From contig JBPOID010000001.1 in NCBI GenBank assembly GCA_052034805.1, forward strand, positions 28,184-92,183: a stretch of 64,000 nt of DNA, read 5' to 3'. The notes under the pieces are model-generated. The model was not told where the DNA came from. It worked only from the letters and a program-made list of their open reading frames with translations, and ran no database searches. Shown here piece by piece: positions 1 to 64,000 of this stretch. The stretch comes from Candidatus Tayloriibacteriota bacterium (GTDB taxonomy: Bacteria > Patescibacteriota > Minisyncoccia > Phycocordibacterales > PALSA-1337). The translations under genes and the position numbers were made by a program. How positions within the stretch are numbered: the first letter of the stretch is position 1; every line of letters begins with the position of its first letter.

Positions 1-512
1 ATAATAAAAATGAATGTATATAAACCATAATTCAAACTATATTTATAAATATCTCTTACTAGAATAGTTATAAATGGTAATTTTATATTCATACTTGTAA
101 AGAGAGGCATTATTTTGGGAAATATATACATAACCAAGAAAATAGTCATGAGAATAGTAGCTATAGCAATAAAAGATGGATAAACTAATGCACCTATTAT
201 TTTCTTTTTTAAATCTTTTGATCTCTCACCTATTTCTTTTGCTTGTTTTATGGATGAAGATAATAGACCAGATGATTCCCCATAAGAAATCATTGATATT
301 AATATTTGATCAAATTTTATACCACTTAATATAATACTTTTAGATAAAGGTATTCCCTTCATAATACTTTCTCTTATTTTATTTATGGAATTTTTATCTT
401 TTTTATTATTTTCCATATTGATAATAATAGAAAGAGTTTCTTCTATAGATATTCCAGAATCCATAAGATTGCCAATCTTTTCTATAAATTGTATTTGTCT
501 ATTTTTATTCAT
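1..512 (-). CDS. Type IV pilus / T2SS inner-membrane platform protein, PilC/GspF family. Only the N-terminal part lies in the window; the gene runs off the window start.
   Basis: Manual translation of the minus strand from ATG at 512 gives MNKNRQIQFIEKIGNLMDSGISIEETL...GESSGLL...ALVYPSFIAIATILMTIFLVMYIFPKIMPLF, a GspF-domain pattern. It lies directly downstream of the GspE/PilB ATPase gene on the same strand. Confidence 0.5.
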   Translation of the reverse strand, partial: MNKNRQIQFIEKIGNLMDSGISIEETLSIIINMENNKKDKNSINKIRESIMKGIPLSKSIILSGIKFDQILISMISYGESSGLLSSSIKQAKEIGERSKDLKKKIIGALVYPSFIAIATILMTIFLVMYIFPKIMPLFTSMNIKLPFITILVRDIYKYSLNYGLYTFIFI

Positions 513-545
513 ATTTTTTACTCATACAAAACTATTCATGTAATT

Positions 546-1676
546 TCATTCATGTAATACTCGCAAAACTTCTTCTTTTGTAGTTATTCCTTTTTCTACT
601 TTCTCCATTCCATCTTCGTACATCGATATCATGCCAGAAGCTCTTCCATAGCGAGATATCTCGGAAATAGAAATGCGTGACATTATATATTTCCTCATTT
701 CATCATCTATAATCAATGTTTCAGACAGAATAGTGCGACCTTTATAACCACTATTAGCACATACATCGCAACCGAGACCGATACAATGCACGCATACTTT
801 CCTAACAAGTCTCTGAGCTATAACAAGAGATAAGGTAGAAGCAACGAGATATGGATCAACACCCATATCTATAAGACGAGGTATACTCGCTATAGCAGAA
901 TTAGCATGTAGAGTAGATAATAATAAATGCCCAGTTAAAGAAATATTCGTAGCAATTTTCGCTGTTTCTGTATCTCTTATCTCACCAACCATTATGATAT
1001 CTGGATCCTGACGCACTATAGAGCGCAGACCATTGGCAAATGTAATACCATTCTTCTCTCTTATTTGTATTTGGCGTATTCCAGCCATGGCGTATTCTAT
1101 AGGATCTTCTAGAGTGATTATCGATGTATCACTTTTCAAAAGTAATTTGAGTAAGGTATATAGAGTAGAAGTTTTACCCGAACCCGTAGGTCCACAGACC
1201 AGAATCATTCCTTGATGTTTGGATAAACTTTCTTTTATTCTTTCTTCATCTCTATTAGAAAATCCCAATGCTCCTATAGTCGGAGTATCATTTTCTTTTA
1301 TAAGAATTCTCATCACTGCATTCTCTCCATAATGTGTAGGTATAATAGACACTCTAATATCACATTCACAAACACCTTGAGAAAATCTAAATCTACCGTC
1401 TTGAGGCATAAGATGTATATCTGTACGCAAAGAACTGAGTATCTTTATTCTGGCTATTATTTCTTCATGATTCTCTAATGGCAAACTATCTATATAAACC
1501 AAACTTCCATCTATGCGAAATCTAACTACCACAGAATCAATCGATGGATCTATATGTATATCTGAAGCATTTTTGTAATATCCATAAAGTATAAGCTGAT
1601 CTACTAATTCAATAGTTGATTCTATATCATGCAAAACTTTGCTTTCATTTAAAATTTCATAAATTTTTTCTTTCAT
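546..1676 (-). CDS. Type II/IV secretion ATPase, GspE/PilB family (no N1 domain)
   Basis: Walker A GPTGSGKTST, Asp box DPDIIMVGEIRD, His box LSTLHANS, C-terminal tetracysteine CVHCIGLGCDVC typical of PilB/GspE. Confidence 0.8.
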   Translation of the reverse strand: MKEKIYEILNESKVLHDIESTIELVDQLILYGYYKNASDIHIDPSIDSVVVRFRIDGSLVYIDSLPLENHEEIIARIKILSSLRTDIHLMPQDGRFRFSQGVCECDIRVSIIPTHYGENAVMRILIKENDTPTIGALGFSNRDEERIKESLSKHQGMILVCGPTGSGKTSTLYTLLKLLLKSDTSIITLEDPIEYAMAGIRQIQIREKNGITFANGLRSIVRQDPDIIMVGEIRDTETAKIATNISLTGHLLLSTLHANSAIASIPRLIDMGVDPYLVASTLSLVIAQRLVRKVCVHCIGLGCDVCANSGYKGRTILSETLIIDDEMRKYIMSRISISEISRYGRASGMISMYEDGMEKVEKGITTKEEVLRVLHE

Positions 1677-1858
1677 AAGAAAAGAATATCAATCGATAAT
1701 AAAAGAAAAATAAAAAAATAATAAAGAAACAATAAAGATTTTATAAGAAGATAAAATGAACAATTATGTCAATATTTGTATCAATAAACCCTAATAAATA
1801 GCCCATATATAGATATATTGACCAGATGGGTGTTTGTATGCTTTACTATATACTCGTT

Positions 1859-3643
1859 ATGGATATAAGAAATATAGCAATAATAGCCCATGTGGATCAT
1901 GGAAAGACCACATTAACCGACGCTATCATGACTCAATGTGGTCATGGTGATGAAGGTTCTATGGACTCAAACGCCTTGGAACAAGAGCGTGGTATTACTA
2001 TTTATGCAAAGAATACATCTATAAAATACAAAGATACTAAGATAAATATAGTAGATACTCCTGGACATGCAGATTTCGGATCAGAAGTTGAACGTGTTCT
2101 ACGTTCTATAGATACAGTTCTATTAGTGGTAGATGCACAGGAAGGTCCTATGCCTCAGACAAGATTCGTATTGAAAAAGTCATTGGAGCTTGGTTTGAAA
2201 CCGATAGTAGTTATAAATAAAATAGACAAACAAGCAGCCAATCCAGAATTAGCTCATGAACAAGTCTTGGAACTTTTCATGGAGCTTGGTGCAAATGATG
2301 CTCAATTAGATTTCCCTACAATATATGCCATAGGTAGAAATGGAGTAGCTATGAAGAAAGTTACCGATGAAAGAAAAGATATAACTCCATTACTTGATAC
2401 TATATTGGAACATGTACCAGCTGCAAATAGAAATGCTGAGGCACCTCTTACTCTACAAGTTTTCAATCTTGGTTATGATAATTTCTTGGGAAGATTGGCT
2501 ATAGGACGTATATATGATGGAAAAATAAAGAATGGACAAAATGTATTTGTAAAGAAAATAAATGGTCAAACTGTATCAGGTAAAGTTACAAAGCTTTTTA
2601 CATTTGAAGGAAAAAAGAGAGTAGAAATAGATGAAGCAAGTTCTGGAGATATTATAACTGTTGCTGGATTACCAGAAATTTTCATTGGAGAAACAATAAC
2701 AGATAATGAAACAACAGAAGCATTAGAAGCTATAAAAATAGATGAACCTACAATTTCTCTAAACTTTCTTGTTAATAATTCCCCTTTCGCTGGACGTGAA
2801 GGCAAATTCGTTACAGGTAGACAAATCCGAGAAAGACTAGAAAAGGAATTAGAAATAAACGTTGGATTAAAAGTAGATTTTAGTTCAAATGAATATTACA
2901 AAGTATTTGGCCGTGGAGAATTACATATAGCAATTCTACTAGAGAATATGCGTCGTGAAGGTTATGAACTTCAAGTTTCTCAACCTCAAGTTATTATAAA
3001 AGATATAAACGGAATAAAGAGTGAACCATTCGAAGAGCTTACAATAGATGTACCGGATGTATCCACAGGAGTTATTATAGAAAAATTAGGACAAAGAAAG
3101 GCCACAATGTTAGATATGAAAACAAAGGATGGACAAACTCGTATGGTATTCGATATCCCTACTCGTGGACTTCTAGGTTATAGAAGTGTATTCGTTATAG
3201 ATACAAAAGGTGAAGGAATACTAGGTAGTAGATTCACAGATTTCAAAGAATATGTTGGAGAAATAGAGAAACATAGTACAGGATCTATGACATCTATGAT
3301 GTCAGGAAAAGCTCTTGCTTTCGCATTATGGAATTTACAAGATCGTGGAAGAATATTCATCGAACCAACTACAGAAGTTTATGAAGGAATGGTTGTTGGA
3401 GATGTGTCTAAAGGTGAAGATATGGACGTGAATCCATGTAAAGGAAAAGCAATGTCAAATATGCGTTCTTCAGGAAATGATGAACATATTATGCTTACTC
3501 CGGCTTGGAAATTGGATATAGAAAGAGGATTAGAGACAATGCGTGAAGATGAATATCTAGAAATAACTCCTATAAATGTACGTTTACGCAAGAAATTCCT
3601 AACAGCCACAGATAGAGCTCGAGCAGGAAGAAAGGATATCTAA
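1859..3643 (+). CDS. typA: Translational GTPase TypA/BipA
   Basis: [18 protein letters not shown]1 motif and DTPGHADF. Length and EF-G-like domain order fit. Start taken at MDIRNIAII rather than the upstream in-frame Met. Confidence 0.9.
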
Positions 3644-3650
3644 TTTATAA

Positions 3651-4658
3651 TTAATTCCATTTTGCTTTTATATATTCTGATGCTTCACTCATAGAGAATG
3701 GCTGAGTAGAATTACCAACCCTAACAAAGAAATCTTCTTTATTATCACCATTTGTAAGATAAGCTGGTTTATGAGCTTCTTTTACTGTTACTATACATAC
3801 CTCTCTTTCAAGATTTTCTTTATTTTCATTTTCTTGTATTTCTACTTTTTCAAATTTTATATTTATATATTTAGCAAAAGATAAACCTATCATATTCTTT
3901 ATCAGAGTATTTATATAATTCTCAAATCCATCTTTATTTTTCTTCTGTTGTAATGTTTTATAATCATTATCTAAACCCATTATTTGACCTTCATCGTTTA
4001 CACCGATTATAAGAGTACCCCCAGAAGCATTCAAGAAACCTACAATAGTTTTCATTACGGCCTTTTCCATTTCTTTATTTACCTCTTTCTTTCTAATATC
4101 ATAACGCAATGTTTCTTTGAATTCTAAAAATAGCCCTTCACCTTCTTCTATTAGGGTTTTTACATCTCTAGAAATTATTTTTCCAGAAGAATTGTATATC
4201 ATTTTCTTTATTATTTTTACATATTCTTCGAAATTAGATACATTTTTTATTTTAGTTATTCTCTGATTATTATGCTCCAAAACAATAGTTGCATGATTCA
4301 TCATTCTACCCAAAGGACTTTGATATATCTCAACAGAAGCAACATCAGAAAGACTTACTGATTTTCTCTTACGGAATAGAAGTCCAGATTTTCTTATTAT
4401 TTCATTTTCTCTTATTTCATAATGAGAGAAATACCAATCCAAGAAAAGTAAATTGATATAAATTATCTGAAATAGAGCTGAGATTATAACCTCAAAGACA
4501 TCAAATCTGAGATAATTATGTAAACCCAAATACTTGAAATATAATTCATAATTACCAAGGAAAGAGACACTAAATAATAGAATAGAAGCGATTATTTCCA
4601 TGGTTAATAGATTTCTCAGAAAAACCAAAGGTCCTTCTTTTATTATTACAGCTTTCAT
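3651..4658 (-). CDS. Membrane protein: N-terminal two-TM bacterial PH (bPH_2-like) region fused to an AlbA_2 / Schlafen-type putative nucleic-acid-binding domain
   Basis: N-terminal hydrophobic helices then GLLFRKRKSVSLSDVASVEIYQSPLGRMMNHATIVLE (bPH_2-like). C-terminal LEFKETL...KTIVGFLNASGGTLIIGVNDEGQIMGLD matches the AlbA_2 (PF04326) signature. Confidence 0.6.
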   Translation of the reverse strand: MKAVIIKEGPLVFLRNLLTMEIIASILLFSVSFLGNYELYFKYLGLHNYLRFDVFEVIISALFQIIYINLLFLDWYFSHYEIRENEIIRKSGLLFRKRKSVSLSDVASVEIYQSPLGRMMNHATIVLEHNNQRITKIKNVSNFEEYVKIIKKMIYNSSGKIISRDVKTLIEEGEGLFLEFKETLRYDIRKKEVNKEMEKAVMKTIVGFLNASGGTLIIGVNDEGQIMGLDNDYKTLQQKKNKDGFENYINTLIKNMIGLSFAKYINIKFEKVEIQENENKENLEREVCIVTVKEAHKPAYLTNGDNKEDFFVRVGNSTQPFSMSEASEYIKAKWN

Positions 4659-4698
4659 ATAACTATATTAACACATATTTTAGGGTTTATTTTTAATA

Positions 4699-4726
4699 TT
4701 GACATATGTCTTATAAATGATATAAT
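4699..4726 (+). promoter_or_regulatory. Perfect-consensus sigma70 promoter TTGACA-16-TATAAT
   Basis: TTGACA at 4699-4704 and TATAAT at 4721-4726, 17 nt upstream of the ATG at 4743. Confidence 0.5.
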
Positions 4727-4742
4727 TACATTAGAAAAGCAT

Positions 4743-4856
4743 ATGAAAACGATTGAAAAAATTGTAATGTCTTATGAATTCCCAATGATCTTTGGTGGAG
4801 TTGTCTTTGCCATCGTGAGCGGTGCTTTCATGGTTTGGGCAATATTTCAAAAATGA
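4743..4856 (+). CDS. 37-aa hydrophobic small peptide (MKTIEKIVMSYEFPMIFGGVVFAIVSGAFMVWAIFQK); single-TM small membrane protein
   Basis: Hand-translated ORF, absent from the track because it is short. It has its own consensus promoter and terminator, and slightly elevated local G+C. Confidence 0.4.
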   Translation: MKTIEKIVMSYEFPMIFGGVVFAIVSGAFMVWAIFQK

Positions 4857-4869
4857 AAAGATCAACAAG

Positions 4870-4910
4870 AAACCCTCGCAAGTCAAAAGACTTTAGCGGG
4901 GGTTTATTTT
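4870..4910 (+). terminator. Rho-independent terminator
   Basis: Stem AAACCCTCGC ... GCGGGGGTTT followed by TTTATTTT. Confidence 0.5.
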
Positions 4911-5590
4911 ATAATTCTGGTTCTATTTATTGAATATGCTATAGCATTATTATTATGAGCTAAAACTCTCATATAAGTACCGCTGGAACACGATATTCTA
5001 AGCTTAATTATTTTAAATATTGAATTTCCATATTTCTTAGCGAAATCTTGCCAACATTTTATTATTTTTTCCTGCCTAAAATCACCTTTCACTTTCTTTA
5101 TTTTCTCTATACTTTCTTTTGCTATATCTTTACCATTTTTATTTATTTCATCTAGTTTTTCTATTTCATATATTTCTACTTTTTTACTAGGCATTTCTTC
5201 TAAAGCATCTCTATTTTCATCTTTCATGGCAATTATTTTTGAACTATATCGTGGATATTCTTGGTCAAATTTCCCTTTCCATTTTTCCATATTAAATTCT
5301 TCAATTTTATCAATTTCTACATTCTCTATAATCCCCAATACATCATAACTATCTGTCTTTATACCGAATAACATTTCTATTTCATATTCTTTATCTAAAC
5401 CTAGATATTTTTCTTTATTTTTGCATTCATCACCAATGAGAATAATCATAAGCCCATAAGCCATAGGATCGAGACGTCCGGCATAAGTCATAGGTATTGA
5501 TTTATCTATATTATTCTCTATACGAATCCTTTCCAAGCATTCCAAAGGCGTTTCTCCTATTATTTTGTTTGAAATAATGACATTTTTCAT
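4904..5590 (-). CDS. truB: tRNA pseudouridine(55) synthase, TruB family
   Basis: AGRLDPMAYGLM (catalytic Asp motif, compare GALDPLATGML) and CSSGTYMRVLA (compare CSKGTYIRT). Confidence 0.7.
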   Translation of the reverse strand: MKNVIISNKIIGETPLECLERIRIENNIDKSIPMTYAGRLDPMAYGLMIILIGDECKNKEKYLGLDKEYEIEMLFGIKTDSYDVLGIIENVEIDKIEEFNMEKWKGKFDQEYPRYSSKIIAMKDENRDALEEMPSKKVEIYEIEKLDEINKNGKDIAKESIEKIKKVKGDFRQEKIIKCWQDFAKKYGNSIFKIIKLRISCSSGTYMRVLAHNNNAIAYSINRTRIIK

Positions 5591-5602
5591 AACTTTGTTA
5601 CA

Positions 5603-6886
5603 ATGTATACTATGAGCAAAAACTTATCAACTGATTCATATAAAGGAGTTAGGGATTTCTATCCAGAGGATATGTCAGTACAGAATCATATATTCAGTAT
5701 ATGGAGAGATACTGTAGAAAAATATGGATATGAAGAATACAATGCATCTGTATTGGAACCTGCGGATCTATATAGAGCAAAGAGTGGTGAAGAAATAGTA
5801 AATGAACAAACATATACATTTACCGATAGAGGTGATAGAGAAGTAACTCTTCGTCCAGAAATGACTCCAACTGTAGCCAGAATGGTCGCAGGTAAACGTC
5901 GTGAATTAGTATTCCCTATTCGTTGGTATTCTATACCTAATCTCTTTAGATATGAACAGCCACAAAGAGGCAGATTGCGTGAACATTGGCAATTAAATGT
6001 AGATATATTTGGCATAACAGGAATACAAGCAGAAATTGAAATAATACAAATAGCATACGACATAACGAAAAAGTTAGGTCTAAATGATAATAATTTTGAA
6101 ATAAGAATAAATAATCGAAAGGTTATGAATTATATAACCAAAGAAGTATTCGGATTAGATGATAATAAATCACATAAGCTTTCAAAATTGATCGACAAGA
6201 AAGATAAAATGGATAAAAAAGCTTTTGAACAAGCTTCCGAAGAAATATTAGGAGAAAATACAATAAAATTCATAACATTACTTAATTCAAAAAATTTCGA
6301 AGAATTCACTACACATTTACCACAAACAAAAGAAGAACACGAAGGAATGAAAGAGATAAAAGGAGTTATAGAATCTCTAGAAAAATTAGGCATAACAAAT
6401 GCTAGATTCGATCAGACTTTGATGAGAGGTTTTGATTATTATACTGGTATAGTATTCGAAATATTCGACAAAAATCCAGAAAATAGAAGATCTGTATTCG
6501 GCGGAGGACGTTATGATGATTTACTTTCTCTATTCGGTGGAGAGAAAATACCAGCAGTAGGATTCGGTACTGGTGATGTTATATCTCGCGATTTATTGGA
6601 AACATACGGTAAATTAGATGAAATAAAGAAAGGTTCGGCAGATATAGCTATATGTGTAGTTGGTGAACAGAATACTGGATATGCACTGGACTTGGCACAA
6701 GATATGCGTAATAAAGGAAAAAGAGTAATGATTGATTTTTCATTAAAGAAATTAGGAGATAAAATATCAAATGCAGATAAAAGAAAAATAAAAAAAGTAA
6801 TTTGCATAGGTGATGAAGAAGTAAAAACAGGTAAATATAAAGTAAAGAATCTAGACAGCGGAAATGAAGAAGAATTTAATAAATAA
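5603..6886 (+). CDS. hisS: Histidyl-tRNA synthetase
   Basis: Class II aaRS motifs: KGVRDFYPED, RWYSIPNLFRYEQPQRGRLREHWQLNVDIFG, C-terminal anticodon-binding domain. Confidence 0.85.
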   Translation: MYTMSKNLSTDSYKGVRDFYPEDMSVQNHIFSIWRDTVEKYGYEEYNASVLEPADLYRAKSGEEIVNEQTYTFTDRGDREVTLRPEMTPTVARMVAGKRRELVFPIRWYSIPNLFRYEQPQRGRLREHWQLNVDIFGITGIQAEIEIIQIAYDITKKLGLNDNNFEIRINNRKVMNYITKEVFGLDDNKSHKLSKLIDKKDKMDKKAFEQASEEILGENTIKFITLLNSKNFEEFTTHLPQTKEEHEGMKEIKGVIESLEKLGITNARFDQTLMRGFDYYTGIVFEIFDKNPENRRSVFGGGRYDDLLSLFGGEKIPAVGFGTGDVISRDLLETYGKLDEIKKGSADIAICVVGEQNTGYALDLAQDMRNKGKRVMIDFSLKKLGDKISNADKRKIKKVICIGDEEVKTGKYKVKNLDSGNEEEFNK

Positions 6887-6960
6887 ATTCAATAAATAAT
6901 AAGAAATAGAATTTGAAATTATACTGGTAAAAAAATTACACCGGAAAAAGAAAGAAGAAA

Positions 6961-7545
6961 ATGAGAAATATCACACTAGATATAGAAACAAAAAATATTT
7001 TTCAAGATGTAGGATCGAATGATCCAAAAGCTTTAGATATATCTGTTGTATGTATTCATGATTCATCAGATGATAGTTATAAAAGTTTTTTGGAAAAAGA
7101 TTTTGTTAATCTTTGGCCAATAATAGAAAAGGCAGATGCCATAATCACATGGAATGGTGATCATTTTGATATTCCCCTTCTGAATAAATATTATTCTGGA
7201 GATTTAAGTAAAATAAAGAGCATAGATCTCATGAAAGAAGTTAAAGATGTATTAGGAAGAAGATTGAAATTAGATACAGTAGCTGAAGCAACATTAGGAA
7301 GAAATAAAAGCGGTCATGGTCTAGAAGCCGTAGAATGGTGGAGAAATGGTGAAATAGATAAAATAATAAAATATTGTATAGAAGATGTGAAAATTACCAA
7401 GGAATTATATGATTATGCAATAGCAAATAATAAATTAAAATATAAAGATTTATCCTTGAATGGACAAATATATGATATAAAATTAAACACTTCGAAATGG
7501 CAAGAAAAGACTGATCATGCTATGACTTTTACTTTACCATTCTAA
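6961..7545 (+). CDS. Predicted 3'-5' exonuclease, RNase H-like fold (RNase_H_2 / YprB-like)
   Basis: ITLDIETKNIF ... ITWNGDHFDIPLL ... YCIEDV pattern (DEDD-type acidic residues). Confidence 0.5.
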   Translation: MRNITLDIETKNIFQDVGSNDPKALDISVVCIHDSSDDSYKSFLEKDFVNLWPIIEKADAIITWNGDHFDIPLLNKYYSGDLSKIKSIDLMKEVKDVLGRRLKLDTVAEATLGRNKSGHGLEAVEWWRNGEIDKIIKYCIEDVKITKELYDYAIANNKLKYKDLSLNGQIYDIKLNTSKWQEKTDHAMTFTLPF

Positions 7546-7617
7546 ATGTGTATAATTGTGTGACTAAAAGCGAAAGTTAGTAATTTAATAGATAAAATTA
7601 GAATAAATAAAATAAAG

Positions 7618-8403
7618 ATGAAAAAAATAATATTAGCGATTATAGTTTTATTAATAATACTAATAGCAATATTTTCTATGAAAGGAAATAAAAATAATAC
7701 AATAAAAAACCCAAATCCAGTAATAGAAACAGCGACAACTACAGTAAAGGCTCCAGCACCTATATTTATAGACGGTGTTAAATTGGTAGATGGTTCATAC
7801 AATGTAAATCCATCAGATGCAAAGCTTGTTTGGACAGGAAAGAAAAAGATATTAAAGACTTGGATAGATAGTGGAAATATAGATCTAAAAGAAGCGGTAT
7901 TTGAGGTAAAAGATGGAGCAATAACATCAAATAAATTCGTTATAGATATGACAACTATATCTCCTTTGAATACAGGCATGGGAAAAGGCAAAGGTACTGA
8001 TCAATTAAGTACTCATTTGAAATCTGCTGATTTCTTTGATGCTACAACATTCCCTGAATCAACTTTTATAGTTAAAAGCTTTGCTAGTACAACAGATTCA
8101 AAGACAAAGAAACAAACAAATATGTTCCTAGTAAAGGGTGATCTTACAATAAAAGGAATAACAAATGAAATAACAGTACCAGCATCATTTAGCTATAGCG
8201 ATGCAAATACAATAGCAATAAAAGGTAATGTTGATATAGATAGAACTCTATGGAATATACGTTATGGATCAGATAGTTTCTTCGATAATCTAGGTAATAA
8301 TGTTATAGAAAATTCATTCAATCTAGCATTTGATATAAAATTAAAGATAAACAGTACAGCTACAAGTACAGGAGTTACAACAGCAACAAGTACAAAGAAA
8401 TAA
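7618..8403 (+). CDS. Secreted YceI-like domain protein
   Basis: Signal peptide/TM, then LVWTGKKKILKTWIDSGNIDLKEAVFEV ... FLVKGDLTIKGITNEITVP, YceI-like. Confidence 0.65.
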   Translation: MKKIILAIIVLLIILIAIFSMKGNKNNTIKNPNPVIETATTTVKAPAPIFIDGVKLVDGSYNVNPSDAKLVWTGKKKILKTWIDSGNIDLKEAVFEVKDGAITSNKFVIDMTTISPLNTGMGKGKGTDQLSTHLKSADFFDATTFPESTFIVKSFASTTDSKTKKQTNMFLVKGDLTIKGITNEITVPASFSYSDANTIAIKGNVDIDRTLWNIRYGSDSFFDNLGNNVIENSFNLAFDIKLKINSTATSTGVTTATSTKK

Positions 8404-8405
8404 TA

Positions 8406-9017
8406 TTATTTCTTTAAAAGTTCCTCATGTCCTTCTGATTGCCATTCCATAATGGCTGGAACTGGCTTTACCAACATAAGAACATTCAAGGTTAGATTAT
8501 CTCTAAACCACCACAGACAACCAAGTTCAAAGACAATAATAAGCAAAATTGTTATCCAAACTTTGCTATATCTAGCAATAATAAAACCTATACCAGCCAT
8601 AATCACATCTGAAACAGAATTAAGTACACTATCTCCTATATATCCAAGTGCAATAGTTACTTCTCTATAGCGATTTATTATAAGTGGTGAATTTTCTAAA
8701 AGCTCCCAACCAGCTTCTATAATAAGAGCAATTAGAAAACGGTATTTCATAGGTAAACGTCTAGCTATAAGCCATAAGAAAGCATAGAAAAGCATACCAT
8801 GAATAATATGTGAGAAAGAATATGCATCAGCTACACGCTGAGAGTTTTCACTACTCCATACATCATTATCCCACCAACCGAATCGTCCATCAGGGCCAAG
8901 GGGTGAACGACCATTATGAAGTTCTATAGTTGCAGTTATAGCAAGAACAGCAAAACAAGCTAATAAAGTATAAACGAGAGATCGATGACGATGAAGAAAA
9001 TCTAAAAATTTTTTCAT
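8406..9017 (-). CDS. Polytopic membrane protein (possibly DUF2585/UPF0314-like)
   Basis: Several TM helices and a Trp-rich periplasmic loop. No catalytic motif recognised. Confidence 0.4.
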   Translation of the reverse strand: MKKFLDFLHRHRSLVYTLLACFAVLAITATIELHNGRSPLGPDGRFGWWDNDVWSSENSQRVADAYSFSHIIHGMLFYAFLWLIARRLPMKYRFLIALIIEAGWELLENSPLIINRYREVTIALGYIGDSVLNSVSDVIMAGIGFIIARYSKVWITILLIIVFELGCLWWFRDNLTLNVLMLVKPVPAIMEWQSEGHEELLKK

Positions 9018-9076
9018 ATTATTTATTAAATATGTTTAATACATAATATATTAACAAATAATATATAAGAAGATAA

Positions 9077-9646
9077 TTAGTATTTTCTAATAACTCCTTT
9101 CACGACAGCGGCTATATTGAGTTCGTATTCTGGATGTATTGCTTTATATTTTTTATTAGCAGGTTCAAGATAAATATCTTTACCAGGCTTTTTCCTCAAA
9201 AATTTCATAGTCCAACCACCATCTACTTCGGCTATTACTATATCACCGTCTTTGGGTTCTTTTGTTCTCTCTACAACTACCAAATCCCCTTCTTTAATCC
9301 CCTCTTCTATCATAGAATCTCCTTTAACTTCTAGAATAAAAGTTTTAGAAATATCATTTATTAGATAATCATCAAAACTCATAGTATCTAAAAGCTCTTC
9401 TTCTGCCACTGTTGGCAATCCAGCTTCTACCAAGCCCAAGAAAGGTGTCTCGTTCTTGAGCTTTTTAGGTATAAGTCTACCATTAGAATCTTTACCTATA
9501 ATATTCTCCGCAACCAGCTTGTTCACAAGCTTATATACTGAATTTTTAGATTTGAAGCCAAGCAAGGTCATAATTTCCTGATAGCTAGGCATTCTCTTCT
9601 TTTCAGAATAAAAAGAAACAATTTTTTGTTTATAGTTATTATTCAT
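9077..9646 (-). CDS. lexA: LexA repressor (S24 peptidase)
   Basis: N-terminal winged HTH, GLVEAGLPTVAEE hinge, VKGDSMIEEGIKEGDLVVVE (Ser nucleophile), AEVDGGWTMKFL, AVVKGVIRKY (Lys). Collinear with E. coli LexA. Confidence 0.85.
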   Translation of the reverse strand: MNNNYKQKIVSFYSEKKRMPSYQEIMTLLGFKSKNSVYKLVNKLVAENIIGKDSNGRLIPKKLKNETPFLGLVEAGLPTVAEEELLDTMSFDDYLINDISKTFILEVKGDSMIEEGIKEGDLVVVERTKEPKDGDIVIAEVDGGWTMKFLRKKPGKDIYLEPANKKYKAIHPEYELNIAAVVKGVIRKY

Positions 9647-9653
9647 TTAATTT

Positions 9654-10046
9654 TTAAAATAAGAAAGCAGATACATATCGACCAAGCATTCCGAAAAAAC
9701 CTAATGTATTTTTATTTGAAGTCTTTACAGAATTTTTCACAATAGATTCTGTAACTGGTTTTAGAATCCTTGAATATGTTTCTTTTCTTGATTTTAGAGA
9801 ATTCAATTGAGATATGAGGAATTTATGTCTACGAGAAAGATCCTTGTATGAAATACCCTTTATTATTCTCATATCAATAAGTGCATTGATATTCTTTATT
9901 TCTCTATGAATTTCTTTTTTTAAGGTGTATTTACTCATATTTTTATTTGAATTAATTAATAATTTATTTATAAATATATTATAGGTGAACGTACGTTCAC
10001 CGTCAATAAAAATATGTGGATAAGTAACTAAAAATAGAATTATCAT
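9654..10046 (-). CDS. Hypothetical protein, first gene of the lexA operon. The true start may be the internal Met, MSKYTLKK.
   Basis: ORF abuts lexA (7-nt gap) on the same strand. No recognisable domain. Confidence 0.35.
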   Translation of the reverse strand: MIILFLVTYPHIFIDGERTFTYNIFINKLLINSNKNMSKYTLKKEIHREIKNINALIDMRIIKGISYKDLSRRHKFLISQLNSLKSRKETYSRILKPVTESIVKNSVKTSNKNTLGFFGMLGRYVSAFLF

Positions 10047-10148
10047 GAAATATATGATATAAAATACATAGAAAATGATTCTTGAATAAAATTAGGAATC
10101 ATGAATAGAACAAGGTGACGGGAGTAACCTTAAACAAAGGGAGAACGT

Positions 10149-10451
10149 ATGGTAAATGGCAATTATGTCAAACAAGGAGAATACTATACTGTTGATGGTC
10201 ATAGATGGAAAGCTGAAGAACCCATTCGCGATAGGAATGGGAAAATTGTAAGCTGGAAACTTACTCGTATGATTACTTCGGTTTTTAAGTTCAATGACAA
10301 AAGAAAAGCCGATATAATCCGTACTGAAAGACAAATACTCGAATTAGATGCCGATAGTCATGTGACAAATATAGCAAAGGAACTTCAAGATTCTGGAGCG
10401 GGACATCATATGGCCAAAGGCGTCATGAACAGAAGATGTGGTAGGAGGTAA
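10149..10451 (+). CDS. Hypothetical 100-aa protein, G+C-atypical
   Basis: Strong SD (AAAGGGAGAACGT-ATG), own terminator, local G+C visibly above background. Divergent from the lexA operon. Confidence 0.5.
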   Translation: MVNGNYVKQGEYYTVDGHRWKAEEPIRDRNGKIVSWKLTRMITSVFKFNDKRKADIIRTERQILELDADSHVTNIAKELQDSGAGHHMAKGVMNRRCGRR

Positions 10452-10465
10452 ATAACAATCAATTT

Positions 10466-10501
10466 GAAACTCATCATTTACATGGTGAGTTTTCTTTTTT
10501 T
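10466..10501 (+). terminator. Rho-independent terminator
   Basis: GAAACTCATC ... GGTGAGTTT hairpin plus a T9 run. Confidence 0.55.
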
Positions 10502-10542
10502 ATGTGATAATTGATATATATAATTAAATAAATAAAAAAAAT

Positions 10543-12306
10543 ATGTATTTTATATTCTCTTTAATTGTTATAGCGATGGTATTTTATCAGAATGGTCGTA
10601 TAAATGATCTTGAATCATTGATCAATAAAAAACTCAATTCATTTCAAGATAAAAAAGAACCTGAATATACAGAAACTACAGAAGAGATACGGAAAGTTGA
10701 ACAGACATCACAAATTCCACCAAATACTAATACTGGAATTAGAAAAGATGTATCTAGTGAAGAAGTTTCAGGTAGAATATTGGGTAGAATAGGTATTGGT
10801 GCTGTTATAGTTGGTATTGCATTCTTCTTGAAATATTCTTTTGATAATAATTGGGTTAGTTTTTCTGGTAGAGTTATTATAGGTATAATAATAGGTCTAA
10901 TAATTATAAGTATAGGACAATATTTAAGAAATAAATATCTTCAATTTTCTGATTTACTTATTGGTGGTGGTTTGGCCATAATATATCTTTCTATATACGC
11001 ATCATATGCACTTTACAATATAGTAGATCCTGCATTTGCATTCATATGTATGATTGCGGTAACAGTATTGGGTGTAATTATAAGTATAATAAATTCAACA
11101 ATAACTCTTTCTGCTGTAGCTTTTATCGGTGGTTTTATTACTCCAATACTAATAAACGCAGGTAGTTTTGGAGAATTAGTAACTCTAATATATATAACGA
11201 TATTAAATGCGGGAATACTCGGTATAACACTTTATAAAAAATGGACAAATCTAGTAATAGTAGGTTTATCCGGTACATGGATTATATTTAGTCTATGGAT
11301 AAGTACATCATATAATCAAGATTTATTAATACCTACCCTATTATTCTTGCTAATACAATTCTTAATTCTTACAACATCATCAATATACAGAATAATAATA
11401 GAAAAATTAAAAGCTAAACCTATTGATTATTTTGCTATTATTATTACAGCATTTGGATTCGCTATAGCTTGTTACGATATATTGATGCCAATGTATAAAC
11501 ACTATACTAGCTTAGGCGCTGTTATTATATCGGCATTCTATATACTAATATCATTAATTGCATACAAAGAAAATCCAGAAGATAGAACAATAAATATATT
11601 ACTTCCTGGTATTGCAGTTGCATTTTTAACTATAGCTGTGCCTATAGAATTTTCTGGTCCATGGATATGTGCATGGTGGTTTATAGAATCAATAGTACTG
11701 TATATATTAGCTTCCACATCTTCTAGTAGAGGATATCAAATAATGGGTATTTGTGTTTATGTTCTGGGATTATTTGAACTTATGTATTATATAGCTTCTT
11801 ATGATCAGAGTTTGGGTATGATAATATTCTGGAATGGGCCATTTATCATGACTATGATGGCAGTGGCTACAGCATATGTTATTGCATTCTTTTACAAAAA
11901 ATATGGAAGTATAAATACAGAAATACAATCAAGAGGAATAAATGTATTCACAATAATAGCGAATATACTAACCTTATATGCACTTACAACTCAAATAGAA
12001 ATATATTATTCTCATAATTATGAAGATAATTATTCCAGTATAGAAAATTGGTCAAATACTACTATATCTATATTATGGGCACTTTATGCAGCTATACTTA
12101 CAACTATAGGCTTTGGCAAAAAGATAGCAGGCCTAAGAATAATGGGATTGGTATTATTCATAATAACAGCATTCAAGGTTGTTACAGATGTATGGAGTTT
12201 AGGTGAAATATATAGAATAATCTCATTCATTGTTTTCGGAATAATCGCATTAAGTGCATCATTCGTGTATGTAAAATATAAAGATAGATTAATAAATAAT
12301 AAATAA
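10543..12306 (+). CDS. Large polytopic membrane protein (DUF2339-like)
   Basis: N-terminal soluble region followed by more than 15 predicted TM helices. Confidence 0.45.
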   Translation: MYFIFSLIVIAMVFYQNGRINDLESLINKKLNSFQDKKEPEYTETTEEIRKVEQTSQIPPNTNTGIRKDVSSEEVSGRILGRIGIGAVIVGIAFFLKYSFDNNWVSFSGRVIIGIIIGLIIISIGQYLRNKYLQFSDLLIGGGLAIIYLSIYASYALYNIVDPAFAFICMIAVTVLGVIISIINSTITLSAVAFIGGFITPILINAGSFGELVTLIYITILNAGILGITLYKKWTNLVIVGLSGTWIIFSLWISTSYNQDLLIPTLLFLLIQFLILTTSSIYRIIIEKLKAKPIDYFAIIITAFGFAIACYDILMPMYKHYTSLGAVIISAFYILISLIAYKENPEDRTINILLPGIAVAFLTIAVPIEFSGPWICAWWFIESIVLYILASTSSSRGYQIMGICVYVLGLFELMYYIASYDQSLGMIIFWNGPFIMTMMAVATAYVIAFFYKKYGSINTEIQSRGINVFTIIANILTLYALTTQIEIYYSHNYEDNYSSIENWSNTTISILWALYAAILTTIGFGKKIAGLRIMGLVLFIITAFKVVTDVWSLGEIYRIISFIVFGIIALSASFVYVKYKDRLINNK

Positions 12307-12310
12307 AAAA

Positions 12311-13063
12311 ATGGAATCAAATCAAAAAACCCCAGCAATACTAAATATTCCCACAGCCATAATAATAGCCGGCGCTATAATAGCAATTTCTATTATATGG
12401 ACAATGAAACCAGTAAAGGTTACAAATACCGTACAGAAATCAGAAACTGCAACTCTAAAACCTATAGATAAGAATGATTATATACTCGGAAATCCTGATG
12501 CAAAAATAAAGATAGTTGAATATTCAGATCCATCATGTCCTTTCTGTAAAATGTTCCATAATACAATGCGACAAATCATGAATACTTATGGTAAAGATGG
12601 AAAAGTAGCATGGGTGTATAGAGCATTCCCATTAAACAAGCAAGGTACGCGCTCGGACGGAGGAATACTTCATCCAAATGCAGGTAAAGAAAGTGAAGCT
12701 ATAGAATGTGCTGGTTATCTAGGTGGCAATGAGAAATTCTGGGCATATGCTAATCGTCTATACGAAGTAACTCCTTCTGTTACAGGAGATACACCAAATG
12801 GTTTAGATCAAAAAGAATTACCTAATATTGCAAAATATATAGGATTAAATGTAAGTGATTTCAAGGATTGTCTAGATAATAGTAAATTCAAAGATAAAAT
12901 AGAGTCACAATATATAGATGGTGCAAATATGGGTATAGAAGGTACACCTTATAGCATAATGATAACTCCAAATGGAAAGAGTGTTGCTATACCAGGAGCT
13001 TTGCCATATGAGAATATGAAACAAGCAATAGACGCTATATTATCTGATACAGCATCACAATAA
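12311..13063 (+). CDS. DsbA-like thiol:disulfide oxidoreductase (thioredoxin fold)
   Basis: N-terminal TM anchor and a CPFC active-site motif (DPSCPFCKMFH). Confidence 0.7.
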   Translation: MESNQKTPAILNIPTAIIIAGAIIAISIIWTMKPVKVTNTVQKSETATLKPIDKNDYILGNPDAKIKIVEYSDPSCPFCKMFHNTMRQIMNTYGKDGKVAWVYRAFPLNKQGTRSDGGILHPNAGKESEAIECAGYLGGNEKFWAYANRLYEVTPSVTGDTPNGLDQKELPNIAKYIGLNVSDFKDCLDNSKFKDKIESQYIDGANMGIEGTPYSIMITPNGKSVAIPGALPYENMKQAIDAILSDTASQ

Positions 13064-15979
13064 TTTCCTCATTTTACACCATTCACAATCTTTATCTTCG
13101 CAAGAAGAATTCATTATTTTTCCACTCCATATACTTTCTATTAGTTTATCTATTTCTGAATAAACATTTTTTATATCTTCATCATTTATAGTTAAAGATA
13201 TAATAGGACATCTACCCTTTTTATCTGGAGATACGAATACTAATGAAGGTGTTATGCCTTTATCTCTAAAATGGAAATCTCTCTCCAATAGAATCTTATA
13301 GAAAACTAATTGTCTGAAATAATCCTTATCAGAATTCTTTGTATTACCTTTTATTTCATTTTCTGACATACTCTGACGAGTTTTATAATCATAAACATTT
13401 ACCTCATGACCATTATCTATTATGGCATCTAATTGACCGTGTATAGGTATTTCTATAACCTTATCTTGATATTTGCTTTTATATAAGGATCTTATCCAGT
13501 GTTCTGTATATATTGTAACTTTATCTGTACTCCAATGATTATAAAGAGCTTTTAGGAGGTCTGGTATTGATTCTAATAATTCTTTTTTGAGAGTTTCTTT
13601 TTCATTTATAGATAATAATGATTCATTTATATAATCAAGTATTCCTTGGGATAAATCTGATTCTATATTTTCTTTATTTCTATTTTCATTTCTCCAGACT
13701 CTAGATATAGCACTATGCATTGCTTTACCCTTTTCCGAAGATATAGTTCCTGCTTGGGGTAATTTCAATATACTTTGATAAATAAATTTATTTGAGCATT
13801 CCATGAAATGATTCAAAGCAGTTACAGAAAGACCGTTTTCTAGAACTGTATCTTTGGCTAAATTGATTATTTTGGATGAAATAATATCTGATTTCAGATC
13901 TTTTATAGAAATATTTGCATCTTTTCTTGATAAAGTGATTTCTTCTGTATATTTTTTATCTATTTCATTTATAAAGCGCAATGGGGTAAGCACTTTTGCA
14001 TTTGATTCTTCTAAACTAGGAAGTAATGTAACATTTTTCTTCGCGCGAGTAATCGATACATAGAAAAGTCTTCTAATATCTTCTATATCATTTTGTCCGG
14101 CTTGCTTCCTAGGTAAAACGAAACTATAACCTCTATTTTTTCCTATCCAATTCTCATCATTCAAATATGGCATAAAAACATAATCAAATTCCAAACCTTT
14201 ACTGCCATGAGCTGTCATTGCTTTTATAGGAATATCTGGAGCACCAACAGGAATCTTCACTACTTTGTTCTCGGCTGAAAGTCTATACAGAAGCATAGAA
14301 TTTATAAGTTCTATAGGAGTAAATACAGTATCATCATGAGCCAATGATTCTGCCAGAGATATTATTCCTTGCCATACATATATATAAGATGGATCTTTTG
14401 AAATTATTTTTATAAAACCACTATTTTTAGCTATGCTTATAAGTGAAGCTATTATATTTTCATTTATTAAAGACTTTCTTATTTCCAATAATTCTGGTAT
14501 TTTTTCTTCTATTTTTATATCTTTACCGCTTCTAAGAAGCTTTATTATATTCATTCCATCTTCGAACCCGATATTCCAAAGTCCAGATATTATAGTCTTC
14601 GATAATAAATCGATTTTATTAGGATTAACTATGTATTCTATGAGATCAAAAAATAGAATTCCTATAGGATTATGGAAAATATCTATACTTCTCTCAGATG
14701 ATACAGAGATATTCTCTGATTCTAATACTTCTATGATTCTATCTAATTCTCTATTTTTCCTAGTGATAATAGCTATTGTGCTTTGGGGCTCATTCTTTCT
14801 AATGTTTTTTAATTCTTCTATTAGATAATATTCTGTAGCTCTAGTATTCTCTCCTGTTACAATCTTTATTTTATCTTTTGCCTTTTCCCCTTTTAATCTT
14901 ATTCTGAGATCAGAATATTCGTCTAAATGATAATTATTCTCTATCATACTGAAACTAGCATCCAATATATTCTGATGTGAACGATAATTCATATCCAGTG
15001 AAATCATTTTCATGGCTGGCCATTTATTCTTTAGCAACATGAAATTCTCTACAGATGCACCTTGGAAACGATATATAGCTTGCTTTTCATCTCCAACTAT
15101 AAATATATTTGGCGTATCAAAGAATTCAGCTATTATAGAAATAATAGAATTCTGTAAATCGTTTGTATCTTGATGTTCATCAATATGAATATACAGGAAT
15201 TGTTCTTGAACTAATCTTAAAAGCAATTCATCTTCTCTTAATTTCTTCAATAATTCTATAATAAGATCGTCAAAATCAAGCTTTTTAGCCTTATTTTTCT
15301 CTTCTTCATAAAGTTTAAAAACTTCAGAGAAAACAATAGTTTTCTCACATTTTTCTATTCTACTTAATGCTTCTGCTTTCAATTTGCCCTTTGTGGCACC
15401 GCGAGTGGATATGGATTCCTCATCATTTTTTATTCTTTCTATTTCATCTCTATTATATGAAGCCACCATTCTATAATCCATATTATTTTTCTTTGCATCG
15501 ATTATCGTAGATACAATCGCACTCATATATGCATCGGGTTTGCCGAATGGTCTAAGTATAGAAAATTCTTTATTCTCTAAGATTTTTCTAATAATAGATT
15601 CTTTACCAACATCATCTAAAGTTTTCATATCTGATATTTCTGTAAAATGTTCAGGGTGTTCTGCGATAATAGATGAAGCAAAACTATGGAAAGTATGTAT
15701 GCATACATCATGCGCGCGACTACCAACTATTCTTTCAAGTTTCTCTCTTATAGCCTTGACCCCTGCATTTGTGTATGTGATAGCGAGAATTCCATGCGCT
15801 GGAGTATCTGTTTTACGTAAAATATTTGCAATACGTAAAGTGAGTATTGTTGTTTTCCCTGTACCAGGTCCAGCAATAACCATAACAGGTCCTTCGACCA
15901 TATCTACAGCCATTTTTTGGGATTTATTTAATCTTCCATATTCTATATTGAAGACATTTTCATTATTTTTTTCTTTCAT
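13055..15979 (-). CDS. UvrD/PcrA-type helicase fused to a C-terminal PD-(D/E)xK Cas4/AddB-like nuclease with a Cys cluster
   Basis: N-terminal VIAGPGTGKTTIL (Walker A) and UvrD motifs. C-terminal DYKT...QL.FY plus CEDKDCEWCK. Confidence 0.75.
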   Translation of the reverse strand: MKEKNNENVFNIEYGRLNKSQKMAVDMVEGPVMVIAGPGTGKTTILTLRIANILRKTDTPAHGILAITYTNAGVKAIREKLERIVGSRAHDVCIHTFHSFASSIIAEHPEHFTEISDMKTLDDVGKESIIRKILENKEFSILRPFGKPDAYMSAIVSTIIDAKKNNMDYRMVASYNRDEIERIKNDEESISTRGATKGKLKAEALSRIEKCEKTIVFSEVFKLYEEEKNKAKKLDFDDLIIELLKKLREDELLLRLVQEQFLYIHIDEHQDTNDLQNSIISIIAEFFDTPNIFIVGDEKQAIYRFQGASVENFMLLKNKWPAMKMISLDMNYRSHQNILDASFSMIENNYHLDEYSDLRIRLKGEKAKDKIKIVTGENTRATEYYLIEELKNIRKNEPQSTIAIITRKNRELDRIIEVLESENISVSSERSIDIFHNPIGILFFDLIEYIVNPNKIDLLSKTIISGLWNIGFEDGMNIIKLLRSGKDIKIEEKIPELLEIRKSLINENIIASLISIAKNSGFIKIISKDPSYIYVWQGIISLAESLAHDDTVFTPIELINSMLLYRLSAENKVVKIPVGAPDIPIKAMTAHGSKGLEFDYVFMPYLNDENWIGKNRGYSFVLPRKQAGQNDIEDIRRLFYVSITRAKKNVTLLPSLEESNAKVLTPLRFINEIDKKYTEEITLSRKDANISIKDLKSDIISSKIINLAKDTVLENGLSVTALNHFMECSNKFIYQSILKLPQAGTISSEKGKAMHSAISRVWRNENRNKENIESDLSQGILDYINESLLSINEKETLKKELLESIPDLLKALYNHWSTDKVTIYTEHWIRSLYKSKYQDKVIEIPIHGQLDAIIDNGHEVNVYDYKTRQSMSENEIKGNTKNSDKDYFRQLVFYKILLERDFHFRDKGITPSLVFVSPDKKGRCPIISLTINDEDIKNVYSEIDKLIESIWSGKIMNSSCEDKDCEWCKMRKLL

Positions 15980-16137
15980 TTTTATCCTTTTTAATACCCT
16001 TTTTATTGACTTTTATTGTCTTTATTTCCACATTATACACCAAAAAGAAGTTATCCACTTTTTTTCAATTGCAAAGAAAAAATTTTTTTCAGATAATGTA
16101 CAGTCCTAAATATTATTAGTAACATTTTTTCATAAAT

Positions 16138-18291
16138 ATGTTTAAAGAAATCATAAAAAGAAACGGTTCGAAAGTATCATTCGATAAGGACAAAATAGTA
16201 AGAGCAATAGCTAAGGCAGGAATCGCTACAGCAGAGTTTAGAAATGAAGAAGCCGTAAAAATTACGAAAAAGGTTCTAATAAATTTGAAAAGTAAAATTG
16301 GCAAAGAAATTCCTACAGTAGAAAATATTCAAGACTCAGTAGAATTTATATTAATGCAATCAAAATATAAAAGAACTGCAAAAGCATATATTCTATATCG
16401 AGAACAACATGCCGAATTACGTGCCTTTGCAACTTCTGCATCTATAGGCCTAGTTGATAGTTATTTGAATAAAATGGATTGGCAAGTAAAGGAAAATAGT
16501 AATATGGCATATTCCCTACAAGGGCTAAATAACTATATATTTTCAGAGATTAGCAAAACATATTGGTTAAATAAAATATATCCTCTAGAAGTCAGAGAAT
16601 CATATGAAAATGGAGATATACATCTACATGATTTGGGTACTTTGTCTGTTTATTGTGTAGGTTGGGATTTGATGGATCTTCTAAAAGAAGGTTTCAAAGG
16701 TGTACCTGGCAAGGTCCAAAGTGCCCCTCCAAAGCATTTCCGTACAGCTTTGGGTCAAATAGTTAATTTCATGTATACACTTCAAGGTGAAGCTGCTGGA
16801 GCCATAGCTTTCTCTAATTTCGACACTTTACTCGCGCCTTTCATAAGATATGACAATCTAGACTATGATGCGGTGAAGCAATGCATGCAAGAATTCGTAT
16901 TCAATATGAATACACCAACAAGAGTTGGATTCCAAACTCCATTTTCAAATATTACTTTGGATTTGAATCCTTCTGTAAACTTCAAAAATCAAAAAGTTAT
17001 AATCGGTGGACTTCCACAAAAAGATAAATATTCTGATTTCCAAAAGGAAATGAATATGTTAAATAATGCATTCTTTGAAGTTATGGGTAAGGGTGATTCT
17101 CATGGAAGAGTATTCACTTTCCCAATACCAACAGTGAATATAACAAAGGATTTTGATTGGAATGATAAAAATCTAACAGGATTATGGGAAATAACAGCAA
17201 AATACGGTATTCCATATTTCAGTAATTTCATAAACTCTGATATGAAGCCCGAGGATACACGTTCTATGTGTTGTCGTCTAAGACTTGATCTCGGAGAATT
17301 AGAGAAGCGTGGCGGAGGATTATTCGGTGCAAATGCACTTACAGGATCAGTAGGAGTAGTAACTATAAATCTCCCTAGAATAGGCTATCTTTCAAGAAAT
17401 GCAAAAAATCCAAAGAAAGAATTCTTCACAAGATTGGCAAAACAAATGGATATAGCAAAAGAAAGTCTAGAAATAAAAAGAAAAATATTGGAAAAGTTCA
17501 CTGATGCGAATCTATACCCATATACAAAATATTATTTGAGAAATATAAAATCTACATACGGAACATATTGGAAGAATCACTTTTCAACTATAGGTCTTGT
17601 CGGTATGAATGAAGCAACATTGAATCTTATCGGAGAAGGTGTAGGTAGTGAAAAAGGAAAATCTCTAGGTGAAGAAATATTATTGTTCATGAGAACTAGA
17701 CTAGTAGAATATCAGAGGAATACTGGCAATTTATTTAATCTAGAAGCATCCCCTGCCGAAGGTACAGCATACAGAATGGCATTAGTAGATAAGAAGAAAT
17801 ATCCAGATATAATAGTTGCAAATGAAATAGAATTATTAAAAGGAGCACAACCTTTCTATACAAACTCTTCCCAATTACCAGTGAATTATACTAATGATAT
17901 ATTCGAAAGTCTAAGTCTTCAGGATTCCCTACAGACAAAATATACAGGAGGTACTGTAGTTCATCTATTCCTAGGTGAGAAAATAAATGATCCAAAAATG
18001 GTTCCAGCTCTAGTAAAGAAAATATGCGAGAATTTCCATTTACCTTATTTCACTCTTACTCCAACATTCAGTGTATGTCCTGAACATGCATATATAAATG
18101 GAGAACATATGAATTGTCCTAAGTGTAATAAAGAATGTGAAGTATATTCTAGAATAGTTGGATATCTAAGACCTGTAAGTCATTGGAATGCGGGTAAACA
18201 AAGTGAATTTACTATAAGAAAAATGTATTCTATAGAGAATGTGGGCATAAATTCAAAAGTTATAAAAGGCAAAAAAGCTTTAGTAAAATAA
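16138..18291 (+). CDS. nrdD: Anaerobic ribonucleoside-triphosphate reductase (class III)
   Basis: N-terminal ATP-cone, C-terminal glycyl-radical motif SRIVGYLRP, Zn ribbon CPEHAYINGEHMNCPKC. Confidence 0.9.
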   Translation: MFKEIIKRNGSKVSFDKDKIVRAIAKAGIATAEFRNEEAVKITKKVLINLKSKIGKEIPTVENIQDSVEFILMQSKYKRTAKAYILYREQHAELRAFATSASIGLVDSYLNKMDWQVKENSNMAYSLQGLNNYIFSEISKTYWLNKIYPLEVRESYENGDIHLHDLGTLSVYCVGWDLMDLLKEGFKGVPGKVQSAPPKHFRTALGQIVNFMYTLQGEAAGAIAFSNFDTLLAPFIRYDNLDYDAVKQCMQEFVFNMNTPTRVGFQTPFSNITLDLNPSVNFKNQKVIIGGLPQKDKYSDFQKEMNMLNNAFFEVMGKGDSHGRVFTFPIPTVNITKDFDWNDKNLTGLWEITAKYGIPYFSNFINSDMKPEDTRSMCCRLRLDLGELEKRGGGLFGANALTGSVGVVTINLPRIGYLSRNAKNPKKEFFTRLAKQMDIAKESLEIKRKILEKFTDANLYPYTKYYLRNIKSTYGTYWKNHFSTIGLVGMNEATLNLIGEGVGSEKGKSLGEEILLFMRTRLVEYQRNTGNLFNLEASPAEGTAYRMALVDKKKYPDIIVANEIELLKGAQPFYTNSSQLPVNYTNDIFESLSLQDSLQTKYTGGTVVHLFLGEKINDPKMVPALVKKICENFHLPYFTLTPTFSVCPEHAYINGEHMNCPKCNKECEVYSRIVGYLRPVSHWNAGKQSEFTIRKMYSIENVGINSKVIKGKKALVK

Positions 18292-18385
18292 AAAATAGTA
18301 AAATAATAAAATAAAGACATAGTAAAATAAAGACCTGAGAAAAATAAAAACTTGAAAAAATAATCTTTCTTGATAAGATGAGGGA

Positions 18386-19069
18386 ATGAAAATAGGAGGT
18401 TTTGAGAAAAGTACTCTTATAGACTATCCAGACAAAATCGCCTGCATGATATATACTATTGGTTGCAATTTCCGTTGTCCTTATTGTCATAATCCAGAAT
18501 TAGTAGATGAAACAGCCAAAGAAATAACATTAGACAGTGTTATGCGTTTTCTACGCAAACGCAAAGATCTATTAGACGGTGTAGTCATAACCGGCGGTGA
18601 ACCTACTATGCATGAAGATTTGCCAAAAGTTATGTATAGAATAAAGAAAATGGGTTATTTGATAAAATTAGATACAAATGGCACTAGACCAGCAGTAATA
18701 AAAAATCTAATAGATAGAAAACTGGTAGACTATATAGCTATGGATATAAAATCCCCTTTAGATAAATACAGTAATACTGTAGCTAGACCAGTATTGTCCG
18801 ATACTATAAAGCAAACCATAAAGATATTGATGTCTGGAAATGTGGATTATGAATTCCGTACAACAGTTGTGAAGTCTTTACTTTCTCCCGAAGATATGGA
18901 GAATATTGGTAAAGAGATAAAAGGGGCAAAAAGGTATTATTTGCAGAAATATAACGATAGAAAGATACTAAACCCTCAATTCAAGAATAAAGTAACTTAT
19001 ACAGATGAAGAATTCAAGAAATTCAAAAAAACCTTACAAAAATACGTCAAAATCTGTGAAATCAGATAA
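18386..19069 (+). CDS. nrdG: Anaerobic RNR activating protein (radical SAM)
   Basis: CNFRCPYCHN radical-SAM cysteine motif. Adjacent to nrdD. Confidence 0.85.
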   Translation: MKIGGFEKSTLIDYPDKIACMIYTIGCNFRCPYCHNPELVDETAKEITLDSVMRFLRKRKDLLDGVVITGGEPTMHEDLPKVMYRIKKMGYLIKLDTNGTRPAVIKNLIDRKLVDYIAMDIKSPLDKYSNTVARPVLSDTIKQTIKILMSGNVDYEFRTTVVKSLLSPEDMENIGKEIKGAKRYYLQKYNDRKILNPQFKNKVTYTDEEFKKFKKTLQKYVKICEIR

Positions 19070-19118
19070 TGTTCTAAATAGTAGAATAAATAATAATAAA
19101 AATAATAAAATAAATAAT

Positions 19119-20315
19119 ATGAAAAATAGCCCAAAAAATTCATCAAAGAAAATATATTTGGACTATGCTTCTACAACTCCAATAGATGAGGAAATACTTC
19201 GTGGCATGCTTCCCTATTTCGATAAAAAATATGCCAATCCATCTTCTATGTATGAAAGCGGTAGATTGGCACAAAATATCATAGAAGAATCAAGAAAAAA
19301 GATTGCAAAAGTTATAAACTCTAAATCAGATGAAATAATATTCACAGGATCTGGAACTGAATCAGATAATCTAGCTATATTAGGTATAGCTAGAGCATAT
19401 AAAAATAAAGGCAATCATATAATAGTATCTGCCATAGAACATAAAGCGGTATTACAATCTGTAAAATCATTAGAGAAAGAAGGTTTCGAAATAAGTATTC
19501 TAGAAGTAGATAAAGATGGAATGATAGATATAAAGAAATGCATATCTATGATAAAGAAAGAGACAATACTTATTTCTATAATGTATGCAAATAATGAAAT
19601 AGGTACAATAGAACCGATAAAAGATTTGGCTAAAGCAATAAAAGAATACAGGGGTGTAAATGCATTACCATTATTGCATACAGATGCTTGTCAGGCTGTT
19701 GGATATCTCAATATAGATACAGACAAACTAGGCATAGATCTTATGACTATAAATAGTTCAAAGATATATGGTCCAAAAGGTATAGGAATGCTTTATAAAA
19801 AAGCCAATGTGAATATAGAACCGATTATATATGGTGGTAGTCAGGAAAGAGGTATCAGAGCTGGAACAGAGAATATTGCGCTTATACAGGGCTTCGCCGA
19901 AGCACTGATAAAGTCAGAGAAAAATAGAGAAAAAGAATCAGAGAGATTGAGAAGATTACAGCAATATTTCATGACAGAATTAAAGAAAAGAATTCCAAAT
20001 ATAGAATTCAATGGTCATTTGAAATACAGATTACCAAATAATATTCATATATCTATTCCGAGTGTTGAGGGAGAATCTATGTTGCTTATGTTAGATAAAG
20101 AAAATATAGAAGTTTCTACAGGATCAGCTTGTGGAGCATTCGATCTAAAACCTTCGCATGTACTTTTAGCCATACATCAAAACGAAGAAATAATACACGG
20201 TAGTATAAGATTCAGTTTAGGCAAATATACAAATAAAAAAGAATTGGATTATGTATTAAAGGTCTTCCCTCCTATAGTAGAAAAGCTTAAAAATCTATCA
20301 GCAATAAGGAAATGA
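19119..20315 (+). CDS. Cysteine desulfurase (class V aminotransferase, IscS/NifS-like). Start placed at the second Met to avoid overlap with nrdG.
   Basis: LDYASTTP ... SAIEHKAVL ... TINSSKIYGPKGIG (PLP-lysine region) ... SGSACG. Confidence 0.8.
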   Translation: MKNSPKNSSKKIYLDYASTTPIDEEILRGMLPYFDKKYANPSSMYESGRLAQNIIEESRKKIAKVINSKSDEIIFTGSGTESDNLAILGIARAYKNKGNHIIVSAIEHKAVLQSVKSLEKEGFEISILEVDKDGMIDIKKCISMIKKETILISIMYANNEIGTIEPIKDLAKAIKEYRGVNALPLLHTDACQAVGYLNIDTDKLGIDLMTINSSKIYGPKGIGMLYKKANVNIEPIIYGGSQERGIRAGTENIALIQGFAEALIKSEKNREKESERLRRLQQYFMTELKKRIPNIEFNGHLKYRLPNNIHISIPSVEGESMLLMLDKENIEVSTGSACGAFDLKPSHVLLAIHQNEEIIHGSIRFSLGKYTNKKELDYVLKVFPPIVEKLKNLSAIRK

Positions 20316-20818
20316 AAAAAATAAAAACTCTAAAAAATAACAAGAAGAAAGGAAATATAAAAGTTAAAAAGAGTTTAAATAAAACTGGTAAATTGAATAA
20401 TACTTGTCATGATGTAGATGATTGGATATATAGTGAAATAGTTAAAGATCATTTCTTTAAACCAAGAAATATACTCATAGATGATAAGGACTATATAGCT
20501 CATGGTATAGGTGTTGTGGGTAGCCCAGCGTGTGGAGATATGATGGCAGTATGGGTAAAAATAGATGAAAAAACAAAAAGAATAAAAGAATGCAAATGGA
20601 GAACTTTCGGCTGTGCTTCTGCTATAGCATCTACTTCTATGATGTCAGTTATGGCAACAGAGAATGGAGGTATGACATTACAAGAAGCAAAGAGAATGAC
20701 TCCAGAAGCTATTATCAATAGACTTGGAGGATTACCAGATAGGAAATATCATTGTTCAGTATTAGGACATCAGGCCTTAAGAGAAGCAATAGAAGATTAT
20801 GAAGAAAATCGAAAATAA
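20312..20818 (+). CDS. NifU/IscU-like Fe-S cluster scaffold
   Basis: GSPACGDMM, FGCASAIASTS and the conserved Cys triad of the IscU N-domain. Confidence 0.8.
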   Translation: MKKIKTLKNNKKKGNIKVKKSLNKTGKLNNTCHDVDDWIYSEIVKDHFFKPRNILIDDKDYIAHGIGVVGSPACGDMMAVWVKIDEKTKRIKECKWRTFGCASAIASTSMMSVMATENGGMTLQEAKRMTPEAIINRLGGLPDRKYHCSVLGHQALREAIEDYEENRK

Positions 20819-21515
20819 TAAACTGATCTATATAGTAGATGAAATACTAGAAGAAACTCATGATGTAAAAACATTAAAGTTAAAACTAGAGAATGGTGAA
20901 ATACCATCATTTATACCTGGGCAATTCATAACTATATATTTCGAAGAAAGCGGAACACCCGAAGGAAAATCATATAGCATATCCAGTTCGCCAAAAGAAA
21001 AGACTTTGAATATTACAGTAAAATCAATGGGCGAATTTTCAAAAAAACTATGTAATATGAAATGTGGCGATAGAATAAAAGCTTCATCACCTTATGGATT
21101 TTTCTATAGTGAATCAGATAATTCACATATGATAATTATTACCCAAGGTATAGGTATGGCACCTTTCAGATCTATTATTTTAGATAAATTAAATAATAAA
21201 AATAGAAAAATAGATTTATTCTATACAAATAAGACAAAAGAAGATATTATTTTCAGGAAAGAATTCGATAAAATAAAGAAAGAAAATAAAAATATAAAAA
21301 TAAAATATTTTATAACTAGAAATAAAGAAAAAGATAGAAATTATATAAATAGAAGAATTGAAACAAAAGATATATTAGGAAATATAAAAACTATAAAAGA
21401 TAAAGAATTCTTTATCTGCGGTAGTATATCTTTCGTTAGAGACTTTTGGAATAATCTTATTGAATCTGGAATCAAAGAAGGATCTATTTATACAGAAGCA
21501 TTCTTTTCGCATTGA
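20799..21515 (+). CDS. FAD/NAD(P)-binding oxidoreductase, ferredoxin-reductase type (PyrK/FNR-like)
   Basis: GQFITIYF ... KSYSISSSP (RxYS-type FAD site) ... ITQGIGMAPFRS. Confidence 0.5.
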   Translation: MKKIENNKLIYIVDEILEETHDVKTLKLKLENGEIPSFIPGQFITIYFEESGTPEGKSYSISSSPKEKTLNITVKSMGEFSKKLCNMKCGDRIKASSPYGFFYSESDNSHMIIITQGIGMAPFRSIILDKLNNKNRKIDLFYTNKTKEDIIFRKEFDKIKKENKNIKIKYFITRNKEKDRNYINRRIETKDILGNIKTIKDKEFFICGSISFVRDFWNNLIESGIKEGSIYTEAFFSH

Positions 21516-22546
21516 TATCTTTTCAATATCTTTCTTACAAGTCCAGGACCTTCGAATATCATACCTGTTATTATATGTATTAGATCTGCACCAGCTGTGA
21601 ATTTCTCCATAGCAGTATCAGGTGACATAATTCCCCCACAACCTATTACAGTGAAATCTTTATCCATATATTCTCTAGTCTTAGCAACTAAGAAAGTAGA
21701 TGGATGAGTACATGGTTTGCCAGATAAACCTCCAACATAGGTGAAAGGAGCTTCATTCTTTACATCCAAACTAGAATAATCTTTATTCAAATTACCTATT
21801 ATTACTCCTTTTATATTTTTATATTTTTTAATAATATCTAGAAGATTCTTGAAATTATCCCAAGGAAGATTTATAGGCATTTTTATATAAATAGGTTTAT
21901 TGCAAGGTATAGTAGTGAAAGCTTGAAGTAATCTATCTAACAATATAGGAGTAGTGAAAGCTTCACCACCAAAAGCATTTGGACAAGAAATATTTATTGT
22001 ATAATAATCCCCTACTTTTTCTTCATTTAATCTTCTAAAGGAATATAGATAATCGTCTATACCTGCCTGTATAGGAACAGATCTTTCATTATTGGTTCTA
22101 GCGATACTAACACCTATAACAAAGCCTGGAATAGGCTTTTTGGACTTTATACGGGCTATTACGGTATCTACACCGTCATTTCTAAGGCCTTTATTAACTA
22201 TAATACTTTTTGACTTTATAAGTCTGGTAAGTCTAGGCTTTGGATTACCTTCACAAGGATAAGCTGTAACAGAACCTATTTCTTCACCCGCGAAACCCAG
22301 CGAAGCGAGTATTTGTGTCAAACGTCCATTGTAATCAAAACCCGCCGAAAGCATAACCGGAGTATTGTACTTTATACCATCAACAATTTTAGAAATATCT
22401 TTTCCATGATAACCATAGATAAGAGAAAATATCCATCTAGTAATAGCATATTTACCAGAAAATTCTCCAATAAAAACGAAAATATCATGAACTTTTTCTG
22501 GACTAAATCTAAAGAGTATGGGTTTTAGAACTCTTTTGTAAAGCAT
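21488..22546 (-). CDS. pyrD: Dihydroorotate dehydrogenase
   Basis: TIM-barrel DHOD pattern NTPVMLSAGFD ... GLSGKP ... GCGGI. Confidence 0.75.
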   Translation of the reverse strand: MLYKRVLKPILFRFSPEKVHDIFVFIGEFSGKYAITRWIFSLIYGYHGKDISKIVDGIKYNTPVMLSAGFDYNGRLTQILASLGFAGEEIGSVTAYPCEGNPKPRLTRLIKSKSIIVNKGLRNDGVDTVIARIKSKKPIPGFVIGVSIARTNNERSVPIQAGIDDYLYSFRRLNEEKVGDYYTINISCPNAFGGEAFTTPILLDRLLQAFTTIPCNKPIYIKMPINLPWDNFKNLLDIIKKYKNIKGVIIGNLNKDYSSLDVKNEAPFTYVGGLSGKPCTHPSTFLVAKTREYMDKDFTVIGCGGIMSPDTAMEKFTAGADLIHIITGMIFEGPGLVRKILKRYQCEKNASV

Positions 22547-22554
22547 ATTTGATA

Positions 22555-23760
22555 TTAATAATTTCTTAATCTATTTATATTCTCATGCTGACGAATCTTT
22601 TCATGCGCCTTGGCTTCTATCTGACGTATTCTCTCTCTTGTAACTCCGAATTCCTTTCCTACCTCCTCTAGAGTATGAGTTATACCATCATTTAATCCAT
22701 GTCTCATCTCTAATATTCTTCTTTCTTTTTCGGAAAGATCATTTAATATTCCATTTACTTGATCTCGTAATATTCTACGAGAGCTTTCTTGATCTGGAGA
22801 AAGGATTTTGTCATCAGAAAGGAAATCTCCCAATGTAGACTTTCCATCATCACCATCATCACCTACTGGACTTTCTAGAGAGACAACATCTTGATCTATT
22901 TTTTCTATATTATAGATTTTTTCTACATCTAATCCCATTTCTGTAGCTATTTCTTCTGCCAATGGATCTCGTCCTAAATCTTGAGTAAGTCTTCTAACTA
23001 CTTGTTTGTATTTTGCTATTGTTTCAACCATATGCACTGGAACACGTATAGTTCTACTCTGATCAGCCAAAGCACGAGTTATGGCCTGACGTATCCACCA
23101 TGTAGCATAAGTAGAAAACTTATAACCTTTTGTCCAATCGAATTTATCTACAGCTTTGAAAAGACCTAGATTACCCTCTTGTATAAGATCAAGTAATGTT
23201 AAGTCTGGACTTCTACCTACATATTTTTTTGCTATAGAAACTACGAGACGGAGATTCGCACGAGCAAGCAAATTCTTTGCTTCTATATCACCAGCTTGAA
23301 TTCTTTTTGCTAATTCCTTTTCATTACCAGCAGAAATAAGAGGATATTGACCTATTTCTTTCAAATACATCTGTATAGAATCGAAATTAGAATCACTTTT
23401 CATACCATAAGAATATTTCTTTGGATGAACGATTTCTGGTTCAACTTCCAATAATCCTCCTCCCTCTAGAACATCTATACCGAAAGAAGAAAATCTAGTA
23501 TAAAGATTATCTAGAAATTCAATATCTGTTTCTATATTTGGGAATTCTTTTAGGATCTCATCATAAGTAACGAAACCTCTTTCTTTACCCTTTGCTATAA
23601 GTTTTAGAGCTTTTAGATCTGATTCCTTGCCTTTATTTGGCTTTTTATTATCTTTTTTATTAGATGATTTCTTTATTTTTGTCTTGATCTTGGACTTGGA
23701 TTTTGTTTTATTTGAAATCTTCTTTATTTTATTCTTCTTTGAAACTTTTTTTGAGGACAT
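22555..23760 (-). CDS. rpoD: RNA polymerase sigma-70 factor with a Lys-rich N-terminal tail
   Basis: Regions 2-4 present: [36 protein letters not shown]. Confidence 0.9.
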
Positions 23761-23830
23761 ATTTTTATTTGTTAAATTTTTATTTATTATTTCTTAATTT
23801 TTACTTGATTTTTATTTGATCTAATTAAAA

Positions 23831-25597
23831 TTATTTTCTGAAATTCCTTAACTTGTCTTCTATTTCTTTTTTCCGAATATTTAAGCTTTTATATTTTTTC
23901 TCGAGTAAATCTTTATCATTTATTTCCATAATTCTCGATAATTCTTCCCTTATAATATCTTCTTCAAAAGTTAGAAGTAATTCTTCTATATGATATTTTT
24001 GATTTTTATTGAATAGAATTTGAGCTTCAAGTAATAGTTCTTCTTTGAATGGTTCTATTTCTTTTATTAAATTATCATAGCGTTCATTGCCCGTAATACG
24101 TTTAATAATAGAGTGTATATCATCTCTATTCTCTTCCTTAAACTCACGTTCAATGTTTATTAGAAGGCCGAATTTCCTTGAAATCGGGTCAAGGAGGCGT
24201 TCTTTAACATTAGGGGCTATTTTAACATCATATGATATTGATTGTCTAGTACTGTTTGCTTGTTTGCTTGACCTTTCTTCTTCATGCATTTTCTTTTCTA
24301 GATTTTTATAATCCTCACTTATAGATTCTTCGGATAAACCAGTTTTCTCCTTTATCAATCTTATAAAATGAGATTTTTCCATATTATTCTCCATAGCTAT
24401 AACAAAGGGTAAGACTCTTTCGCGTAAAAGAGCTGGGATTTTCCTTCTATCTATATTTTTCTCTTTTATTTCTTCCATTAGAGCGTCCAATTCAAATTCG
24501 ACTACTGGTTTCGAATTGCGTAAAACATTTTTCCATTCTTCTGGATCTTTCAATACTAAATCTGCTGGATCTTTACCATTCTTTATAGAAGCAATCTTTA
24601 CATCCATACCTAGAGATAAAGCTATTTCTGCAGATCTCCTAGAAGCTTTTCTCCCAGCATTATCAGAATCAAAAGCTAGAATAATATTTGTAGAAAGTCT
24701 TCTGACTATACCGAGATTATTAACAACATTTTCTTTTGAAACCAATGTATCAGCAAGAGCTGTACCAGAAACAGCCAAGGTATTCCTAATACCAACTTGA
24801 TGAGATAGGACCAAATCCATTTGACCTTCAACCAGAATACTATAATTTTTTATTCTTATATCTTGCTTGGCTTTATCTATACCGTACAATACTGTGCTTT
24901 TATTGTATAAAACAGTATCTGGACTATTGAGATATTTTGCACTTTTGCCATCATCATGAAGTATTCTTCCAGAAAAAGCTATTACCCTACCAGATGAATC
25001 CATAATAGGAAACATTATTCTATCTCTGAATCTATCATAATATCCTCTACTTGCTTCTTCTGCTCTCTTTATGAGACCAGCCTTTTCCATATCATTATCA
25101 GAATATTTTTTATTTTTTAGAAAAGTATATAAAAGTCTCCAATCAGCTTTTATATAACCTATTCTAAAGTTTTTTATGGTTTCTTTTTTTAAACCTCTTT
25201 TATTCAGATAATCCTGCGCTTCCTCTGAAGAAGATAATCCTGATTCAAAGAATTTTGTAGCTTCTTCCATAACTCTATATAATCTTTCTTTTTCTGTTTT
25301 ATTTTCTCCTTTCTCAAAGGTAAGATCTACTCCAGCTCTATCTGCTAGGACCTTGAGTGCACCCATGAAATCCAAACCTTCGAATTGTTCTACGAAATTG
25401 AATATATCGCCTTTTGCACCACATCCAAAGCAATAGAAACCACCCCTTTCTGGTGAAATATAGAAAGAGGGTGTTTTCTCATTATGGAATGGACATCGAG
25501 CTTTTAGATTTTTTCCTGATTTCTCTAGTTTTATATATGAACCGATGACTTCCTCAATACCCAATCGTTCTTTTATTTTTTCGACTGGAGTGGACAT
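23831..25597 (-). CDS. dnaG: DNA primase
   Basis: Zn finger CPFHNEKTPSF...CFGCG, RNA-polymerase domain, Toprim EGQMD...DSDNAG. Confidence 0.9.
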   Translation of the reverse strand: MSTPVEKIKERLGIEEVIGSYIKLEKSGKNLKARCPFHNEKTPSFYISPERGGFYCFGCGAKGDIFNFVEQFEGLDFMGALKVLADRAGVDLTFEKGENKTEKERLYRVMEEATKFFESGLSSSEEAQDYLNKRGLKKETIKNFRIGYIKADWRLLYTFLKNKKYSDNDMEKAGLIKRAEEASRGYYDRFRDRIMFPIMDSSGRVIAFSGRILHDDGKSAKYLNSPDTVLYNKSTVLYGIDKAKQDIRIKNYSILVEGQMDLVLSHQVGIRNTLAVSGTALADTLVSKENVVNNLGIVRRLSTNIILAFDSDNAGRKASRRSAEIALSLGMDVKIASIKNGKDPADLVLKDPEEWKNVLRNSKPVVEFELDALMEEIKEKNIDRRKIPALLRERVLPFVIAMENNMEKSHFIRLIKEKTGLSEESISEDYKNLEKKMHEEERSSKQANSTRQSISYDVKIAPNVKERLLDPISRKFGLLINIEREFKEENRDDIHSIIKRITGNERYDNLIKEIEPFKEELLLEAQILFNKNQKYHIEELLLTFEEDIIREELSRIMEINDKDLLEKKYKSLNIRKKEIEDKLRNFRK

Positions 25598-25613
25598 ATA
25601 ATATTATTTTTTA

Positions 25614-28600
25614 TTATTCTATATCGAATTCTTCTTCTGGCTGTATGTCTTCTATCATTTTCTGTTTTGGACTACCTTTAAATCCTGTACCTGCTGGTAT
25701 CAATCTTCCGATTATAGTATTTTCCATTAGACCAACTAGATTATCTTCACTACCACGTATAGCACTGTTTATAAGAACCTTTGTAGTATGTTGGAATGAA
25801 GCGGCTGATAGGAAGCTCTTTCTTGATAGAGATACTTCTGCAATACCCATCACTACTGGCTTTGCTTTTGCCATTTCTCCACCCTTTGCTTTTATCATAG
25901 CATTTTCTTCTTGTATTTGTGCATCATCAACTATTACACCTTCTGTAAGAGTAGTATCACCTGAAGAAATTATTTGTCTTCTTGAGAACATTTGTCTAAC
26001 TATTATTTCTATATGTTTTCTAGAAACAGTTTCTCCCTGAAGTTCATAGATTTTGCTTACTTCACTTATAACATAAGCTTTTGCTCTTTCTGCTCCACCA
26101 TATTCGAAGACTTCATCTATATCAGCAGAACCATCTGTGATAATATCTCCCTTCTTTACTTTATCTCCAACCTTTACTGTAGGTATTCTCTTATAATTGA
26201 ATACATATTCAACTTCAGAAGCTTTCTTGCCTTTTGATCTATCTTCTAATTCTGGTATTACTTTTATTATTTTTTCTTTTATCAAATCCTTTACTTCTGT
26301 AACGACACCATCAACTGTAGCAACTACCGCAGGATTCTTTGGGCTTCTCTTTTCGAAAACTTCTTCAACACGAGGTAGACCCAAAGTAATATCTCCACCA
26401 ACAGATGCAGTACCTCCAGCGTGGAATGTTCTCATTGTTAGCTGTGTTCCAGGTTCACCGATAGCTTGAGCTGCTATAGTACCTATAGCTTCACCCAATT
26501 CTACTATTTTATTCTTTCCTAGATCTATTCCATAACAATTAGCACATACTCCTGTAATACTCTTACATGATAATGGTGAGCGTACCTTCACAGATGATAC
26601 TCCCATTTCTTCTACTTTCTGAGCTTCTTGTTTACTCAATAGATGTCCTTTCTTGAATAGAACATTTCCATTTGTATCCAATACATCTTCTGCGATAACA
26701 CGTCCACGAATATTCTTTGAAATAGGAATATCCATACCTGATGCTGTTATTTTCTTTATTTCTATACTATCTTTTGTTCCACAATCTTCTTCATTCACTA
26801 TAACATCCTGAGCAACAACGAATAGTTTACGAGTAAGATATCCAGCTTTTGCAGTGTTTAGGGCAGTGTCTGTTAGACCTTTTCTTGAACCGTGAGTAGT
26901 AATGAAATATTCTATAGGTGTAAGTCCTTCTTTTGAACAAGATAGAATTGGGAATTCTATAGTACCTGTAGTAGATGAAATAAGTCCTTTCATACCTGCC
27001 ATTTGTGTAATCTGTGATAGAGATCCACGGGCTCCAGATGTAACCATATCGTATACAGATCCCATTTTATTTAGAGAATTAGGGATAAGCTTTTCTACAT
27101 CGTTCTTTGCTTTATGCCAAATCTCAATATTCTTTCTGAATCTTTCATCTTCTGCTAGAAGTCCTTCATTGAATTGATGCATAATAAGATCACTTTTATC
27201 CTTTGCTGATTTTATTATTTCAAATTTACCATTTGGAACAACTATATCATCTATACCCCATGTAGTACCTGAGAATGTTGTATATTTGAATCCGAATGCT
27301 TTTATTTTATCTAGAATAGGTGGTAGAGCTCCTATACCATTTGTGATTATAATATCATCTATAATAGATGCTAATTTCTTTCTATCAATTTCTTTATTTA
27401 TATAAGGATAATCAGTTGGTAATATATCATTGAATAATATTCTACCTACTGTAGTCTCGAATATTTTGCCATCGAATTGTGAATATTTCTTGTTACTATT
27501 TGGTAAAACCTTTATTAAAGTTCTATAACCAATAGCACCGAAATTATGAGCTGATAGAGCTGCTTCAGGACTTTCGAATATCATACCTTCACCCTTTTCA
27601 CCTGATACAGTCTTTGTAATCCAGAAACATCCAAGAACTATTTCTAGTAGCTTTGATATAACTGTAGGATCTCCATTTCCTGGTTTTAGTATATTTTTAT
27701 CAGAAGCCATTATTTCTTTTGCTTCTAATTGAGCTTCTTCACCCAATGGAACGTGAACGGCCATCTGGTCTCCATCGAAGTCAGCATTGAAAGCTGTACA
27801 TACTAGTGGGTGAACTTGAATAGCATTTCCTTCTATTAGAACTGGACGAAATGCTTGTATACCTAGACGGTGTAGAGTAGGAGCACGGTTTAGAAGAACA
27901 TATTTTCCTGCTATAACTTCTTCTAATATTTCCCAAACTTCTTTTGCTCCATCATCTATAAGTCTTCCAGCTCCACGAATATTATAAGCAAGTTCTCTCT
28001 TTAATAGACCAGAGATAACGAAAGGACGGAATAATTCCAATGCCATATGCTTTGGCAAACCACATTGATCTAGAGATAATTCTGGTCCAACAACTATCAC
28101 AGAACGTCCAGAATAATCCACACGCTTACCCAAAAGGTTAAGACGAAATAGACCACGCTTACTCTTTAGATTATCTGATAGAGATTTCAAAGCTCTTTTT
28201 TGACTTTGTATAGCGGCTGCACCTGTTGTATTTCCATGACGAATAGAATTATCTATAAGAGCGTCTACAGCTTCTTGTAGAATTCTTTTTTCATTTCTTA
28301 GAATAACATCTGGAGCATTTATCTCGCGAAGTTTCAATAAACGATTATTTCTATTTATTACTCTTCTATACAAATCATTTATATCTGAAGTAGCATATCT
28401 TCCTCCATCTAGTGGAACCATAGGACGAAGTGCTGGTGGAATAACTGGAATACGAGTAAGGAACATCCATTCAGGACGGATTCCAGATTTTATCATTGAT
28501 TTTATCAAGAAAAGTCTCTTTGAAAGTTTTTCTTTATCTATTGAACTAGCATTTTCTAATTCTTTCTCTATTTCTTCTCTGAGCTTATTCATATCTGTCT

Positions 28601-29288
28601 TCTTCAAGATTTCAAATATTGCTTCAGCACCTATTCCAGCTTCGAACAGAGAACCATATTTCATAGAATATTTATGGAATTGAACTTCATCCATAACAAA
28701 TCCTGGTGTAATACTATCTATTTCTTTTTTAGCATTATTCAATAATTCTTTAAGAGCTTCTTTTGTCTTGTCGTCTTGAGCTGCTTTTACTTTTGATTTG
28801 AATTCAGAATCCAATTCTTTTGAGAATTTTTGTTTCTCTTCATCGAATACTTTTGTAACAATATATCCAGCGAAATATACAACTTTCTCTAGATCAGAAG
28901 TAGACATACCCATAATAAGACCTATTCTTGAAGGCATATTACGTAGGAACCATATATGAGATACAGGTGTAGCAAGCTCTATATGACCCATTCTCTCACG
29001 GCGTACTATAGAACGAGTTATTTCAACTCCACATTTTTCACAAACTATTCCCTTATATCTTATTCCACGATATTTTCCACAATAACATTCATAATCCTTA
29101 TCTGGACCGAAGATTTTCTCATCGAATAAACCGTTTTTCTCTGATCTTTGTGTTCTGTAGTTTATAGTTTCTGGCTTTGTGATTTCACCGAATGACCATT
29201 CTAATATTTTTTCTGGACTCGCTACTCCTAGTTTTACGATATCGAAATCTCGAGGTTCCATATTTTTCTTTGTATTTGTTGTTTGCAT
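25614..29288 (-). CDS. rpoC: DNA-directed RNA polymerase subunit beta'
   Basis: NADFDGDQMAVH catalytic motif, Zn-binding CxxC motifs, length 1224 aa. Confidence 0.95.
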   Translation of the reverse strand: MQTTNTKKNMEPRDFDIVKLGVASPEKILEWSFGEITKPETINYRTQRSEKNGLFDEKIFGPDKDYECYCGKYRGIRYKGIVCEKCGVEITRSIVRRERMGHIELATPVSHIWFLRNMPSRIGLIMGMSTSDLEKVVYFAGYIVTKVFDEEKQKFSKELDSEFKSKVKAAQDDKTKEALKELLNNAKKEIDSITPGFVMDEVQFHKYSMKYGSLFEAGIGAEAIFEILKKTDMNKLREEIEKELENASSIDKEKLSKRLFLIKSMIKSGIRPEWMFLTRIPVIPPALRPMVPLDGGRYATSDINDLYRRVINRNNRLLKLREINAPDVILRNEKRILQEAVDALIDNSIRHGNTTGAAAIQSQKRALKSLSDNLKSKRGLFRLNLLGKRVDYSGRSVIVVGPELSLDQCGLPKHMALELFRPFVISGLLKRELAYNIRGAGRLIDDGAKEVWEILEEVIAGKYVLLNRAPTLHRLGIQAFRPVLIEGNAIQVHPLVCTAFNADFDGDQMAVHVPLGEEAQLEAKEIMASDKNILKPGNGDPTVISKLLEIVLGCFWITKTVSGEKGEGMIFESPEAALSAHNFGAIGYRTLIKVLPNSNKKYSQFDGKIFETTVGRILFNDILPTDYPYINKEIDRKKLASIIDDIIITNGIGALPPILDKIKAFGFKYTTFSGTTWGIDDIVVPNGKFEIIKSAKDKSDLIMHQFNEGLLAEDERFRKNIEIWHKAKNDVEKLIPNSLNKMGSVYDMVTSGARGSLSQITQMAGMKGLISSTTGTIEFPILSCSKEGLTPIEYFITTHGSRKGLTDTALNTAKAGYLTRKLFVVAQDVIVNEEDCGTKDSIEIKKITASGMDIPISKNIRGRVIAEDVLDTNGNVLFKKGHLLSKQEAQKVEEMGVSSVKVRSPLSCKSITGVCANCYGIDLGKNKIVELGEAIGTIAAQAIGEPGTQLTMRTFHAGGTASVGGDITLGLPRVEEVFEKRSPKNPAVVATVDGVVTEVKDLIKEKIIKVIPELEDRSKGKKASEVEYVFNYKRIPTVKVGDKVKKGDIITDGSADIDEVFEYGGAERAKAYVISEVSKIYELQGETVSRKHIEIIVRQMFSRRQIISSGDTTLTEGVIVDDAQIQEENAMIKAKGGEMAKAKPVVMGIAEVSLSRKSFLSAASFQHTTKVLINSAIRGSEDNLVGLMENTIIGRLIPAGTGFKGSPKQKMIEDIQPEEEFDIE

Positions 29289-29311
29289 ATATTTTTAGTT
29301 ATTTGGTGAGA

Positions 29312-30811
29312 TTAGTTGGTAATGGTTATCATTCCATCGCTTTGATCTTCAGTGATCAAAGTCCCATATAAATCTGGTGGATTACACCATAGTCTAGATC
29401 CTTCTTTAACCATCTGTGTACAAGTCTTGCCATTATATAGCGGAACTTTTCCATCGTATAAAGAAACTTTTACTTTATATTGACCTGGTACAGTATCAGC
29501 CAGAATATCACCCGTTACATGATACTTAGAGATATTTAATAGATAAGAATAATTTGTAGTTGTAGCAGAAGAATCAATTGAATAAGAATCACCATTACCA
29601 ATAGATATTAAGAATTTATATCCCTCAGGTAATGTTTTATTAGCATTCCACTTAACAAAAGTATTATCGCCAATTTTTACAATCTCTCCTCCATTTGGAG
29701 AAATAATAGTAATAGAAGGTTCTAAATTCAATCCACCAGACATATTTGGATTTGTTCCTCTATATGAAGCTGATTCACATTTTGAATTATACATAACTTG
29801 ACCTTCTGGACATTTAGCAGTCGTGTTTGTTATGGGAATAAATTTAAATGTAGAAAGAATTTGTTTATTTATTTGATCAATTTCTTTTCCATCACTAATA
29901 GCAGGAAAACTAATCAGATAAGTTCTACCATTATAATTAACTACAACTCCATAATTATATTCTCCTGCATATGTTGAGGGTGTTTTCATACTATAACCAT
30001 TTACTCCTCCTTGAAATTTTACTATGGTTGAATATTCTGTTTTATTAATGTATTTTGATGTATTACAATCTCCATTATCTATTCTACATAAATTAATTGT
30101 GAGATCAGCAGCATCACCTGAAGTTTCTTTTTTACTTAGATAAGCACTATTATTTTCTGGTTTAACCAAAACAATTTGATCACTATATGGATAAGTAATA
30201 TCTGCATTAAGATTTGAATGTATTATCCAATCACTAGGATATTTAAATTCAAAACCAAGTCTTGAATTCGTATATGTCTTCCAATTAGAATTAGTTATAG
30301 AGTCTTTATTATCTCCTGGTGCATAAGAAAACTTAACTGATTTTATTGCAGGAAATTGCAATAATGTTTTCTCTACTATTGGATGAATTTTCGCAATACT
30401 AAATGATACACCAGCCCAACCATCTATATCCATCTTTAGTAATACATAAGCAGTTCCATCTACTACTTTAAGATAAGAGACTTGTTCCTCTGAAGGACTT
30501 ATCTGAGAAAGTATTACCTTTGCTGCAAGTTCTGCACTTGTTCTAACTATATCTGTAGTTGATGTTGAAATAGTCTTTTTTTCAAATTCCCAAGTTGTTA
30601 CAGGATTAACACCTCCATTTGAAACATATTCATTTACAGCTTTTGTATATGAAGGAATGTCCTTTGGAACCATTATTGTTACAGGTACTATATATTGTTC
30701 TCCATGGCAACAATTCAAAGATCGTATTGGTAATAAGAAATTATAGACAGCTCCTGCTACCCCTATCACCACAACCGCTATAATAACCCCCCAAATAATT
30801 TTTTTATTCAT
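29312..30811 (-). CDS. Membrane-anchored secreted protein with a GerMN-like domain, sitting between rpoB and rpoC
   Basis: N-terminal TM/signal, YLKVVDGTAYVLLKMDIDGWAGVSFSIAKIHPIVEKTLLQFPAIKSVKF (GerMN-like), Cys-containing beta-rich C-terminal half. Confidence 0.5.
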   Translation of the reverse strand: MNKKIIWGVIIAVVVIGVAGAVYNFLLPIRSLNCCHGEQYIVPVTIMVPKDIPSYTKAVNEYVSNGGVNPVTTWEFEKKTISTSTTDIVRTSAELAAKVILSQISPSEEQVSYLKVVDGTAYVLLKMDIDGWAGVSFSIAKIHPIVEKTLLQFPAIKSVKFSYAPGDNKDSITNSNWKTYTNSRLGFEFKYPSDWIIHSNLNADITYPYSDQIVLVKPENNSAYLSKKETSGDAADLTINLCRIDNGDCNTSKYINKTEYSTIVKFQGGVNGYSMKTPSTYAGEYNYGVVVNYNGRTYLISFPAISDGKEIDQINKQILSTFKFIPITNTTAKCPEGQVMYNSKCESASYRGTNPNMSGGLNLEPSITIISPNGGEIVKIGDNTFVKWNANKTLPEGYKFLISIGNGDSYSIDSSATTTNYSYLLNISKYHVTGDILADTVPGQYKVKVSLYDGKVPLYNGKTCTQMVKEGSRLWCNPPDLYGTLITEDQSDGMITITN

Positions 30812-30831
30812 ATATTTTATTTAGTGAATTA

Positions 30832-33800
30832 TTAATCCTCTATATCGATATCATTATCTTTTTTTATCAATTCGACATCCAATGAAAGTCCACGAAGTGA
30901 TTTTAGAAGCACATTAAATGATGCAGGAAGATTTGGTTGCTTCAATCTCTCACCCTTCACTATAGAATCGAATGCCTGAGAACGACCTTGTATATCATCA
31001 GACTTGATAGTTAGAATTTCACGCAATGTATATGCTGCTCCATGACCAAGCAATGCCCAGACTTCCATTTCTCCGAATCTCTGTCCTCCTCCTTGTGCCT
31101 TTCCTCCAAGTGGCTGTTGAGTAATAAGAGAATAAGGTCCGATAGAACGCATATGTATTTTGTCTTCCACCATATGATGAAGTTTCAATATATACATATA
31201 TCCTACAGCTACTGGTTGATCGAAATATTCTCCAGTTCTACCATCACGAAGTTTCATCTTTCCACTCTGATCAAATCCAGCTTTTACTAATTCTTCTTTT
31301 ATTTCTATATCTGTTGCTCCGGCGAATGCTGGAACTATAGCTTGATAATTCAAAGTATTTGCAGCGAGACCTAAGTGAAGTTCAAGTATCTGTCCAAGAT
31401 TCATACGTGAAGGCACACCGAGTGGTGTAAGTATCACATCCACAGGACGACCGTCTTCCATATATGGCATCTCTTCTTCTGGTAATATCTTTGAAATAAC
31501 TCCTTTATTTCCATGACGTCCAGCTAATTTGTCTCCTACTGATACACTTCTTAATTCTGCTACTTCTATATATATTCTCTTTATGATTCCAGAATCAAGT
31601 TTATCTCCTTTCTCTCTTGAGAAAATCTTTACAGATATAACTCTTCCACGCTTTCCACCTTCCATTCTCTTTGATGTATCTTTCACATCGCGAGCTTTCT
31701 CACCGAATATTGATCTGAGCAATCTCTCTTCAGGTGTTAGCTGTGTCTCACTCTTTGGTGAAATCTTTCCTACTAGAATATCTCCAGCACGAACCTCAGC
31801 TCCAACTCTAACTATTCCATCTTCTGCAAGATTCTTTAATTTTCCTTCACCAACATTAGGAATATCACAAGTTGTGATTTCTGGTCCTAGCTTTGTATCA
31901 CGAACATTCACAACGAATTCTTCTATATGAATAGAAGCGAATTTACTATTTTTAACAACTCTTTCAGAAAGAATAATAGCGTCTTCATAGTTACTACCTG
32001 ACCATGACATAAATGCTACAAGCATATTCTGTCCCAAAGCTATTTCTCCACCATCAGAAGTAGAAGTATCAACAAGAACATCTCCTTTCTTTACCTTATC
32101 ACCTAGATTTACAATAGGACGTTGATGGAATGCTGTGAATCCATTTGTTCTAGAGAAATGAACTAGATTATATTCATGTTTCTTTCCACTCTTCTTTCCT
32201 TCCAATATAACTTTCTTTGAATCTACATATACTATTTCACCATCTTCAGGAGCAAGCATTATACGGCCTGTATTTATAACGGCATTTCTTTCCATACCAG
32301 TAGCAACAAGAGGCGCTTCAGGTATAAGACAAGGAGTTGCTTGCTTTTGCATATTAGATCCCATGAGTGCACGGTTTGCATCATTGTGATTTAGGAATGG
32401 TATAAGTGAAGTAGCAATAGAGAAAGCTTGATTTGTAGATATGTCTATATAATCAACATCTTCTTTCTTTGCTAGACTTGGTTTACCATTTATACGTATT
32501 TCTACTTCATCTGATGTTATATTTCCTGAACTTACATCATAAGGAATAGCAGCATGAGCAATACGATAATTCTCTTCTTCCAAAGCATTAAGATATACAA
32601 CTTCACCTGTTATTTTTCCATTCTTTACCTTTACATAAGGAGTTTCTATCATTCCGAAATCATTTACACGAGCAAATATAGATAGACGCAATACTAGACC
32701 GATGTTTGGACCTTCTGGGGTATGTATTGGACATAGACGACCATAGTGAGATGGGTGTACGTCACGAACTTCGAATCCAGCACGATCTCTTACCAATCCT
32801 CCAGGTCCTAGAGCAGTCAATGTACGTAAATGTTCTACTTCTGCTAGAACATTTTCTTGTAGCATAAACTGTGATAGCTGGTTTGTAGTAAAGAATTCTT
32901 TTATACGAGCTTGAAGAGGTCTAGGGAAAACGAAATTAACAGGCAGAGTAACGTCTGGTTCTATTGTAGACATTTTATCCTGTATATTTCTCTTCATCTG
33001 TGTCATACCAACACGGAATTTCTGTTGTAATAATTCTCCAACATATCTTACACGACGACTTCCTAGATGATCTATATCATCTTCTCTTGATTCTGGAGTA
33101 TTATTTAGAAGTACTATATGTGAGATTATTGTAGCAATATCGTCTAATGATATAGTCTTATTCTCCAAATCCTTTTCATCCATTGATTTATTAAATCTTT
33201 TGTTGAAACGAAAACGTCCCACCTTGGATAGATCATATCTTTCAGGCTTGAATATATCTCCGATGAATTCACGTGCATTGTCAGCTGTAGCTAGATCACC
33301 GTCACGAAGTCTCTTATGTATTTCTACATAAGCTTCATCTACTGTTTTTGCATGATCCTTGGCCAAAGTTAAATCTATAACTTTCTTTGCATCTAAATCA
33401 TTTTTAAATAAATCTACTATTTCTTCATTTGTCTTTGCACCTAATATACGTAGTAATGAAGTTATTGGGAACTTTCTCTTTTTATCTATACGTACATATA
33501 CAGTACCATCTGTATCTGATTCTATTTCCATCCATACACCTCTAGCTGGAATTATCTTTGCTCCAAAGAAATTCTTTCCTTTTAATTCATTCAATGTAAA
33601 GAAAATACCGAACGAACGAGCAAGTTGTGGCACTATCACGCGCTCTATACCATTTATTATAAATGTTCCATGATCTGTCATGAGAGGAAGATCAGCAAGA
33701 AACATCTCTTGTTCCTTTAGAGAGTCTTGTATTTTGTTCTTTAGTTTTACTTTGGCTTTTATTTGCCCTTCGTATGTAAGTTTATTCAACTTTGCATAAT

Positions 33801-34014
33801 GCTCATCGTATTTTGGTTTAGATATTTCAAATCCAGAGAATGATAGTTCGAATTTCTTGCCAGCATAATCCTTTATTGTAGAAAATTCTTTTAACACTTC
33901 TCCTATACCAGTCTCTATAAGCCAATTGAAAGAAGCGCATTGTGATTCTACTAGATCCGGAACTGGCACTATAGAGTCTTTGTATCTCTTAAAATACTTT
34001 TTTGTGGTTTGCAT
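30832..34014 (-). CDS. rpoB: DNA-directed RNA polymerase subunit beta. Start taken at ATG (MQTTKKYF) rather than the upstream TTG in the track.
   Basis: Collinear with RpoB: PLMTDHGTFIINGIERVIV ... GEMEVWAL. Confidence 0.95.
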   Translation of the reverse strand: MQTTKKYFKRYKDSIVPVPDLVESQCASFNWLIETGIGEVLKEFSTIKDYAGKKFELSFSGFEISKPKYDEHYAKLNKLTYEGQIKAKVKLKNKIQDSLKEQEMFLADLPLMTDHGTFIINGIERVIVPQLARSFGIFFTLNELKGKNFFGAKIIPARGVWMEIESDTDGTVYVRIDKKRKFPITSLLRILGAKTNEEIVDLFKNDLDAKKVIDLTLAKDHAKTVDEAYVEIHKRLRDGDLATADNAREFIGDIFKPERYDLSKVGRFRFNKRFNKSMDEKDLENKTISLDDIATIISHIVLLNNTPESREDDIDHLGSRRVRYVGELLQQKFRVGMTQMKRNIQDKMSTIEPDVTLPVNFVFPRPLQARIKEFFTTNQLSQFMLQENVLAEVEHLRTLTALGPGGLVRDRAGFEVRDVHPSHYGRLCPIHTPEGPNIGLVLRLSIFARVNDFGMIETPYVKVKNGKITGEVVYLNALEEENYRIAHAAIPYDVSSGNITSDEVEIRINGKPSLAKKEDVDYIDISTNQAFSIATSLIPFLNHNDANRALMGSNMQKQATPCLIPEAPLVATGMERNAVINTGRIMLAPEDGEIVYVDSKKVILEGKKSGKKHEYNLVHFSRTNGFTAFHQRPIVNLGDKVKKGDVLVDTSTSDGGEIALGQNMLVAFMSWSGSNYEDAIILSERVVKNSKFASIHIEEFVVNVRDTKLGPEITTCDIPNVGEGKLKNLAEDGIVRVGAEVRAGDILVGKISPKSETQLTPEERLLRSIFGEKARDVKDTSKRMEGGKRGRVISVKIFSREKGDKLDSGIIKRIYIEVAELRSVSVGDKLAGRHGNKGVISKILPEEEMPYMEDGRPVDVILTPLGVPSRMNLGQILELHLGLAANTLNYQAIVPAFAGATDIEIKEELVKAGFDQSGKMKLRDGRTGEYFDQPVAVGYMYILKLHHMVEDKIHMRSIGPYSLITQQPLGGKAQGGGQRFGEMEVWALLGHGAAYTLREILTIKSDDIQGRSQAFDSIVKGERLKQPNLPASFNVLLKSLRGLSLDVELIKKDNDIDIED

Positions 34015-34287
34015 ATGTTTTTTATAAAAATAATTATACTTTACAAACAAATACCCAGATACACAAAATTACGCATGTCAATAGCGTAATTTAGTTAAAA
34101 ATTTATTGGGATAGTGTTTGCAAGAGAATAATAAGGGGTAGGACCAATTTAAAGCCTTGTAATCCTTCACTTTTTCGATCATAACACAATCTTGCGAAGT
34201 TCTGTCTAGACTATCAGATTGGTAGAGATTGTCAATAGGTTTATCAACAAAAAATGAATAAATAAAATATTTTATAGAATAAATATC

Positions 34288-34328
34288 TGATAAAGAAAAT
34301 CGCCAAAGGAATAGAACCTTTGGCGATT
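34288..34328 (-). terminator. Rho-independent terminator for the 34360-35574 gene
   Basis: Perfect 11-bp stem ATCGCCAAAGG/CCTTTGGCGAT, followed on the minus strand by TTTTCTTTAT. Confidence 0.55.
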
Positions 34329-34359
34329 ATAATACAAACGAAGAACAAATAACTGAAAC

Positions 34360-35574
34360 CTAGAGAGTGGTAACAAACTTTAACTTATCTAGGCCGTAGG
34401 TAATCCAATTCGAGTTAAGGACACTAGTATCCTTACCGAAGTTGAAGGAAAAAAATGAGACCTCCGTCAACCCATGTCCCGAACCTGGGACTCGAGAAAG
34501 AGAACCGTCGAACACCAACTGCCGGCTCGTACCAGCCGGAATGACTAAATACTTATCAGTATCTCCTGCAATATTTGCAGGAATAGCTTCAGCTGGAGAA
34601 TACCGATAAATCGTATTGACACCCACCATGATACCAGCAGAAACAGCAGGATCCTTTGCTACATACAATGTGTCATTCCCTGCCGTCACTGTCATGTTAA
34701 AGGTGATTCCCTGACCAACCACTTCGTTGTTTACAACTATAAACGATCCAGCGGTGACTTTTAGTCCCGAAAGGACCGCACCGAGGGAAGTGAAGGTTAT
34801 ATCCTCACTTGATGGCATTGCATCTTTAACCGCAATAGCCTTGGAATTAGAATCCAAAACTTCTGGATTATTATACGTACCACCATCAACACCACTCACA
34901 GGGAAAGATGTGTACACTGTAGCTCCCGATAATGTTCCGTCAGTATCTTGATTCAATTTTCCATAAATACTGACCGTAACAGAGTTATCAATGGATAGTG
35001 CTTCAACCATGTTTTTGAACACTACAAATCCATCGAAACTACCCGTGATCGAATCAGCAGAATATGTCTGGCCATTTACCAGAAGCTTAATATCTGCAAA
35101 CAATGCACTGATCTCTTTCCTTGTGGTATGAAATCGAATCCTCAGATTCGAAAGTTTCCCAGAGGAGATACCTTGTGCTTTGATATCATATCTCCCAATC
35201 AGAACATTGTCTGTCTGTTCTGTTTTAGAGATCTGCACTACACTCATCATAGGAGATGAGGGTGAAATAGTGACCATAACAATATGCGTTAAATAATCAC
35301 TGACTCGATAGAATCTTTGCCCCACTGCCTCGGTGTCTACATAACTGTAAACACCGGAAGGATTCGCCGGAATGACCGCTAGATCATTCCAACTACCATC
35401 AACTTTGGTGGCATATTGAATCTGATAGCTTTTTCCAGGATCTCCCGTAAAGGAAATCTGTGGAATCTGCTTGATGCCGAGTGTGATCGGTGCTTGTGCC
35501 GACACCTCAAAACCAATTACAGACGCCATAACTACCACAACCAGCAATGCAATCAACTTGATAGTATTTTTCAT
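34360..35574 (-). CDS. Secreted beta-rich protein of unknown function, G+C-atypical
   Basis: Signal peptide MKNTIKLIALLVVVVMASVIGFEVSAQA. G+C clearly above the flanks. Own consensus promoter, GAGGAG SD and terminator. Confidence 0.6.
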   Translation of the reverse strand: MKNTIKLIALLVVVVMASVIGFEVSAQAPITLGIKQIPQISFTGDPGKSYQIQYATKVDGSWNDLAVIPANPSGVYSYVDTEAVGQRFYRVSDYLTHIVMVTISPSSPMMSVVQISKTEQTDNVLIGRYDIKAQGISSGKLSNLRIRFHTTRKEISALFADIKLLVNGQTYSADSITGSFDGFVVFKNMVEALSIDNSVTVSIYGKLNQDTDGTLSGATVYTSFPVSGVDGGTYNNPEVLDSNSKAIAVKDAMPSSEDITFTSLGAVLSGLKVTAGSFIVVNNEVVGQGITFNMTVTAGNDTLYVAKDPAVSAGIMVGVNTIYRYSPAEAIPANIAGDTDKYLVIPAGTSRQLVFDGSLSRVPGSGHGLTEVSFFSFNFGKDTSVLNSNWITYGLDKLKFVTTL

Positions 35575-35640
35575 TCTAATTCTCCTCTTCTCTGTTTTTG
35601 TTTGTTGTTGTTTCAGTTTTTAATTGTCAAAACTCCTATA

Positions 35641-35669
35641 ATATTAGCATATTAATAGCTATTTGTCAA
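35641..35669 (-). promoter_or_regulatory. sigma70-type promoter TTGACA-17-TAATAT for the 34360-35574 gene
   Basis: On the minus strand, TTGACA (plus 35664-35669) and TAATAT (plus 35641-35646). GAGGAG SD lies 7 nt before the ATG. Confidence 0.45.
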
Positions 35670-35719
35670 TGATAATATGGTCTTGCAATTACTTATTAAA
35701 TCTATGTAATTTGGAGCTT

Positions 35720-36682
35720 TTATTGACTAATACCGGATTCATCAACTCTTATAGGTATATCTATATAGTCTATTTTCAGAGAACCTTCATAATTCTTTCT
35801 TATATTCATATTGACCATAAGCCCAGTCATTGTTTCTTCACTAAAATATTGATCAAAAGCAAAATTACCCAATGAATAATATATTTTCTTTCCTTTATAT
35901 TCTTCCTTATCCCCTATTATATGTGAATGACTACCTATAACAGCATCAGCACCAGAATCTATGAATCCATGTGCCCATTTCCTCATATTATTCGTTGGTT
36001 CATTTTCATACTCTATACCCCAATGTGGTGATACTATAAGTATATCCACTTTATCTCTTAAGATTTTTATTTCATTTATAATCCTATCAAAATTAATATA
36101 GGTAAATTCATGAAAACCTACAAAGCCTATAACTATTCCATTTTTCTCTATAATAGTGCTTAAATCTGTAAAATTATTCGGATCACCATAATAAAGTATA
36201 TTATTTTTCTTTAAATAATCTTTTGTTGTATTAAATCCAGAAATACCGAAATTCATAGTATGATTATTCGCTAAACCGAATATATCAAAACCTAAATCAT
36301 GTAATTTGGGTATAAGTTTAGGATTAAAAGTAAATTTTAAACTTTTATCTATAAGCGATGTCGTAATACTTGGATTATCTGTAAAAGGTCCTTCGAGATT
36401 TGCGACTGCTATGTCAGCATTATTTATTATGTCCCTTACACCTTCAAAATATTTATCGAATCCCTTTTTATCTATAACATTTGAAACATTCCTATCCAAC
36501 ATCATATCTCCAACTATTATTATATTTATATTTTTTTCTTGAGATAAGAAATTATTGAATATTTCGGGAGAAGTAAAATAATATTCTTTATATAAATCTT
36601 TATTTAGAAATAAAAAGACAGAAATTGCAGAAAATACAATAAATATTATTAAAGAATATTTAATTATCTTTTTTCCATTCAT
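35720..36682 (-). CDS. CapA/PgsA-family metallophosphoesterase-like protein
   Basis: N-terminal TM, NLEGPFTD ... ANNHTMNFG ... GSHSHIIGD pattern. Confidence 0.6.
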   Translation of the reverse strand: MNGKKIIKYSLIIFIVFSAISVFLFLNKDLYKEYYFTSPEIFNNFLSQEKNINIIIVGDMMLDRNVSNVIDKKGFDKYFEGVRDIINNADIAVANLEGPFTDNPSITTSLIDKSLKFTFNPKLIPKLHDLGFDIFGLANNHTMNFGISGFNTTKDYLKKNNILYYGDPNNFTDLSTIIEKNGIVIGFVGFHEFTYINFDRIINEIKILRDKVDILIVSPHWGIEYENEPTNNMRKWAHGFIDSGADAVIGSHSHIIGDKEEYKGKKIYYSLGNFAFDQYFSEETMTGLMVNMNIRKNYEGSLKIDYIDIPIRVDESGISQ

Positions 36683-37358
36683 TTATTTTTTCATGATTAC
36701 CAGAAAGCAAAACTTTTGGAACTTTATATTTCTTTCCTTTATATTCTATAATCTCTGGACGAGTATATACATCACTAGAAGCTATACGTGTTTCTTCTAG
36801 AGAATTAATATCACCTAATACCCCCTTTATTTGTCTTCCTATACTATCTATAAGTATCATTGCTGGTAATTCCCCACCAGTAAGCACAAAAGGTCCTACA
36901 GATATTTCTTCTACTTTAAAAACTTTTTTTACTCTGGCATCTATACCTTCATATCTACCACAAATAAATATTATATCGGTGTATTTATTGGCTACACTTT
37001 TGGCATATTCTGTATCGAATTGTTTACCCGAAGGAGTAAACCATATAATCTTAATCTTTTTAGATTTTATTTTGCTTTTTGCTTTTTGTATTGCTTTTAT
37101 AATAGGTAATGCTTCGATAACCATACCTGGTCCACCACCATAAGGTTTATCATCAACTCTTCTGTCTGCATAACTTTGTTTTTTTCCTTTTCTTGATGAA
37201 ATAGTAAAATCTCTAGGATTATAGAATTTCACTTTTATTTTCTTATTTTCTATTGCACGTTTCAATATAGACTCAGAGAGATATGAGTCGAATACTTGTG
37301 GAAAAAGTGAAATTATATGGTAATTCATAATAATAAAACTGTAGTAATACATTACCAC
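36660..37358 (-). CDS. trmD: tRNA (guanine37-N1)-methyltransferase
   Basis: ISLFPQVFDSYL, GGGPGMV, GRYEGIDARV SPOUT knot motifs. Confidence 0.85.
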   Translation of the reverse strand: MVMYYYSFIIMNYHIISLFPQVFDSYLSESILKRAIENKKIKVKFYNPRDFTISSRKGKKQSYADRRVDDKPYGGGPGMVIEALPIIKAIQKAKSKIKSKKIKIIWFTPSGKQFDTEYAKSVANKYTDIIFICGRYEGIDARVKKVFKVEEISVGPFVLTGGELPAMILIDSIGRQIKGVLGDINSLEETRIASSDVYTRPEIIEYKGKKYKVPKVLLSGNHEKINEWKKDN

Positions 37359-37388
37359 AGTTTTATCATTTTGTCATTTAAAATTGTA

Positions 37389-37700
37389 TTAGATTTTCAA
37401 ATCTGCCATAGCTTCATCTACTGTCTTTGAAGCCTTTTCTACTCTAGGAACGCCACCTTCTGGTTCATTTATCTTTAGATTTACTCTAGAATTATTCTTC
37501 ATACCCACAACTCGTAGAAGTGTTCTTATGGCCTTTGCTGTATTTCCTGAACGGCCTATAACCTTTCCCATATCGGCTGCATTTACTTCGAGAGTCATTA
37601 GAACTCCCATTTCATCTACTGTTCGAGTTATCTTTACATCATTTTGATTATCTACTAGAGCCTTTATTACATACTCTAGGAATTGCTGATCATTATTCAT
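37389..37700 (-). CDS. KH-domain RNA-binding protein (YlqC/UPF0109-like)
   Basis: VIGRSGNTAKAIRTLL type GxxG KH motif. Position between rpsP and trmD. Confidence 0.75.
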   Translation of the reverse strand: MNNDQQFLEYVIKALVDNQNDVKITRTVDEMGVLMTLEVNAADMGKVIGRSGNTAKAIRTLLRVVGMKNNSRVNLKINEPEGGVPRVEKASKTVDEAMADLKI

Positions 37701-37849
37701 TTTCTTTGGAATATTTATTTTTAATTCTTCACAGTAACGACAGTACTGCTTTGCTTTAATTGTAACCTGATAGTCTGTATCGTCAACTGAGTTTTACACA
37801 GTTGAATAATATAAATAGATAGATTGAATAATAGCTATATAAAGAAAGA

Positions 37850-38208
37850 TTAAGCAGTTGCAGTCTCTGTTTTTGGAGCTTCTGCCTTTGCTGCTTCTTC
37901 ACCTGAAGTTGCCTTGATTATTGGCTTTTTCTTTGGGAGAGCATTCATCTTTTTGCCTTCTATTACCTTTTTTGAAACTAGGAAATTATGTACTGTTACA
38001 GATAATTTTGCACCTTTACTTATCCAATGCTTTATCTTTGGTAAATCAAATTGATCTACTTTATTATCTAATCTAGCATCATAAGATCCTAGAACTTCTA
38101 TATATTTTCCGCTCTTTGGACCATTCTTGGAATCAGTAAGAACTAGCCTGAATTTTGGTTCATGCTTTCTTCCCACCCTTTGTAATCGTATCATTAACAT
38201 AAGAGCCA
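37850..38208 (-). CDS. rpsP: Ribosomal protein bS16
   Basis: MALMLMIRLQRVGRKHEPKFRLVLTDS... The track's 220-aa ORF is an upstream in-frame extension. Confidence 0.85.
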
Positions 38209-38255
38209 TACTATCAGACCTATGAAAAAAAGGCAATATAGGGTATAGTATTCGG

Positions 38256-40193
38256 GTGAAAAACAATAAAAGAAACGATAAAATAATAGGTAAAATAAGG
38301 ACTATAAGAAAAGGCCTCGGATTCGTAGAAGATCCAAATGATGAGGAAAACGATATAGTAATAAAAGAAGACAAACTCAATTTCGCATTAAACAATGACA
38401 TTGTTGAAGTCATTTTCCATGGAAAAGGTGAAGACAAAAATGGTGAAGTTATAAAAATAATAGAAAGATCCAGAGAAATCTTCGTAGGTACAGTAGAAAT
38501 ACGCGATGGCAAAACAGGAGTAATACCTGATGATAAAAAACTTTATATAGACTTCATGTTAAATGATGAAGAAGCAAAAAAAGTAAAAGCTCATGATAAA
38601 GTCCAAATAAAAATAGGAAAATGGATTGATAGCAATAAAAATCCAGAAGGAAATATAATAAAAGTTATAGGTGAAAAAGGAAATAATAATGTAGAAATGG
38701 AATCTATAGTATTAGAAAAAGGATTTGAAATAAATTTCCCAGATGATGTAGAAAAAGAAGCAAATAAAATAGAGAAAAATAAAATAAAAGATATTGAAAA
38801 TGAAATACCTAAAAGAAGAGATTTCAGAAAAACTTTGACTTTCACTATTGATCCATTTGATGCAAAGGATTTCGACGATGCTATATCATACAAAGACCTA
38901 GGTAATGGAGAATACGAAATAGGCGTTCATATAGCCGATGTATCACATTATGTAATAGAAAATAGCGCATTAGATAAAGAAGGCTTCAAACGTGGCTGTT
39001 CTATATATCTAGTAGATCGTACTATACCTATGCTTCCAGAAATACTTTCTAATGATGTATGTAGTCTAAACCCAAATGAAGACAAACTCACCTTCTCTGC
39101 AGTTTTTGTCATGAATGATAAAGCACAAATAAAAGAAAGATGGTTCGGCAAAACAATAATAAACTCTACACATAGATTTACTTATGAAAATGCACAGGAA
39201 TCTCTTAATTCTAAAACAGGCAAATATTATAATGAATTAAAAAAGCTCAATGAAATTGCAAAAGTTCTACAAAAAGAGAAATTCAATAAAGGTGCAATAG
39301 AATTCGAACAAGAAGAAATAAAATTCAAATTGGATCAGAATGGTAAACCCATAGGAGTATATAAAAAAGAAAGATTAGATACACATAAATTAGTAGAAGA
39401 ATATATGTTACTTGCAAACCGCGAAGTGGCGAAACATATCTTTGATTCAATAAAGAAAAAAGGTAAAAAAGATACCGGTTCAATATATAGAATTCATGAT
39501 ATACCAGATCAAGAAAAAATGATGGATTTATCTATTTTCGTAAAAGCTTTAGGATACAATCTAAAAGTAAAAGATGGCAAAGCAACAGCTCATGATATAA
39601 AGAGTTTGTTAAAACAAGTAAAAGGAACCGTGCATGAAGCACTCATATCAACAGCAGTTATTAGATCAATGCAAAAAGCAGTATATTCTACAAAGAATAT
39701 CGGGCATTTCGGTTTGGCATTTGATTATTATACCCATTTCACATCCCCTATTAGACGTTATCCAGATTTACTTATACAAAGAATATTACAAAGACATTTA
39801 CATCATGAACCATTCGGAGATAGAGAAATAGTAGAATTCCAGAAAATAGCAGAGAGATCTACAGAAAGAGAAATAGATGCCGCCGACGCAGAAAGAGCTT
39901 CAAAGAAATTGAAACAAGTAGAATACATGAGCGATAAAATAGGTATGGAATTCCAAGGAACAATATCAGGAGTAACAGAATGGGGCCTATATGTAGAAGA
40001 ATTAGAAACAAAATCAGAAGGAATGATAAAGATAAGAGATTTGGGCGATGATTTCTATAATTTCAATAAAAAAACTTATTCAATAAAAGGAGAAAAAACC
40101 GGAAAGACATTTACCTTAGGTAGTCCAATAAAGTTCAAGGTTATAGGTGCTGATTTGGATAAGAAAGTATTAGATTTCAGTTTGGTGGAGTAA
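38256..40193 (+). CDS. rnr: Ribonuclease R (RNB family)
   Basis: Cold-shock-like N-terminus, RNB core (RRDFRKTLTFTIDPFDAKDFDDA, NIGHFGLA...YTHFTSPIRRYPDL), C-terminal S1. Confidence 0.85.
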   Translation: MKNNKRNDKIIGKIRTIRKGLGFVEDPNDEENDIVIKEDKLNFALNNDIVEVIFHGKGEDKNGEVIKIIERSREIFVGTVEIRDGKTGVIPDDKKLYIDFMLNDEEAKKVKAHDKVQIKIGKWIDSNKNPEGNIIKVIGEKGNNNVEMESIVLEKGFEINFPDDVEKEANKIEKNKIKDIENEIPKRRDFRKTLTFTIDPFDAKDFDDAISYKDLGNGEYEIGVHIADVSHYVIENSALDKEGFKRGCSIYLVDRTIPMLPEILSNDVCSLNPNEDKLTFSAVFVMNDKAQIKERWFGKTIINSTHRFTYENAQESLNSKTGKYYNELKKLNEIAKVLQKEKFNKGAIEFEQEEIKFKLDQNGKPIGVYKKERLDTHKLVEEYMLLANREVAKHIFDSIKKKGKKDTGSIYRIHDIPDQEKMMDLSIFVKALGYNLKVKDGKATAHDIKSLLKQVKGTVHEALISTAVIRSMQKAVYSTKNIGHFGLAFDYYTHFTSPIRRYPDLLIQRILQRHLHHEPFGDREIVEFQKIAERSTEREIDAADAERASKKLKQVEYMSDKIGMEFQGTISGVTEWGLYVEELETKSEGMIKIRDLGDDFYNFNKKTYSIKGEKTGKTFTLGSPIKFKVIGADLDKKVLDFSLVE

Positions 40194-40214
40194 AGCAAAT
40201 TAATACTAACTAGT

Positions 40215-40652
40215 ATGTTTACCTTTAGTCAATATCCTTATAAAAAAATATCCAATATATTAATGAAAGCCAAGAAAAGCCGGGAGCGTAAAGAGATAAT
40301 TCAGGCTCTTATTTCATTTACTGATATTTTATACAAAACTATTTCCAATATTTCATCTTATAAACCATTAATATTATTCACAATTGATCCTAATATGATT
40401 TTTCCAGGAAAACATAGAGAATTATCTACTGAAAAACTCGAAACAGAAATAACATCATCTGGCTATATTGATCAATTATTAGAAATAATTGGTATTTATA
40501 ATCATAGAGAAATATCAGATTCTATATCAGACGCTATATCAGACTTGCATGCAGATATGTCTCGTGGGATTAAAGATATTTCTGAGAAAAAAGAAATATT
40601 AATTAACTCTATTAATAATTTAAAAAAGGTTTTGCAGGATTTAGTATATTAA
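40215..40652 (+). CDS. Hypothetical protein (host-like AT-rich)
   Basis: ORF only. No recognisable domain. Confidence 0.35.
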   Translation: MFTFSQYPYKKISNILMKAKKSRERKEIIQALISFTDILYKTISNISSYKPLILFTIDPNMIFPGKHRELSTEKLETEITSSGYIDQLLEIIGIYNHREISDSISDAISDLHADMSRGIKDISEKKEILINSINNLKKVLQDLVY

Positions 40653-40660
40653 TTTTTAAG

Positions 40661-40677
40661 CTCTATAACACTACCAT
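40661..40677 (+). repeat. Island direct repeat copy R1 (CTCTATAACACTACCAT, followed by CTAAACCCTAAA)
   Basis: Core 17-mer shared with copies at 41331, 41721 and 42146. Confidence 0.75.
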
Positions 40678-40784
40678 CCTCTAAACCCTAAAAAATCAAC
40701 AAATTTAATATCCGCAAGAATCGTCCCCATTTTTTATTTTCAATCTCATCTTATTCATAAGCATATAAAGATGGTTTTATATAA

Positions 40785-40824
40785 CAAGTAAAATTAAACC
40801 GCACTTTGCATAAGCATTGTGCGG
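40785..40824 (-). terminator. Rho-independent terminator downstream of island ORF A
   Basis: Minus-strand hairpin CCGCAC-14-GTGCGG followed by TTTAATTTT. A second hairpin GTGACAG/TGTCAC lies at 40834-40859. Confidence 0.45.
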
Positions 40825-40953
40825 TCTCAAAATGTGACAGTTTGTTCTCGAGATGTCACCCATCTCAACGTACTGCATACGAGGCTCACGCTTTTAAAAA
40901 GGTGACAACAATGGAGCTTCTGAATTGAAGGCGGCTCCATCCTTCATTCGTCA

Positions 40954-41214
40954 CTATCCTGCGATAGCTATGAACGTGCCTTGCTCAATAACATGCTTTG
41001 GGTCCACAAATGGTCCGTACCCCTCGATGTAAAGATGGTAAAAACCAATCGAATCCCGAGAGCAGGCCAAGACAGGGCTTTTGAACCCAAAGAGGAGTAA
41101 CGATATTTCCTCATAGGATGCAACATTCATTTTCTCACGTCTCAATTCCTCCAAGATTTCTCCAAGAGGTTTTGACTTATTGACGTGGACGAAAGTGTGT
41201 TTGCTGAGGCTCAT
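40954..41214 (-). CDS. Island ORF A, 86-aa hypothetical protein (MSLSKHTFVHVNKSKPLGEILEELRRE...)
   Basis: ATG at 41214 with AAAGGA SD 5 nt upstream. The track's longer form starts at a TTG. G+C-rich. Confidence 0.5.
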   Translation of the reverse strand: MSLSKHTFVHVNKSKPLGEILEELRREKMNVASYEEISLLLFGFKSPVLACSRDSIGFYHLYIEGYGPFVDPKHVIEQGTFIAIAG

Positions 41215-41290
41215 AAAGGTCCTTTTTCTGGTGCTCAAAGGCGCACCTGCTTAAAGCCTTGAAATTCAATGATCTAATTACTTATATCAT

Positions 41291-41299
41291 TATATCACA
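41291..41299 (-). promoter_or_regulatory. Extended -10 (TGATATAAT) for island ORF A
   Basis: Minus-strand TGATATAAT (plus-strand sequence ATTATATCA at 41291-41299). About 70-nt leader with a hairpin GGTGC/GCACC. Confidence 0.35.
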
Positions 41300-41330
41300 C
41301 TTACAGTATAATGTACAGTTTAAACCCAAA

Positions 41331-41347
41331 CTCTATAACACCACCAT
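41331..41347 (+). repeat. Island direct repeat copy R2 (CTCTATAACACCACCAT, preceded by TAAACCCAAA)
   Basis: Lies in the divergent A/B promoter region, about 60 nt upstream of the ORF B start codon. Confidence 0.8.
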
Positions 41348-41358
41348 TTCCTCAATCA

Positions 41359-41387
41359 TTGACTAATGACTATTATAATGCTATTCT
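41359..41387 (+). promoter_or_regulatory. Putative promoter of island ORF B (TTGACT-17-TATTCT)
   Basis: TTGACT at 41359-41364. A TATAAT at 41374-41379 is only 9 nt away, too close to pair with it, so TATTCT at 41382-41387 is proposed as the -10. Confidence 0.3.
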
Positions 41388-41407
41388 GATTTCAGAAAGG
41401 AAGTGCT

Positions 41408-41659
41408 ATGGCCACACAAATACCGGAGCAATTTATTTCCAAACTCAGTGAATTCATCTCGAGTCTGGACCATCAGACTCAGGAGATCCTTTTGTACTAT
41501 TACGGCGCAGATCAATCATGGAAAAAGAGAACTCTACAACAAGTCGAAGACAGATTTCATGTGGGAACAAGTATCGTCGGTAAGGTTGTTGCAGAACAAA
41601 TCTCTGAATTTCGACAACTGCATAATTTCGACTATGCCACTTGCATGATCCTCATGTAG
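41408..41659 (+). CDS. Island ORF B, 83-aa sigma-70 region-4 / YlxM-like HTH protein
   Basis: QEILLYYYGADQSWKKRTLQQVEDRFHVGTSIVGKVVAEQISEF aligns with sigma r4.2 [18 protein letters not shown] and the YlxM pattern LYY.DDLSL.EIAEEFDVSRQAV. SD AAAGGAAG. Confidence 0.55.
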   Translation: MATQIPEQFISKLSEFISSLDHQTQEILLYYYGADQSWKKRTLQQVEDRFHVGTSIVGKVVAEQISEFRQLHNFDYATCMILM

Positions 41660-41672
41660 ACTGATCTCTAAG

Positions 41673-41708
41673 CGGCGCTGCTATTAAATTTGCAGTGCCG
41701 TTTTTTGT
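41673..41708 (+). terminator. Rho-independent terminator of ORF B
   Basis: CGGCGCTGC-9-GCAGTGCCG hairpin plus TTTTTT. Confidence 0.6.
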
Positions 41709-41720
41709 TTACAATTTAAA

Positions 41721-41737
41721 CTCTATCTCACCACCAT
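41721..41737 (+). repeat. Island direct repeat copy R3 (CTCTATCTCACCACCAT)
   Basis: Sits between the convergent terminators of ORF B and ORF C. Confidence 0.8.
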
Positions 41738-41744
41738 CTTCTCC

Positions 41745-41775
41745 CAACAGAAAACCCACCTCTCATGCATGGGTT
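41745..41775 (-). terminator. Rho-independent terminator of ORF C
   Basis: Minus-strand AACCCA-11-TGGGTT hairpin followed by TTTTCTGTT. Confidence 0.45.
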
Positions 41776-41796
41776 CTCCGTGCTTGAGATAGTGGG

Positions 41797-42075
41797 TTAG
41801 ATTCGGACAAACAATTTCTGGTAGAGCTCATCAAACTGCCCCACCGGATGTTCTGACAAAAACTGTTCGAAGTAGTTCTGCGCATCTGGATGTAAAACCG
41901 AACTGTCTCTGGTTCCCAAATTACAGTTGATTTTCCCGTTGCTCGCAGCCGTTACCATTGCAACTCGTCGGCTTTGCACAACTGCTTGACGGTTGGTCAA
42001 GATGTCAGCCAGAACCACAAGTGCGACACGCTCAGCTTCTGTCAATGTCTGCCATAACTGTTCAAGTTTTTTCAT
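41797..42075 (-). CDS. Island ORF C, 92-aa hypothetical protein (MKKLEQLWQTLTEAERVALVVLADIL...)
   Basis: ATG with AAAGGA SD 9 nt upstream. Promoter TTGACA-17-TAGACT. No recognised domain. Confidence 0.5.
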   Translation of the reverse strand: MKKLEQLWQTLTEAERVALVVLADILTNRQAVVQSRRVAMVTAASNGKINCNLGTRDSSVLHPDAQNYFEQFLSEHPVGQFDELYQKLFVRI

Positions 42076-42100
42076 TGTGCTAAATCCTTTCTTACTTTAT

Positions 42101-42129
42101 AGTCTAATACATTTTAGTTCTTGTGTCAA
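42101..42129 (-). promoter_or_regulatory. sigma70-type promoter TTGACA-17-TAGACT for ORF C
   Basis: Minus-strand TTGACA (plus 42124-42129) and TAGACT (plus 42101-42106). Confidence 0.45.
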
Positions 42130-42145
42130 GTACATAAACCCTAAA

Positions 42146-42159
42146 CTTTATCTCACCAC
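42146..42159 (+). repeat. Island direct repeat copy R4 (CTTTATCTCACCAC, preceded by AAACCCTAAA)
   Basis: Lies exactly between the divergent -35 boxes of P_C (42124-42129) and P_D (42169-42174). Confidence 0.75.
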
Positions 42160-42168
42160 TTTTTACAC

Positions 42169-42198
42169 TTGACATAAGTTATTAAGTCATGTTATGAT
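42169..42198 (+). promoter_or_regulatory. Near-consensus extended -10 promoter TTGACA-18-TGTTATGAT
   Basis: TTGACA at 42169-42174, TGnTATGAT at 42190-42198. Confidence 0.55.
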
Positions 42199-42204
42199 AC
42201 TTAA

Positions 42205-42392
42205 CAGATTGAGTAGCCGTTGACGATACATACGATTCAACAGATGTCGGATTCAAGATGCAGCCGGAAATACTACAAGTATTATCGGAAGTCAATCATT
42301 GACGACAGGATCGTTGATATTAGGCTAAGGCCGAAAAGTCCAAGAATGGGTACTCTTCTAGCCACAATCAGAAATGATTGTGGCATTTTTTT
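42205..42392 (+). ncRNA. Candidate ~185-nt small RNA (island unit D). The track ORF 42220..42405 is probably not translated.
   Basis: Strong promoter and a strong terminator (9-bp stem GCCACAATC/GATTGTGGC at 42361-42384 plus T7) bracket about 185 nt. There is no SD before the TTG or ATG start, and the ORF reads through the terminator hairpin. Internal hairpin CCGGAAATAC-5-GTATTATCGG. Confidence 0.4.
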
Positions 42393-42431
42393 GTTCGAAC
42401 CTTAAAGTTTATGGTACTACTATACTCTAAC

Positions 42432-42460
42432 TTGACGATATTAGTAATACTTGTTATGAT
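42432..42460 (+). promoter_or_regulatory. Second copy of the extended -10 promoter (TTGACG-17-TGTTATGAT)
   Basis: Near-duplicate of the 42169-42198 promoter (ACTTGAC[A/G]...TGTTATGAT). Confidence 0.5.
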
Positions 42461-42466
42461 TATCCG

Positions 42467-42563
42467 CATGAAGATCTTTAATCAAGTGAATTAATAGAAC
42501 TACAAGGCCACGGCAATCATTTTCAAGCGCTCATTTCTTCGGATTTGAGCGCCTTTATTTTTA
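42467..42563 (+). ncRNA. Candidate ~95-nt small RNA (island unit 2)
   Basis: Promoter at 42432-42460, terminator hairpin GCGCTCA-13-TGAGCGC (42527-42552) plus CTTTATTTTT. Longest ORF 8 aa. Contains GCCACGGCAATCATTTT, similar to one arm of the unit-D terminator. Confidence 0.35.
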
Positions 42564-42640
42564 TAGACTACAATTTAATAAAAAAGAACGCCGTACCCGA
42601 AGGTCGTGCATTCTGTTTGAAAGTTTTGAGGATTAAATCC

Positions 42641-43060
42641 TCATGATATCGCCTCTTCGATTGTTTTTTTCCAGTGAAGAGCGAATTGCTCTTCATCCTG
42701 GGCCTCCCCACTCCGTCCACAGAAAGGGGGATACACATCAATCGCCTTAATCTTATGGTATAGTCCATGGTCCAGACCTCTATACGGAGTGACCACAATG
42801 ACGCCATTCAGGTTTTCTGGAAGTCCCGTGTCTTCACAACATGGACAAGCGGTTAAGACAAAGAGTGTTCTGGGATCACAGGCATTTTTTGATGCCACTT
42901 CTTGTACCACCCTATGAATGATTGGTGTCATCTTTAAGAGACTCTTTGCAAGTTCGTGAGATGCCCATTCAAAAGGACTTGAATATCCAAAGATAATTTT
43001 CATAATATAATTTGGTTGAGTGTGGTTTGAAAGTTCATAATCTGCATGACATGATGTCAT
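42641..43060 (-). CDS. Island ORF E, Cys-rich 120-139-aa protein (start at 43060 or at the internal MKIIFGY at 43003)
   Basis: MKIIFGYSSPFEW ... LTACPCCEDTG ... PPFCGRSGE. No SD at either start. Promoter TTGACA-17-TAATAT. Weak resemblance to Rossmann-like N-terminal motifs (Ndt/DNPH1-like [KT]I[IY]FG, or DsrE-like); not secure. Confidence 0.5.
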   Translation of the reverse strand: MTSCHADYELSNHTQPNYIMKIIFGYSSPFEWASHELAKSLLKMTPIIHRVVQEVASKNACDPRTLFVLTACPCCEDTGLPENLNGVIVVTPYRGLDHGLYHKIKAIDVYPPFCGRSGEAQDEEQFALHWKKTIEEAIS

Positions 43061-43127
43061 ACAAGTCGATTACAATCTTTCTTCCAAACTCAACGTATTT
43101 ACTTTCAAAGAACTCTACTATATAGAT

Positions 43128-43156
43128 ATATTATCATACTATATGATATATGTCAA
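43128..43156 (-). promoter_or_regulatory. sigma70-type promoter TTGACA-17-TAATAT for ORF E
   Basis: Minus-strand TTGACA (plus 43151-43156) and TAATAT (plus 43128-43133). Same architecture as the 35641-35669 promoter. Confidence 0.45.
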
Positions 43157-43192
43157 GTGTATTTGTATAGTGTATAGATAATGTATACCCCC

Positions 43193-45418
43193 CTACTTCG
43201 CCACCTTAACCGCCTCATCAAACTGTATTGATAATAACTTCGAAGCCCCATCAGAACCCATAGTGACTCCATATAGAACGCCCGCACGTGACATTGTTTC
43301 TCTATTATGAGTTATAAGTATTAATTGTGAATATTTTGATAAATTACTTATCATATCTCCATATTTTCTAGAATTAGCTTCATCGAGAGCTGCATCTGTT
43401 TCGTCTAATATGATAAATGGTGGAGGATTAACTTGGGAAATAGCAAAAAGAAGAGCAATGGATGTCAAAGCTCTTTCTCCTCCAGATAACATCATAAGTC
43501 CTTTAACTTTCTTTCTTGGTAGATTTACATTTATTTCTAGACCTTCCCTGCCTTCTTCCTCTTCTTCTATTTCTTCTTCTATATTTGTATCATCATTCAT
43601 TGCCAATACTCCTTCTAGATCTGTATCTGATTTCTTCTTTCTTTTCTTTTCTAGAACTACATTCAAAGATGCGGTACCACCTCCGAACATCAATGAAAAG
43701 AATTCTTGGAATTGTGCATTTATCTTTAATATACCTTCTTTGAATTCTATATTTATTCTGAGATCTAGATCTGCTATTAGATTATTTAGTGATTGTTTTG
43801 AATTTTCTAAATCAGCTAATTCCCTAGACAAGAAAGCGTCTCTTTCTTGTACTTCTCTATATTCTTTCATAATATCTCCGCTATTGCCTATTCCAGAATC
43901 CTCTAATCTTACTTTTATTTTTTCTATATTCTTCTTTCTTTCTGTTTGTCTATCTCTATTTTCACTTTCTATTATTTCTAAATCCTTATAATCAACAGCT
44001 TCTCTACCTACCACTAGATATGCTTCATGTAATTCTCTTTTGAATGATTCCTCATCTATGAGCAATCTTTCTTCTCTGGTCTTTATGCCATTTAATATTC
44101 CACGTAATTCATTTTGTCTTGCTATTATTCTGAATATATTTTTCTCAGCATCTCTATCGCTATCCTTCTCTCTTTCTATTCTATGTCTAAGCTCATTGTA
44201 TTCTATATTTTTATCTTTTTCTTTATTTTCTATCTCTTTTATTTTCAAATCTAATTTGCTTTTCTTATCCTTTAATATAGAAATTTCTCTTTCTAATTCT
44301 GCTGTATTTGTAGATATATCTTTATTTTTATGTAAAGAAATAAAATTAGATAATATTTTCTTTATCTCTAAAATACTTTCTAAAAGATTAACTTTTTCTA
44401 TTACTTGTTCTATATCTCTTAGATATACAGTTTTATTATCATCTTTATTCTGTCTATCTTTTTCTTTTTGTATAATCCTTTCCGAGCCAGATATTTCTCC
44501 TTCTATTTTGCCTAATTCATGGAAAATACTGTCTTTTTCTCTTCTTATTTCATACAAAGTCTTTTCTAAAGAAATTAATTCATCACTTTTTGCATCTCTA
44601 TTCTTTGAACTTTCTAAATTCTTTCTTGCTAAAGATATTTCATTATCTAGAGATGATAATTCTTTTATTATGGGTGATTTCTTTTCATCGATTTCTTTCT
44701 TTTCATTTTCTATATATAGTTCTTCTCTTTTGAAAAATTCTTTATAGATTTTCCTAAGCTCATTTCTTAATTCTTGGGCTTTTTCTACTTTCTCTACTTG
44801 CTTTTGTAGGAATTTCATATGAGGGGCTATTTCCCTTCTTAGAGATTCTACAGATTTCATATTTTCTTCTGTCTTTTCTAATTTTCTTTGACTTTCGGTT
44901 TTCTTGTATTGATAGATTTTCAATCCTAAAGCATCTTCTATCATTTCTCTTCTTTCACGAATATTAGTATTCAATATTCTATCTGCTTCACCCTGAGATA
45001 TAATATGATGTCCAGAAGCTCCTATATGAGCATGTGCCAGTAATTCTATTATATCCTTTAGTCTTGCTCCGCTACCGTTTATAAAATACTCATTTACATT
45101 ATCTCTATGAACTACTCTTTCTATGGTGACTTCATCGAAATCTAGATTGAGCATTCTTTTGCTATTATCAAAAGTAACCTTTACTGAGGCTCGGTTTAAT
45201 TTATTACCATCGCTACCCGCAAAGATTAGATCTTCACCCCTCTTTCCACGCATGCTCTTTATGGATTGTTCTCCAAGTACAAAACGAAATGCTTCAGCGG
45301 CATTACTTTTACCCGAACCATTTGGTCCGACTATGGCAGATATCGGTGAAGTAAAATTCAAAGAAGCCTTTTTTGCAAAAGACTTGAAACCTGTCATCTC
45401 TAGGGATTTGAGATACAT
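43193..45418 (-). CDS. smc: SMC-family ATPase, short (741 aa) and apparently hinge-less
   Basis: N-terminal FKSFA...IVGPNGSGKSNAAEAFRFVLGE, C-terminal LSGGERALTSIALLFAI...ILDETDAALD, long Lys/Glu-rich coiled coil. No Gly-rich hinge motif seen. Confidence 0.8.
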   Translation of the reverse strand: MYLKSLEMTGFKSFAKKASLNFTSPISAIVGPNGSGKSNAAEAFRFVLGEQSIKSMRGKRGEDLIFAGSDGNKLNRASVKVTFDNSKRMLNLDFDEVTIERVVHRDNVNEYFINGSGARLKDIIELLAHAHIGASGHHIISQGEADRILNTNIRERREMIEDALGLKIYQYKKTESQRKLEKTEENMKSVESLRREIAPHMKFLQKQVEKVEKAQELRNELRKIYKEFFKREELYIENEKKEIDEKKSPIIKELSSLDNEISLARKNLESSKNRDAKSDELISLEKTLYEIRREKDSIFHELGKIEGEISGSERIIQKEKDRQNKDDNKTVYLRDIEQVIEKVNLLESILEIKKILSNFISLHKNKDISTNTAELEREISILKDKKSKLDLKIKEIENKEKDKNIEYNELRHRIEREKDSDRDAEKNIFRIIARQNELRGILNGIKTREERLLIDEESFKRELHEAYLVVGREAVDYKDLEIIESENRDRQTERKKNIEKIKVRLEDSGIGNSGDIMKEYREVQERDAFLSRELADLENSKQSLNNLIADLDLRINIEFKEGILKINAQFQEFFSLMFGGGTASLNVVLEKKRKKKSDTDLEGVLAMNDDTNIEEEIEEEEEGREGLEINVNLPRKKVKGLMMLSGGERALTSIALLFAISQVNPPPFIILDETDAALDEANSRKYGDMISNLSKYSQLILITHNRETMSRAGVLYGVTMGSDGASKLLSIQFDEAVKVAK

Positions 45419-45463
45419 GGTCTTATTTTATCATAAAATGATATTTTGAGGGTATTATATGTA

Positions 45464-46159
45464 TTACCAACCCTTAACTTCCAATGCTTTTTCTGCGGCT
45501 TTTTGTTCTGCTTCTTGTTTAGAAAGTCCTGACCCTATAGCTATCTGTACATCTCCTAGGAATACTCCTAATGTAAACATTTTACTATGATCTGGTCCTA
45601 TTTCTTTTAATGTTTTATAAGATGGAGTAAGTCCTGTGACTTCTTGGGCTTTTTCTTGGAAACGACTCTTTGCATCTAACCAAAGTTTTTTATCTATTAT
45701 TTCTTCTATATTCAATATTTCTAATAAATGTTTTGATATAAATAAAGCTGAGGATTCATAACCTTGATCGAGATATATAGCACCTATTATCGCCTCTACA
45801 GAATCAGCGAGTATTATGGAACGAGCTCTTCCTGTATCTTTTGCCTCACCCTTTGATAATAATAAATAATCATTTATACCCATTGCAGTAGCTACTCTGG
45901 AAAGACTATTTGTATTAACTAATGCAGAACGATATGCTGTTAGATCTCCTTCTTTTTTATTGGGAAATTTATTAAATAAAAAAGTAGTAATAGCTAATTC
46001 CAATACTGCATCTCCTAGAAATTCTAATCTCTCATTATGTTCTAAACCAGCACTTTTGTTTTCATTCAAATACGATCTATGAGTACAAGCTTGTTTCAAT
46101 AAGCTTATATCTTTGAATTTTACATTTATTTTTTCAGATAATTTTAAGAAATCTGGCAT
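45464..46159 (-). CDS. rnc: Ribonuclease III
   Basis: ERLEFLGDAVLELAIT signature plus C-terminal dsRBD. Confidence 0.9.
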   Translation of the reverse strand: MPDFLKLSEKINVKFKDISLLKQACTHRSYLNENKSAGLEHNERLEFLGDAVLELAITTFLFNKFPNKKEGDLTAYRSALVNTNSLSRVATAMGINDYLLLSKGEAKDTGRARSIILADSVEAIIGAIYLDQGYESSALFISKHLLEILNIEEIIDKKLWLDAKSRFQEKAQEVTGLTPSYKTLKEIGPDHSKMFTLGVFLGDVQIAIGSGLSKQEAEQKAAEKALEVKGW

Positions 46160-46178
46160 ATTTTTCTTTTTCTGCTAT

Positions 46179-47081
46179 CTATTTATTTTCTTTATTCAAT
46201 AATTTAACTGATTTTGTAACTATAGGCAGTATATCATTATAGAAATTCAATTCTGCTATATCTTCTAAACGAAACCATTTTGCATCATCTAGACCTGGCT
46301 TCTTGGCAAGATTTATTTTTTCAAAATCTGATTCTGCTAGGAAATAATGAACTTGTTTTCTTAATTTTCCTAATTCAGGATCTGAAGCTATGTATTCATT
46401 ACTGCCTAGATCTTCAACTATTTTTATATCAAGACCCATTTCTTCTTTTACCTTATCCATTGTGCCTTTCTTTATATCTATATCATTTGGTATCTTTCCT
46501 TTCGATAATGTCCAATGTCCGAATATATCATGCACAAAAGCCAAATATATTTCCCCATCCTTTCTAGAGAATACTACTGCGCCACCGAGATTCTGTATTG
46601 GCATTTTCTCGTATGGTATGTCTTCTATTTTCTTTTTCTTTGGTTTTGAATCTTTACCTGGTTCTCCTAATTCCTTGTATACAGAACCTAATACACCGTT
46701 TACAAATTTGCCACTATTCTCACCACCAAAACTCTTTGCAAGTTCTATAGCTTCGTTTATCGCTACCTTTGCAGGTACTTCCTCCTTATCAGAGAAAAGG
46801 AGCTCGTATAATCCGATACGTAGAACATTTCTATCTATAACTGATATTTTATCCAATGGCCAATCCGGTGCGGCCTTTACTATTATTTCATCCAAATCAG
46901 ATTTCTTGGATAAAATACTTTTTACAAGATTCTCTATAAAAGAAATATCGCCCATTCCTGGAGCAAACTCCTTGGAATCACGGGCGATTATTTCTTTTAT
47001 TGTATTATCATGGCAACCTCTTACGTCCCACTCGAAGAGTGATTGTAGTACTACTGAGCGTGAAAGGTGTCTATTTGCCAT
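46179..47081 (-). CDS. NusB-like antitermination domain fused to a C-terminal Nudix hydrolase domain
   Basis: N-terminal RHLSRSVVLQSLFEWD...AINEAIELAKSFGGE (NusB fold). C-terminal Nudix box GKIPNDIDIKKGTMDKVKEEMGLDI (GX5EX7REUXEEXGU-like). Confidence 0.65.
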   Translation of the reverse strand: MANRHLSRSVVLQSLFEWDVRGCHDNTIKEIIARDSKEFAPGMGDISFIENLVKSILSKKSDLDEIIVKAAPDWPLDKISVIDRNVLRIGLYELLFSDKEEVPAKVAINEAIELAKSFGGENSGKFVNGVLGSVYKELGEPGKDSKPKKKKIEDIPYEKMPIQNLGGAVVFSRKDGEIYLAFVHDIFGHWTLSKGKIPNDIDIKKGTMDKVKEEMGLDIKIVEDLGSNEYIASDPELGKLRKQVHYFLAESDFEKINLAKKPGLDDAKWFRLEDIAELNFYNDILPIVTKSVKLLNKENK

Positions 47082-47147
47082 AATTTTCTTTTTATTTTCT
47101 CTTTATTTTTGAAGAACTACTTTACTTACTTTAAACATTATTTTCTA

Positions 47148-47381
47148 TTAAGATTTTGTTAAATCTTTCTCTCTTGTCTTTGCTTTTTCTGCTTTCTTTA
47201 CTGCAACTGCTGTCATATCTATAATCTTTTTTCCTCTATATGAACCACAAGTAGTACATACAGTATGACGTTTATGCATAGCAGAACAACTCTGACATTT
47301 TGAAAGTCGCACCTCATCTAGGGCGTGATGTGATCTTCTATTGTCTCGGTGTGCCCGAGTGGCTCTCATTCGATTTACCAT
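47148..47381 (-). CDS. rpmF: Ribosomal protein bL32
   Basis: RRSHHAL plus Zn-ribbon CQSC...CTTCGSYRGKK. Confidence 0.8.
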   Translation of the reverse strand: MVNRMRATRAHRDNRRSHHALDEVRLSKCQSCSAMHKRHTVCTTCGSYRGKKIIDMTAVAVKKAEKAKTREKDLTKS

Positions 47382-47393
47382 AGTAATATCATA

Positions 47394-48041
47394 CTAGCGT
47401 ATATTGGCGTTTTTGGCAATATCTTTGCCTATAACTTTGTCTATACTCTTTATAAAGGTCAATCTATGTATATCCGTAAGGCCTTTTCTATGTATAGCTT
47501 CATAATGTGCCTTCGTTCCGTACCCCTTATGAGATTCGAAGCCGTATTCCATATATTGCTCGCCATATTCTCTCATTTTCCTATCGCGAAGTACCTTGGC
47601 ACATATAGATGCTAGAGCTATTATATCCTCCTTTTCATCGCCTTTTATTATGGTTTCTTGATCTCTGTATTCGATAGGGGCATGTAGACCACCATCAAGC
47701 AATATTCTCGCAGAATCTTTATCTATATTTAATTTTTCTAAAGCTCTATTCAAAGCAGTTTTTATAGCAAAAGAAATACCCTTTTCATCTATAACTTTTT
47801 CACTTTGGAATACAACAGCGAAATCTATTATTCTATCTTCAATATTCTTTAATCCTTTATTTCTAATTTCTTCTATTTTATTAAACCATTCTTCTCTTTT
47901 CTTTTCAGATAATTGTTTTGATTCCTTTACCCCCGCGAAATGTCTATAAGCCTCAGGTTTCAAAAATACAAAAGCCCCAACCGCAACGGGTCCAGCTATA
48001 GGTCCACGACCGACTTCATCTATACCGATAATATATTTCAT
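47394..48041 (-). CDS. rnhB: Ribonuclease HII (start at MKYIIGIDEVGRG)
   Basis: IGIDEVGRGPIAGPVAVGA catalytic DE motif. The track start overlaps dnaE; the internal Met was chosen. Confidence 0.85.
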   Translation of the reverse strand: MKYIIGIDEVGRGPIAGPVAVGAFVFLKPEAYRHFAGVKESKQLSEKKREEWFNKIEEIRNKGLKNIEDRIIDFAVVFQSEKVIDEKGISFAIKTALNRALEKLNIDKDSARILLDGGLHAPIEYRDQETIIKGDEKEDIIALASICAKVLRDRKMREYGEQYMEYGFESHKGYGTKAHYEAIHRKGLTDIHRLTFIKSIDKVIGKDIAKNANIR

Positions 48042-48074
48042 ACATAAAGTATAACATTTTGCTATAATACAATT

Positions 48075-51000
48075 ATGTCCCGATTTATCCATTTACACAC
48101 CCACAGTCATTATTCACTACTAAATGCTTTACCTAAAATAGATGATTTGATAGGAGAAGCAAAGAAAAATGGAATGCCTGCTTTAGCATTAACCGATGCC
48201 GGGAATCTATACGGAGCTATAGAATTCTATAAAACCTGCAAAAAGAAAGAAATAAAACCAATAATCGGTGTAGACTTTTATGTTGCTACGAGAAATAGAA
48301 AGGATATGCAAGCCGGTATAGATAATAGAAGAAATAGACTGGTTTTGCTTGCAAAAGATTATAATGGTTTTAAAAATCTAATAAAACTTGTAACGGATTC
48401 ATATCTAGAAGGATTTTATTATAAACCTCGTATAGATCGTGAACTTATAGAAAAATACAAAGATAATCTCGTATGCATATCACCTTCTTTCTCTGGTGAT
48501 ATAGCCCAAGCCATAAGAGCAAAGAATTATGATAAAGCAAAAGAATTAATATCATATTATAAAAATATATATGGCAATGAAAATTTCTTCATAGAAATAA
48601 CACGACATAATGAAATACAAGGTCATGAAGAAAATATGAAAGAGCTCATAAAGACAGCCCGCGAAACAAATACACAAATAGTGGGAGCTCATGATGTTTA
48701 CTATATTCATACCGAAGATCGAGAAGCTAGGAATACACTGATGCTTGTAAATACATCCCAAGACATAAGCGATAGGAATATAAGCGATGATGAAGAAGAT
48801 TTTTCATTTATTTCGAGTGAAAGAGCAGAAGAACTTTTCAAAGATATACCAGAAGCATTAGATAATACAAAAAAGATTGCAGAAATGTGTAATCTAGAAA
48901 TAACATTAGGAAAATGGTATTTCCCTAATTTCATAGTAGAGAATGGACTTTCTTATGATGATGAATTAAAGAGATTAGCTTATGAAGGAATAGATAAAAG
49001 AAAAATAGAAAGAACAGATGAAGCCATAAAACGTATTGAATATGAATTAAAAGTTATAAAAGATAAAGGATATGCTCAATATTTCTTGGTGGTATATGAT
49101 TTGCTTCATTATGCGCATGAAAATGGAATATTGACCAATATAAGAGGTTCTGTGGCGGGTTCATTGGTTACATATCTTACCGGTATTACAAATGTAGATC
49201 CATTGGAATACAAATTACCATTCGAAAGATTTCTAAATCCAGAAAGACCAAGTGCCCCAGATATAGATATGGACTTTGCAGATAATAGAAGAGATGAGGT
49301 TATAGAATATACAAGGAAAAAATATGGCCATGATAAAGTAGCACAGATAGGTACATTCGGTACTATGATGGCACGTGGCGCGGTACGCGATGTGGCGCGG
49401 GCAATGGGTTATCCATATGAAGTCGGAGACAAAATATCAAAACTAATACCCATGGGAGCACAAGGTTTCCCCATGACTATAGATAGAGCATTAGCAGAAG
49501 TAAATGAATTAAAAGAATTATATGAAAAGGATATTGATGTAAAGAAAATTATAGAAATGGCAAAGAAAATAGAAGGATGTGCAAGACATATCTCCGTTCA
49601 TGCCGCGGGAGTTGTGATTTCACCAGATGCCTTAACCGAGCATGTACCACTTCAATACGATACAAAAGGTGAAAATAAAATAATCACTCAATACGATATG
49701 CATGCCGTAGGTGAAGACGGAGTAGGACTTCTAAAATTCGATTTTCTAGGTATAAGAAATCTTTCAATACTTGCCGATGCAGTAGAAAGAGTAAAGAAAA
49801 TAGAGAATAAAATAATAGATATAGAAAATATACCATTAGATAATAAAAAGACTTTCGAAATGCTTGCCCTAGGAGAAACTATTGGATTATTCCAACTCAA
49901 TGGTAGCGGTATGACGAAATTCCTAGTGGAATTAAAACCCACAACAGTACATGATATAAACGCTATGGTTGCCCTATATCGTCCAGGACCGCTAGAAATG
50001 ATCCCTACATATATAGAGAGAAAGCATGATCCAAAGAAAATAGAATATCTAGATCCTAGAATGAAAGATATAGTAGATAAATCTTATGGAGTTATAACAT
50101 ATCAAGATGATGTGATGATGATAGCTATAAAGCTTGCAGGATATACATGGCTTGAAGCAGATAAACTAAGAAAAGCCATGGGTAAGAAAATCCCAAAGGA
50201 AATGCAAGAACAAAAAGAAAAGCTTCTAACAGGCTTTATAAAACATGGTAAGGATTTCGGTATGACAAAGAGAAAAGCAGATCAATTATGGAAACTCATA
50301 GAACCATTTGCCGCTTATGGATTCAATAAAGCACATGCAGCAAGCTATGGTCGTGTAGCGTATCAAACAGCATATATGAAAGCCAATTTCCCTGCTATAT
50401 ATATGTCTTCTGTATTAAGCGCAGAAAGCGGTGATGTAGAGAAAATAGCAGAAATAATCGGAGAATGTAAGCGTATGAAAATACCCATATTACCTCCAGA
50501 TATAAATGAAAGTTTCAGTCAATTCACAGTTATAAAGGGTGAAGATAATATTATAGAAGATCGTATTCGTTTTGGACTTATAACAATAAAGAATTTCGGT
50601 CAGGGCATAGCTACAGCGATAATATCCGAAAGAAGAAAGAATGGTAAATTCAAAAATCTTTCAGATTTCCTAGATAGAGTAAAAGATAAAAATTTAAATA
50701 AAAAATCCCTAGAAGCACTCATAAAATCAGGTGCCATGGATAGTCTGAACATAGATAGAGGAATATTATTAGGAAATATAGAAACAATACTTGAATATAA
50801 TAAAGAAAAAGGTAAACAAAGTGATAATCAAGATTCATTATTTGGATTAATGTCAGATCAAAGTACAGTACCAACACTTAGATTAAGAGATGATATACCA
50901 AAGGCAAGTTTGCAAGATAGATTAAGCTGGGAAAAAGAATTACTAGGATTATACATTTCTGGTCATCCACTTGATCCATATAGAGAAATAATACAAAAAA

Positions 51001-51287
51001 GAGATATAGATATAAAAAAGGCCTTAGAAAATAAAAAAGAAGGAGAAAGTGTAGTTATAGCAATGATAATAGATGAAATACGTACCACTCAAACGAAAAA
51101 TAATGAAACCATGGCATTTCTAAAAGTCTCAGATTTCACCGGCTCCGCTCCAGCTGTAATTTTCCCAAAAGCATATAGAGAATTCCGTTCTCTCATAGAA
51201 CCAGATTCATGCATAGCAGTAAAATGCACAATATACATAAGAAATGGTGAAAAAGGTTTTGTCTTTGAAAGAGCAAGGAAACTATAG
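48075..51287 (+). CDS. dnaE: DNA polymerase III alpha subunit
   Basis: PHP domain HLHTHSHYSLL, polymerase core (PDIDMDFA...), OB fold, 1070 aa. Confidence 0.9.
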   Translation: MSRFIHLHTHSHYSLLNALPKIDDLIGEAKKNGMPALALTDAGNLYGAIEFYKTCKKKEIKPIIGVDFYVATRNRKDMQAGIDNRRNRLVLLAKDYNGFKNLIKLVTDSYLEGFYYKPRIDRELIEKYKDNLVCISPSFSGDIAQAIRAKNYDKAKELISYYKNIYGNENFFIEITRHNEIQGHEENMKELIKTARETNTQIVGAHDVYYIHTEDREARNTLMLVNTSQDISDRNISDDEEDFSFISSERAEELFKDIPEALDNTKKIAEMCNLEITLGKWYFPNFIVENGLSYDDELKRLAYEGIDKRKIERTDEAIKRIEYELKVIKDKGYAQYFLVVYDLLHYAHENGILTNIRGSVAGSLVTYLTGITNVDPLEYKLPFERFLNPERPSAPDIDMDFADNRRDEVIEYTRKKYGHDKVAQIGTFGTMMARGAVRDVARAMGYPYEVGDKISKLIPMGAQGFPMTIDRALAEVNELKELYEKDIDVKKIIEMAKKIEGCARHISVHAAGVVISPDALTEHVPLQYDTKGENKIITQYDMHAVGEDGVGLLKFDFLGIRNLSILADAVERVKKIENKIIDIENIPLDNKKTFEMLALGETIGLFQLNGSGMTKFLVELKPTTVHDINAMVALYRPGPLEMIPTYIERKHDPKKIEYLDPRMKDIVDKSYGVITYQDDVMMIAIKLAGYTWLEADKLRKAMGKKIPKEMQEQKEKLLTGFIKHGKDFGMTKRKADQLWKLIEPFAAYGFNKAHAASYGRVAYQTAYMKANFPAIYMSSVLSAESGDVEKIAEIIGECKRMKIPILPPDINESFSQFTVIKGEDNIIEDRIRFGLITIKNFGQGIATAIISERRKNGKFKNLSDFLDRVKDKNLNKKSLEALIKSGAMDSLNIDRGILLGNIETILEYNKEKGKQSDNQDSLFGLMSDQSTVPTLRLRDDIPKASLQDRLSWEKELLGLYISGHPLDPYREIIQKRDIDIKKALENKKEGESVVIAMIIDEIRTTQTKNNETMAFLKVSDFTGSAPAVIFPKAYREFRSLIEPDSCIAVKCTIYIRNGEKGFVFERARKL

Positions 51288-51299
51288 TATTATTACGCT

Positions 51300-53057
51300 A
51301 TGAATAAAGAAAATAATTTAGAACATATACGCCATACTCTAGCTCATTTATTAGCAAGTGCAGTATTAGAACTATATCCAAATACAAAAAACACCATAGG
51401 ACCGGCTATAGATAACGGCTTTTATTATGATTTTGAATTCCCTAACGATATAAAATTATCTGATAAAGACCTAAAAGACATAGAGAAGAAAATGAAAAAG
51501 AGTCTTAATTCATGGAAAGAATTTACTCATAAAGAATTAAATGAAAAAGAAGCCAAAGCTCATTTCAAAGATAATCCTTATAAAATAGAACTTATAGATG
51601 AAATAATAAAAAAGGGAGAAAAAATAACCCTTTATACTTGTGGAGGATTCACAGATCTTTGTCGTGGAGGACATTCCGAAAATCCAAATAAAGAAATAAA
51701 TCCAGATAGTTTCAAATTATCCCATATAGCAGGAGCATATTGGCGTGGAGATGAGAAAAACAAAATGTTAACTCGTATATACGGACTAGCTTTCGAAACA
51801 AAAGAAAGATTAGATGAATACGAAACTAAAATAGAAGAAAATAAAAAACGTGATCATAAGAAATTAGGTAAAGAACTAGACTTATTCTTGATAGATGAAG
51901 AAGTCGGTAAAGGATTACCAATGTGGACACCAAAAGGTACAATTATTAAATTCGCCTTAGAACAATTCACAAGAGATCTAGAAAGAAAATATGGTTATGA
52001 TCATGTTTCAACACCATATCTTGGAAGTGAAAGACTATATGAAAAATCCGGACACCTAGAGCATTACAAGAAAAACATGTATGCACCTATAGATATGGAT
52101 GGTGATATATTCTATCTTAGACCAATGGCTTGTCCACATCATATAAGAATGTTACTTAGAAAACCATTGAGCTATAGAGATCTTCCGGTACGTTATGCTG
52201 AAATTGCTGATTATAATCGTTATGAAAAATCAGGTGAACTTATGGGAATGATACGTCTGAGAAAATTCCAACTCACAGATGCTCACATATTCGTAACACC
52301 CGAAGGATTAAAAGAAGAATTCAAAAATGTATGTCGTCTAATACAAGAAGGAATGATAGGTTTGGGATTGAATAATTCAGTTACTTATCGTTTTTCTAAA
52401 CGTGATGAAAATAATAAAGAAAAATACTATCCAGATGATACATTATGGGAAAAGGCAGAAAGTGTAATGAAAGAAGCATTGGATGAAATAGGGTTAAAAT
52501 ATACAGAAGCAAAAGATGAAGCAGCTTTCTATGGACCAAAGTTAGATGTGCAAGCCTCAAATGTTAATGGTAAAGAAGATACTTTATTTACAGCGCAAAT
52601 AGATTTTCTTTTACCAGAAAAATTCAATATAAATTATATGGCAGAAGATGGAACAAAAAAGCGTGTAGTGATGATACATCGTTCAGCCATAGGTGCATTA
52701 GAAAGAACTTTTGCATTCCTCATAGAACATTATGGTGGTAATTTCCCTCTTTGGCTTTCTCCAATACAAGTAAAAGTAATACCAGTATCAGAATCTCATC
52801 ATGAAAAAGCCGATGAAATATACGAGAAATTAAAAGAAAATATGATAAGAGCTGAAATAGATTTATCGAAAGATAGTTTCGGCAAGAAAATTCGTGAAGC
52901 AAAGGTAATGCGTATTCCTTATTTTATAATCATAGGAGACAAAGATATGGAAATAGGAAAAGTAACTCTAGAAAGTCGTGATAATGGCCAAATAGGTCAA
53001 ATGAAAGCAGAAGAAGTAGTGGAAAAAATAGTAAAAGAAATAAAAGAAAGAAAATAG
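51300..53057 (+). CDS. thrS: Threonyl-tRNA synthetase (no N-terminal TGS domain)
   Basis: Editing-domain-like HIRHTLAHLLASAV, class II core (RLRKFQLTDAHIF, motif 3), C-terminal anticodon-binding domain. Confidence 0.85.
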   Translation: MNKENNLEHIRHTLAHLLASAVLELYPNTKNTIGPAIDNGFYYDFEFPNDIKLSDKDLKDIEKKMKKSLNSWKEFTHKELNEKEAKAHFKDNPYKIELIDEIIKKGEKITLYTCGGFTDLCRGGHSENPNKEINPDSFKLSHIAGAYWRGDEKNKMLTRIYGLAFETKERLDEYETKIEENKKRDHKKLGKELDLFLIDEEVGKGLPMWTPKGTIIKFALEQFTRDLERKYGYDHVSTPYLGSERLYEKSGHLEHYKKNMYAPIDMDGDIFYLRPMACPHHIRMLLRKPLSYRDLPVRYAEIADYNRYEKSGELMGMIRLRKFQLTDAHIFVTPEGLKEEFKNVCRLIQEGMIGLGLNNSVTYRFSKRDENNKEKYYPDDTLWEKAESVMKEALDEIGLKYTEAKDEAAFYGPKLDVQASNVNGKEDTLFTAQIDFLLPEKFNINYMAEDGTKKRVVMIHRSAIGALERTFAFLIEHYGGNFPLWLSPIQVKVIPVSESHHEKADEIYEKLKENMIRAEIDLSKDSFGKKIREAKVMRIPYFIIIGDKDMEIGKVTLESRDNGQIGQMKAEEVVEKIVKEIKERK

Positions 53058-53156
53058 TAAAAAATAGGAAATAAAAATAATGTATACATAAGATAAAAGC
53101 CCTATTTCTAGGGCTTTTATCTTTAGAATTATATTTGGAGCGAACACCCGCCTTTA

Positions 53157-54575
53157 TTACATTTTCTTCTTATTCATAAGAAGATAAATAACAGTACCGA
53201 ACAATATCAGTATTACTATTATTGCTATCCATCCCCAAGGTACTCCCTTTAGGGATAATAGTGTAGCAGCAGATAAATCAGAATTATTTGAATTTGAATT
53301 ATTTGCTAAATTATTATTCTTATTATTTGAAGCAACATTTGAATTTGTTTTCTTTGAAGCTATACCAGAACTTATATATACAGTATTTTCACAATTTCTT
53401 GATTTACTTATACCGTTTTGAGATGTTACTGTAACTATTGCGCTCTTTGTACCAGTATTAGAATATGAAGTTACAAGAGAACTACCATTGCCTGATATTC
53501 CATCTGTACCTGACCAAGAATATGAATAATTCTGTCCTAGAGGAGCAACTTCAACTGTCCAAGTAACTGGAGTATTAACATTTGCTGATACTCTTCCTGC
53601 TGAACAAGCTATTTGCATATCATTAGGATTAGTATTATATGCATAATTATTATTGTAATAATATCCTACAGTATTACCTGTAACGTTTACAGATGAACAT
53701 TGTACATTTATTTGATAACCATTTGAATTAACATAAACAGAAGCTGATTTTAATCCTGGATTACCATAATACATATTTATAGAACTATCTGTACCAGAAA
53801 GTCCATCTGTACCTGACCAAGAATATGAATAATATCCATTTCCTCCAGAGGCAAATACTCTCCATGTTATTGTAGAACCTGTATTTGCATAAGTTATATT
53901 TGGACTACATGTAGCATATAACTGATTATTGCTGTAATAATTATTGTTGTAATTATTATAATAATTATTTACATTAACGGAGTTATTACAATTAGCAGAA
54001 GCTGTATAACCTCCCGAACTTACAGTAACACTAGCAGTCTTTGTACCAGAATAACCATAAGTTCTAGATATACTTGAACTGTATCCAGAAAGTGAATCTG
54101 TACCATACCAATTATAATTGTATGATCCATTTCCACCTGATACATTTGCTATCCATGTTGTACTATCTCCTACATTTATATTTGTATTTGTAGTATAACA
54201 ACTTACTGATAAATTATTATAATTATTGTTGTAATTATTATTATAATAGATTCCATTATCTGGAACATATATACCGCGAGGTACATAAGCTACTCTATTA
54301 TCATAATTATTATTATAATGAGATGTATATAATCCAGGAGTATTGTTTACAACTGTATTACTTGTATTGTTATTATTGTTATTACTATTTGTATTAGTAA
54401 TATTTTGAACTGTAGGTTGTGAATCAGAATCGTCATCACAACTAAATAGACAAAATGGATCTATAGGATTTAGAGGGTTAAAGGTAATAGCATTAGCCTT
54501 TATTGGGGCAAATACTATACTTGCGACGAATATAAATGTCGCAAAAAGACTTAATTTAAGTATATTTTGATTCAT
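53157..54575 (-). CDS. Cell-surface protein with an Asn/Tyr/Ser-rich region and three ~75-aa Cys-bounded tandem repeats, plus a C-terminal TM anchor
   Basis: Signal peptide; repeats carrying ...GGNGSYNYNWYGTDSLSG / YSYSWSGTDGLSG / YSYSWSGTDGISG; C-terminal WIAIIVILILFGTVIYLLMNKKKM. Confidence 0.6.
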   Translation of the reverse strand: MNQNILKLSLFATFIFVASIVFAPIKANAITFNPLNPIDPFCLFSCDDDSDSQPTVQNITNTNSNNNNNNTSNTVVNNTPGLYTSHYNNNYDNRVAYVPRGIYVPDNGIYYNNNYNNNYNNLSVSCYTTNTNINVGDSTTWIANVSGGNGSYNYNWYGTDSLSGYSSSISRTYGYSGTKTASVTVSSGGYTASANCNNSVNVNNYYNNYNNNYYSNNQLYATCSPNITYANTGSTITWRVFASGGNGYYSYSWSGTDGLSGTDSSINMYYGNPGLKSASVYVNSNGYQINVQCSSVNVTGNTVGYYYNNNYAYNTNPNDMQIACSAGRVSANVNTPVTWTVEVAPLGQNYSYSWSGTDGISGNGSSLVTSYSNTGTKSAIVTVTSQNGISKSRNCENTVYISSGIASKKTNSNVASNNKNNNLANNSNSNNSDLSAATLLSLKGVPWGWIAIIVILILFGTVIYLLMNKKKM

Positions 54576-54630
54576 ATATTAGGTATTTAGTTATTATTTA
54601 ACTAACACGCACATTGTATACTATTTGAGA

Positions 54631-56739
54631 TTAAATGTCAATAGTTGCCTTTTTTGCATTACTTTGTATGAACATTTTCCTAGAAGGTACATCTGTACCC
54701 ATAAGCATATCAAAGACTTTATCTGCATCCTGAGCATCATCTATACTTACTTTTTTCAATATTCTATTCTCAGGATCCATAGTTGTTTCCCAGAGCTCAT
54801 CAGCATTCATTTCTCCAAGACCCTTGTAACGTTGTATATGTATTTTGCTTTTCTTGTTTTTTGTATCTTCTTCTATTTCTTCCTCTGCTTCTGCTCTTTC
54901 TAATAATTCTTCTCTCTGATCTTCATTTTCATCTATTTCATTTATTTCATCTATTTCTTTTCCTAAAGCTTTTACTTTTTCTTCTTCTGAATAGAAATAC
55001 ATTATCTCTTTACCCTTTTTCACTTTGTATAGAGGTGGTTGAGCTATATATACATATCCACCTTCTATAAGAGGTTTGAAATATCTATAAAGTAAAGTGA
55101 GTATAAGTGTTCTTATGTGAGCACCGTCAACATCTGCATCTGTAGCGAGTATTATTTTGTGATAACGAAGTTTTGAAATATCAAATGTATCACCAATAGC
55201 AGTACCGAATGCTAATACTAGATTCTTTATTTGTTCAGAACCTAACATACGATCTAGACGAGCTCTTTCTATATTCAAAATCTTTCCTCTAAGTGGAAGT
55301 ATAGCTTGAATACGACGATCACGTCCTGTCTTTGCGGTACCACCAGCAGAATCTCCCTCCACAATAAAGATTTCGGATTCCGAAGCATCATGACTTTGGC
55401 AATCAGCGAGTTTGCCAGGTAAAGTCATACCTTCTAAAGCGCCTTTTCTCAATACACTGTCCTTTGCAGCCTTTGCAGCTTTGCGAGCTTTCATGGCCAA
55501 AACAACTTTTGTTACTATTGCTCTTGCGTCTTCTGGATTCTCTTCTAGGAAAGCACTGAAGGATTCACCAAATACAGAAGCCACTGCACCTTGTGCTTCT
55601 ACTGAACCTAGTTTTGCCTTGGTCTGACCTTCGAATTGTATTTCGCGTAATTTTACGGATACAACTGCTGTTAAGCCTTCCATAACGTCATCACCTGTGA
55701 AATTATCTTCACCTCCCTCTTTCGCTAGATTATTATTTTTCGCATAGGTGTTAAGAGTACGAGTAAGAGCTGTCTTGAATCCGGTAAGATGGGTACCACC
55801 TTCAGGATTAAATATGGTATTTGCAAAAGCTAGAACGCGCGCGGAGATGTCATCCGCGTATTGCAAAGCTATTTCTACTGATTCTACTCCGTCTGTTTTC
55901 TTTTCTATATAGAAAATATTCTTATGAATAGGCTTTAACATTTGATTTGTAAACTTTACAAGAGAAGAAAGTCCACCTTCAAAATAGAAAGTATTAGAAG
56001 AAACTTGTAAATTCAAATCTTTTAGATAAAAGACACTTTCATCTATTTCTAAAGCACCTTGTTTATCGAATTTTAATTCTTCACCAACATAGTCTCTAGC
56101 GTCTATAGTTGTTATTCTAAGGCCTTTTGTAAGATATGCTTGCTGGCGTAGATAATTCACTATTCTAGCAAAATCGAATTTAACTTCTTTGAAAATCTCT
56201 ATATCTGGTTCAAAAGTAACTATTGTTCCGCTTGATTTTGTATTAGCTATTTTCTTTACATTTGCCTTTTTCTTTCCTTGAGAATATTCCTGCATGTACA
56301 CACCACCGTCTTTATGAGATATAACTTGAGTATAGATAGACAAAGCATTCACCACAGACGCTCCCACACCATGTAGACCTCCAGAAACTCTATAACCAGT
56401 TTCTTCTCCACCGAACTTTCCTCCGGCATGTAGCACAGTCATGATAGTCTCTAGAGCAGAGACCTTTGTGGTTTTGTGTATATCAACTGGTATACCACGT
56501 CCATTATCTACTATTCTGACGCGATTATGAGGCAATAAAGCTACTTCTATATCATTTGCATAACCTCCCATGGCCTCATCTCTGGAATTATCGAAAATCT
56601 CATTTATAAGATGATGAAGTCCATCAGGACCAGTAGTACCTATATACATTCCAGGGCGACGACGTACCGGCTCTAGACCTTCTAGAACCTGTATCGAATC
56701 CGCACCATAATTGTCTTTTTCTTTCTTTTCTTTTGCCAT
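54631..56739 (-). CDS. gyrB: Type IIA topoisomerase subunit B (GyrB/ParE) with an acidic insertion
   Basis: GHKL ATPase (EIFDNSRDEA, GGLHGVG), Toprim (EGDSAGG), C-terminal QRYKGLGEMNADELWETTMDP. Confidence 0.85.
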   Translation of the reverse strand: MAKEKKEKDNYGADSIQVLEGLEPVRRRPGMYIGTTGPDGLHHLINEIFDNSRDEAMGGYANDIEVALLPHNRVRIVDNGRGIPVDIHKTTKVSALETIMTVLHAGGKFGGEETGYRVSGGLHGVGASVVNALSIYTQVISHKDGGVYMQEYSQGKKKANVKKIANTKSSGTIVTFEPDIEIFKEVKFDFARIVNYLRQQAYLTKGLRITTIDARDYVGEELKFDKQGALEIDESVFYLKDLNLQVSSNTFYFEGGLSSLVKFTNQMLKPIHKNIFYIEKKTDGVESVEIALQYADDISARVLAFANTIFNPEGGTHLTGFKTALTRTLNTYAKNNNLAKEGGEDNFTGDDVMEGLTAVVSVKLREIQFEGQTKAKLGSVEAQGAVASVFGESFSAFLEENPEDARAIVTKVVLAMKARKAAKAAKDSVLRKGALEGMTLPGKLADCQSHDASESEIFIVEGDSAGGTAKTGRDRRIQAILPLRGKILNIERARLDRMLGSEQIKNLVLAFGTAIGDTFDISKLRYHKIILATDADVDGAHIRTLILTLLYRYFKPLIEGGYVYIAQPPLYKVKKGKEIMYFYSEEEKVKALGKEIDEINEIDENEDQREELLERAEAEEEIEEDTKNKKSKIHIQRYKGLGEMNADELWETTMDPENRILKKVSIDDAQDADKVFDMLMGTDVPSRKMFIQSNAKKATIDI

Positions 56740-56776
56740 AATTTTGTAGATAAATTATAACAAATTATAGTGCAAT

Positions 56777-57973
56777 TTGCACCTTTACAAAAAGCATAAA
56801 ATCTTTACTTTTTTGCCATTTTTATCTACACTATGTGTTATGAAAAACTATATAATATCTCGCGATGAGGAAAAACTATTATTAGATAAATTCAATAAAA
56901 GAGAAGATATAGAAGCAAAGAGAATAAAGGGATATCTTGCTATGGCTGATTTATCTAGAACTCCAGGTGGACCATTAAACGATATAATGAAAAGAGTAAC
57001 AACTCTACCTTTACTCAAAGACTTTGATCATATAGATATACCAGAAGTTATACCTACAAGTATTCTATTTGATTTATTCAATTTTGCTCCAGATCATCCT
57101 GCTAGAAGTAAAAGTGATACTTATTATATAGATTCAAATAATGTTCTTAGAACTCATGATACTGTGATGTGGTATTACTATTTGAATCTTCCAGAAATAA
57201 AAGAAAAAATAGCTAAAAAGGAATCCTTCGGAGTTATGTGTTATGGAAAAGTATATAGAAAAGATGAAATAGATCGTCATCATATGAATATATTCCATCA
57301 AATGGGTGGGCTTTATCTAGTTCCTGATAGTGAAAAAACTCTTGTATTAGATGATTTGAAAAATGTATTATCCGAAATAGTACAAAGTGTATTCGGAAAG
57401 GATACCAAGTTTAGATTTAATCCAGATACATTCCCATATACAGATCCATCACTTGAGGTAGAAGTAAATATAAATGATCAATGGATAGAAATATTAGGCG
57501 GAGGAATGCCTAGAAAGACCGTATTAAAGGATTTCGGCATAGAAGGATATAATGGCTGGGCATTCGGATTCGGACTTGAGAGATTGGCTATAATCAGTAT
57601 GCAATTACCGGATATAAGACTTCTATGGTCAAAGGATCCTAGAGTAACAAAACAATTAAAAATCGGTAATAAATTCATAGAAGTAAGCAAATATCCCCCA
57701 GTAGTAAGAGATATATCATTTATTGTTAAAAATGATTTTATACCTAATGATTATTTCGATCTTGTACGCGAAACAGCGCCAAACCTAGTAGAAGAAGTTG
57801 AATTGATAGATAAATATGAAAATACAAATAAATTCGGTGAAGGAAAAATAAGCTATGCTTATCGCATAACATATAGATCATTGGATAAAACTCTAACAAA
57901 TGAAGAAGTTGATTCTATACACAAGAAAATAGAAGCTGAAACAATAAAATCTTTCGGAGCTGTTATACGCTAA
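56777..57973 (+). CDS. pheS: Single-chain phenylalanyl-tRNA synthetase: PheS-type catalytic core fused to a C-terminal FDX-ACB anticodon-binding domain
   Basis: Class II motifs FRFNPDTFPYTDPSLEV, GWAFGFGLERLAI. C-terminal ~90 aa ferredoxin-fold domain (FIVKNDF...ISYAYRITYRS...). Confidence 0.7.
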   Translation: MHLYKKHKIFTFLPFLSTLCVMKNYIISRDEEKLLLDKFNKREDIEAKRIKGYLAMADLSRTPGGPLNDIMKRVTTLPLLKDFDHIDIPEVIPTSILFDLFNFAPDHPARSKSDTYYIDSNNVLRTHDTVMWYYYLNLPEIKEKIAKKESFGVMCYGKVYRKDEIDRHHMNIFHQMGGLYLVPDSEKTLVLDDLKNVLSEIVQSVFGKDTKFRFNPDTFPYTDPSLEVEVNINDQWIEILGGGMPRKTVLKDFGIEGYNGWAFGFGLERLAIISMQLPDIRLLWSKDPRVTKQLKIGNKFIEVSKYPPVVRDISFIVKNDFIPNDYFDLVRETAPNLVEEVELIDKYENTNKFGEGKISYAYRITYRSLDKTLTNEEVDSIHKKIEAETIKSFGAVIR

Positions 57974-57986
57974 CCTATCTCGTTAC

Positions 57987-58062
57987 TGGAGCCACCTCCC
58001 AGACTTGAACTGGGGACCTTCGCTTTACAAAAGCGTTGCTCTACCAACTGAGCTAAGGTGGC
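57987..58062 (-). tRNA. tRNA-Thr (anticodon UGU), CCA encoded
   Basis: Hand-folded cloverleaf: 7-bp acceptor GCCACCT/AGGTGGC, D-arm GCTC/GAGC, anticodon loop TTTGTAA, T-arm CCCAG/CTGGG with TTCAAGT loop, 3' CCA. Confidence 0.85.
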
Positions 58063-58084
58063 AATATTCGGAAATACTAATATT

Positions 58085-58468
58085 CTATGACTTCTCTTCT
58101 CCTATTCTTTTCAAATAAAATGAAGCACCATTATTCTTTACTGCAACACCTCTACCTCTAACCATATCTAAGACTTTCTTTGAATGTGGATAAGAATGGG
58201 CTACAGAACGCATGGATATATATGTTCCACGTATCCATGAAAGAATATGATAAGCTATCCATTGCATAAGTGCAATAGCACTATGTCTATTTATATATGA
58301 AATTATTCTTCGTGTAAATACATAAACAGAAGAGACCTTGTGATCAGTCTTCTCTGCTAATGATGATAACCATAATTTCTTATTAGTCTTCATCTCATAT
58401 GATTTCAGACTAATCATAATTATAATAGCTATTGCCGATATAAAAAATGAAATCATTGATACTGTCAT
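58085..58468 (-). CDS. Hypothetical small membrane protein
   Basis: ORF with an N-terminal TM helix. No motif recognised. Confidence 0.3.
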   Translation of the reverse strand: MTVSMISFFISAIAIIIMISLKSYEMKTNKKLWLSSLAEKTDHKVSSVYVFTRRIISYINRHSAIALMQWIAYHILSWIRGTYISMRSVAHSYPHSKKVLDMVRGRGVAVKNNGASFYLKRIGEEKS

Positions 58469-58483
58469 ATATTTATATGAATT

Positions 58484-59065
58484 TTATGAAGATTCGTATC
58501 TTGTGAATCTAGTTATTGCGATTTTCTCTCCGAATTTCTGTACAGCTTTATCTATAAGAGCTTGTATTGTTACAGAAGGATCCTTTATAAAGGGTTGATC
58601 TAGAAGTACCATTTCACTGAAATATGTTACAAGTTTTCCTTCGAGAATCTTTTCTTGCATATCTTTTGGTTTATCTTTTACTTCATTTAAGAATACTTCT
58701 CTTGCTGTAGAACGAGCTTCTTCTGTTATATCTTCTTTCTTTATGAATTTAGGATTTGTAGCTGTTATATGCATAGCTATATCTCTAGCTAATGTCTTGA
58801 ATTCATCATTACCTGATACGAAATCTGTTTCGCATGATAAAACTACCATAGTTCCAACATTTCCTGTTGAATGTATATATGACTGTACTGATCCTGCATT
58901 GAAATTTCTGTCTTTTTTCTTGGCTGAAAGTTCACCACTTTTCTTTTGGAGTATAACAATAGCCTTCGTCATATCTCCTCCGGCTTCTTCTAATGCTTTC
59001 TTGCATTGCATAATAGACACTCCTGTCTGATCACGCAGTTCCTTTATTTTTTCTGTTGTAATCAT
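58484..59065 (-). CDS. tsf: Elongation factor Ts
   Basis: N-terminal UBA-like ITTEKIKELRDQTGVSIMQCKKALEEAGGDMTKAI. Confidence 0.85.
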   Translation of the reverse strand: MITTEKIKELRDQTGVSIMQCKKALEEAGGDMTKAIVILQKKSGELSAKKKDRNFNAGSVQSYIHSTGNVGTMVVLSCETDFVSGNDEFKTLARDIAMHITATNPKFIKKEDITEEARSTAREVFLNEVKDKPKDMQEKILEGKLVTYFSEMVLLDQPFIKDPSVTIQALIDKAVQKFGEKIAITRFTRYESS

Positions 59066-59114
59066 ATTTATTTAATTAGATATATACGTAATAATAAACG
59101 TATACAGTATTATA

Positions 59115-59843
59115 CTATATCTTCTTAGTTTCTGTCTTGCCTAGAGCCTTACCTTCATTATAAGCCTTTACTATTTCGTCTGTGAAGAATTTTACGGATG
59201 ATTGTGATGCATCATTTGCAACTATAGGGTAATTTATGTCTCTTATATCACAATCTGATCCAGCCAAAGCTATAACTGGGATTTTCATATCTATAGCTTC
59301 TTTTACGGCAATCTTTTCTTTCTTTGAATCAACTACGAAAATAGCTTTTGGTAAATCCTTTAATGAAACTATTCCTGAGAAGAATTTCTCTAGCTTTGTT
59401 ATTTCGCGGTCTATAAGAAGTCTTTCTTTCTTTGTGTATTTTGCTAATTCTCCTTTTTCTCTTTCTGTTGTTAATTTCTCAAGTTTCTCTACTCTCTTTC
59501 TGATTTGGCTGAAATTTGTAAGAGTTCCACCTATCCATCTTCCATCTACGAAAGGCATACCTATTGACTGAGCTCCACGCTTTATGGAATTCCTAGCTTC
59601 ACTCTTTCCACCTACGAAAAGTATAGTTTTACCGTCTTTTGCTATTTCTTTTATAAAATTCTTTGCTTTATCCAATAGATTGGATGTTTTCTCTAAATCG
59701 AATATTTCTACTTTATTCTTTGTACCGAAAATATATGGAGCAATTGTAGGGTGTCTTCTGCTCTTAGAAAAGGCAAAATGCGCACCTACGCTGAACATAT
59801 TCTCTACATTGTTATTATTTGTTGTTTTTGTATCTTTTAACAT
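59115..59843 (-). CDS. rpsB: Ribosomal protein uS2
   Basis: GAHFAFSKSRRHPTIAPYIF ... DGRWIGGTLTN pattern. Sits upstream of tsf. Confidence 0.9.
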   Translation of the reverse strand: MLKDTKTTNNNNVENMFSVGAHFAFSKSRRHPTIAPYIFGTKNKVEIFDLEKTSNLLDKAKNFIKEIAKDGKTILFVGGKSEARNSIKRGAQSIGMPFVDGRWIGGTLTNFSQIRKRVEKLEKLTTEREKGELAKYTKKERLLIDREITKLEKFFSGIVSLKDLPKAIFVVDSKKEKIAVKEAIDMKIPVIALAGSDCDIRDINYPIVANDASQSSVKFFTDEIVKAYNEGKALGKTETKKI

Positions 59844-59867
59844 CGTTTATCGAGTCTATCAAATTTA

Positions 59868-60770
59868 TTATTTATTTGCAATCTCTTTAAGAGAATCAAT
59901 GATAGGGTCCAATTTACCCGCGAAAATAAGCGGTATATTGTGCCAACTCTCCTTTATTCTATGATCTGTAACCCTATCTTGCAAAATATTATATGTTCTA
60001 ATCTTTTCTGATCTATCTCCGGTACCTATTTGGCCTTTTCTATCGGCACTGAACTTCTTTGCTTCTTCTTCTTCTTTTAATGCTTCTAATTTTGCCATTA
60101 GAACCTCCATAGCCTTTTCGCGGTTTGCAGCCTGACTGCGCTCGGCGGTGGCACGTACATCTATGCCTGTTGGTTTATGGACCAATCTAACTGCTGTTTC
60201 AACTTTATTAACATTCTGACCACCTTTTCCACCTGCACGAGAGAATTCCATTTCTATATCTCCTGGATTTACTTCGAATTTGTATTTCTTTCTTATAGGC
60301 AAAATAGCAACTGATGCTGTAGATGTATGAACTCTACCCATTTTCTCTGTTGCTGGTATTCTCTGTACTCTATGTACGCCGGTTTCATATTTTAGAGAAG
60401 GATAAGCGTCTTTGCCTTTTATTTCTAAAGTTAATTCTTCTGTAACTCTAACTGACCAACCCTTTGCTTCTGAATATCTTTTATACATTTCCAATAAATC
60501 ATTAGCAAAGATATTTGCCTCATCGCCACCCGCTCCAGCACGGATTTCTAGTATCATTTCTTTTGGATATTCCTCTTCTTCTTTCTCAGCTTCCAATATT
60601 GTCTTTATTTGTTCTTCTATGGCTTTCTTTTGATCCTTTATAGATGCCAATTCGGCAATAGCAAGTTCCTTCATAGAAGCATCCTTTTCACTCATAGATA
60701 AAAGATCCGCTTCCTCTTTTTGGAGTTTTACTAGCATTTCTTCTAGAAATGCAGTTTTATGATTACTCAT
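59868..60770 (-). CDS. prfA: Peptide chain release factor 1 (short N-terminus)
   Basis: GGQNVNK motif and PAT tripeptide ([14 protein letters not shown]). Confidence 0.8.
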
Positions 60771-60775
60771 TTTAT

Positions 60776-61039
60776 TTAAGCTTTTTTAGTTTTAGCCTTT
60801 GCTTGACGGCTCTTGAATTTCTCTACTCTACCAGCACTATCTAGGGTCTTTTCTTGATTTGTATAGAAAGGATGTGAAGCACTAGAGATTTCAACATGAT
60901 GTACTGGGTATTCCTTACCATCAGTCCATTTGCCCTTTTCTGTAGTCTTTATTGTTGAAGATATAAGAAATTGCGCAAGAGATGAATTATCTATAAATAT
61001 AACTGGTCTATATTCTTTTGGATGTATTTCCTTTTTCAT
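60776..61039 (-). CDS. rpmE: Ribosomal protein bL31
   Basis: [15 protein letters not shown] and an overall L31 pattern. Confidence 0.8.
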
Positions 61040-61060
61040 ATTTTTATAAGAAACACTCTA

Positions 61061-62416
61061 TCATATACCCTGTAATGGGTCAATCATTGTTCTCTGTATA
61101 TTATCGGCCTTTGCCATAACCTGAGTTCCATAAGATCTTATAAGAGAAGATGTACTACAGGACTTTCCTGAATAATATTTGCATGCGGAATTCTGTTCTT
61201 TACTATAAGTTCCACCATTAGCACCTAGATCTCCAAGATAAATAGCAGAGGCCATGAATGCATCTTTTGGATCCCAAGGATTAGGTAAAACAGATCCAGA
61301 AAGACTAGATATTCTATCTTTAAATAACATCCATGTAGAAGGTATGAATTGTGCAGGCCCCATAGCACCACCCCAGCCAACAGATTGAGGACAAGAAACT
61401 AAAGTTTTTAATGGATCAAGTCCTAATGATTTTGTAATACTTATAAAAGGTTCTACATCTCTACTAGGCTTCATAACATTGGAAATAACTTTACCATTCT
61501 TTACACTGGCACCTATTCCAGTTTGAAAATCTGTTAAATAACAAGATCCAACATCAGAACCTAGAGAAGATTCTTGTGTGAGAATAGCCAGAAGAAATGC
61601 TGGTCTAACTCCAGTTTTCTGTGAAGCTAGATTCGCATATTTCAATGCATCTCCGAATGGTATGGCTTTTGCATCTCTTAGAGAGAATAAAGCAGCTCGT
61701 ATTTGTGCAGCTTTTTTGGCTTTATCTGCTATAACCTGAGAATACGTTAATTCATTACTTTTACTAATACCTAATAGTCTTTGTTTTTCGGCTTGATTGC
61801 TTTTTATATTTTTCTCTTCTTGTTGTATAGCATATCTAGCGTCTATTTCTTGGCTTCTTCTATCATCTAGATTTTGTTTTTCTTCTTCCGTTTGTGTTTT
61901 TGTATCTCTGATCTCTTCGAAAGTAGTTTTCAGTGATGATTGTAATGATTCAAATGTATCTAAATCAGAAAAAATACTACTTATATTATCCCCAGAAAGT
62001 AAAATTTCTGGAATAGAAATATTATCTATTTCACTAGTCTTTCGCATTATCTGGGAAAGAGTTTCCCTTCCACGCTCTATTCTCTCAAGCAGAGTTTCTA
62101 TAGTCTTTTGTTTATTTGATATATCTTTTCCTAAACTTTCTATAAGAATATTCTTTGCTTTTATATTCAATTGAGCAGACTTTATCTTTGCGTCTAATAT
62201 AGTAATATCGCGCTTCAAAGAAGCACTTTGAAGTCTTGTATCAGATAGTATCTTTTCTGTATCTCTTTGCTCTTGTTCTATCTGTGCCAACTCCGAACGC
62301 AAACGAGCTTCTCTCTGATCTGGAGTTTCATTGGTAGATTGTGCAAAAACTATATTTGAAGATAGAAATGAAAAAACAAATACTACGATGAAAACATTCC
62401 TGAATGTTTTATTCAT
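61061..62416 (-). CDS. Secreted coiled-coil protein with a C-terminal lytic transglycosylase (MltB/SLT-like) domain. Start taken at the signal-peptide Met, MNKTFRNVF.
   Basis: Signal peptide, about 200 aa of coiled coil, then TQESSLGSD ... GAMGPAQFIPSTW (compare GAMGQMQFMPST of MltB-like lytic transglycosylases). Confidence 0.6.
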   Translation of the reverse strand: MNKTFRNVFIVVFVFSFLSSNIVFAQSTNETPDQREARLRSELAQIEQEQRDTEKILSDTRLQSASLKRDITILDAKIKSAQLNIKAKNILIESLGKDISNKQKTIETLLERIERGRETLSQIMRKTSEIDNISIPEILLSGDNISSIFSDLDTFESLQSSLKTTFEEIRDTKTQTEEEKQNLDDRRSQEIDARYAIQQEEKNIKSNQAEKQRLLGISKSNELTYSQVIADKAKKAAQIRAALFSLRDAKAIPFGDALKYANLASQKTGVRPAFLLAILTQESSLGSDVGSCYLTDFQTGIGASVKNGKVISNVMKPSRDVEPFISITKSLGLDPLKTLVSCPQSVGWGGAMGPAQFIPSTWMLFKDRISSLSGSVLPNPWDPKDAFMASAIYLGDLGANGGTYSKEQNSACKYYSGKSCSTSSLIRSYGTQVMAKADNIQRTMIDPLQGI

Positions 62417-62438
62417 GAATATATTGTAACACAAGATA

Positions 62439-63122
62439 TTATTTCTTATCTTCTTTCTTTGCAGTTTTTGAAGCTTCGGCTGTATCAAGAGATACTTCTT
62501 CTCCTTCTTTTGCTTCTTTACCTTTCTTTTCAACTTCGATAGCACTCATATCTATAGGTTTTACTTCATCAACTTCTTCTTTAGCTACCGCAATAGATGC
62601 CACTATTTCGTCTTTATTTGCGATTAGAGTAACTCCAGATGGTATATTGATATCTTTTGCTGTTATAACACTTGTAAGTTCAGTTAAAAGAGATATATCA
62701 ACTTTTAATTCATGAGGTAAATCCTTTGGAGATGCTTCTATTTCTAGATCACGTAGAACTTTGACCAAGATTCCAGCTTTATCCTTTACTGCAGAAGAAA
62801 TGCCTTCGAATACTAGAGGTACATGAACCTTTACTTTTTTACCCTTTTCTATTACATAAAAATCAACATGACGTGGAGCATCTGTTATAGGGTGAGTATC
62901 AACATCATATATCAAAGCCTCATGTTCATGACTTCCTTCCTTTAGAATAATAACTGAAGATTCGCCGGCTTTTTTCCAAGCTTTTATGAAATCTTTCATT
63001 GGTATAGTTATAGGAGTACTTTTCTCTTTTGGACCATAAAATACCGCAGGAAGCTTGCCTGCCTTGCGTAGGCTTTCTAGATCAAGCTTCATATCTCTTT
63101 TTTCTACGTTTAAAGTAATCAT
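62439..63122 (-). CDS. rplY: Ribosomal protein bL25 / Ctc, with a Lys/Glu-rich C-terminal tail
   Basis: N-terminal RKAGKLPAVFYG and a beta-barrel pattern. Confidence 0.75.
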   Translation of the reverse strand: MITLNVEKRDMKLDLESLRKAGKLPAVFYGPKEKSTPITIPMKDFIKAWKKAGESSVIILKEGSHEHEALIYDVDTHPITDAPRHVDFYVIEKGKKVKVHVPLVFEGISSAVKDKAGILVKVLRDLEIEASPKDLPHELKVDISLLTELTSVITAKDINIPSGVTLIANKDEIVASIAVAKEEVDEVKPIDMSAIEVEKKGKEAKEGEEVSLDTAEASKTAKKEDKK

Positions 63123-63165
63123 AGATTGATACTTTAATATATGTAGGAATAAAAATCAAGTCTCA

Positions 63166-63789
63166 TTATTTGTGTGGGCCTAATAAACATCTATTTGCCG
63201 ACGGAGATGCATTATTACCCCAATATAATTTAAGACCAGTAGTTGGCGGATTTTCTAATGTATAATAAATAACATATTCATAATTATCTATATCTTCTAA
63301 GCCTGAAGGAGGAGGTGATGCATAAGGTATAGTTGTCTGACTAGGTACACAATCAGCAAAATTACTAGAAGACACACTAGATGATAGATATGTATAACAA
63401 AAATGTGGCAAAGCAGAAGATACATCTGCTGGATATGTATTCTGTTTAGGATCTACAGGAAGACTTGGTAAAAATCCTTCAGTAACTAAAACATCAAGCT
63501 CTGGAGACCATTTGCCCACTATCATACTTCCATTGCCACCTGCATTACCACAAGAACTCTTTCTATTTGAACCATCTGCATTTGCTACAGGATATGAACC
63601 ATATTTATCTTTATATAATTCCAAAGCTAATTGTAATTGTTTGAGACTCCCTATTCTTTGTGCATCTCTTGCTTTAGCTCTTGCTGTATTTAGACTAGCC
63701 AATACTACAGATGAAAGTAATCCGATTATAGAAATAACTACCAGTAATTCTATTAGAGTAAAACCTTTTGATGAATTTATTTTATACAT
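63166..63789 (-). CDS. Type IV pilin / pseudopilin (prepilin-type N-terminal cleavage and methylation motif)
   Basis: MYKINSSKGFTLIELLVVISIIGLLSSVVLASLN class III signal. Confidence 0.8.
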   Translation of the reverse strand: MYKINSSKGFTLIELLVVISIIGLLSSVVLASLNTARAKARDAQRIGSLKQLQLALELYKDKYGSYPVANADGSNRKSSCGNAGGNGSMIVGKWSPELDVLVTEGFLPSLPVDPKQNTYPADVSSALPHFCYTYLSSSVSSSNFADCVPSQTTIPYASPPPSGLEDIDNYEYVIYYTLENPPTTGLKLYWGNNASPSANRCLLGPHK

Positions 63790-63799
63790 AAAGATGTAT

Positions 63800-64000
63800 T
63801 TACAAAATGAATTTAAATAAGATGAATCCAGTAACGATTAAATTAAAAGCAAGAATACCTATCATAACGAGTTTAGCTCCGTTTTCATCCTTTGCTAAAC
63901 CCATTTTTATTATTAAACCAGTGAGACCTTTGTTTTGAGATTGTTGACTCATGCTTCTATAAGCATAATTCATCGATTGTGAGTCTGTATCAAATTCTAC
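63800..64000 (-). CDS. C-terminal end of a membrane protein. Only the 3' end of the gene lies in the window; the 5' end lies beyond the window end.
   Basis: In-frame minus-strand translation ...NYAYRSMSQQSQNKGLTGLIIKMGLAKDENGAKLVMIGILAFNLIVTGFILFKFIL-stop. Confidence 0.25.
   Translation of the reverse strand, partial: VEFDTDSQSMNYAYRSMSQQSQNKGLTGLIIKMGLAKDENGAKLVMIGILAFNLIVTGFILFKFIL

Follow-up and report, generated by a model that had tools for sequence, protein, structure and literature searches.

Between rnr and smc, the window (the whole 64-kb stretch of DNA that was analysed, from a Candidatus Tayloriibacteriota bacterium) carries an island at 40655-43192 composed of six compact units: four with a small protein gene (ORFs A, B, C and E) and two that are small-RNA-like, each with its own promoter and terminator and with orientations that alternate within the island (Table 1). 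A preliminary description had counted five transcription units, but the four ORFs on alternating strands, the sigma70 promoters and the intrinsic terminators that it listed are all present, and sigma70-like promoters (score 9-11 of 12) and intrinsic terminators flank every unit. As it had also noted, the array is flanked by rnr and smc and not by a tRNA (the sole tRNA of the window lies at 57987), and no tyrosine recombinase or other integrase homologue was found in the 64-kb window. The island is G+C-rich, at 39.4% versus 32.0% elsewhere in the window (z = 3.6 with reference to other 2538-nt windows, mean 32.1%, sd 2.0, maximum 37.2); the rise begins near 40.8 kb, reaches 45-47% at 40.8-41.2, 41.7-42.0 and 42.6-42.9 kb (300-nt windows), and ends at the smc stop codon. 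Third-position G+C is 0.39-0.52 in the island ORFs versus 0.12-0.28 in nearly all host genes, and ORFs A, B and C are preceded by Shine-Dalgarno sequences of the AAAGGA type, in a genome where only 3/43 host genes (150 aa or longer) show an SD-like 4-mer upstream. Consistent with the earlier view that the signals are unlike those of the host and that the region was acquired horizontally, the island DNA is foreign, being atypical for this genome in G+C, third-position G+C and Shine-Dalgarno usage.

Table 1. Features of the island and of its rnr-proximal edge, in window coordinates.
Feature	Position	Strand	Details
A+T-rich 145-aa ORF	40215-40652	+	25.8% G+C; between rnr stop and first repeat; outside the G+C island
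Repeat R1, att-core copy	40648-40684	+	nhmmer E = 8e-8, pattern match; minus strand E-D-G-S-V-I-E-L-K-N-stop
Arm-module remnant	40716-40804		GCAAGAATCGTC ... TTTATTTTCAA ...; 77% identity over 61-74 nt to L182 11563-11623 and L120 3257-3330
Cassette 1	40790-41317	-	Promoter 41317-41289; ORF A 41214-40954 (86 aa, SD AAAGGA); terminator hairpin ~40794-40822
Repeat R2	41318-41354	+	nhmmer E = 3e-7, pattern match; minus strand G-N-G-G-V-I-E-F-G-F
Cassette 2	41359-41706	+	Promoter 41359-41387; ORF B 41408-41659 (83 aa, SD AAAGGAAG); terminator ~41672-41706
Repeat R3, best-conserved copy	41706-41743	+	nhmmer E = 1.5e-9, pattern match; minus strand E-D-G-G-E-I-E-F-K-L-stop
Cassette 3	41744-42129	-	Promoter 42129-42101; ORF C 42075-41797 (92 aa, SD AAAGGA); conserved terminator-hairpin module 41744-41799, abutting R3
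Repeat R4, partly degenerate	42135-42168	+	nhmmer E = 0.005 (island search), repeat family D1; K-S-G-E-I-K-F-R-V
Cassette 4	42169-42395	+	Promoter TTGACA-18-TATGAT (11 of 12) abutting R4; small RNA 1 ~42205-42392; terminator 42361-42384
Putative repeat R5, strongly degenerate	42399-42431	+	Placed by position only; ~53% identity to L007 R3 (alignment)
Cassette 5	42432-42562	+	Promoter TTGACG-17-TATGAT; small RNA 2 ~42467-42561; terminator hairpin 42527-42552
Cassette E	42563-43192	-	Between small RNA 2 terminator and smc stop; promoter 43156-43128; ORF E 43003-42641 (120 aa; 139-aa version from 43060); terminator ~42586-42612

None of the island ORFs gave a match above noise in Pfam, PHROGs, PADLOC or NCBIfam, in agreement with the earlier impression that the proteins resemble no known toxin, antitoxin, restriction, Abi or phage structural family. 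For ORF A, which is followed by a structured 3′ region of ~160 nt (fold z = -3.1), further homology searches also returned no homologue, and ORF B, weakly sigma70-region-4/HTH-like (Sigma70_r4, E = 0.025; phrog_36, E = 0.0023; both below thresholds), matched nothing beyond itself in a database of 5.8 billion proteins. ORF E is a member of a real, uncharacterised family with a CPCC motif that is invariant in 35 homologues. Its length had been put at about 120-139 aa; the gene is indeed present, and its start is most likely the second Met, giving 120 aa, because 34/34 aligned homologues start there. Its AF2 model has a pLDDT of 94.8, and structure searches found no neighbour for it. Small RNA 1 folds as a long rod-like hairpin (-61 kcal/mol, z = -5.9) and small RNA 2 folds weakly (z = -1.4 to -1.7); neither had a covariance-model match in Rfam at the gathering score, the best sub-threshold one being Spot_42 (E = 0.34). 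The 145-aa ORF that precedes the island likewise matched no family in the searches.

The units are separated by a direct repeat of ~35 nt that keeps one orientation throughout, whichever way the enclosed gene points. The layout had previously been called repeat-punctuated, and the repeat family is real, but it had not been recognised as a gene end and attachment site. Read on the minus strand, the repeat encodes E-D-G-G-V-I-E-F-K-V-stop, the last ~10 codons and the stop of the GTPase gene ychF; it has retained both the frame and the stop codon of ychF, and its pattern or profile matches true ychF 3′ ends in ~25 metagenome loci. The pattern has 3 matches within 3 mismatches versus 0.01 expected, and a profile search (nhmmer, island only) supports four copies, R1-R4. 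R5 went undetected by that search, so that its assignment is tentative, and neither alignment nor the island profile search found a clear flanking repeat for cassette E. The repeat was found nowhere in the 64-kb window outside the island, and ychF itself was not found anywhere in the window. The copies are conserved in sequence, internally non-palindromic and devoid of an attC-like hairpin. To the right of R1 lies an arm-module remnant (window 40733-40804); arm modules adjoin cores in L182 and L120, and elsewhere they are found beside the core in other arrays and beside the integrase in phage-like elements, with an arm-related motif, TTGAGAATCGTCGATTTGCCCGTCTA, between core and integrase in L170, L194, L236 and L153.

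In L194 and L170, a Phage_integrase-family protein (a tyrosine integrase, E = 1.5e-25) is encoded ~350 nt from the core in an attP-like layout. Relatives of this integrase occur in L236 (93% identical) and L235 (70%), followed by genes for phage-like products (RusA, a DnaC/IstB-like protein, Acb2/Tad1 and an N6_N4 methyltransferase), and the L236 core (nhmmer E = 9e-11) lies between the integrase and the phage-like genes; L239, an IMG/VR viral contig, combines a homologous attP with an integrase that is 75% identical. Integrase, arm and core are common to L236, L153, L170 and L194, which diverge from the outer edge of the core. Integrases 55-60% identical to the core-linked one are widespread in Patescibacteria, and some of these may be housekeeping Xer-type enzymes. 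From these comparisons, we conclude that phage-like elements of Patescibacteria that carry an integrase probably use the ychF-end repeat as their attachment site. SGI1 integrates at the 3′ end of trmE and regenerates the gene end (PMC8409611), and phage att cores lie close to the integrase gene (PMC12540744); as in such 3′-end integration by prophages and islands, the attP here contains the terminal codons and stop, the core is a few hundred bp from the integrase, and direct repeats are left behind. In contrast to SGI1-type cases, which are single large islands, the window holds a stack of mini-remnants at an ectopic site.

Comparable arrays, delimited by this repeat, lie immediately downstream of ychF in other contigs of Patescibacteria. 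The ychF end is accompanied by three further repeat copies in L119 and by one extra copy each in L126 and L115, while L182 and L120, which overlap by 127 nt, join to give greA, R, a 133-aa ORF, R, ~240 nt, R, arm and 179-aa ORF, ychF; L153 has four repeat copies and two small-RNA units. Arrays abut ychF in L119, L126, L115 and L182+L120, unlike that of the window, which lies between rnr with the 145-aa ORF and smc. Each cassette of the arrays elsewhere likewise consists of one small ORF or one structured small RNA (z = -3.4 to -5.2), whose promoter or terminator abuts the repeat, and the cassettes of these arrays are unrelated. One metagenome pair with identical flanks, L102 and L126, presents an empty and an occupied site, respectively; the 570-bp insert of L126 contains one ORF, and the ~125-nt direct repeats at its two ends include the core. 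This pair, and deletions as well, could result from homologous recombination between repeats.

The locus also differs between close strains. In L007, the flanks are 99.3-99.6% identical to those of the window, and the same rnr/smc junction is occupied by a different, shorter array, with three copies of the repeat and two small ORFs that the window lacks, an outcome that supports the earlier claim of horizontal acquisition. ORFs A, B, C and E and small RNA 1 are all missing from L007. The two arrays have in common only small RNA 2 and the segment formed by R3 and its terminator hairpin, which is 90% identical to L007 12342-12425 and 82% identical to L119 1195-1278, with a different ORF after each. 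The body of small RNA 2 (42468-42561) has a 98%-identical counterpart at L007 12694-12787, immediately next to the smc stop; the promoter/repeat part differs, and the homology breakpoint lies near the transcription start, not at the repeat. The 145-aa ORF is likewise strain-variable: in L007 it is missing and a repeat directly follows the rnr stop. Among the relatives examined, neither ychF nor the repeat was found at the rnr/smc junction. Because ychF is missing from both the 64-kb window and these junctions, the array is not at its canonical target, and we regard it as ectopic.

We consider that the island is probably a tandem accretion array, at a phage att core, of decayed or otherwise integrase-less mini integrative elements resembling CIMEs, the cis-mobilizable elements that have no integrase and keep their att sites. 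In the ICESt1/ICESt3 family of Streptococcus, integrative elements and CIMEs accrete in tandem at the 3′ end of the target gene (PMC5704250). As in that family, direct repeats copying a conserved gene 3′ end bound integrase-less elements, the elements stack in tandem and their repeats all point one way, close strains differ in content, and related integrase-bearing elements use the same att core. The units of the window differ in being tiny (130-670 bp, one gene or one small RNA apiece), the associated elements are phage-like rather than conjugative, and the target is ychF, in Patescibacteria, with the window array away from it. The autonomous promoters and terminators and the composition unlike the surroundings also recall phage morons and lysogenic-conversion genes beside att sites, but the window cassettes are not part of a prophage, and att cores delimit them one by one. 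In the part of the literature covered by our search, no description of such ychF-end arrays was found; ychF is mentioned there in two papers on pneumococcal mobile elements.

Sedentary chromosomal integrons, such as the Vibrio superintegron with its VCR repeats, offer another parallel, in that short cassettes of mostly orphan genes lie in long arrays between species-conserved repeats, content varies between strains and some cassettes have their own promoters. However, the window array has no adjacent intI, attI or Pc promoter; its repeat is a ~35-bp duplex copy of a gene end rather than an imperfect palindrome with R''/L''-L'/R' boxes, as in attC, where structure is conserved over sequence; its cassettes point both ways and all have a promoter and terminator, whereas integron cassettes are mostly promoterless and co-oriented; and the integrase linked to it comes from a prophage-like element and is an ordinary member of the Phage_integrase family. 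The first three of these points speak against an integron. One could still envision an active, integron-like platform in which the 130-670-bp cassettes are themselves mobile rather than debris: a phage-type tyrosine integrase would excise them as circles and reinsert them at the duplex ychF-end core, and the array would act as a store of small genes and small RNAs that bring their own expression signals. In favour of this, each cassette is a compact and complete transcription unit, in several genomes with a promoter 5-9 nt from the repeat or a terminator abutting it; cassettes of 130-240 nt that hold nothing but a small RNA are present in the window, L153 and L119 alike; and the single-cassette empty/occupied pair and the fast turnover between strains with such similar flanks point in the same direction. 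We nevertheless judge this platform unlikely, as no cassette was found in two different contexts among the arrays compared, some cassettes contain arm-module remnants typical of decayed larger elements, an integrase stands beside arrays only in apparent whole prophages, and the repeats are not hairpin-forming attC-like sites.

The preliminary description had favoured a coherent regulatory, toxin-antitoxin-like or defence-like module, in which A, B, C, E and the two small RNAs would cooperate as one acquired, regulator-containing toxin-antitoxin, abortive-infection or defence system. The weak HTH likeness of ORF B, a 12-nt near-palindrome (TCAATCATTGAC) shared by the ORF B -35 region and the interior of small RNA 1, the joint absence of A, B, C, small RNA 1 and E from L007, and a 74-aa ORF of L007 whose hydrophobic stretch followed by basic residues recalls small membrane toxins are compatible with this proposal. 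It has become highly improbable given that the PADLOC, Pfam, PHROG and NCBIfam searches gave zero matches, that att cores stand between units with a promoter and terminator each, that so little is shared with L007, that a homologue of ORF E is solitary beside RNase Y in another genome, where homologues of A, B and C are missing, and that other arrays hold unrelated cassettes. We give as little credence to the idea of a permissive intergenic hotspot between convergent genes, in which the repeats would be native elements with a regulatory or terminator role, their likeness to ychF being incidental and the variable content arriving by transformation and homologous or illegitimate recombination. 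The rnr/smc gap of relatives does range in length between 10 and 1900 nt and its content is unrelated and often richer in G+C, several MAG contigs end just past rnr, and cassette E and the 145-aa gene have no flanking repeats; however, incidental likeness does not sit well with the retained ychF frame and stop codon, with the presence of the repeat at ychF 3′ ends in ~25 loci and beside integrases in attP-like layouts, or with its restriction to the island within the window and its absence from the junctions of relatives. Observations that count against accretion itself are that R5 is barely recognisable, that cassette E has no repeat, and that the window and the examined part of L007 contain no integrase. 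The same is true of the position of the array away from ychF, of the small RNA 2 breakpoint near the transcription start, of the failure to find any cassette in two arrays, of the capacity of homologous recombination to produce deletions and the L102/L126 pair, and of the wide occurrence of related integrases.

Under accretion, phage-like elements with a tyrosine integrase would insert at the 3′ end of ychF and rebuild the gene end, and if integration recurred and each newcomer then lost its integrase and most of its cargo, att-bounded units would pile up, as they also would if small circles with the core were captured. What is left in every unit would be one self-sufficient transcription unit that encodes either a small protein or a structured small RNA. 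The donors would be Shine-Dalgarno users of ~36-46% G+C, the range of the array-bearing and phage-like loci elsewhere (36-46%), which would account for the composition island. Integrase-mediated recombination may thus have built the array and may still remodel it: the L102/L126 pair and the difference between strains are compatible with an integrase acting in trans at the repeats, and the rapid turnover between strains would probably proceed by core-to-core recombination, through such an integrase or by homologous recombination. In this species, the stack would have come by some route to the convergent rnr/smc junction rather than staying beside ychF. Taken together, its units look like independent cassettes, and the island appears to be an accretion of foreign mini-elements rather than one functional module.

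The stretch between rnr and smc differs in composition from the rest of the window (39.4% against 32.0% G+C), lying well outside the distribution for other windows of the same 2538-nt length (mean 32.1%, sd 2.0, maximum 37.2%; z = 3.6) and above every one of them, with peaks of 45–47% at three places when viewed in 300-nt windows; the G+C excess claimed in the preliminary description is thus genuine. Third-position G+C is 0.39–0.52 in the island versus 0.12–0.28 in nearly all host genes. AAAGGA-type Shine-Dalgarno sequences precede ORFs A, B, and C; such sequences are very rare among host genes, any SD-like 4-mer being present upstream of only 3 of the 43 in the window that encode at least 150 aa. 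The ORF positions first proposed were reproduced by ORF calling, and each unit does have a sigma70-type promoter (9–11 of 12) and an intrinsic terminator (a hairpin followed by a T-run), as had been read by eye, but the units number six rather than the five originally counted: ORFs A, B, C, and E and two small-RNA-like units. One further ORF of the window, of 404 aa, is foreign-like in composition (G+C 0.43, third-position G+C 0.40), has a GAGGAG Shine-Dalgarno in this SD-poor genome, and gave no Pfam, PADLOC, or NCBIfam match.

The units are set apart by a direct repeat of about 35 nt (consensus CTAAACCYTAAACTCTATMWCACCACCATCTTCT), whose strand is constant regardless of the direction of the enclosed gene. 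Three matches within 3 mismatches were observed where 0.01 would be expected, and no further copies were found outside the island locus across the 64-kb window. Iterons, CRISPR, and DNA uptake sequences were ruled out by the 261–670 nt spacing and by confinement to one locus. On the minus strand the repeat reads GAAGATGGTGGTGTTATAGAGTTTAAGGTTTAG, which translates to E-D-G-G-V-I-E-F-K-V-stop, the C-terminus of the ribosome-binding ATPase YchF (e.g., ...EGKEYVVKDGDVMEFKI-stop in contig L119). Many loci were recovered when metagenome contigs were scanned for the repeat pattern, and about 25 of the matches were genuine ychF 3′ ends; the sequence adjoining a match was coding in most. The array in the window is not beside ychF but at rnr/smc; ychF, greA, gltX, and an integrase were all absent from the window, the last in agreement with the preliminary description, the sole tRNA lies far from the island, and the C-termini of the rnr and smc products are unlike the repeat. 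Inspection by eye hinted that cassette E ends on its right in a degenerate repeat in inverted orientation, but a profile search did not support it.

Coordinates and composition of the features discussed (R, repeat copy; z, folding z-score where an RNA is listed)
Feature	Contig	Position	Strand	Description
G+C-rich island	window	40655-43192		between rnr and smc
R1	window	start 40648	same for R1-R5	pattern match and profile search
R2	window	start 41318	same	pattern match and profile search
R3	window	start 41706	same	pattern match and profile search
R4	window	start 42135	same	profile search; partly degenerate
R5	window	42399	same	tentative, very degenerate
Arm remnant	window	40733-40804		right of R1; 77% identical to arm in L182 and L120
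Structured RNA	window	40790-40953	minus	about 160 nt, z = -3.1; between ORF A stop and terminator
TCAATCATTGAC, two copies	window	41352-41363; 42292-42303		12-nt near-palindrome
145-aa gene	window	40215-40652		A+T-rich
499-aa ORF	window	29312-30811	minus	between rpoC and rpoB
404-aa ORF	window	34360-35574	minus	foreign-like
tRNA	window	57987
Array	L119			ychF end and three further repeat copies
tRNA-like RNA cassette	L119	722-862	minus	in ychF-adjacent array
Arrays	L126, L115			ychF end and one extra repeat copy each
Array	L153			four repeat copies
Array	L182 + L120			joined by 127-nt overlap: greA, R, 133-aa ORF, R, ~240 nt, R, arm + 179-aa ORF, ychF
Empty site	L102	8850-9064
Occupied site	L126	7700-8480
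Acb2/Tad1-hairpin-family gene	L236	6254-6442		on element with ychF-core attP

The content of this junction turns over between near-identical strains. Exact matches to the rnr and smc proteins led to a close strain (L007, ENA ERZ4216102, a 114-kb contig) whose flanks are 99.3–99.6% identical to those of the window, yet whose rnr/smc gap spans 854 nt versus 3.0 kb and holds three copies of the same repeat with two different small ORFs (87 and 74 aa). The only common content is small RNA 2 (98% identical, and in L007 directly against the smc stop) and a segment comprising R3 and a terminator hairpin (90% identical); the A+T-rich 145-aa gene is missing from L007. The other contigs carrying island ORFs are identical or at least 99.97% identical to the window. 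The organism of the window falls in the Paceibacteria-like portion of Patescibacteria; its rnr is 74–76% identical to those of MAGs labelled Ca. Taylorbacteria or "Saccharibacteria." In related MAGs (L010–L020), the convergent rnr/smc gap measures anywhere between 10 and 1900 nt, and its content is unrelated: small genes or units resembling small RNAs, in some cases richer in G+C than the genome around them. The repeat was absent from this junction in 16 related genomes, and ychF was never found there in relatives. The rnr/smc junction is a general insertion hotspot in the clade, and the several MAG contigs that end just after rnr suggest population-level variability there across the clade. 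Elsewhere in the window, the 499-aa ORF, without Pfam match and host-like in composition (G+C 0.31, third-position G+C 0.14), is missing from the 99%-identical L007, where rpoB and rpoC adjoin; a strain-variable gene within the rpoBC pair is unusual. The 404-aa ORF is carried by both strains. The SMC of the window, at 741 aa, is short for a bacterial SMC (typically about 1100–1200 aa), and those of relatives align with it end to end.

Extra repeat copies and small cassettes are also found downstream of ychF in several loci (see table). The cassettes of these arrays resemble those of the window, each holding either one small ORF or one structured small RNA (z = −3.4 to −5.2), and their repeat has either a TTGACA-type −35 element 5–9 nt away or an abutting terminator hairpin; a terminator-hairpin module adjoining the repeat is common to the window, L007, and L119 at 82–90%, with a different ORF after each. 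One L119 cassette has a 12-of-12-class promoter, a terminator, and a tRNA-like RNA (z = −5.2) whose long stem resembles an acceptor, whose T-arm reads GGGTTCAAATCCC, and which has one additional hairpin; neither ARAGORN nor Rfam called it a tRNA, and ARAGORN found no tRNA in the island or the arrays.

The repeat is linked to an integrase in several contigs. Both L194 and L170 encode a protein of the Phage_integrase family (E = 1.5e-25) about 350 nt right of a repeat copy. Its close relatives in the NCBI MAG contig L236 (93% identity) and in L235 (70%) are each followed by runs of small co-oriented genes including RusA, a DnaC/IstB-like protein, Acb2/Tad1, and an N6_N4 methyltransferase. In L236 the integrase and the phage-like genes have between them a core reading E-D-G-G-A-I-E-F-K-I-stop (nhmmer E = 9e-11), which is the arrangement of an attP (L236 1150–1260), and L239, an IMG/VR viral contig, encodes a 75%-identical integrase and has a homologous attP (...TAGTTTAAGATATAA, flanked by inverted repeats). 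Integrase, core, and arm (a module adjoining the core in other arrays and the integrase in the phage-like elements) are common to L236, L153, L170, and L194, whose similarity stops where the core ends on its outer side; farther out lie phage genes, a small-RNA cassette array, or other sequence. A remnant of the arm persists right of R1. An empty/occupied pair with identical flanks is provided by L102 and L126, the latter alone having a 570-bp insert with one ORF for a small membrane-like protein, bounded by direct repeats of about 125 nt in which the ychF-end core is contained. Searches of the island against phage and plasmid collections by blastn, and of ORFs A, B, and C against phages by tblastn, gave no match. 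The Acb2/Tad1-hairpin-family protein of L236, from a family of anti-CBASS/anti-Thoeris sponges, hints at counter-defence genes in Patescibacteria phages.

We conclude that the repeat is the att core of Patescibacteria phage-like integrative elements targeting the ychF 3′ end. In our preferred reading, units that lack an integrase and are bounded by such cores accumulated in tandem to give the island, and an integrase may have made or remodeled the array. The composition of the island would then reflect donors, either genomes or phages, that use SD sequences and have about 36–46% G+C, and deletions could be explained by homologous recombination between cores. Neither cassette E nor the 145-aa gene has cores at its flanks. 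Streptococcal integrative elements decay to cis-mobilizable elements (CIMEs) and then undergo accretion (PMC5704250); the island shows the same arrangement in miniature, each unit being reduced to a single gene or a single small RNA. That elements integrate into the 3′ ends of genes and accrete in tandem is established; the present case differs in its ychF target, its phylum, its extreme miniaturization, its inclusion of small-RNA cassettes, its recurrence in several contigs, and the ectopic position of the array. Our literature search returned no description of ychF-core cassette arrays or of integrons in CPR.

Alternatively, one could envision, although we consider it improbable, an integron-like gene capture system of Patescibacteria in which a phage-type tyrosine integrase acts on a duplex att core copying the ychF 3′ end. 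Cassettes of 130–670 bp would themselves be mobile, leaving and entering as circles, each would drive its own expression and hold either a small protein gene or a structured small RNA (tRNA-like in one case), and the hypervariable arrays could also come to rest at secondary sites, the rnr/smc junction among them.

ORF E is a real gene, an exhaustive search having returned 35 homologues of about 92–158 aa (best E = 6e-26; the count leaves out a spurious weak match to a 499-aa repetitive protein), of which all 34 aligned start at its second Met. The family has an invariant CPCC motif, conserved V(S/T)PF.GID and YPPF motifs, and a high-confidence structural model without a structural neighbor; one homologue (52% identical) occurs by itself next to RNase Y on a different Patescibacteria chromosome. 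No relatives or family matches were found for ORFs A, B, and C (for A and C in word-indexed, family, and phage tblastn searches); in an exhaustive protein search ORF B matched only itself, and its likeness to sigma70 region 4/HTH is sub-threshold. A concatenated A+B+C+E query gave no matches in a word-indexed protein search, a null that is uninformative because ORF E alone yielded its homologues exhaustively. Folding gave a very stable rod-like structure for small RNA 1 (about 190 nt, −61 kcal/mol, z = −5.9) and weak structure for small RNA 2. Rfam searches of the window, island, L119, and L153 at gathering and E-value thresholds returned no family for the small-RNA units, and the idea of the island as one large structured RNA was dropped after them. 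The structured RNA downstream of ORF A could be a 3′-UTR element or a separate small RNA. The window has two exact copies of the near-palindrome TCAATCATTGAC, one overlapping the −35 region of the HTH-like ORF B and one inside small RNA 1; allowing one mismatch, 3 were found versus 0.64 expected, a pattern noticed after the fact. The near-palindrome may be an operator. The toxin-antitoxin or defense role suggested earlier found no support.

Patescibacteria (CPR) have tiny, streamlined genomes, and to our knowledge little is known of how they gain accessory genes. The window locus and at least five similar arrays in other contigs suggest that a hotspot associated with the ychF 3′ end recurs, where single small genes and small RNAs accumulate and turn over between near-identical strains. 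Should the cassettes be individually mobile, they would constitute a second, independently evolved integron-like system. The orphan, self-expressed genes, including the CPCC-motif family of ORF E and several structured small RNAs, are candidates for phage-host or symbiont-host functions, and the temperate phage-like elements of Patescibacteria now have a concrete att core and integrase family, which could be of use in predicting prophages and hosts and, in time, in developing genetic tools.

What the first reader, a model, noticed from the sequence alone, without database searches (positions are those of the whole stretch)
40661..42159. Four same-orientation copies of a 17-25 nt direct repeat, one in every intergenic gap of the island
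CTCTATAACACTACCAT (40661), CTCTATAACACCACCAT (41331), CTCTATCTCACCACCAT (41721) and CTTTATCTCACCAC (42146) each have an adjacent TAAACCC(N)AAA element. There is a possible degenerate fifth copy, AACTCTACTATATAG, at 43113-43125 in the ORF E promoter region. Spacings of about 390-670 bp rule out a CRISPR array or iterons. All copies are on the + strand although the flanking genes alternate strands. R2 and R4 sit inside divergent promoter regions, and R4 lies exactly between two -35 boxes. R3 sits between convergent terminators. This pattern fits an operator for a dedicated regulator (the region-4-like HTH protein B is the obvious candidate), or cassette-boundary recombination sites, or promoters for a non-sigma70 polymerase.
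Basis: seen in the sequence. Interest (0 to 1): 0.75.

Follow-up and report, generated by a model that had tools for sequence, protein, structure and literature searches.

The report
Integrase att repeats bounding gene cassettes
The repeats are recombination (att) sites of a phage-type integrase from candidate-phyla-radiation bacteria; each copies the last codons of the ychF gene and marks a border between small self-contained gene or small-RNA cassettes stacked in tandem, an integron-like arrangement I found no description of for these bacteria in the held literature.

Summary
The four same-strand repeats are real. A weight matrix built only from unrelated metagenome copies scores R3, R1, R2 and R4 at 37, 31, 27 and 8.7 bits. 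Shuffles reach at most 6.6 bits, and 931 kb of related genomes give no hit above 8.

They are not operators. On the reverse strand each repeat reads as the C-terminus of the GTPase YchF (…EDGGVIEFK(I/L)*). The "TAAACCC(N)AAA" element is the alternative tail, F-R-V-stop.

In 14 environmental contigs the same about 35-nt motif forms same-orientation arrays. In five independent contigs these arrays end in a real ychF 3' end. In others the motif lies about 350 bp from a tyrosine integrase. In two phage-like contigs it sits beside int as attP.

One contig pair differs by two cassettes inserted exactly between repeats. ORF C of the window recurs in two other genomes with the same repeats on both sides and unrelated neighbours.

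The island is therefore a tandem array of at least five promoter–gene/sRNA–terminator cassettes bounded by att sites. It sits at a non-canonical place, the SMC/RNase R junction of a Taylorbacteria-like genome. The window holds no integrase and no ychF.

The array is probably a fossil. How it arrived is unknown.

The parts
40658..40681 (+). R1, the distal att copy (AAGCTCTATAACACTACCATCCTC). The reverse strand reads E-D-G-S-V-I-E-L-K-N-stop. Its left flank is AT-rich host-like DNA directly after the ORF145 stop.
   Evidence: (31.5 bits)
40683..40706 (+). Possible decayed copy R1b (AAACCCTAAAAAATCAACAAATTT, 16 of 24 bases match the consensus).
   Evidence: score 0.0, not significant on its own
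40799..41317 (-). Cassette 1 cargo. ORF A spans 40954-41217 (ATG, 87 aa) or extends to 41238 (TTG). Its promoter is at 41317-41289 and its terminator hairpin at 40799-40826. The public gene callers did not call this ORF.
41319..41351 (+). R2: left arm TTTAAACCC plus core AAACTCTATAACACCACCATTTCC.
   Evidence: 27.2 bits
41359..41706 (+). Cassette 2: a promoter, ORF B (41408-41659, 83 aa, weak sigma-70 region-4-like HTH, no relatives) and an intrinsic terminator at 41673-41706.
41707..41741 (+). R3: left arm GTTTACAATTT plus core AAACTCTATCTCACCACCATCTTC. The reverse strand reads G-E-D-G-G-E-I-E-F-K-L-stop.
   Evidence: (37.2 bits)
41742..42132 (-). Cassette 3: terminator hairpin (AACAGAAAACCCACC…), ORF C (41797-42075, 92 aa) and a promoter with its -35 at 42129-42124. 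The whole unit recurs in L164 and L168 between the same repeats.
42133..42166 (+). R4: left arm CATAAACCCT plus a decayed core AAACTTTATCTCACCAC(3-nt deletion)TTTTTAC.
   Evidence: (8.7 bits)
42169..42392 (+). Cassette 4: promoter (42169-42198) and a structured ~190-nt RNA (42205-42392) with a terminator at 42361-42392. There is no convincing ORF.
   Evidence: (z = -5.9)
42393..42427 (+). R4b, a degenerate copy (GTTCGAACCTT + AAAGTTTATGGTACTACTATACTC). It is recognised by its architecture, not by its score.
   Evidence: (-1.5 bits)
42432..42563 (+). Cassette 5a: promoter (42432-42460) and a short RNA (about 42467-42563) with a terminator.
42582..43156 (-). Cassette 5b. The terminator is at 42582-42627. 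ORF E spans 42641-43003 (120 aa from ATG), or 139 aa if extended to 43060. A conserved structured leader lies at about 43004-43110 and the promoter at 43156-43128. The terminator and leader are shared with a cassette in L164. No repeat can be recognised between 5a and 5b, or at the SMC stop.
40215..40652 (+). ORF145, an AT-rich orphan that forms the left flank of the array. It is absent from relatives.
43193..45418 (-). SMC gene, the right flank. Its 3' end is native and conserved in relatives that lack the island.

Best explanation
**What the repeat is.** The repeats are core-type attachment (att) sites of a family of tyrosine integrases carried by temperate phages and integrative elements of Patescibacteria (candidate phyla radiation). 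The natural chromosomal target of this family is the last codons of ychF.

The site has three parts:
- a strongly conserved right arm, TAT(A/C)ACACCACCATCTTC. On the reverse strand this reads …DGGVIEF and mimics the YchF C-terminus;
- an overlap region of about 8-10 bp, TCTTAAACTC, where strand exchange is inferred;
- a weaker left arm, CCTAAATCTT or CCTAAACCCT. On the reverse strand this reads K-I-stop or R-V-stop and supplies a replacement gene tail.

**How an array forms.** A circular element carrying such a site recombines with the chromosomal site. Repeated insertions at the gene-proximal copy stack the elements head to tail, so each element is bounded by a hybrid site. All sites therefore point the same way, whatever the orientation of the cargo genes.

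**The window.** The island is such an array of at least five small units:
- ORF A;
- ORF B;
- ORF C;
- a structured RNA;
- a short RNA plus ORF E.

Each unit has its own sigma-70 promoter and intrinsic terminator.

**Shown versus inferred.**
- Shown: membership of the motif family; its link to the ychF 3' end and to the integrase; indels at the repeats; recurrence of the C cassette.
- Inferred: the crossover position; that the mini-cassettes are mobilised in trans by the phage integrase rather than being decayed prophages; that the window array is now an inactive fossil at a secondary site.
For: **1. The window copies belong to a motif family found elsewhere.** The independent weight matrix scores R1-R3 at 27-37 bits and R4 at 8.7 bits. 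There are no hits above 8 bits in 931.5 kb of related loci.

**2. Other contigs carry arrays of the motif.** 14 environmental contigs carry same-orientation arrays of the motif, spaced 150-1500 bp apart.

**3. The arrays end in ychF.**
- In five independent contigs (L093/L142, L153, L148, L144, L091) the last copy is the true 3' end of ychF, reading …GKEY(I/V)V(K/R/Q)DGDV(I/M/V/L)EF..*.
- The L153 protein matches PF06071 (YchF-GTPase_C) at E = 3.8e-31.
- The window copies, reverse-translated, read GEDGGEIEFKL*, GNGGVIEFGFK and EDGSVIELKN*.

**4. The motif is linked to an integrase.**
- A tyrosine integrase (PF00589, E = 3.7e-26) lies about 350 bp from the motif in L127, L120 and L140, and its flank sequence follows the motif in L109, L112 and L151.
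- Homologues at 68% and 89% identity sit in phage-like contigs. L158 has endolysin-like and holin-like ORFs (read from the translations), int, the motif, then DnaA_C and RusA genes. L159 has int, the motif, then Acb2/Tad1 and methylase genes. The motif lies 316-345 bp 3' of int, which is the attP arrangement.
- The L159 attP has dyad symmetry: AAGGACGGTGGTGTTATA | TCTTAAACTC | TATCGCACCACCATCTTC.

**5. Cassettes are present or absent exactly at the repeats.** L140 and L151 share the same left flank and the same integrase-side junction. L140 has two extra cassettes inserted exactly between repeats.

**6. A window cassette recurs elsewhere.**
- ORF C has nine representative relatives with E below 0.001.
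- In L164 and L168 the homologue is flanked on both sides by the motif. The relative orientation, the terminator hairpin and the -35 box abutting the left arm are all the same.
- The neighbours differ: the L164 array starts at a ligA 3' end, and the L168 cassette lies between SpoU-methylase and Fpg/H2TH genes.
- Similarity to the window is confined to the R3-R4 interval.

**7. Another window cassette shares modules with L164.** The E cassette shares its terminator (96% of 46 nt) and its 5' leader with an L164 cassette.

**8. The site is a hotspot.** In relatives the SMC/RNase R junction is either 10-40 bp long or filled with variable accessory DNA.
Against: - The 64-kb window has no integrase and no ychF.
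- The array is not at the canonical target. The SMC-proximal end has no recognisable copy: the best site there scores -15 bits with 13 of 24 bases matching, and the SMC 3' end is native.
- No repeat separates the short RNA from ORF E.
- R4 and R4b are decayed.
- All four public assemblies of this locus are identical apart from one SNP, so no excision or insertion polymorphism is seen for this island itself.
- Only one of the two attP examples shows clear dyad symmetry.
- Recombination activity has not been demonstrated for any member.
- The L140/L151 difference could also have arisen by homologous recombination between the repeats.
Confidence: 0.8

Rival explanations
1. The repeats are att scars as above, but the short units are not autonomous mini-cassettes. 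They are leftovers of full-length prophages or islands that integrated one after another and were then almost entirely deleted.
For: - Tandem accretion followed by decay is common at tRNA and gene 3'-end targets (established knowledge).
- An integrase-bearing element sits in the same array as short units in L109 and L140.
- R4 and R4b are decayed.
Against: - The units are complete promoter-gene-terminator modules packed flush against the sites.
- None carries a fragment of int or of the integrase-proximal arm.
- Internal junctions all have both the element-type left arm and the element-type right arm.
- The C unit is conserved as a whole, from repeat to repeat, in three genomes at different loci.
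Confidence: 0.25
2. The motif is an operator (or stoperator-like site) for a dedicated regulator, with ORF B as the candidate. It would control the island's promoters.
For: - R2 and R4 lie between divergent -35 boxes.
- B has a weak sigma-70 region-4 match, E = 0.025, below the Pfam cut-off.
Against: - B has no relative at all, while the motif occurs in many contigs without B.
- R3 lies between convergent terminators, and R1 is downstream of a terminator.
- The motif is a copy of a coding 3' end and is linked to an integrase.
Confidence: 0.03
3. The motif is a promoter-associated element (an UP-like or activator site, or a promoter for another polymerase). Its spread reflects duplication of a promoter module.
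For: In many cassettes a TTGACA box follows the core by 4-8 nt (R4, R4b, L093, L153). In others a -35 box on the other strand abuts the left arm.
Against: - Other copies are followed by terminators, by integrase flanks, or are inside ychF itself.
- Orientation is uniform whatever the transcription direction.
- The indel between L140 and L151 is bounded by the motif.
Confidence: 0.05
4. The sites are dif-like Xer sites. The units would be Xer-exploiting elements (IMEX) or dif modules rather than substrates of a phage integrase.
For: - The integrase is about 300 aa with SAM-like and catalytic domains, and sources often label it XerC or XerD.
- IMEX elements also build same-orientation tandem arrays (established knowledge).
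Against: - The integrases lie inside phage gene sets next to the motif.
- The site is the 3' end of ychF in five contigs, not an intergenic terminus site.
- The motif does not resemble the 11-6-11 dif consensus (my reading of the sequence, not a formal test).
Confidence: 0.05

Closest known systems
Integrons: IntI integrase, attI, and attC-bounded cassette arrays, including chromosomal 'superintegrons' and CALINs
   Same: - Tandem array of short units, here 0.15-1.5 kb.
- Cargo is mostly orphan genes plus toxin-antitoxin modules: a HigB/ParD-like pair in L164 and Fic/DOC in L144.
- Recombination sites all point the same way.
- A tyrosine recombinase is involved.
- Arrays can occur without a nearby integrase, as in CALINs.
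   Different: - The sites do not fold as hairpins. They are an about 35-bp double-strand-type core that copies a gene's 3' end.
- Cassettes carry their own promoter and terminator and lie in either orientation.
- The integrase is phage-borne next to an attP, not a resident IntI with attI and a Pc promoter.
- The anchor is the end of a housekeeping gene.
Lambda-type site-specific integration into the 3' end of a gene, with tandem accretion of islands (tRNA, tmRNA and protein-gene targets; ychF is already reported as a target region for a pneumococcal prophage and for some pipolins, PMC8637289 and PMC11551731)
   Same: - The element carries a copy of the target's 3' end and restores the gene.
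- Direct repeats mark the element ends.
- int lies next to attP.
- Successive insertions give arrays.
   Different: - The units are far smaller than any self-sufficient integrative element and lack int.
- Internal junctions look like intact element sites.
- Arrays also occur away from ychF: at ligA, between SpoU and Fpg, and at SMC in this window.
- The host group (Patescibacteria) and this integrase/att pair are not described in the papers I could search.
Xer-dependent IMEX arrays at dif, and pdif modules of Acinetobacter plasmids
   Same: Small modules without their own recombinase, bounded by short recombination sites and mobilised in trans. IMEX elements also form tandem arrays.
   Different: - pdif sites alternate in orientation, whereas these all point one way.
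- The site is not dif-like.
- The recombinase is phage-encoded.
Mycobacteriophage L5 'stoperators' (asymmetric repressor sites in short intergenic gaps), the nearest known form of the operator reading
   Same: Short asymmetric sites in many intergenic gaps.
   Different: Stoperators are oriented with respect to transcription and go with a repressor. Here orientation ignores transcription, the candidate regulator is unique to this island, and the motif is an integrase site.

Membership tests
att sites of a ychF-targeting tyrosine integrase (phage or island integration module) | The repeat sequence equals the 3' end of the target gene. | tested here: met
   In five independent contigs the terminal array copy is the ychF stop region. 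The window copies translate to …DGG(V/E)IEFK(L)*. No ychF is present in the window itself.
att sites of a ychF-targeting tyrosine integrase (phage or island integration module) | An integrase gene lies adjacent to the site, and an attP lies inside contiguous phage DNA. | tested here: met
   Met in related loci only: L127, L120, L140, L158 and L159. Not met in the window, where tblastn finds no integrase.
att sites of a ychF-targeting tyrosine integrase (phage or island integration module) | Presence/absence polymorphism with break points at the repeats. | tested here: met
   L140 versus L151. The C cassette sits between repeats in three different contexts. None was seen for the window locus itself.
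att sites of a ychF-targeting tyrosine integrase (phage or island integration module) | Core site with inverted integrase-binding arms around a short overlap. | tested here: inconclusive
   Clear in the L159 attP and weak in L158. Left arms of array copies are degenerate.
att sites of a ychF-targeting tyrosine integrase (phage or island integration module) | The integrase binds and recombines the site. | not testable with these tools
   Needs biochemistry or an in vivo assay.
Integron (IntI + attC cassettes) | attC sites fold as imperfect hairpins on one strand. | tested here: not met
   DNA folds of all four sites on both strands are no better than shuffles (z from -0.1 to -1.8). The only helices found are the flanking promoter palindrome and the terminator.
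Integron (IntI + attC cassettes) | Cassettes are mostly promoterless, co-oriented and expressed from Pc next to intI/attI. | tested here: not met
   Each unit has its own promoter and terminator, and the genes alternate strands. There is no integrase in the window.
Integron (IntI + attC cassettes) | The integrase carries the IntI-specific extra domain. | not tested
   The associated integrases match plain PF00589, some with PF02899. The IntI insertion was not examined.
Xer/dif (IMEX, dif modules) | 28-bp 11-6-11 site bound by host XerC/D at the replication terminus. | tested here: inconclusive
   No resemblance to the dif consensus by eye. The site is inside ychF and next to phage int. Terminus position could not be tested.
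Operator of a dedicated regulator (ORF B) | The motif co-occurs with the regulator in other genomes. | tested here: not met
   B has zero relatives. The motif is present in more than 15 unrelated contigs.
Operator of a dedicated regulator (ORF B) | Sites are positioned at promoters. | tested here: not met
   R3 lies between convergent terminators and R1 lies beyond a terminator. Only R2, R4 and R4b abut promoters.

The most novel reading that the evidence does not exclude
Patescibacteria may have a previously undescribed integron-like gene-capture system. In it, minimal cassettes of 0.15-1.5 kb each carry their own promoter and terminator plus an attP of about 35 bp that mimics the ychF 3' end. 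Temperate-phage tyrosine integrases would mobilise them in trans. The cassettes would accumulate in arrays downstream of ychF and at secondary sites such as this SMC/RNase R junction. The result would be a shared pool of orphan small proteins, toxin-antitoxin pairs and structured small RNAs.
Probability: 0.4. Interest if true: 0.8.

Novelty: new variant of a known kind. Interest (0 to 1): 0.65.

Why it matters
Candidate-phyla-radiation bacteria have tiny genomes, and little is known about how they acquire accessory genes.

- **A gene-capture route.** A cassette system that borrows a phage integrase and a housekeeping-gene tail as its recombination site would be a compact route for gene capture in these organisms. 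It would parallel integrons but be mechanically different.
- **Origin of orphan genes.** It would explain where some of their many orphan small genes and small RNAs come from.
- **A search handle.** The roughly 35-nt motif, together with the position downstream of ychF, gives a simple way to mine such cassettes from metagenomes.
- **For this window.** The result turns an apparent regulatory motif into a marker of horizontal acquisition and defines the borders of each acquired unit.

Tried and rejected
**Database searches that found nothing useful**
- Rfam, at gathering and at permissive thresholds: no known RNA in the island.
- Pfam, PHROGs and PADLOC on the island ORFs: only a sub-threshold sigma-70 region-4 hit for B.
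- blastn of the island against the phage and plasmid collections: no match.
- Homologue searches for B and E: only the proteins themselves.
- Two motif scans of IMG/VR: single chance hits inside coding regions, with no integrase nearby.
- AlphaFold model of C (pLDDT 77.5) and Foldseek against the PDB: no match.
- Literature searches found no description of this system.

**Ideas tested and rejected**
- Paralogy among the island ORFs: none.
- attC-like folding: not found.
- Motif copies in the SMC/RNase R gaps of 26 related genomes: none.
- Ghost copies of the SMC 3' end in this gap and in 12 relatives' gaps, and other boundary repeats in four relatives' gaps: none. The hotspot is therefore not explained by an SMC-targeting integrase.
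- SMC stop region as a secondary att site: only 13 of 24 bases match, which is not significant.
- ORF C against the similar-looking 89-aa ORF in L011: no alignment.
- Integrase or ychF in the window: none.
- A 57%-identical integrase in a Komeilibacteria prophage lacks the motif, so only the closer clade (68% identity or more) is linked to it.
Full report
**The observation**

The region holds a family of four direct repeats, all on the + strand, with cores at 40658-40681 (R1), 41328-41351 (R2), 41718-41741 (R3) and 42143-42166 (R4).
- A degenerate 17-mer finds three exact copies and one copy with three mismatches. All four lie inside the island, and none of 100 shuffles reaches the observed count.
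- The island runs from about 40.66 to 43.19 kb. Its G+C is about 0.36-0.47, against 0.25-0.33 in the flanks.
- The "TAAACCC(N)AAA" element is not enriched in the window as a whole.
R4 lies between divergent -35 boxes. R3 lies between the terminator hairpins of B and C.

**The setting**

- The flanking genes are RNase R (+) and a 741-aa SMC (-). The closest SMC relatives, at 72-76% identity, are in Candidatus Taylorbacteria/Paceibacteria MAGs, that is, Patescibacteria.
- In those relatives the convergent SMC/RNase R junction is either 10-40 bp long or holds 0.2-4.4 kb of unrelated accessory DNA. The site is therefore a variable hotspot.
- None of the relatives' gaps holds the motif.
- The same locus occurs in four public assemblies and is identical apart from one SNP.
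- ORFs B and E have no relatives among 5.8 billion proteins.
- Nothing in the island matches Pfam, PHROGs, PADLOC, Rfam, phage records or plasmid records, apart from a sub-threshold sigma-70 region-4 hit for B.

**The key result**

A scan of public metagenome contigs with AAACTCTATMWCACCACCAT returned 74 loci. Most are chance hits or copies of one conserved gut gene. Fourteen environmental contigs (G+C 0.37-0.52) instead carry same-orientation arrays of the motif, spaced 150-1500 bp apart. Their extended consensus is CCTAAATCTT·AAACTCTAT(A/C)ACACCACCATCTTC.

- **ychF.** In five independent contigs (L093/L142, L153, L148, L144, L091) the last copy of the array runs, on the opposite strand, into a coding 3' end reading …GKEY(I/V)V(K/R/Q)DGDV(I/M/V/L)EF(K/R/M/W)(I/V)*. 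The L153 protein matches YchF-GTPase_C (PF06071, E = 3.8e-31) and the GTPase domain.
- **Ghost copies.** The repeat is therefore a ghost copy of the end of ychF, stop codon included. The window copies reverse-translate to GEDGGEIEFKL* (R3), GNGGVIEFGFK (R2), EDGSVIELKN* (R1) and KSGEIKFRVY (R4) (and my reading of the sequence).
"TAAACCCTAAA" is the reverse complement of TTT-AGG-GTT-TA, which reads F-R-V. This is the alternative YchF tail seen in L091 (…EFRV*) and in L109 (CCTAAACCCT·AAACTC).
- **Independent score.** A weight matrix built from the 25 non-window copies scores R3 37.2, R1 31.5, R2 27.2 and R4 8.7 bits. The best score in shuffled windows is 6.6 bits. 931.5 kb of related Paceibacteria DNA gives no hit above 8 bits.

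**Link to an integrase**

- In L127, L120 and L140 a 305-aa tyrosine recombinase (PF00589, E = 3.7e-26) ends about 350 bp from the motif. L109, L112 and L151 carry the flank sequence of the same element directly after the motif.
- The integrase family has more than 360 clusters. The named ones come from Komeilibacteria, Parcubacteria, Moranbacteria, Uhrbacteria and "Patescibacteria group" MAGs.
- Two closer homologues (68% and 89% identity) lie in phage-like contigs. L158 has endolysin-like and holin-like ORFs (my reading of the translations), int, the motif, then DnaA_C and RusA genes. L159 has int, the motif, then an IstB/DnaA-like gene, Acb2/Tad1 and a methyltransferase. The motif lies 316-345 bp downstream of int, which is the classical int-attP arrangement.
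- The L159 attP has clear dyad symmetry around a 10-bp spacer: AAGGACGGTGGTGTTATA | TCTTAAACTC | TATCGCACCACCATCTTC. The L158 site is much less symmetric.
- A 57%-identical integrase in a Komeilibacteria prophage lacks the motif.

**Evidence that the repeats are cassette borders**

1. L151 and L140 share the same left flank and the same integrase-side junction. L140 has two extra units (49→365→702) inserted exactly between repeat copies.
   - The three base differences between the flanking copies place the exchange point in or left of TTAAACTC. On the gene strand this is GAGTTTAA, the Glu-Phe-Lys codons.
   - That position agrees with the spacer of the L159 attP. It is an inference from one pair of contigs.
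2. ORF C of the window has nine representative relatives with E below 0.001 in 1.8 billion proteins.
   - In L164 and L168 the homologue is flanked on both sides by the motif.
   - The relative orientation, the terminator hairpin (AACAGA(A/G)AACC(C)ACC…) next to the right arm, and the -35 box (TGTCAA on the motif strand) abutting the left arm are all the same.
   - The neighbours are unrelated. The L164 array starts at a ligA 3' end and also holds a HigB/RelE-like plus ParD-like pair. In L168 the single cassette lies between a SpoU methylase gene and an Fpg/H2TH gene.
   - Similarity to the window is confined to the R3-R4 interval.
3. The E unit shares its terminator (window 42582-42627; 96% of 46 nt) and a 5' leader of about 110 nt with another L164 cassette, although the ORFs are unrelated.
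4. A common design recurs across arrays.
   - Forward type: repeat, 4-8 nt, TTGACA promoter, short ORF or RNA, intrinsic terminator, T-run, left arm, next repeat.
   - Mirror type: the terminator follows the right arm, and the gene's -35 box on the other strand abuts the left arm of the next repeat.
   - R4 and a degenerate copy at 42404-42427 (R4b) fit the forward design. A, C and E fit the mirror design.

**Mechanism**

The most economical reading is site-specific recombination.
- A circular element with site P·O·P' inserts into H·O·Y, where Y is the ychF end. The result is H·O·P'–body–P·O·Y.
- Repeated insertion into the gene-proximal copy gives internal junctions of the form P(n)·O·P'(n+1).
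- This matches what is seen. Internal copies carry both element-type arms. The gene-proximal copy carries the ychF version (…CACATCACC…, DGD) rather than the element version (…CACACCACC…, DGG). Distal copies have unrelated left flanks.
- It also explains why all copies share one orientation while the genes alternate strands.
- In the window, R1 has a non-element, AT-rich left flank, as expected for a distal junction.

**Unexplained points**

- The window has no ychF and no integrase.
- The SMC-proximal end has no recognisable copy. The SMC 3' end is the native, conserved sequence, and only 13 of 24 bases match there.
- No SMC-derived repeats exist here or in the relatives' gaps.
- The array is therefore either a secondary-site insertion whose proximal junction has decayed, or a piece of an array moved here by another route. 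I cannot tell which.
- With R4 and R4b decayed and no polymorphism among the assemblies, the array is probably inactive now.

**Alternatives**

- **Operator for ORF B.** B has no relatives while the motif is widespread, and R1 and R3 are not at promoters.
- **Promoter element.** This does not explain copies next to terminators, copies inside ychF, or the indel bounded by repeats. The tight packing of promoters against the site is nevertheless real.
- **Integron attC.** The sites do not fold, and the cassettes carry promoters in both orientations.
- **Xer/dif-type system.** This cannot be fully excluded, because the integrase has Xer-like architecture. The integrases nevertheless sit in phage gene sets beside the site, and the site is a gene's 3' end.
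- **Decayed prophages or true mini-cassettes.** This remains open. Compact complete units, the absence of integrase remnants, and the conservation of the C unit from repeat to repeat favour mini-cassettes.

**Novelty**

Integration into gene 3' ends and tandem accretion are well known. ychF has been reported as a target region for a pneumococcal prophage and for some pipolins (PMC8637289, PMC11551731). Three searches of the held literature did not find arrays of promoter- and terminator-equipped mini-cassettes bounded by a ychF-mimicking att site in Patescibacteria. I rate this a new variant of a known kind.

Noticed in passing
window 42205-42392 (+): A transcript of about 190 nt has a strong sigma-70 promoter (42169-42198) and an intrinsic terminator. 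It folds into a long hairpin (-61 kcal/mol, z = -5.9, 0 of 200 shuffles as good). It has no Rfam match and no convincing ORF. It is the sole cargo of one cassette.
   Followed up: partly
window 43004-43110 (-), and L164 1585-1700: A conserved 5' leader of about 110 nt is shared by two cassettes whose ORFs are unrelated. It folds as a long hairpin with 29 pairs, 3 of them compensatory between just two sequences. It may be a cis-regulatory RNA. It implies that ORF E really starts at ATG 43003 (120 aa).
   Followed up: partly
window 42582-42627 (-), and L164 1441-1486 and 2227-2272: The same terminator module (CAAACAGA..GCACGACCTTCGGGTACGGCGTTCTTTT) ends three different cassettes in two genomes. 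Another hairpin (AACAGAAAACCCACC…) is shared by the window's C cassette and by cassettes in L093, L140 and L164. A close variant (GAAACCCC(A/G)CCTCT…) follows the repeat in L109.
   Followed up: partly
window 41797-42075 (-): ORF C belongs to a small conserved family of 87-98 aa proteins with the motif LW..LT..ER.AL.VL.D.LTNR…DST.L…F.ELY..L. The AlphaFold model is all-helical (pLDDT 77.5) with no PDB fold match. Function is unknown.
   Followed up: partly
window 40194-43192, compared with L008-L076: The convergent SMC/RNase R junction is a hotspot for accessory DNA in Taylorbacteria-like genomes. It is empty (10-40 bp) in some genomes. In others my reading of the ORF translations (not run against Pfam) suggests a nucleotidyltransferase-type toxin-antitoxin pair (L015), antirepressor-like (ORF6N-type) genes (L022, L024), a 1294-aa protein (L020) or orphan ORFs with promoters directly after the SMC stop. 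No shared boundary repeat was found.
   Followed up: partly
window 40215-40652 (+): ORF145 is an AT-rich (about 25% G+C) orphan between RNase R and the island. It has no homologue in any related locus, so it is itself accessory DNA of a different origin from the island.
   Followed up: no
L163 1686-1964: The closest ORF C homologue (61% identity) lies directly downstream of a uvrB 3' end in a contig with 55% G+C. It has the same terminator hairpin but no recognisable repeat, so cassettes can persist after losing their sites.
   Followed up: no
L109 (motif-oriented) about 695-760: The distal repeat copy is half of a long perfect palindrome, GAGTTTAAAATCTGATGGGC-TCT-GCCCATCAGATTTTAAACTC. The ychF tail and its complement thus form a terminator-like hairpin, which may hint at how the dyad-symmetric core arose.
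   Followed up: no
window 40954-41238 (-): ORF A has a good promoter and terminator, but none of the public assemblies called it as a gene, and its exact sequence is absent from the protein collection. Its coding status is uncertain.
   Followed up: no

Follow-up and report, generated by a model that had tools for sequence, protein, structure and literature searches.

In this study, we showed that the 83-aa product of orf83 is very probably a stand-alone sigma domain 4. It is a strongly diverged copy of domain 4 of a group 1-3 type sigma-70 factor, and its homology to region 4, as judged from sequence comparison, is remote and well supported. Canonical -35-type recognition by orf83 is excluded, because neither orf83 nor its sole orthologue P0002 has kept the residues with which region 4 contacts DNA. 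The family of these two proteins is very rare and divergent, occurs in Patescibacteria and lies outside every curated model.

The window, i.e. the whole 64,000-nt stretch of DNA that was analysed, has ~32% GC and carries housekeeping genes (rpoB, rpoC, dnaG, trmD, RNase R, SMC, RNase III and dnaE) together with the full primary sigma factor SigA of the host (22555-23760). Its SMC protein shares 72-76% identity with the SMC proteins of MAGs that carry the labels Candidatus Taylorbacteria, Paceibacterota or Patescibacteria, which places the host among the candidate-phyla-radiation (CPR) bacteria. The genes rpoB and rpoC are usually adjacent; here, a 499-aa ORF (29312-30811, -) with no Pfam family at E <= 1e-5 was observed between rpoB (30832-34050) and rpoC (25614-29288). 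The orf83 gene is located in a 2.5-kb island of higher GC and orphan genes, which is inserted at the SMC/RNase R junction of this Paceibacteria-type (Patescibacteria) genome. The features of the island are as follows:

40653..43192, unstranded: strain-specific island, 39% GC overall and 42-46% in its ORFs, host about 32%
40954..41238, - strand: ORF A, 94 aa from TTG or 86 aa from the ATG at 41214, family-less
41359..41387, + strand: promoter-like site of orf83, TTGACT-17-TATTCT with TG before the -10 box, a consensus match only (9/12)
41397..41403, + strand: Shine-Dalgarno-like AAGGAAG of orf83, 4 nt to the ATG, read from sequence
41408..41659, + strand: orf83, 83 aa with ATG start, free-standing sigma-70 domain-4 HTH protein, pI 5.45
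41670..41706, + strand: intrinsic terminator of orf83, 12-bp stem, 10-nt loop, T6
41797..42075, - strand: orf92, convergent with orf83, family-less, promoter-like site 42129..42101
42641..43060, - strand: orf139, orphan, promoter-like site 43156..43128

The island is flanked by the 26%-GC orf145 (40215-40652), which follows RNase R (38256-40193, +), and by the convergent SMC gene (43193-45418, -). In relatives, the gap between RNase R and SMC is often ~10-40 nt and in others 0.2-4.4 kb with unrelated content, and no island protein was detected in the SMC-RNase R gaps of 76 relatives by tblastn and HMM scan. Since the gaps of the relatives vary and hold none of the island proteins, the island was regarded as an insertion that is specific to this strain and sits at a variable junction. 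In Paceibacteria-type genomes, the place where RNase R and SMC converge (window 40193-43193; loci L008-L076) was observed as a variable hotspot, and orf145 (+) is itself family-less, with no tblastn match in the loci of the relatives. Nothing was found for the island against phages by blastn, for orf92 against phages, or for orf92 and ORF A against IMG/VR, while the search for relatives of orf139 among 5.8e9 proteins returned only orf139 itself. PADLOC gave a single weak match on the island (ORF A, E 0.053). ORF A, which has a promoter-like site at 41317..41289, was missed by public gene callers.

Two small units were also observed in the island. In the first (window 42169-42395, +), a near-consensus promoter (TTGACA-18-TATGAT with TG, 11/12) is followed by a predicted transcript of ~191 nt, which ends in a strong intrinsic terminator (42361-42384 + T7) and overlaps an uncalled 61-aa TTG ORF. 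This RNA folds as a single long extended hairpin (-61 kcal/mol, z -5.8) and is a candidate structured small RNA. In the second (window 42432-42565, +), TTGACG-17-TATGAT (with TG) is followed by ~100 nt, the last part of which is the hairpin GCGCTCA...TGAGCGC with a T-run, and the unit is otherwise weakly structured (z -1.4). Rfam assigned no family to the small-RNA candidates of the island, giving only a chance-level Spot_42 match (E 0.53). The independent metagenome contigs L003 and L004 end at 42102, just left of copy 4 of the repeat D1, and L001 begins at 40896; strain heterogeneity within the island may be the reason for these assembly breaks.

The ORF at 41408-41659 (+) was present as the initial annotation had described it, and the protein segment quoted there equals residues 25-68 exactly. 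The divergent arrangement of orf83 and ORF A, with the repeat R2 (41328-41353) in between, was likewise found as claimed. The product comprises regions 4.1-4.2 and a C-terminal tail, and is acidic with a net charge of about -3. The terminator of orf83 has an MFE of -25.4 kcal/mol (z -5.7 vs shuffles) and was missed by the first terminator scan because its loop is longer than 8 nt. Judged by its own predicted signals, orf83 is transcribed as a separate unit. It was counted as a real gene because of its orthologue, promoter-like site, SD sequence and terminator, and we hold it to be genuine with high confidence.

The orthologue P0002 (80 aa, 47% identity to orf83, E 1.4e-16) was detected in an exhaustive phmmer search of 1.8e9 representative proteins and comes from short contigs from Hainich groundwater and from MAG GCA_964364075.1. 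It is also stand-alone at its own locus in a housekeeping context, where the gene neighbours (L005/L006) encode a 213-aa protein without assigned function and a CCA-adding enzyme (HD and tRNA_NucTran2_2 domains). P0002 shares the hydrophobic core of orf83 as well as its residues K39, R41, R49, H51, S55 and K59. The most conserved element of the family is not the recognition helix but the loop GADQSWKxRT, which is family-specific and nearly invariant (9/10) between the two proteins. With a pI of 9.0, P0002 is a basic protein, and its recognition helix contains lysines. No further family member was found in 5.8e9 proteins by a k-mer indexed search with the single protein and the two-sequence profile, and no member or other sequence relative of orf83 was found in metagenome contigs, IMG/VR scans or phage records by tblastn. 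In the divergent intergenic region upstream of P0002, a perfect 7-bp inverted repeat, TGTTATA-TT-TATAACA (L005 847-862), was observed; it is a possible operator, is AT-rich and may be due to chance.

The initial annotation had taken orf83 for a stand-alone sigma-70 region-4 type HTH protein with kinship to YlxM/UPF0122. In the profile searches the sigma part of this reading stood, with sub-threshold Sigma70_r4 matches, while the UPF0122 part did not, this model being unmatched. Pfam Sigma70_r4 (PF04545) matched orf83 at E 0.025 (14.5 bits) and P0002 at E 7e-4 (19.5 bits), both below the gathering cut-off of 24.1; for comparison, region 4 of the host SigA scored 54.9 bits. The NCBIfam RpoD/SigA and SigB models matched orf83 near the model C-termini (E 0.015-0.02), TIGR02997 to the last position, and PHROG 36 'transcriptional regulator' matched at E 0.0023. 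All of the single-profile matches of orf83 were sub-threshold and all of them fell on sigma region 4, and GerE (PF00196, LuxR/GerE-type HTH) was unmatched by orf83 and P0002. In the HMMER alignments, TLQQVEDRFHVGTSIVGKVV of orf83 was aligned to a 20-residue stretch of SigA/RpoD and LDHQTQEILLYYYG to region 4.1, in agreement with the initial annotation. A PDB-sequence profile search aligned orf83 residues 13-72, and five of its six matches were SigA/RpoD region 4 (E 0.3-1.5).

The next-best phmmer matches of orf83 in the 1.8e9 proteins were the multi-region-4 proteins P0003-P0007 (E 8e-6 to 6e-4), which themselves match Sigma70_r4 at E 1e-17 to 1e-40. When the orf83+P0002 profile was compared with a profile of 20 tandem region-4 repeats using hhalign, a probability of 96.4% (E 1e-9) was obtained. 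The sub-threshold profiles, phmmer, hhalign and the predicted fold agree with each other, and the claimed resemblance to sigma region 4 was borne out. The product had also been called too short for a sigma factor, correctly: region 2 was undetected in orf83, which cannot be a sigma factor because this region is absent. A recent duplicate of the region 4 of host SigA was considered as well and rejected (16% identity to orf83, BLASTP not significant).

The structure of orf83 was predicted by AlphaFold2 with the two-sequence alignment of orf83 and P0002 (pLDDT 83, pTM 0.69), which was used in place of a single-sequence model that was too poor (pLDDT 57). The model contains five helices (7-18, 22-32, 43-50, 54-72 and 76-80) with a helix-turn-helix in the sigma domain 4 fold, as the initial annotation had anticipated. 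In the Foldseek search of the PDB, the best 50 matches were without exception sigma domain 4 (TMt up to 0.84, rmsd 1.5-1.6 Å), and several sigmaA-r4/beta-flap-tip chimeras were included among them. The S. aureus sigmaA domain 4 (4g6d_A) was superposed with a target-normalised TM of 0.83 and an rmsd of 1.5 Å over 60 columns. Most of the named viral matches were Sigma70_r4 or sigma-factor proteins, and small proteins occurred among them. The protein spans the complete domain 4, with its C-terminus within a few residues of the host SigA end.

We take the -35 contacts of region 4 in sigma70 and Taq sigmaA to be R554, R562, R584, E585, R586, R588 and Q589 (E. coli numbering). In the alignments, all of these positions are replaced in orf83 as well as in P0002. 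The contact stretch TRERIRQ of S. aureus SigA and host SigA is GTSIVGK in orf83 and GESLISK in P0002, and the region 4.1 arginines of sigma are replaced by Q, L and Y in the orf83 family. orf83 may bind a different DNA site, since K39, R41, R49, H51, S55 and K59 are conserved.

A putative DNA-binding regulator is our preferred reading of orf83, although we give it somewhat less than an even chance. The product would then act as a small transcription factor, whose HTH would recognise DNA close to promoters, with a sequence preference other than the -35 hexamer, and the surface formed by K39/R41/R49/H51/S55/K59 would stand in for the lost arginines. It might autoregulate its own promoter and perhaps also the other D1-flanked promoter. 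Against DNA binding speak the replacement of the canonical contact positions in both family members, the acidity of orf83, and the finding that the loop rather than the recognition helix is most conserved. The DNA site considered for this regulator was the repeat D1 with the motif AAACTCTATNNCACCACCAT, which has four copies in the window, every one of them on the + strand and within the island:

40658..40683, + strand: D1 copy 1, on the left border of the higher-GC island, 5 nt behind the stop codon of orf145
41328..41353, + strand: D1 copy 2 (R2), flanked by two divergent -35 boxes, that of ORF A and that of orf83, and ending 5 nt short of the latter
41718..41743, + strand: D1 copy 3, in the space between the orf83 and orf92 terminators, the two genes being convergent, with no adjoining promoter
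42143..42168, + strand: D1 copy 4, flanked by two divergent -35 boxes, that of orf92 and that of the small-RNA unit, and abutting the + strand TTGACA

That D1 specifically is the putative DNA site of orf83 is quite doubtful. The four copies are far above the 0.08 expected, two of them (copies 2 and 4) are each flanked by a pair of divergent -35 boxes, and the position of D1 beside the orf83 -35 box and one other promoter-like site is suggestive. However, copies 1 and 3 are not near any promoter-like site, with copy 1 marking the left edge of the island, and the conserved core of D1 is asymmetric and, at 20 nt, long for a single HTH monomer. As a check, it had been proposed to look for homologues that co-occur with the repeat, and D1 was absent from the three loci carrying P0002. 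In IMG/VR, D1 gave 12 single-copy matches, roughly what chance would give for 17 specified bases, and was never present more than once in a contig. The initial annotation had presented orf83 as the likely regulator of the island; this claim is weakened and not established, and remains a guess because the P0002 locus lacks D1 and any island gene. D1 could equally represent sites for another protein, or module-boundary scars from stepwise insertion. The copies were also observed to split the island into four modules of 670, 390, 425 and about 1050 nt with one gene or unit each, and copy 1 lies precisely where AT-rich host DNA gives way to the island; this pattern could reflect stepwise insertion at a recurring site rather than operators.

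A putative role as a beta-flap or anti-sigma interactor, which the initial annotation had also named, is about as likely as DNA binding. As a complete explanation, namely that orf83 is a putative sigma-domain-4 mimic which works on proteins, not DNA, and modulates -35-dependent initiation, we consider it rather unlikely. Such a protein would either bind to the beta-flap tip helix of RNAP, as a competitor of the host sigma domain 4 or as a T4 gp33-like co-factor, or titrate a factor that normally binds sigma region 4. The whole domain-4 architecture is kept, from the helix at the N-terminus (7-18) to the short one at the C-terminus (76-80), and the protein ends almost where host SigA does; the best structural matches include the beta-flap-tip chimeras; and the DNA-contact arginines are lost in an acidic protein. 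The invariant loop GADQSWKxRT lies at what we take to be an activator-contact position of sigma70, residues 570-580, which are presumably contacted by activators such as PhoB. YlxM, which binds Ffh and scRNA, offers a precedent for a sigma-4-like HTH that acts via protein and RNA contacts (PMC8546722). A mimic confined to proteins is harder to reconcile with the basic P0002 (pI 9.0), whose recognition-helix lysines suit nucleic-acid binding. Moreover, DNA binding is the rule for most characterised single-domain sigma-4/LuxR-like proteins.

In its most specific form, orf83 would be a putative horizontally acquired, DNA-blind sigma-domain-4 mimic that re-tunes -35-dependent transcription, which is distinctly unlikely. 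Its target in the genome-reduced Patescibacteria host would be either the beta-flap tip of RNAP, on which it would dock, or the factors that bind region 4, which it would capture, and it might act jointly with the highly structured 191-nt RNA encoded nearby.

It is very unlikely that orf83 is one half of a split, two-polypeptide sigma factor in which a separate region-2 protein recognizes the -10 box. Split or two-subunit sigma systems are represented by B. subtilis SigO-RsoA and T4 gp55 plus gp33, and with these precedents it agrees that orf83 spans exactly one complete domain 4. However, profile searches gave no Sigma70_r2 signal in orf83, ORF A, orf92, orf139, orf61 or orf145. At the P0002 locus, the 213-aa neighbour had no Sigma70_r2 match at an E limit of 0.1 and the other neighbour is the CCA-adding enzyme. 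The residues for reading the -35 box are also lost in orf83.

Highly improbable is a spurious or decaying ORF, i.e. a functionless leftover 3' fragment of a sigma factor gene. The orphan ORFs that make up the island and the family size of only two members would fit such a remnant. The gene was found in four metagenomic contigs, three with 100% identity to the window and one with a single mismatch in 2916 nt, and because these carriers are essentially identical they give no population signal of selection on orf83. On the other side, an orthologue of the same length (80 aa) stands alone in a different genome and context and keeps the hydrophobic core and the 9/10 invariant loop. The predicted fold of orf83 is confident, orf83 has its own promoter-like site, SD sequence and terminator, and a sigma remnant is absent upstream of it.

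The reading as a YlxM/UPF0122-type SRP accessory protein is close to refuted: it is favoured by the common HTH superfamily and by one repeat of the related P0004 that weakly matches UPF0122 (E 0.004), but PF04297 was unreported for orf83 (E limit 10) and P0002 (E limit 1), although HMMER filters may hide very weak matches, the loop between helix 4.1 and the HTH in orf83 has the long, group-1 sigma length, no YlxM/UPF0122 occurs among the best 50 Foldseek PDB matches, all sigma domain 4, and ffh is not adjacent in either genome. The specific kinship to YlxM claimed in the initial annotation therefore holds at the superfamily level only.

Compared with known systems, orf83 is closest in form to sigma domain 4 itself (PF04545; 4g6d, host SigA). 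Both have the same five-helix arrangement with an HTH, an equal loop length between helix 4.1 and the HTH, and the common hydrophobic pattern L..L....IL..YYG......TL.EV...F.V....V..I. Unlike sigma factors, orf83 is free-standing and lacks regions 1-3; its identity to sigma domain 4 is only about 16-22%, below the Pfam cut-off, all of the -35-reading Arg and Glu/Gln are replaced, and it is acidic and has its own invariant loop. The closest sequence relatives outside the family are the tandem region-4 repeats of P0003-P0007, with the common motif (I/L)xxYYG(L/A)xG. These proteins are 355-1145 aa long with 4 to 10 detected region-4-like repeats per protein, while orf83 is a single domain. An N-terminal Sigma70_r2 Pfam match was found in three of the five (P0003, P0005 and P0006), above the gathering score only in P0006. 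P0003-P0007 have an unusual architecture and were unnamed by any source. Two tandem-repeat paralogues were observed side by side in a Firmicute-like chromosome (L097 7071-9893 and 10001-12868; also L098), where the L097 genes adjoin those for ThrRS, AlaRS and SpoIIIAH.

Free-standing Sigma70_r4-type proteins are already known, including in phages. The small phage 'Sigma70_r4 domain containing protein' matches in BFVD (71-136 aa) are likewise orf83-sized single-domain proteins in mobile elements, but agree with orf83 at the fold level only (E 0.16-0.3, 10-19% identity). A literature search on stand-alone region-4 proteins turned up nothing directly relevant. YlxM/UPF0122 is the SRP accessory protein of Gram-positive bacteria, whose gene lies immediately upstream of ffh. 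It resembles orf83 as a small protein built on a sigma-4-like HTH and differs in that orf83 has no PF04297 match, a longer loop and no ffh neighbourhood. T4 gp33 and the anti-sigma-type binders of region 4 (AsiA, Rsd and WhiB-like proteins) share no sequence or fold relationship with orf83 and serve as a mechanistic analogy only; an orf83 that docked on the beta flap, or on partners of region 4, would use the same interface as they do.

Candidate-phyla-radiation bacteria have very few recognisable transcription regulators. In orf83 we see a small candidate for unusual RNA polymerase control, by non-canonical DNA recognition or by beta-flap competition, and if it were a mimic it would represent a new class of RNAP modulator derived from the sigma factor's own C-terminal domain. 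At present, orf83 stands for an orphan family that is rare, has an ordinary fold and counts two known members, and the gain for its annotation is a sigma region-4-like HTH protein that is neither YlxM nor a sigma factor.

What the first reader, a model, noticed from the sequence alone, without database searches (positions are those of the whole stretch)
42169..42392. Strongly expressed ~185-nt non-coding RNA candidate (unit D) instead of the annotated 61-aa ORF
A near-consensus extended -10 promoter (TTGACA-18-TGTTATGAT) and a 9-bp-stem plus U7 terminator bracket about 185 nt. The only ORF (42220..42405) starts at TTG 13 nt after the predicted TSS, or at ATG 42244. Neither start has an SD, and the ORF runs through the terminator hairpin. 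These are typical signs of a spurious ORF over an sRNA. The RNA contains an internal hairpin and direct TTGACGA repeats. It is divergent from ORF C, with repeat R4 between the two promoters, so it could be a regulatory or antitoxin-type RNA of the module.
Basis: partly seen in the sequence, partly recalled or inferred. Interest (0 to 1): 0.6.

Follow-up and report, generated by a model that had tools for sequence, protein, structure and literature searches.

The report
Orphan small-RNA cassette in CPR array
The flagged stretch is most likely a stand-alone gene for a ~185-nt hairpin-shaped RNA, not a protein; it sits as one tiny self-contained cassette in an array of cassettes separated by copies of the end of the ychF gene, an arrangement that recurs across Patescibacteria (CPR), but the RNA has no detectable relative and its function is unknown.

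Summary
A TTGACA-18-TGtTATGAT promoter (11/12, best in 5 kb) and a 10-bp-stem/U7 terminator bracket ~188 nt (42205-42392). The only ORF has no Shine-Dalgarno sequence, and its stop codon lies beyond the terminator U-tract. It has no protein homologue and was not called as a gene in independent assemblies. The + strand folds into one 53-bp imperfect rod plus the terminator (z -5.9; rod alone -3.7, against -1.4 for the opposite strand).

The "module" reading is wrong. Repeat R4 is one of five same-strand copies of a ~34-nt motif that, read on the other strand, is the 3' end of ychF (…DGDVIEFK*). That motif hit 30 GTDB genomes (29 named Patescibacteria) and 45 metagenome contigs. There it forms arrays of 0.1-0.7 kb cassettes downstream of ychF, each usually with its own promoter and terminator. 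The same cassette occurs at different array positions in different lineages. D is one ORF-less cassette, and several other structured ORF-less cassettes exist elsewhere.

D itself is an orphan, so covariation and function could not be tested. No complementarity or linkage to ORF C or F was found. Verdict: a plausible novel sRNA gene carried by a mobile cassette; the antitoxin idea is unsupported.

The parts
It is the left border of cassette D and lies between the C and D promoters.
   Evidence: PWM score 11.4, against a maximum of 7.1 in 10 shuffles of the window. Only 5 sites in 64 kb score >=0, all on the + strand and all in the island.
42169..42198 (+). Sigma-70-type promoter: TTGACA, 18 nt, TG-extended TATGAT.
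   Evidence: 11/12 match, top hit in the scan. The -35 starts a few nt after the att copy. That placement recurs at 15 of 121 att copies against 34 of 2420 random positions.
42205..42392 (+). Predicted ~185-188-nt transcript (unit D RNA).
   Evidence: Bracketed by the promoter and terminator. MFE -61 kcal/mol, z -5.93, centroid equal to MFE. No Rfam family reaches threshold.
42206..42359 (+). Long imperfect hairpin (rod): 56 base pairs in total, of which 53 form the rod (5 of them G.U) and 3 form a mini-hairpin at 42323-42332. Apical loop ACA at 42275-42277. The 5' and 3' ends are paired.
   Evidence: + strand -44.3 kcal/mol (z -3.7) against - strand -35.3 (z -1.4). There are 5 G.U pairs and no A-C appositions.
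42361..42392 (+). Intrinsic terminator: 10-bp stem, GAAA loop, A+U7.
   Evidence: The weak Spot 42 Rfam hit (22 bits against a gathering score of 80) is essentially this hairpin.
42220..42405 (+). 61-aa ORF, judged spurious.
   Evidence: No SD. The stop codon is downstream of the U-tract. No homologue and no self hit. No Pfam, PHROG or PADLOC family. Not called in L001/L002.
42394..42427 (+). att-like repeat m5: the right border of cassette D and the left border of unit E.
   Evidence: PWM score 10.6. It has the same 7-nt deletion as m4. The following promoter matches D's promoter over 16 of 20 nt (family D5).

Best explanation
Unit D is an ORF-less micro-cassette of about 260 bp, running from att copy m4 to att copy m5, whose only cargo is a small-RNA gene.

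Shown from the sequence:
- A near-consensus extended -10 promoter abuts the att copy.
- An intrinsic terminator ends the unit just before the next att copy.
- The ~185-nt RNA between them folds, on the + strand only, into one irregular 53-bp rod with paired 5' and 3' ends, followed by the terminator hairpin.
- The overlapping ORF cannot be translated normally.

Shown by comparison:
- The att copies are duplicates of the 3' end of ychF.
- In Patescibacteria such copies delimit arrays of 0.1-0.7 kb cassettes downstream of ychF.
- Many cassettes start with a promoter at the same distance from the att copy and end with a terminator.
- Individual cassettes are found at different array positions in distant lineages.
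- Some cassettes are ORF-less and structured, like D.

Inferred:
- The cassettes are moved by site-specific recombination at the ychF-end motif. A tyrosine recombinase sits beside the motif in 22 other loci, but none is present in this window.
- D is transcribed by the host RNA polymerase as a discrete, stable RNA.
- The RNA is almost entirely double-stranded, with no long single-stranded seed. I therefore think it more likely acts through its shape (a protein-binding or decoy RNA, or an RNase III substrate) than as a linear antisense regulator of its neighbours. This last step is weak, about 0.3 on its own.
For: - Promoter and terminator.
- Structure, its strand asymmetry, and the G.U against A-C count.
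- Island coding regions have folding z near 0, while D reaches -3.8 on the + strand.
- No SD, whereas cassette genes have GAAAGGA.
- No protein homologue or self hit.
- Not called as a gene.
- att motif equals the ychF 3' end, and arrays lie next to ychF.
- m4 and m5 score above the shuffle maximum.
- Promoter placement next to att is enriched about 9-fold.
- Other ORF-less structured cassettes exist (L006/L019, L024/L021, L030, L029).
- The same cassette sits at different array positions (L024 cassette 1 and L021 cassette 4; L006 cassette 1 and L019 cassette 2).
- Precedent for sRNA-encoding and promoter-bearing ORF-less integron cassettes: PMC6557892.
Against: - No homologue of D was found by any route, so there is no conservation or covariation evidence: blastn and a single-sequence covariance model over 76 att-bearing loci (~550 kb), and degenerate pattern scans of metagenome and viral contigs.
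- No expression data are available.
- m4 and m5 are degenerate att copies.
- The array in this window is not next to ychF; none is present in the 64 kb. No recombinase is present either.
- The structure z-score is not unique in the island. Other non-coding stretches score as low.
- With only 5 G.U pairs, the strand asymmetry is modest (about P = 0.03 on a coin-flip null, my estimate).
- No target or partner was identified.
Confidence: 0.55

Rival explanations
1. Inert relic. The unit keeps a cassette promoter and terminator, but its body is a foldback (an inverted duplication or MITE-like palindrome) or a decayed gene. Any RNA made has no function.
For: D is a singleton with no relatives. Its att copies are the two most degenerate of the five. 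Only 5 of 56 pairs are G.U, so the DNA is close to a palindrome and the opposite strand also folds to some extent. Other non-coding parts of the island fold as well.
Against: The two arms differ by many indels and bulges yet keep pairing. All 5 transition-type imperfections favour the + strand RNA, with none favouring the other strand. The promoter and terminator are near-consensus and intact. A decayed ORF would not be expected to form a transcript-long hairpin.
Confidence: 0.2
2. One reading: an antisense, antitoxin or cis-regulatory RNA acting on a neighbouring gene (C, divergent; or E/F, downstream).
For: D is divergent from C and shares the inter-promoter region. In L006 a C homologue also has a divergent ORF-less unit upstream. 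TA cassettes are common in integron arrays (PMC6557892).
Against: - Duplex energies of D with the 5' regions of A, B, C and F, and with E, are within shuffle background. That test was crude.
- Exact complementarity elsewhere in the window is at chance level.
- C homologues occur with a different, unrelated unit (L006) or with none (L005).
- C (92 aa) and F (120 aa, a soluble CPCC family) do not look like type I toxins.
- D has no tandem repeats of the ToxI kind.
- An att copy separates D from each neighbour.
Confidence: 0.08
3. DNA-level element. The long inverted repeat works as folded single-stranded DNA or a cruciform, for example as a recombination substrate like an integron attC or as a replication or transfer signal. 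Transcription would then be incidental.
For: The stretch is a near-palindromic 150-bp inverted repeat inside a recombination-site-flanked unit. The recombinase-linked platform in other loci also carries hairpins beside the att motif.
Against: Other cassettes (A, B, C, and most in other loci) have no such hairpin, so it is not a general cassette feature. The unit has a dedicated strong promoter and terminator that exactly bracket the hairpin. The G.U asymmetry favours RNA.
Confidence: 0.07
4. A real small basic protein of 53-61 aa, translated without an SD.
For: An uninterrupted ORF exists. It has a weak, sub-threshold DUF1064 match (E = 0.066).
Against: There is no SD, although neighbouring cassette genes have strong ones. 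The stop codon lies beyond the terminator U-tract. No homologue or self hit in 5.8 billion clusters. No family hit. Gene callers skipped it.
Confidence: 0.04

Closest known systems
ORF-less integron gene cassettes, including the integron-encoded sRNA-Xcc1 of Xanthomonas (as summarised in PMC6557892)
   Same: A very small unit with no ORF in an array of units separated by a repeated recombination site. Such cassettes are known to carry promoters or to encode trans-acting sRNAs. Arrays mix coding and non-coding cassettes.
   Different: The repeated site here is not an attC. It has no R''-L''/L'-R' palindrome and is instead a direct copy of the ychF 3' coding end. No IntI is present. The cassettes here usually carry their own promoter and terminator, whereas integron cassettes are mostly promoter-less. 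There is no sequence or Rfam similarity to sRNA-Xcc1.
Integrative elements that target the 3' end of a conserved gene and leave tandem partial target copies, such as tRNA-targeting islands and the tycheposons of Prochlorococcus (bioRxiv 10.1101/2020.12.28.424599; only the abstract was seen, and the rest is my own knowledge)
   Same: Same-orientation partial copies of a conserved gene's 3' end separate variable cargo downstream of that gene. A tyrosine recombinase is associated with the same motif in some genomes.
   Different: The target is ychF, not a tRNA. The units are 0.1-0.7 kb single-gene or single-RNA cassettes rather than multi-kb elements. In this window the array is detached from ychF.
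6S RNA
   Same: About 185 nt, an irregular rod with the 5' and 3' ends paired, and a strong sigma-70 promoter.
   Different: No Rfam 6S model reaches E <= 10. There is no two-sided central bubble, only small bulges plus a one-sided 16-nt loop. It ends at an intrinsic terminator and sits in a mobile cassette rather than a conserved host locus.
Type I antitoxin sRNAs encoded divergently from their toxin (istR/tisB, ohsC/shoB type; my own knowledge)
   Same: A small RNA gene transcribed divergently from a small ORF, with closely spaced promoters.
   Different: No complementarity to the C mRNA was detected. C is 92 aa and not a hydrophobic peptide. C occurs without D elsewhere.

Membership tests
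Independent bacterial sRNA gene (own promoter plus intrinsic terminator, non-coding) | Sigma-70-type promoter and Rho-independent terminator bracketing 50-300 nt | tested here: met
   11/12 promoter with TG extension; 10-bp stem plus U7.
Independent bacterial sRNA gene (own promoter plus intrinsic terminator, non-coding) | No translatable ORF | tested here: met
   No SD, stop codon outside the transcript, no homologue.
Independent bacterial sRNA gene (own promoter plus intrinsic terminator, non-coding) | Discrete transcript detected | not testable with these tools
   No transcriptome data available.
Independent bacterial sRNA gene (own promoter plus intrinsic terminator, non-coding) | Conservation with structure-preserving (compensatory) changes | tested here: inconclusive
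   No homologue found in 76 related loci or in pattern scans, so covariation cannot be assessed.
6S RNA (Rfam RF00013 and relatives) | Match to the covariance model; central bubble flanked by closing and terminal stems | tested here: not met
   No 6S hit at E <= 10. The fold lacks a two-sided central bubble.
Spot 42 (RF00021) | Score at or above the gathering threshold of 80 bits | tested here: not met
   22.1 bits, E = 0.32. The alignment is carried by the terminator hairpin.
Type I toxin-antitoxin (antitoxin RNA) | Extended complementarity to the mRNA of an adjacent small hydrophobic toxin | tested here: not met
   Duplex energies within shuffle background (a crude test). Neighbours C and F are not hydrophobic peptides.
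Type III toxin-antitoxin (ToxI-like antitoxin RNA) | Tandem array of short repeats upstream of, and co-oriented with, the toxin gene | tested here: not met
   TRF finds no tandem repeat in 42169-42392. F is convergent.
Integron gene cassette | attC site (imperfect palindrome with R/L boxes) at the cassette end, and an IntI integrase platform | tested here: not met
   The repeated site is a non-palindromic copy of the ychF 3' end. No integrase is present in the window.
ychF-3'-end cassette array of Patescibacteria (defined here) | Flanked on both sides by same-orientation copies of the ~34-nt ychF-end motif | tested here: met
   m4 scores 11.4 and m5 scores 10.6, above the shuffle maximum of 7.1. 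Both are on the same strand as m1-m3.
ychF-3'-end cassette array of Patescibacteria (defined here) | Array lies directly downstream of ychF | tested here: not met
   No ychF in the 64-kb window. The SMC stop codon occupies that position. About 30 of 76 other loci do have ychF adjacent.
Small protein-coding gene | Ribosome-binding site, in-transcript stop codon, homologues | tested here: not met

The most novel reading that the evidence does not exclude
Patescibacteria carry an integron-like system that has not been described. The last ~34 nt of ychF serve as the recombination site. Arrays of 0.1-0.7 kb self-expressed cassettes (own promoter, own terminator) accumulate downstream of ychF and are exchanged between distant CPR lineages, probably by a tyrosine recombinase that sits beside the same motif together with a conserved structured ~130-nt element. 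A sizeable share of the cassettes, unit D among them, carry structured small RNAs rather than proteins, so RNAs would be traded as mobile cargo in these reduced-genome symbionts.
Probability: 0.4. Interest if true: 0.75.

Novelty: new member of a known kind. Interest (0 to 1): 0.45.

Why it matters
On its own, D is one more candidate bacterial sRNA with no relatives, which is of modest value. Its setting is the more interesting part. It appears to be an RNA-only cargo unit in a cassette array built on copies of the ychF 3' end, and I found that array type across Saccharibacteria, Paceibacteria and other CPR lineages. I found no description of it in three full-text literature searches. If the array is a real recombination system, it would be a route of gene and RNA exchange in organisms with tiny genomes and few known mobile-element mechanisms. 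ORF-less cassettes such as D would then be the place to look for CPR regulatory or host-interaction RNAs.

Tried and rejected
- Rfam at gathering level on the whole window, and at E <= 10 on 40600-43300. Nothing real; the Spot 42 hit is only the terminator.
- blastn of the island against phage and plasmid collections: no match.
- Protein homologue search with the 61-aa ORF: no candidate at all.
- Neighbours as handles:
  - C has only two homologues (61-64% identity), in other contexts without D.
  - F has no close homologue by word search. A full HMMER scan gave about 35 distant ~120-aa relatives whose genomic contexts could not be fetched.
  - Viral-contig scans for C and F were empty.
- A single-sequence covariance model of D against 33 and then 45 sources: only the self hit.
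Hybrid patterns found nothing in metagenome or viral contigs.
- Five viral-contig hits to the att pattern were one conserved phage gene, that is, a chance match multiplied by relatedness.
- My guess of an inverted att copy next to F's promoter was rejected by the PWM scan.
- RNA-RNA duplex tests of D and E against neighbouring mRNAs gave no signal above shuffles. The method (duplexfold with unrestricted loops) is crude (one search timed out).
- A k-mer complementarity search of D against the window was at chance level.
- Defence-system (PADLOC), Pfam and PHROG scans of the island ORFs were uninformative.
- 6S-like, retron-like (no RT), type I and type III TA readings were considered and set aside (see the membership table).

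Full report
**1. What is at the coordinates**

The window around 42169-42392 lies in a ~2.5-kb stretch (about 40655-43190) of 38-45% G+C. The surrounding genome is 25-33% G+C. On the left are an RNase R gene and a 145-aa ORF. On the right are SMC and RNase III genes.

The promoter scan gives TTGACA-18-TATGAT with a TG extension at 42169-42198. It matches 11 of 12 positions and is the best site in 40000-45000. The terminator scan gives a 10-bp stem with a GAAA loop at 42361-42384, followed by A and seven T. Promoter-like sites as a class are not enriched in the region (26 found, 20 expected), so the promoter argument rests on match quality and placement, not on counts.

The 61-aa ORF (42220-42405) is the only ORF of 60 aa or more on this strand. 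Neither its TTG nor the ATG at 42244 is preceded by an SD-like purine run. By contrast, B, C and the internal ATG of A are preceded by A(A)AGGA, and cassette genes in related loci carry GAAAGGA. The ORF reads through the terminator hairpin and stops 11 nt after the U-tract, so a terminated transcript would lack a stop codon.

The ORF has no Pfam, PHROG or PADLOC match. It has no homologue and not even a self hit among 5.8 billion protein clusters. No gene is listed there in the independent assemblies L001 and L002 of the same organism.

**2. The RNA**

The predicted transcript, 42205-42392, folds with an MFE of -61 kcal/mol (z = -5.9; no shuffle of 200 folds as well) and the centroid equals the MFE.

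- Without the terminator, the + strand gives -44.3 kcal/mol (z = -3.7). The reverse complement gives -35.3 (z = -1.4).
- The structure is a single irregular rod spanning 42206-42359. It has 53 pairs in the rod and 3 in a side mini-hairpin.
- The loops are an ACA apical loop, several 1-6-nt bulges, and a one-sided 16-nt loop. The 5' and 3' ends are paired.
- Five pairs are G.U, and no A-C apposition occurs. Every transition-type imperfection therefore favours the + strand RNA. This is a modest argument (about 0.03 on a coin-flip null, my estimate).
- In a sliding scan of the island, coding regions have z near 0 and D reaches -3.8. Other non-coding parts (40705-40920 and the terminator region 41665-41880) are as low or lower, so D is not unique.

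Rfam has nothing. The Spot 42 hit (22 bits against a gathering score of 80) is the terminator hairpin, and no 6S or other family reaches E <= 10. TRF finds no tandem repeats. The two TTGACGA copies are what chance gives.

**3. What the 'module' really is**

The 26-nt direct repeat seen four times in the island (0.05 expected) is part of a ~34-nt motif, YCTAAATCTTAAACTCTATNNCACYACCATCTTC.

An exact-pattern scan of one genome per species (596 Gb) found it in 30 loci. Of these, 29 carry Patescibacteria names (Saccharibacteria, Paceibacteria/Paceibacterota, Taylorbacteria, Roizmanbacteria) and one is an unnamed MAG. I estimate about 2 chance hits. A scan of JGI metagenome contigs added 45 loci.

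Read on the opposite strand, the motif is GAAGATGGTGGTGTTATAGAGTTTAAGATTTAGG, which translates as …EDGGVIEFKI*. The last, variant copy of each array is the genuine 3' end of ychF, for example VVKDGDVIEFKV* in L006 and VVKDGEVIEFKI* in L016. tblastn places ychF directly next to the array in about 30 of the 76 loci.

The copies are all in one orientation and 150-700 nt apart. The intervals are tiny cassettes. Most hold one small ORF with a GAAAGGA SD, and several hold no ORF.

A strong promoter-like site starts 2-9 nt after the motif at 15 of 121 distinct copies, against 34 of 2420 random positions. The left flank of the next copy is typically a terminator T-run.

Cassettes move as units:

| Cassette | First location | Second location | Similarity |
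|---|---|---|---|
| L024 cassette | next to ychF in a Saccharibacteria MAG | fourth cassette of L021 (Taylorbacteria) | 86% over 172 nt, flanks unrelated |
| L006 cassette | first cassette of L006 | second cassette of L019 | ~77% over 147 nt |

ORF C has two homologues (61-64% aa identity). Each has its own TTGACA/TGnTATAAT promoter, the same AGAAAGGAnTAGCACATG leader and the same CCCACCAnCTC…GAGATGGTGGGTTTT terminator. One follows ychF (L006) and the other follows uvrB in a high-G+C genome (L005).

In 22 loci the motif adjoins a conserved 130-nt element with three covarying hairpins, a 54-aa KGG-repeat gene and a 314-aa tyrosine recombinase. These loci are syntenic on the recombinase side and variable on the other. 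This recombinase is the obvious candidate enzyme, but that is an inference.

I found no paper describing this arrangement. The closest published analogues are ORF-less integron cassettes (PMC6557892) and elements that pile up at the 3' end of a conserved gene.

**4. Where D fits**

A position-weight matrix built from 34 motif instances finds only five sites scoring >= 0 in the whole 64-kb window on both strands. They are at 40658, 41328, 41718, 42143 and 42404, all on the + strand and all in the island. The last two (m4 at 11.4 and m5 at 10.6) exceed the maximum of ten shuffles, 7.1.

D is therefore the unit between m4 and m5: att copy, promoter, 185-nt RNA, terminator, next att copy. This is the standard cassette layout with an RNA in place of SD plus ORF.

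m4 and m5 share the same 7-nt deletion. The D and E promoters are 16/20 identical. D and the next unit E (42432-42560: promoter, ~95 nt, terminator) thus have paralogous att-promoter heads but unrelated bodies.

Other ORF-less cassettes elsewhere are also structured. Fold z-scores are -3.3 to -5.4 for L006, L024, L029 and the two L030 cassettes. RNA-only cassettes therefore seem to be a recurring class.

The array here is unusual in one respect. No ychF and no recombinase lie in the window, and the SMC stop codon sits where ychF's would be.

**5. Function**

Nothing links D to its neighbours:

- Exact complementarity to the rest of the window is at chance level.
- Duplex energies with the 5' regions of A, B, C and F, and with E, are within shuffle background, although the test was crude.
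- C occurs without D elsewhere.
- F belongs to a ~120-aa family with a CPCC motif. It has a confident AF2 model with no PDB match and no family annotation.

The type I, type III, retron and 6S readings each fail a defining feature (see the membership table).

The RNA is almost fully paired, without a long single-stranded seed. I therefore favour action through its shape (protein binding or decoy, or processing by RNase III, whose gene lies 3 kb away) over linear antisense pairing. This is inference only.

D has no detectable homologue. I tried the protein route, blastn, a covariance model over ~550 kb of att-bearing loci, and degenerate pattern scans of metagenome and viral contigs. Neither covariation nor phylogenetic distribution can support a function, and an inert relic remains a serious rival.

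**6. Verdict**

- The 'sRNA, not ORF' reading is supported at the sequence level but untested by conservation or expression.
- The 'antitoxin or regulator of the module' reading is not supported, because the module is an array of independent cassettes.
- D itself is a new, orphan member of a known kind: a bacterial sRNA gene carried as ORF-less cassette cargo.
- The ychF-end cassette arrays of Patescibacteria, met while following this finding, are the more novel item and deserve their own study.

Noticed in passing
window 40648-40681, 41318-41351, 41708-41741, 42133-42166, 42394-42427; loci L006, L014-L088: A ~34-nt motif that is the reverse complement of the ychF 3' end (…DGDVIEFK*) forms same-orientation arrays of 0.1-0.7 kb cassettes downstream of ychF. 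It was found in 30 GTDB genomes (29 named Patescibacteria) and 45 metagenome contigs. The same cassette occurs at different array positions in different lineages. No description was found in the literature searches.
   Followed up: partly
L023 4364-5678 (and 21 other loci, e.g. L027, L031, L037, L041, L060, L071, L074): A conserved platform: the att motif, then a ~130-nt element with three hairpins, a 54-aa KGG-repeat gene, and a 314-aa tyrosine recombinase (…ILGHSCIESSMIYTMMY…). In the hairpins, 7 pairs have compensatory changes, one pair is split 10:10 between C-G and U-A, and one U.G is invariant on the motif strand. The loci are syntenic on the recombinase side and variable on the other. 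The element has no Rfam match.
   Followed up: partly
window 42432-42560 (+): Unit E is a second ORF-less unit right after D. It has a TTGACG-17-TGtTATGAT promoter (10/12), ~95 nt, and a GCGCTCA…TGAGCGC hairpin plus T-run. Its att-plus-promoter head is paralogous to D's, but its body is unrelated. Its fold is only weakly better than shuffles (z -1.5). It is convergent with ORF F, with no att copy between them.
   Followed up: partly
window 40700-40950 (+): The ORF-less stretch between att copy m1 and the end of ORF A folds strongly on the + strand (z down to -5.9). About 70-80 nt of it (roughly 40716-40800) resemble sequence beside att copies in L029 and L038 (73-80% identity); a longer alignment that also spans att copy m1 reaches 149-166 nt at 67-69%. 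It shares GAATCGTC… with the recombinase-platform element.
   Followed up: partly
window 41797-42075 (-); L005 1633-2028; L006 244-646: ORF C (92 aa, no family) is a self-contained cassette with a conserved promoter, an AGAAAGGAnTAGCACATG leader and a CCCACCAnCTC…GAGATGGTGGGTTTT terminator. Only two other clusters exist in 5.8 billion, one after ychF and one after uvrB in a ~60% G+C genome.
   Followed up: yes
window 42641-43003 (-): ORF F really starts at MKIIF (120 aa). It belongs to a ~35-cluster family of ~120-aa proteins with invariant C53/P92 and a CPCC motif. It has no Pfam family. Its AlphaFold model has pLDDT 95 and no Foldseek match in the PDB (best E = 0.8).
   Followed up: partly
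L024 6396-6537; L021 7704-7842 (also L055, L066): An ORF-less cassette with a promoter, a ~100-nt RNA-like body (…CCGGAAUAAGUGGAUGUGACCUAGCUCUCCGGACUAAUAAAUAGGUCUUACC…) and a terminator is 86-88% identical between a Saccharibacteria MAG and a Taylorbacteria MAG. It has no Rfam match. A second such pair is L006 138-255 and L019 6112-6219.
   Followed up: partly
window 42084-42102: Contigs from two independent assemblies (Logan SRR34217586 and ENA ERZ27268723) end at exactly 42102, and another contig from SRR34217586 starts at 42084, inside ORF C's promoter and leader. This may mark strain-level structural variation at that point.
   Followed up: no
window 43160-43195: The array ends directly at the SMC stop codon (43193) instead of at ychF, and no ychF or recombinase is present in the 64 kb. 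How the array came to be there is unexplained.
   Followed up: no
L023 5680-6049: The ~370-nt gap upstream of the recombinase gene has no ORF of 100 aa or more (only short overlapping ORFs of 58-81 aa are listed there). It looks like a structured RNA (e.g. …GGGGACAAAGTCCATTGG…). No Rfam hit at gathering level; not examined further.
   Followed up: no
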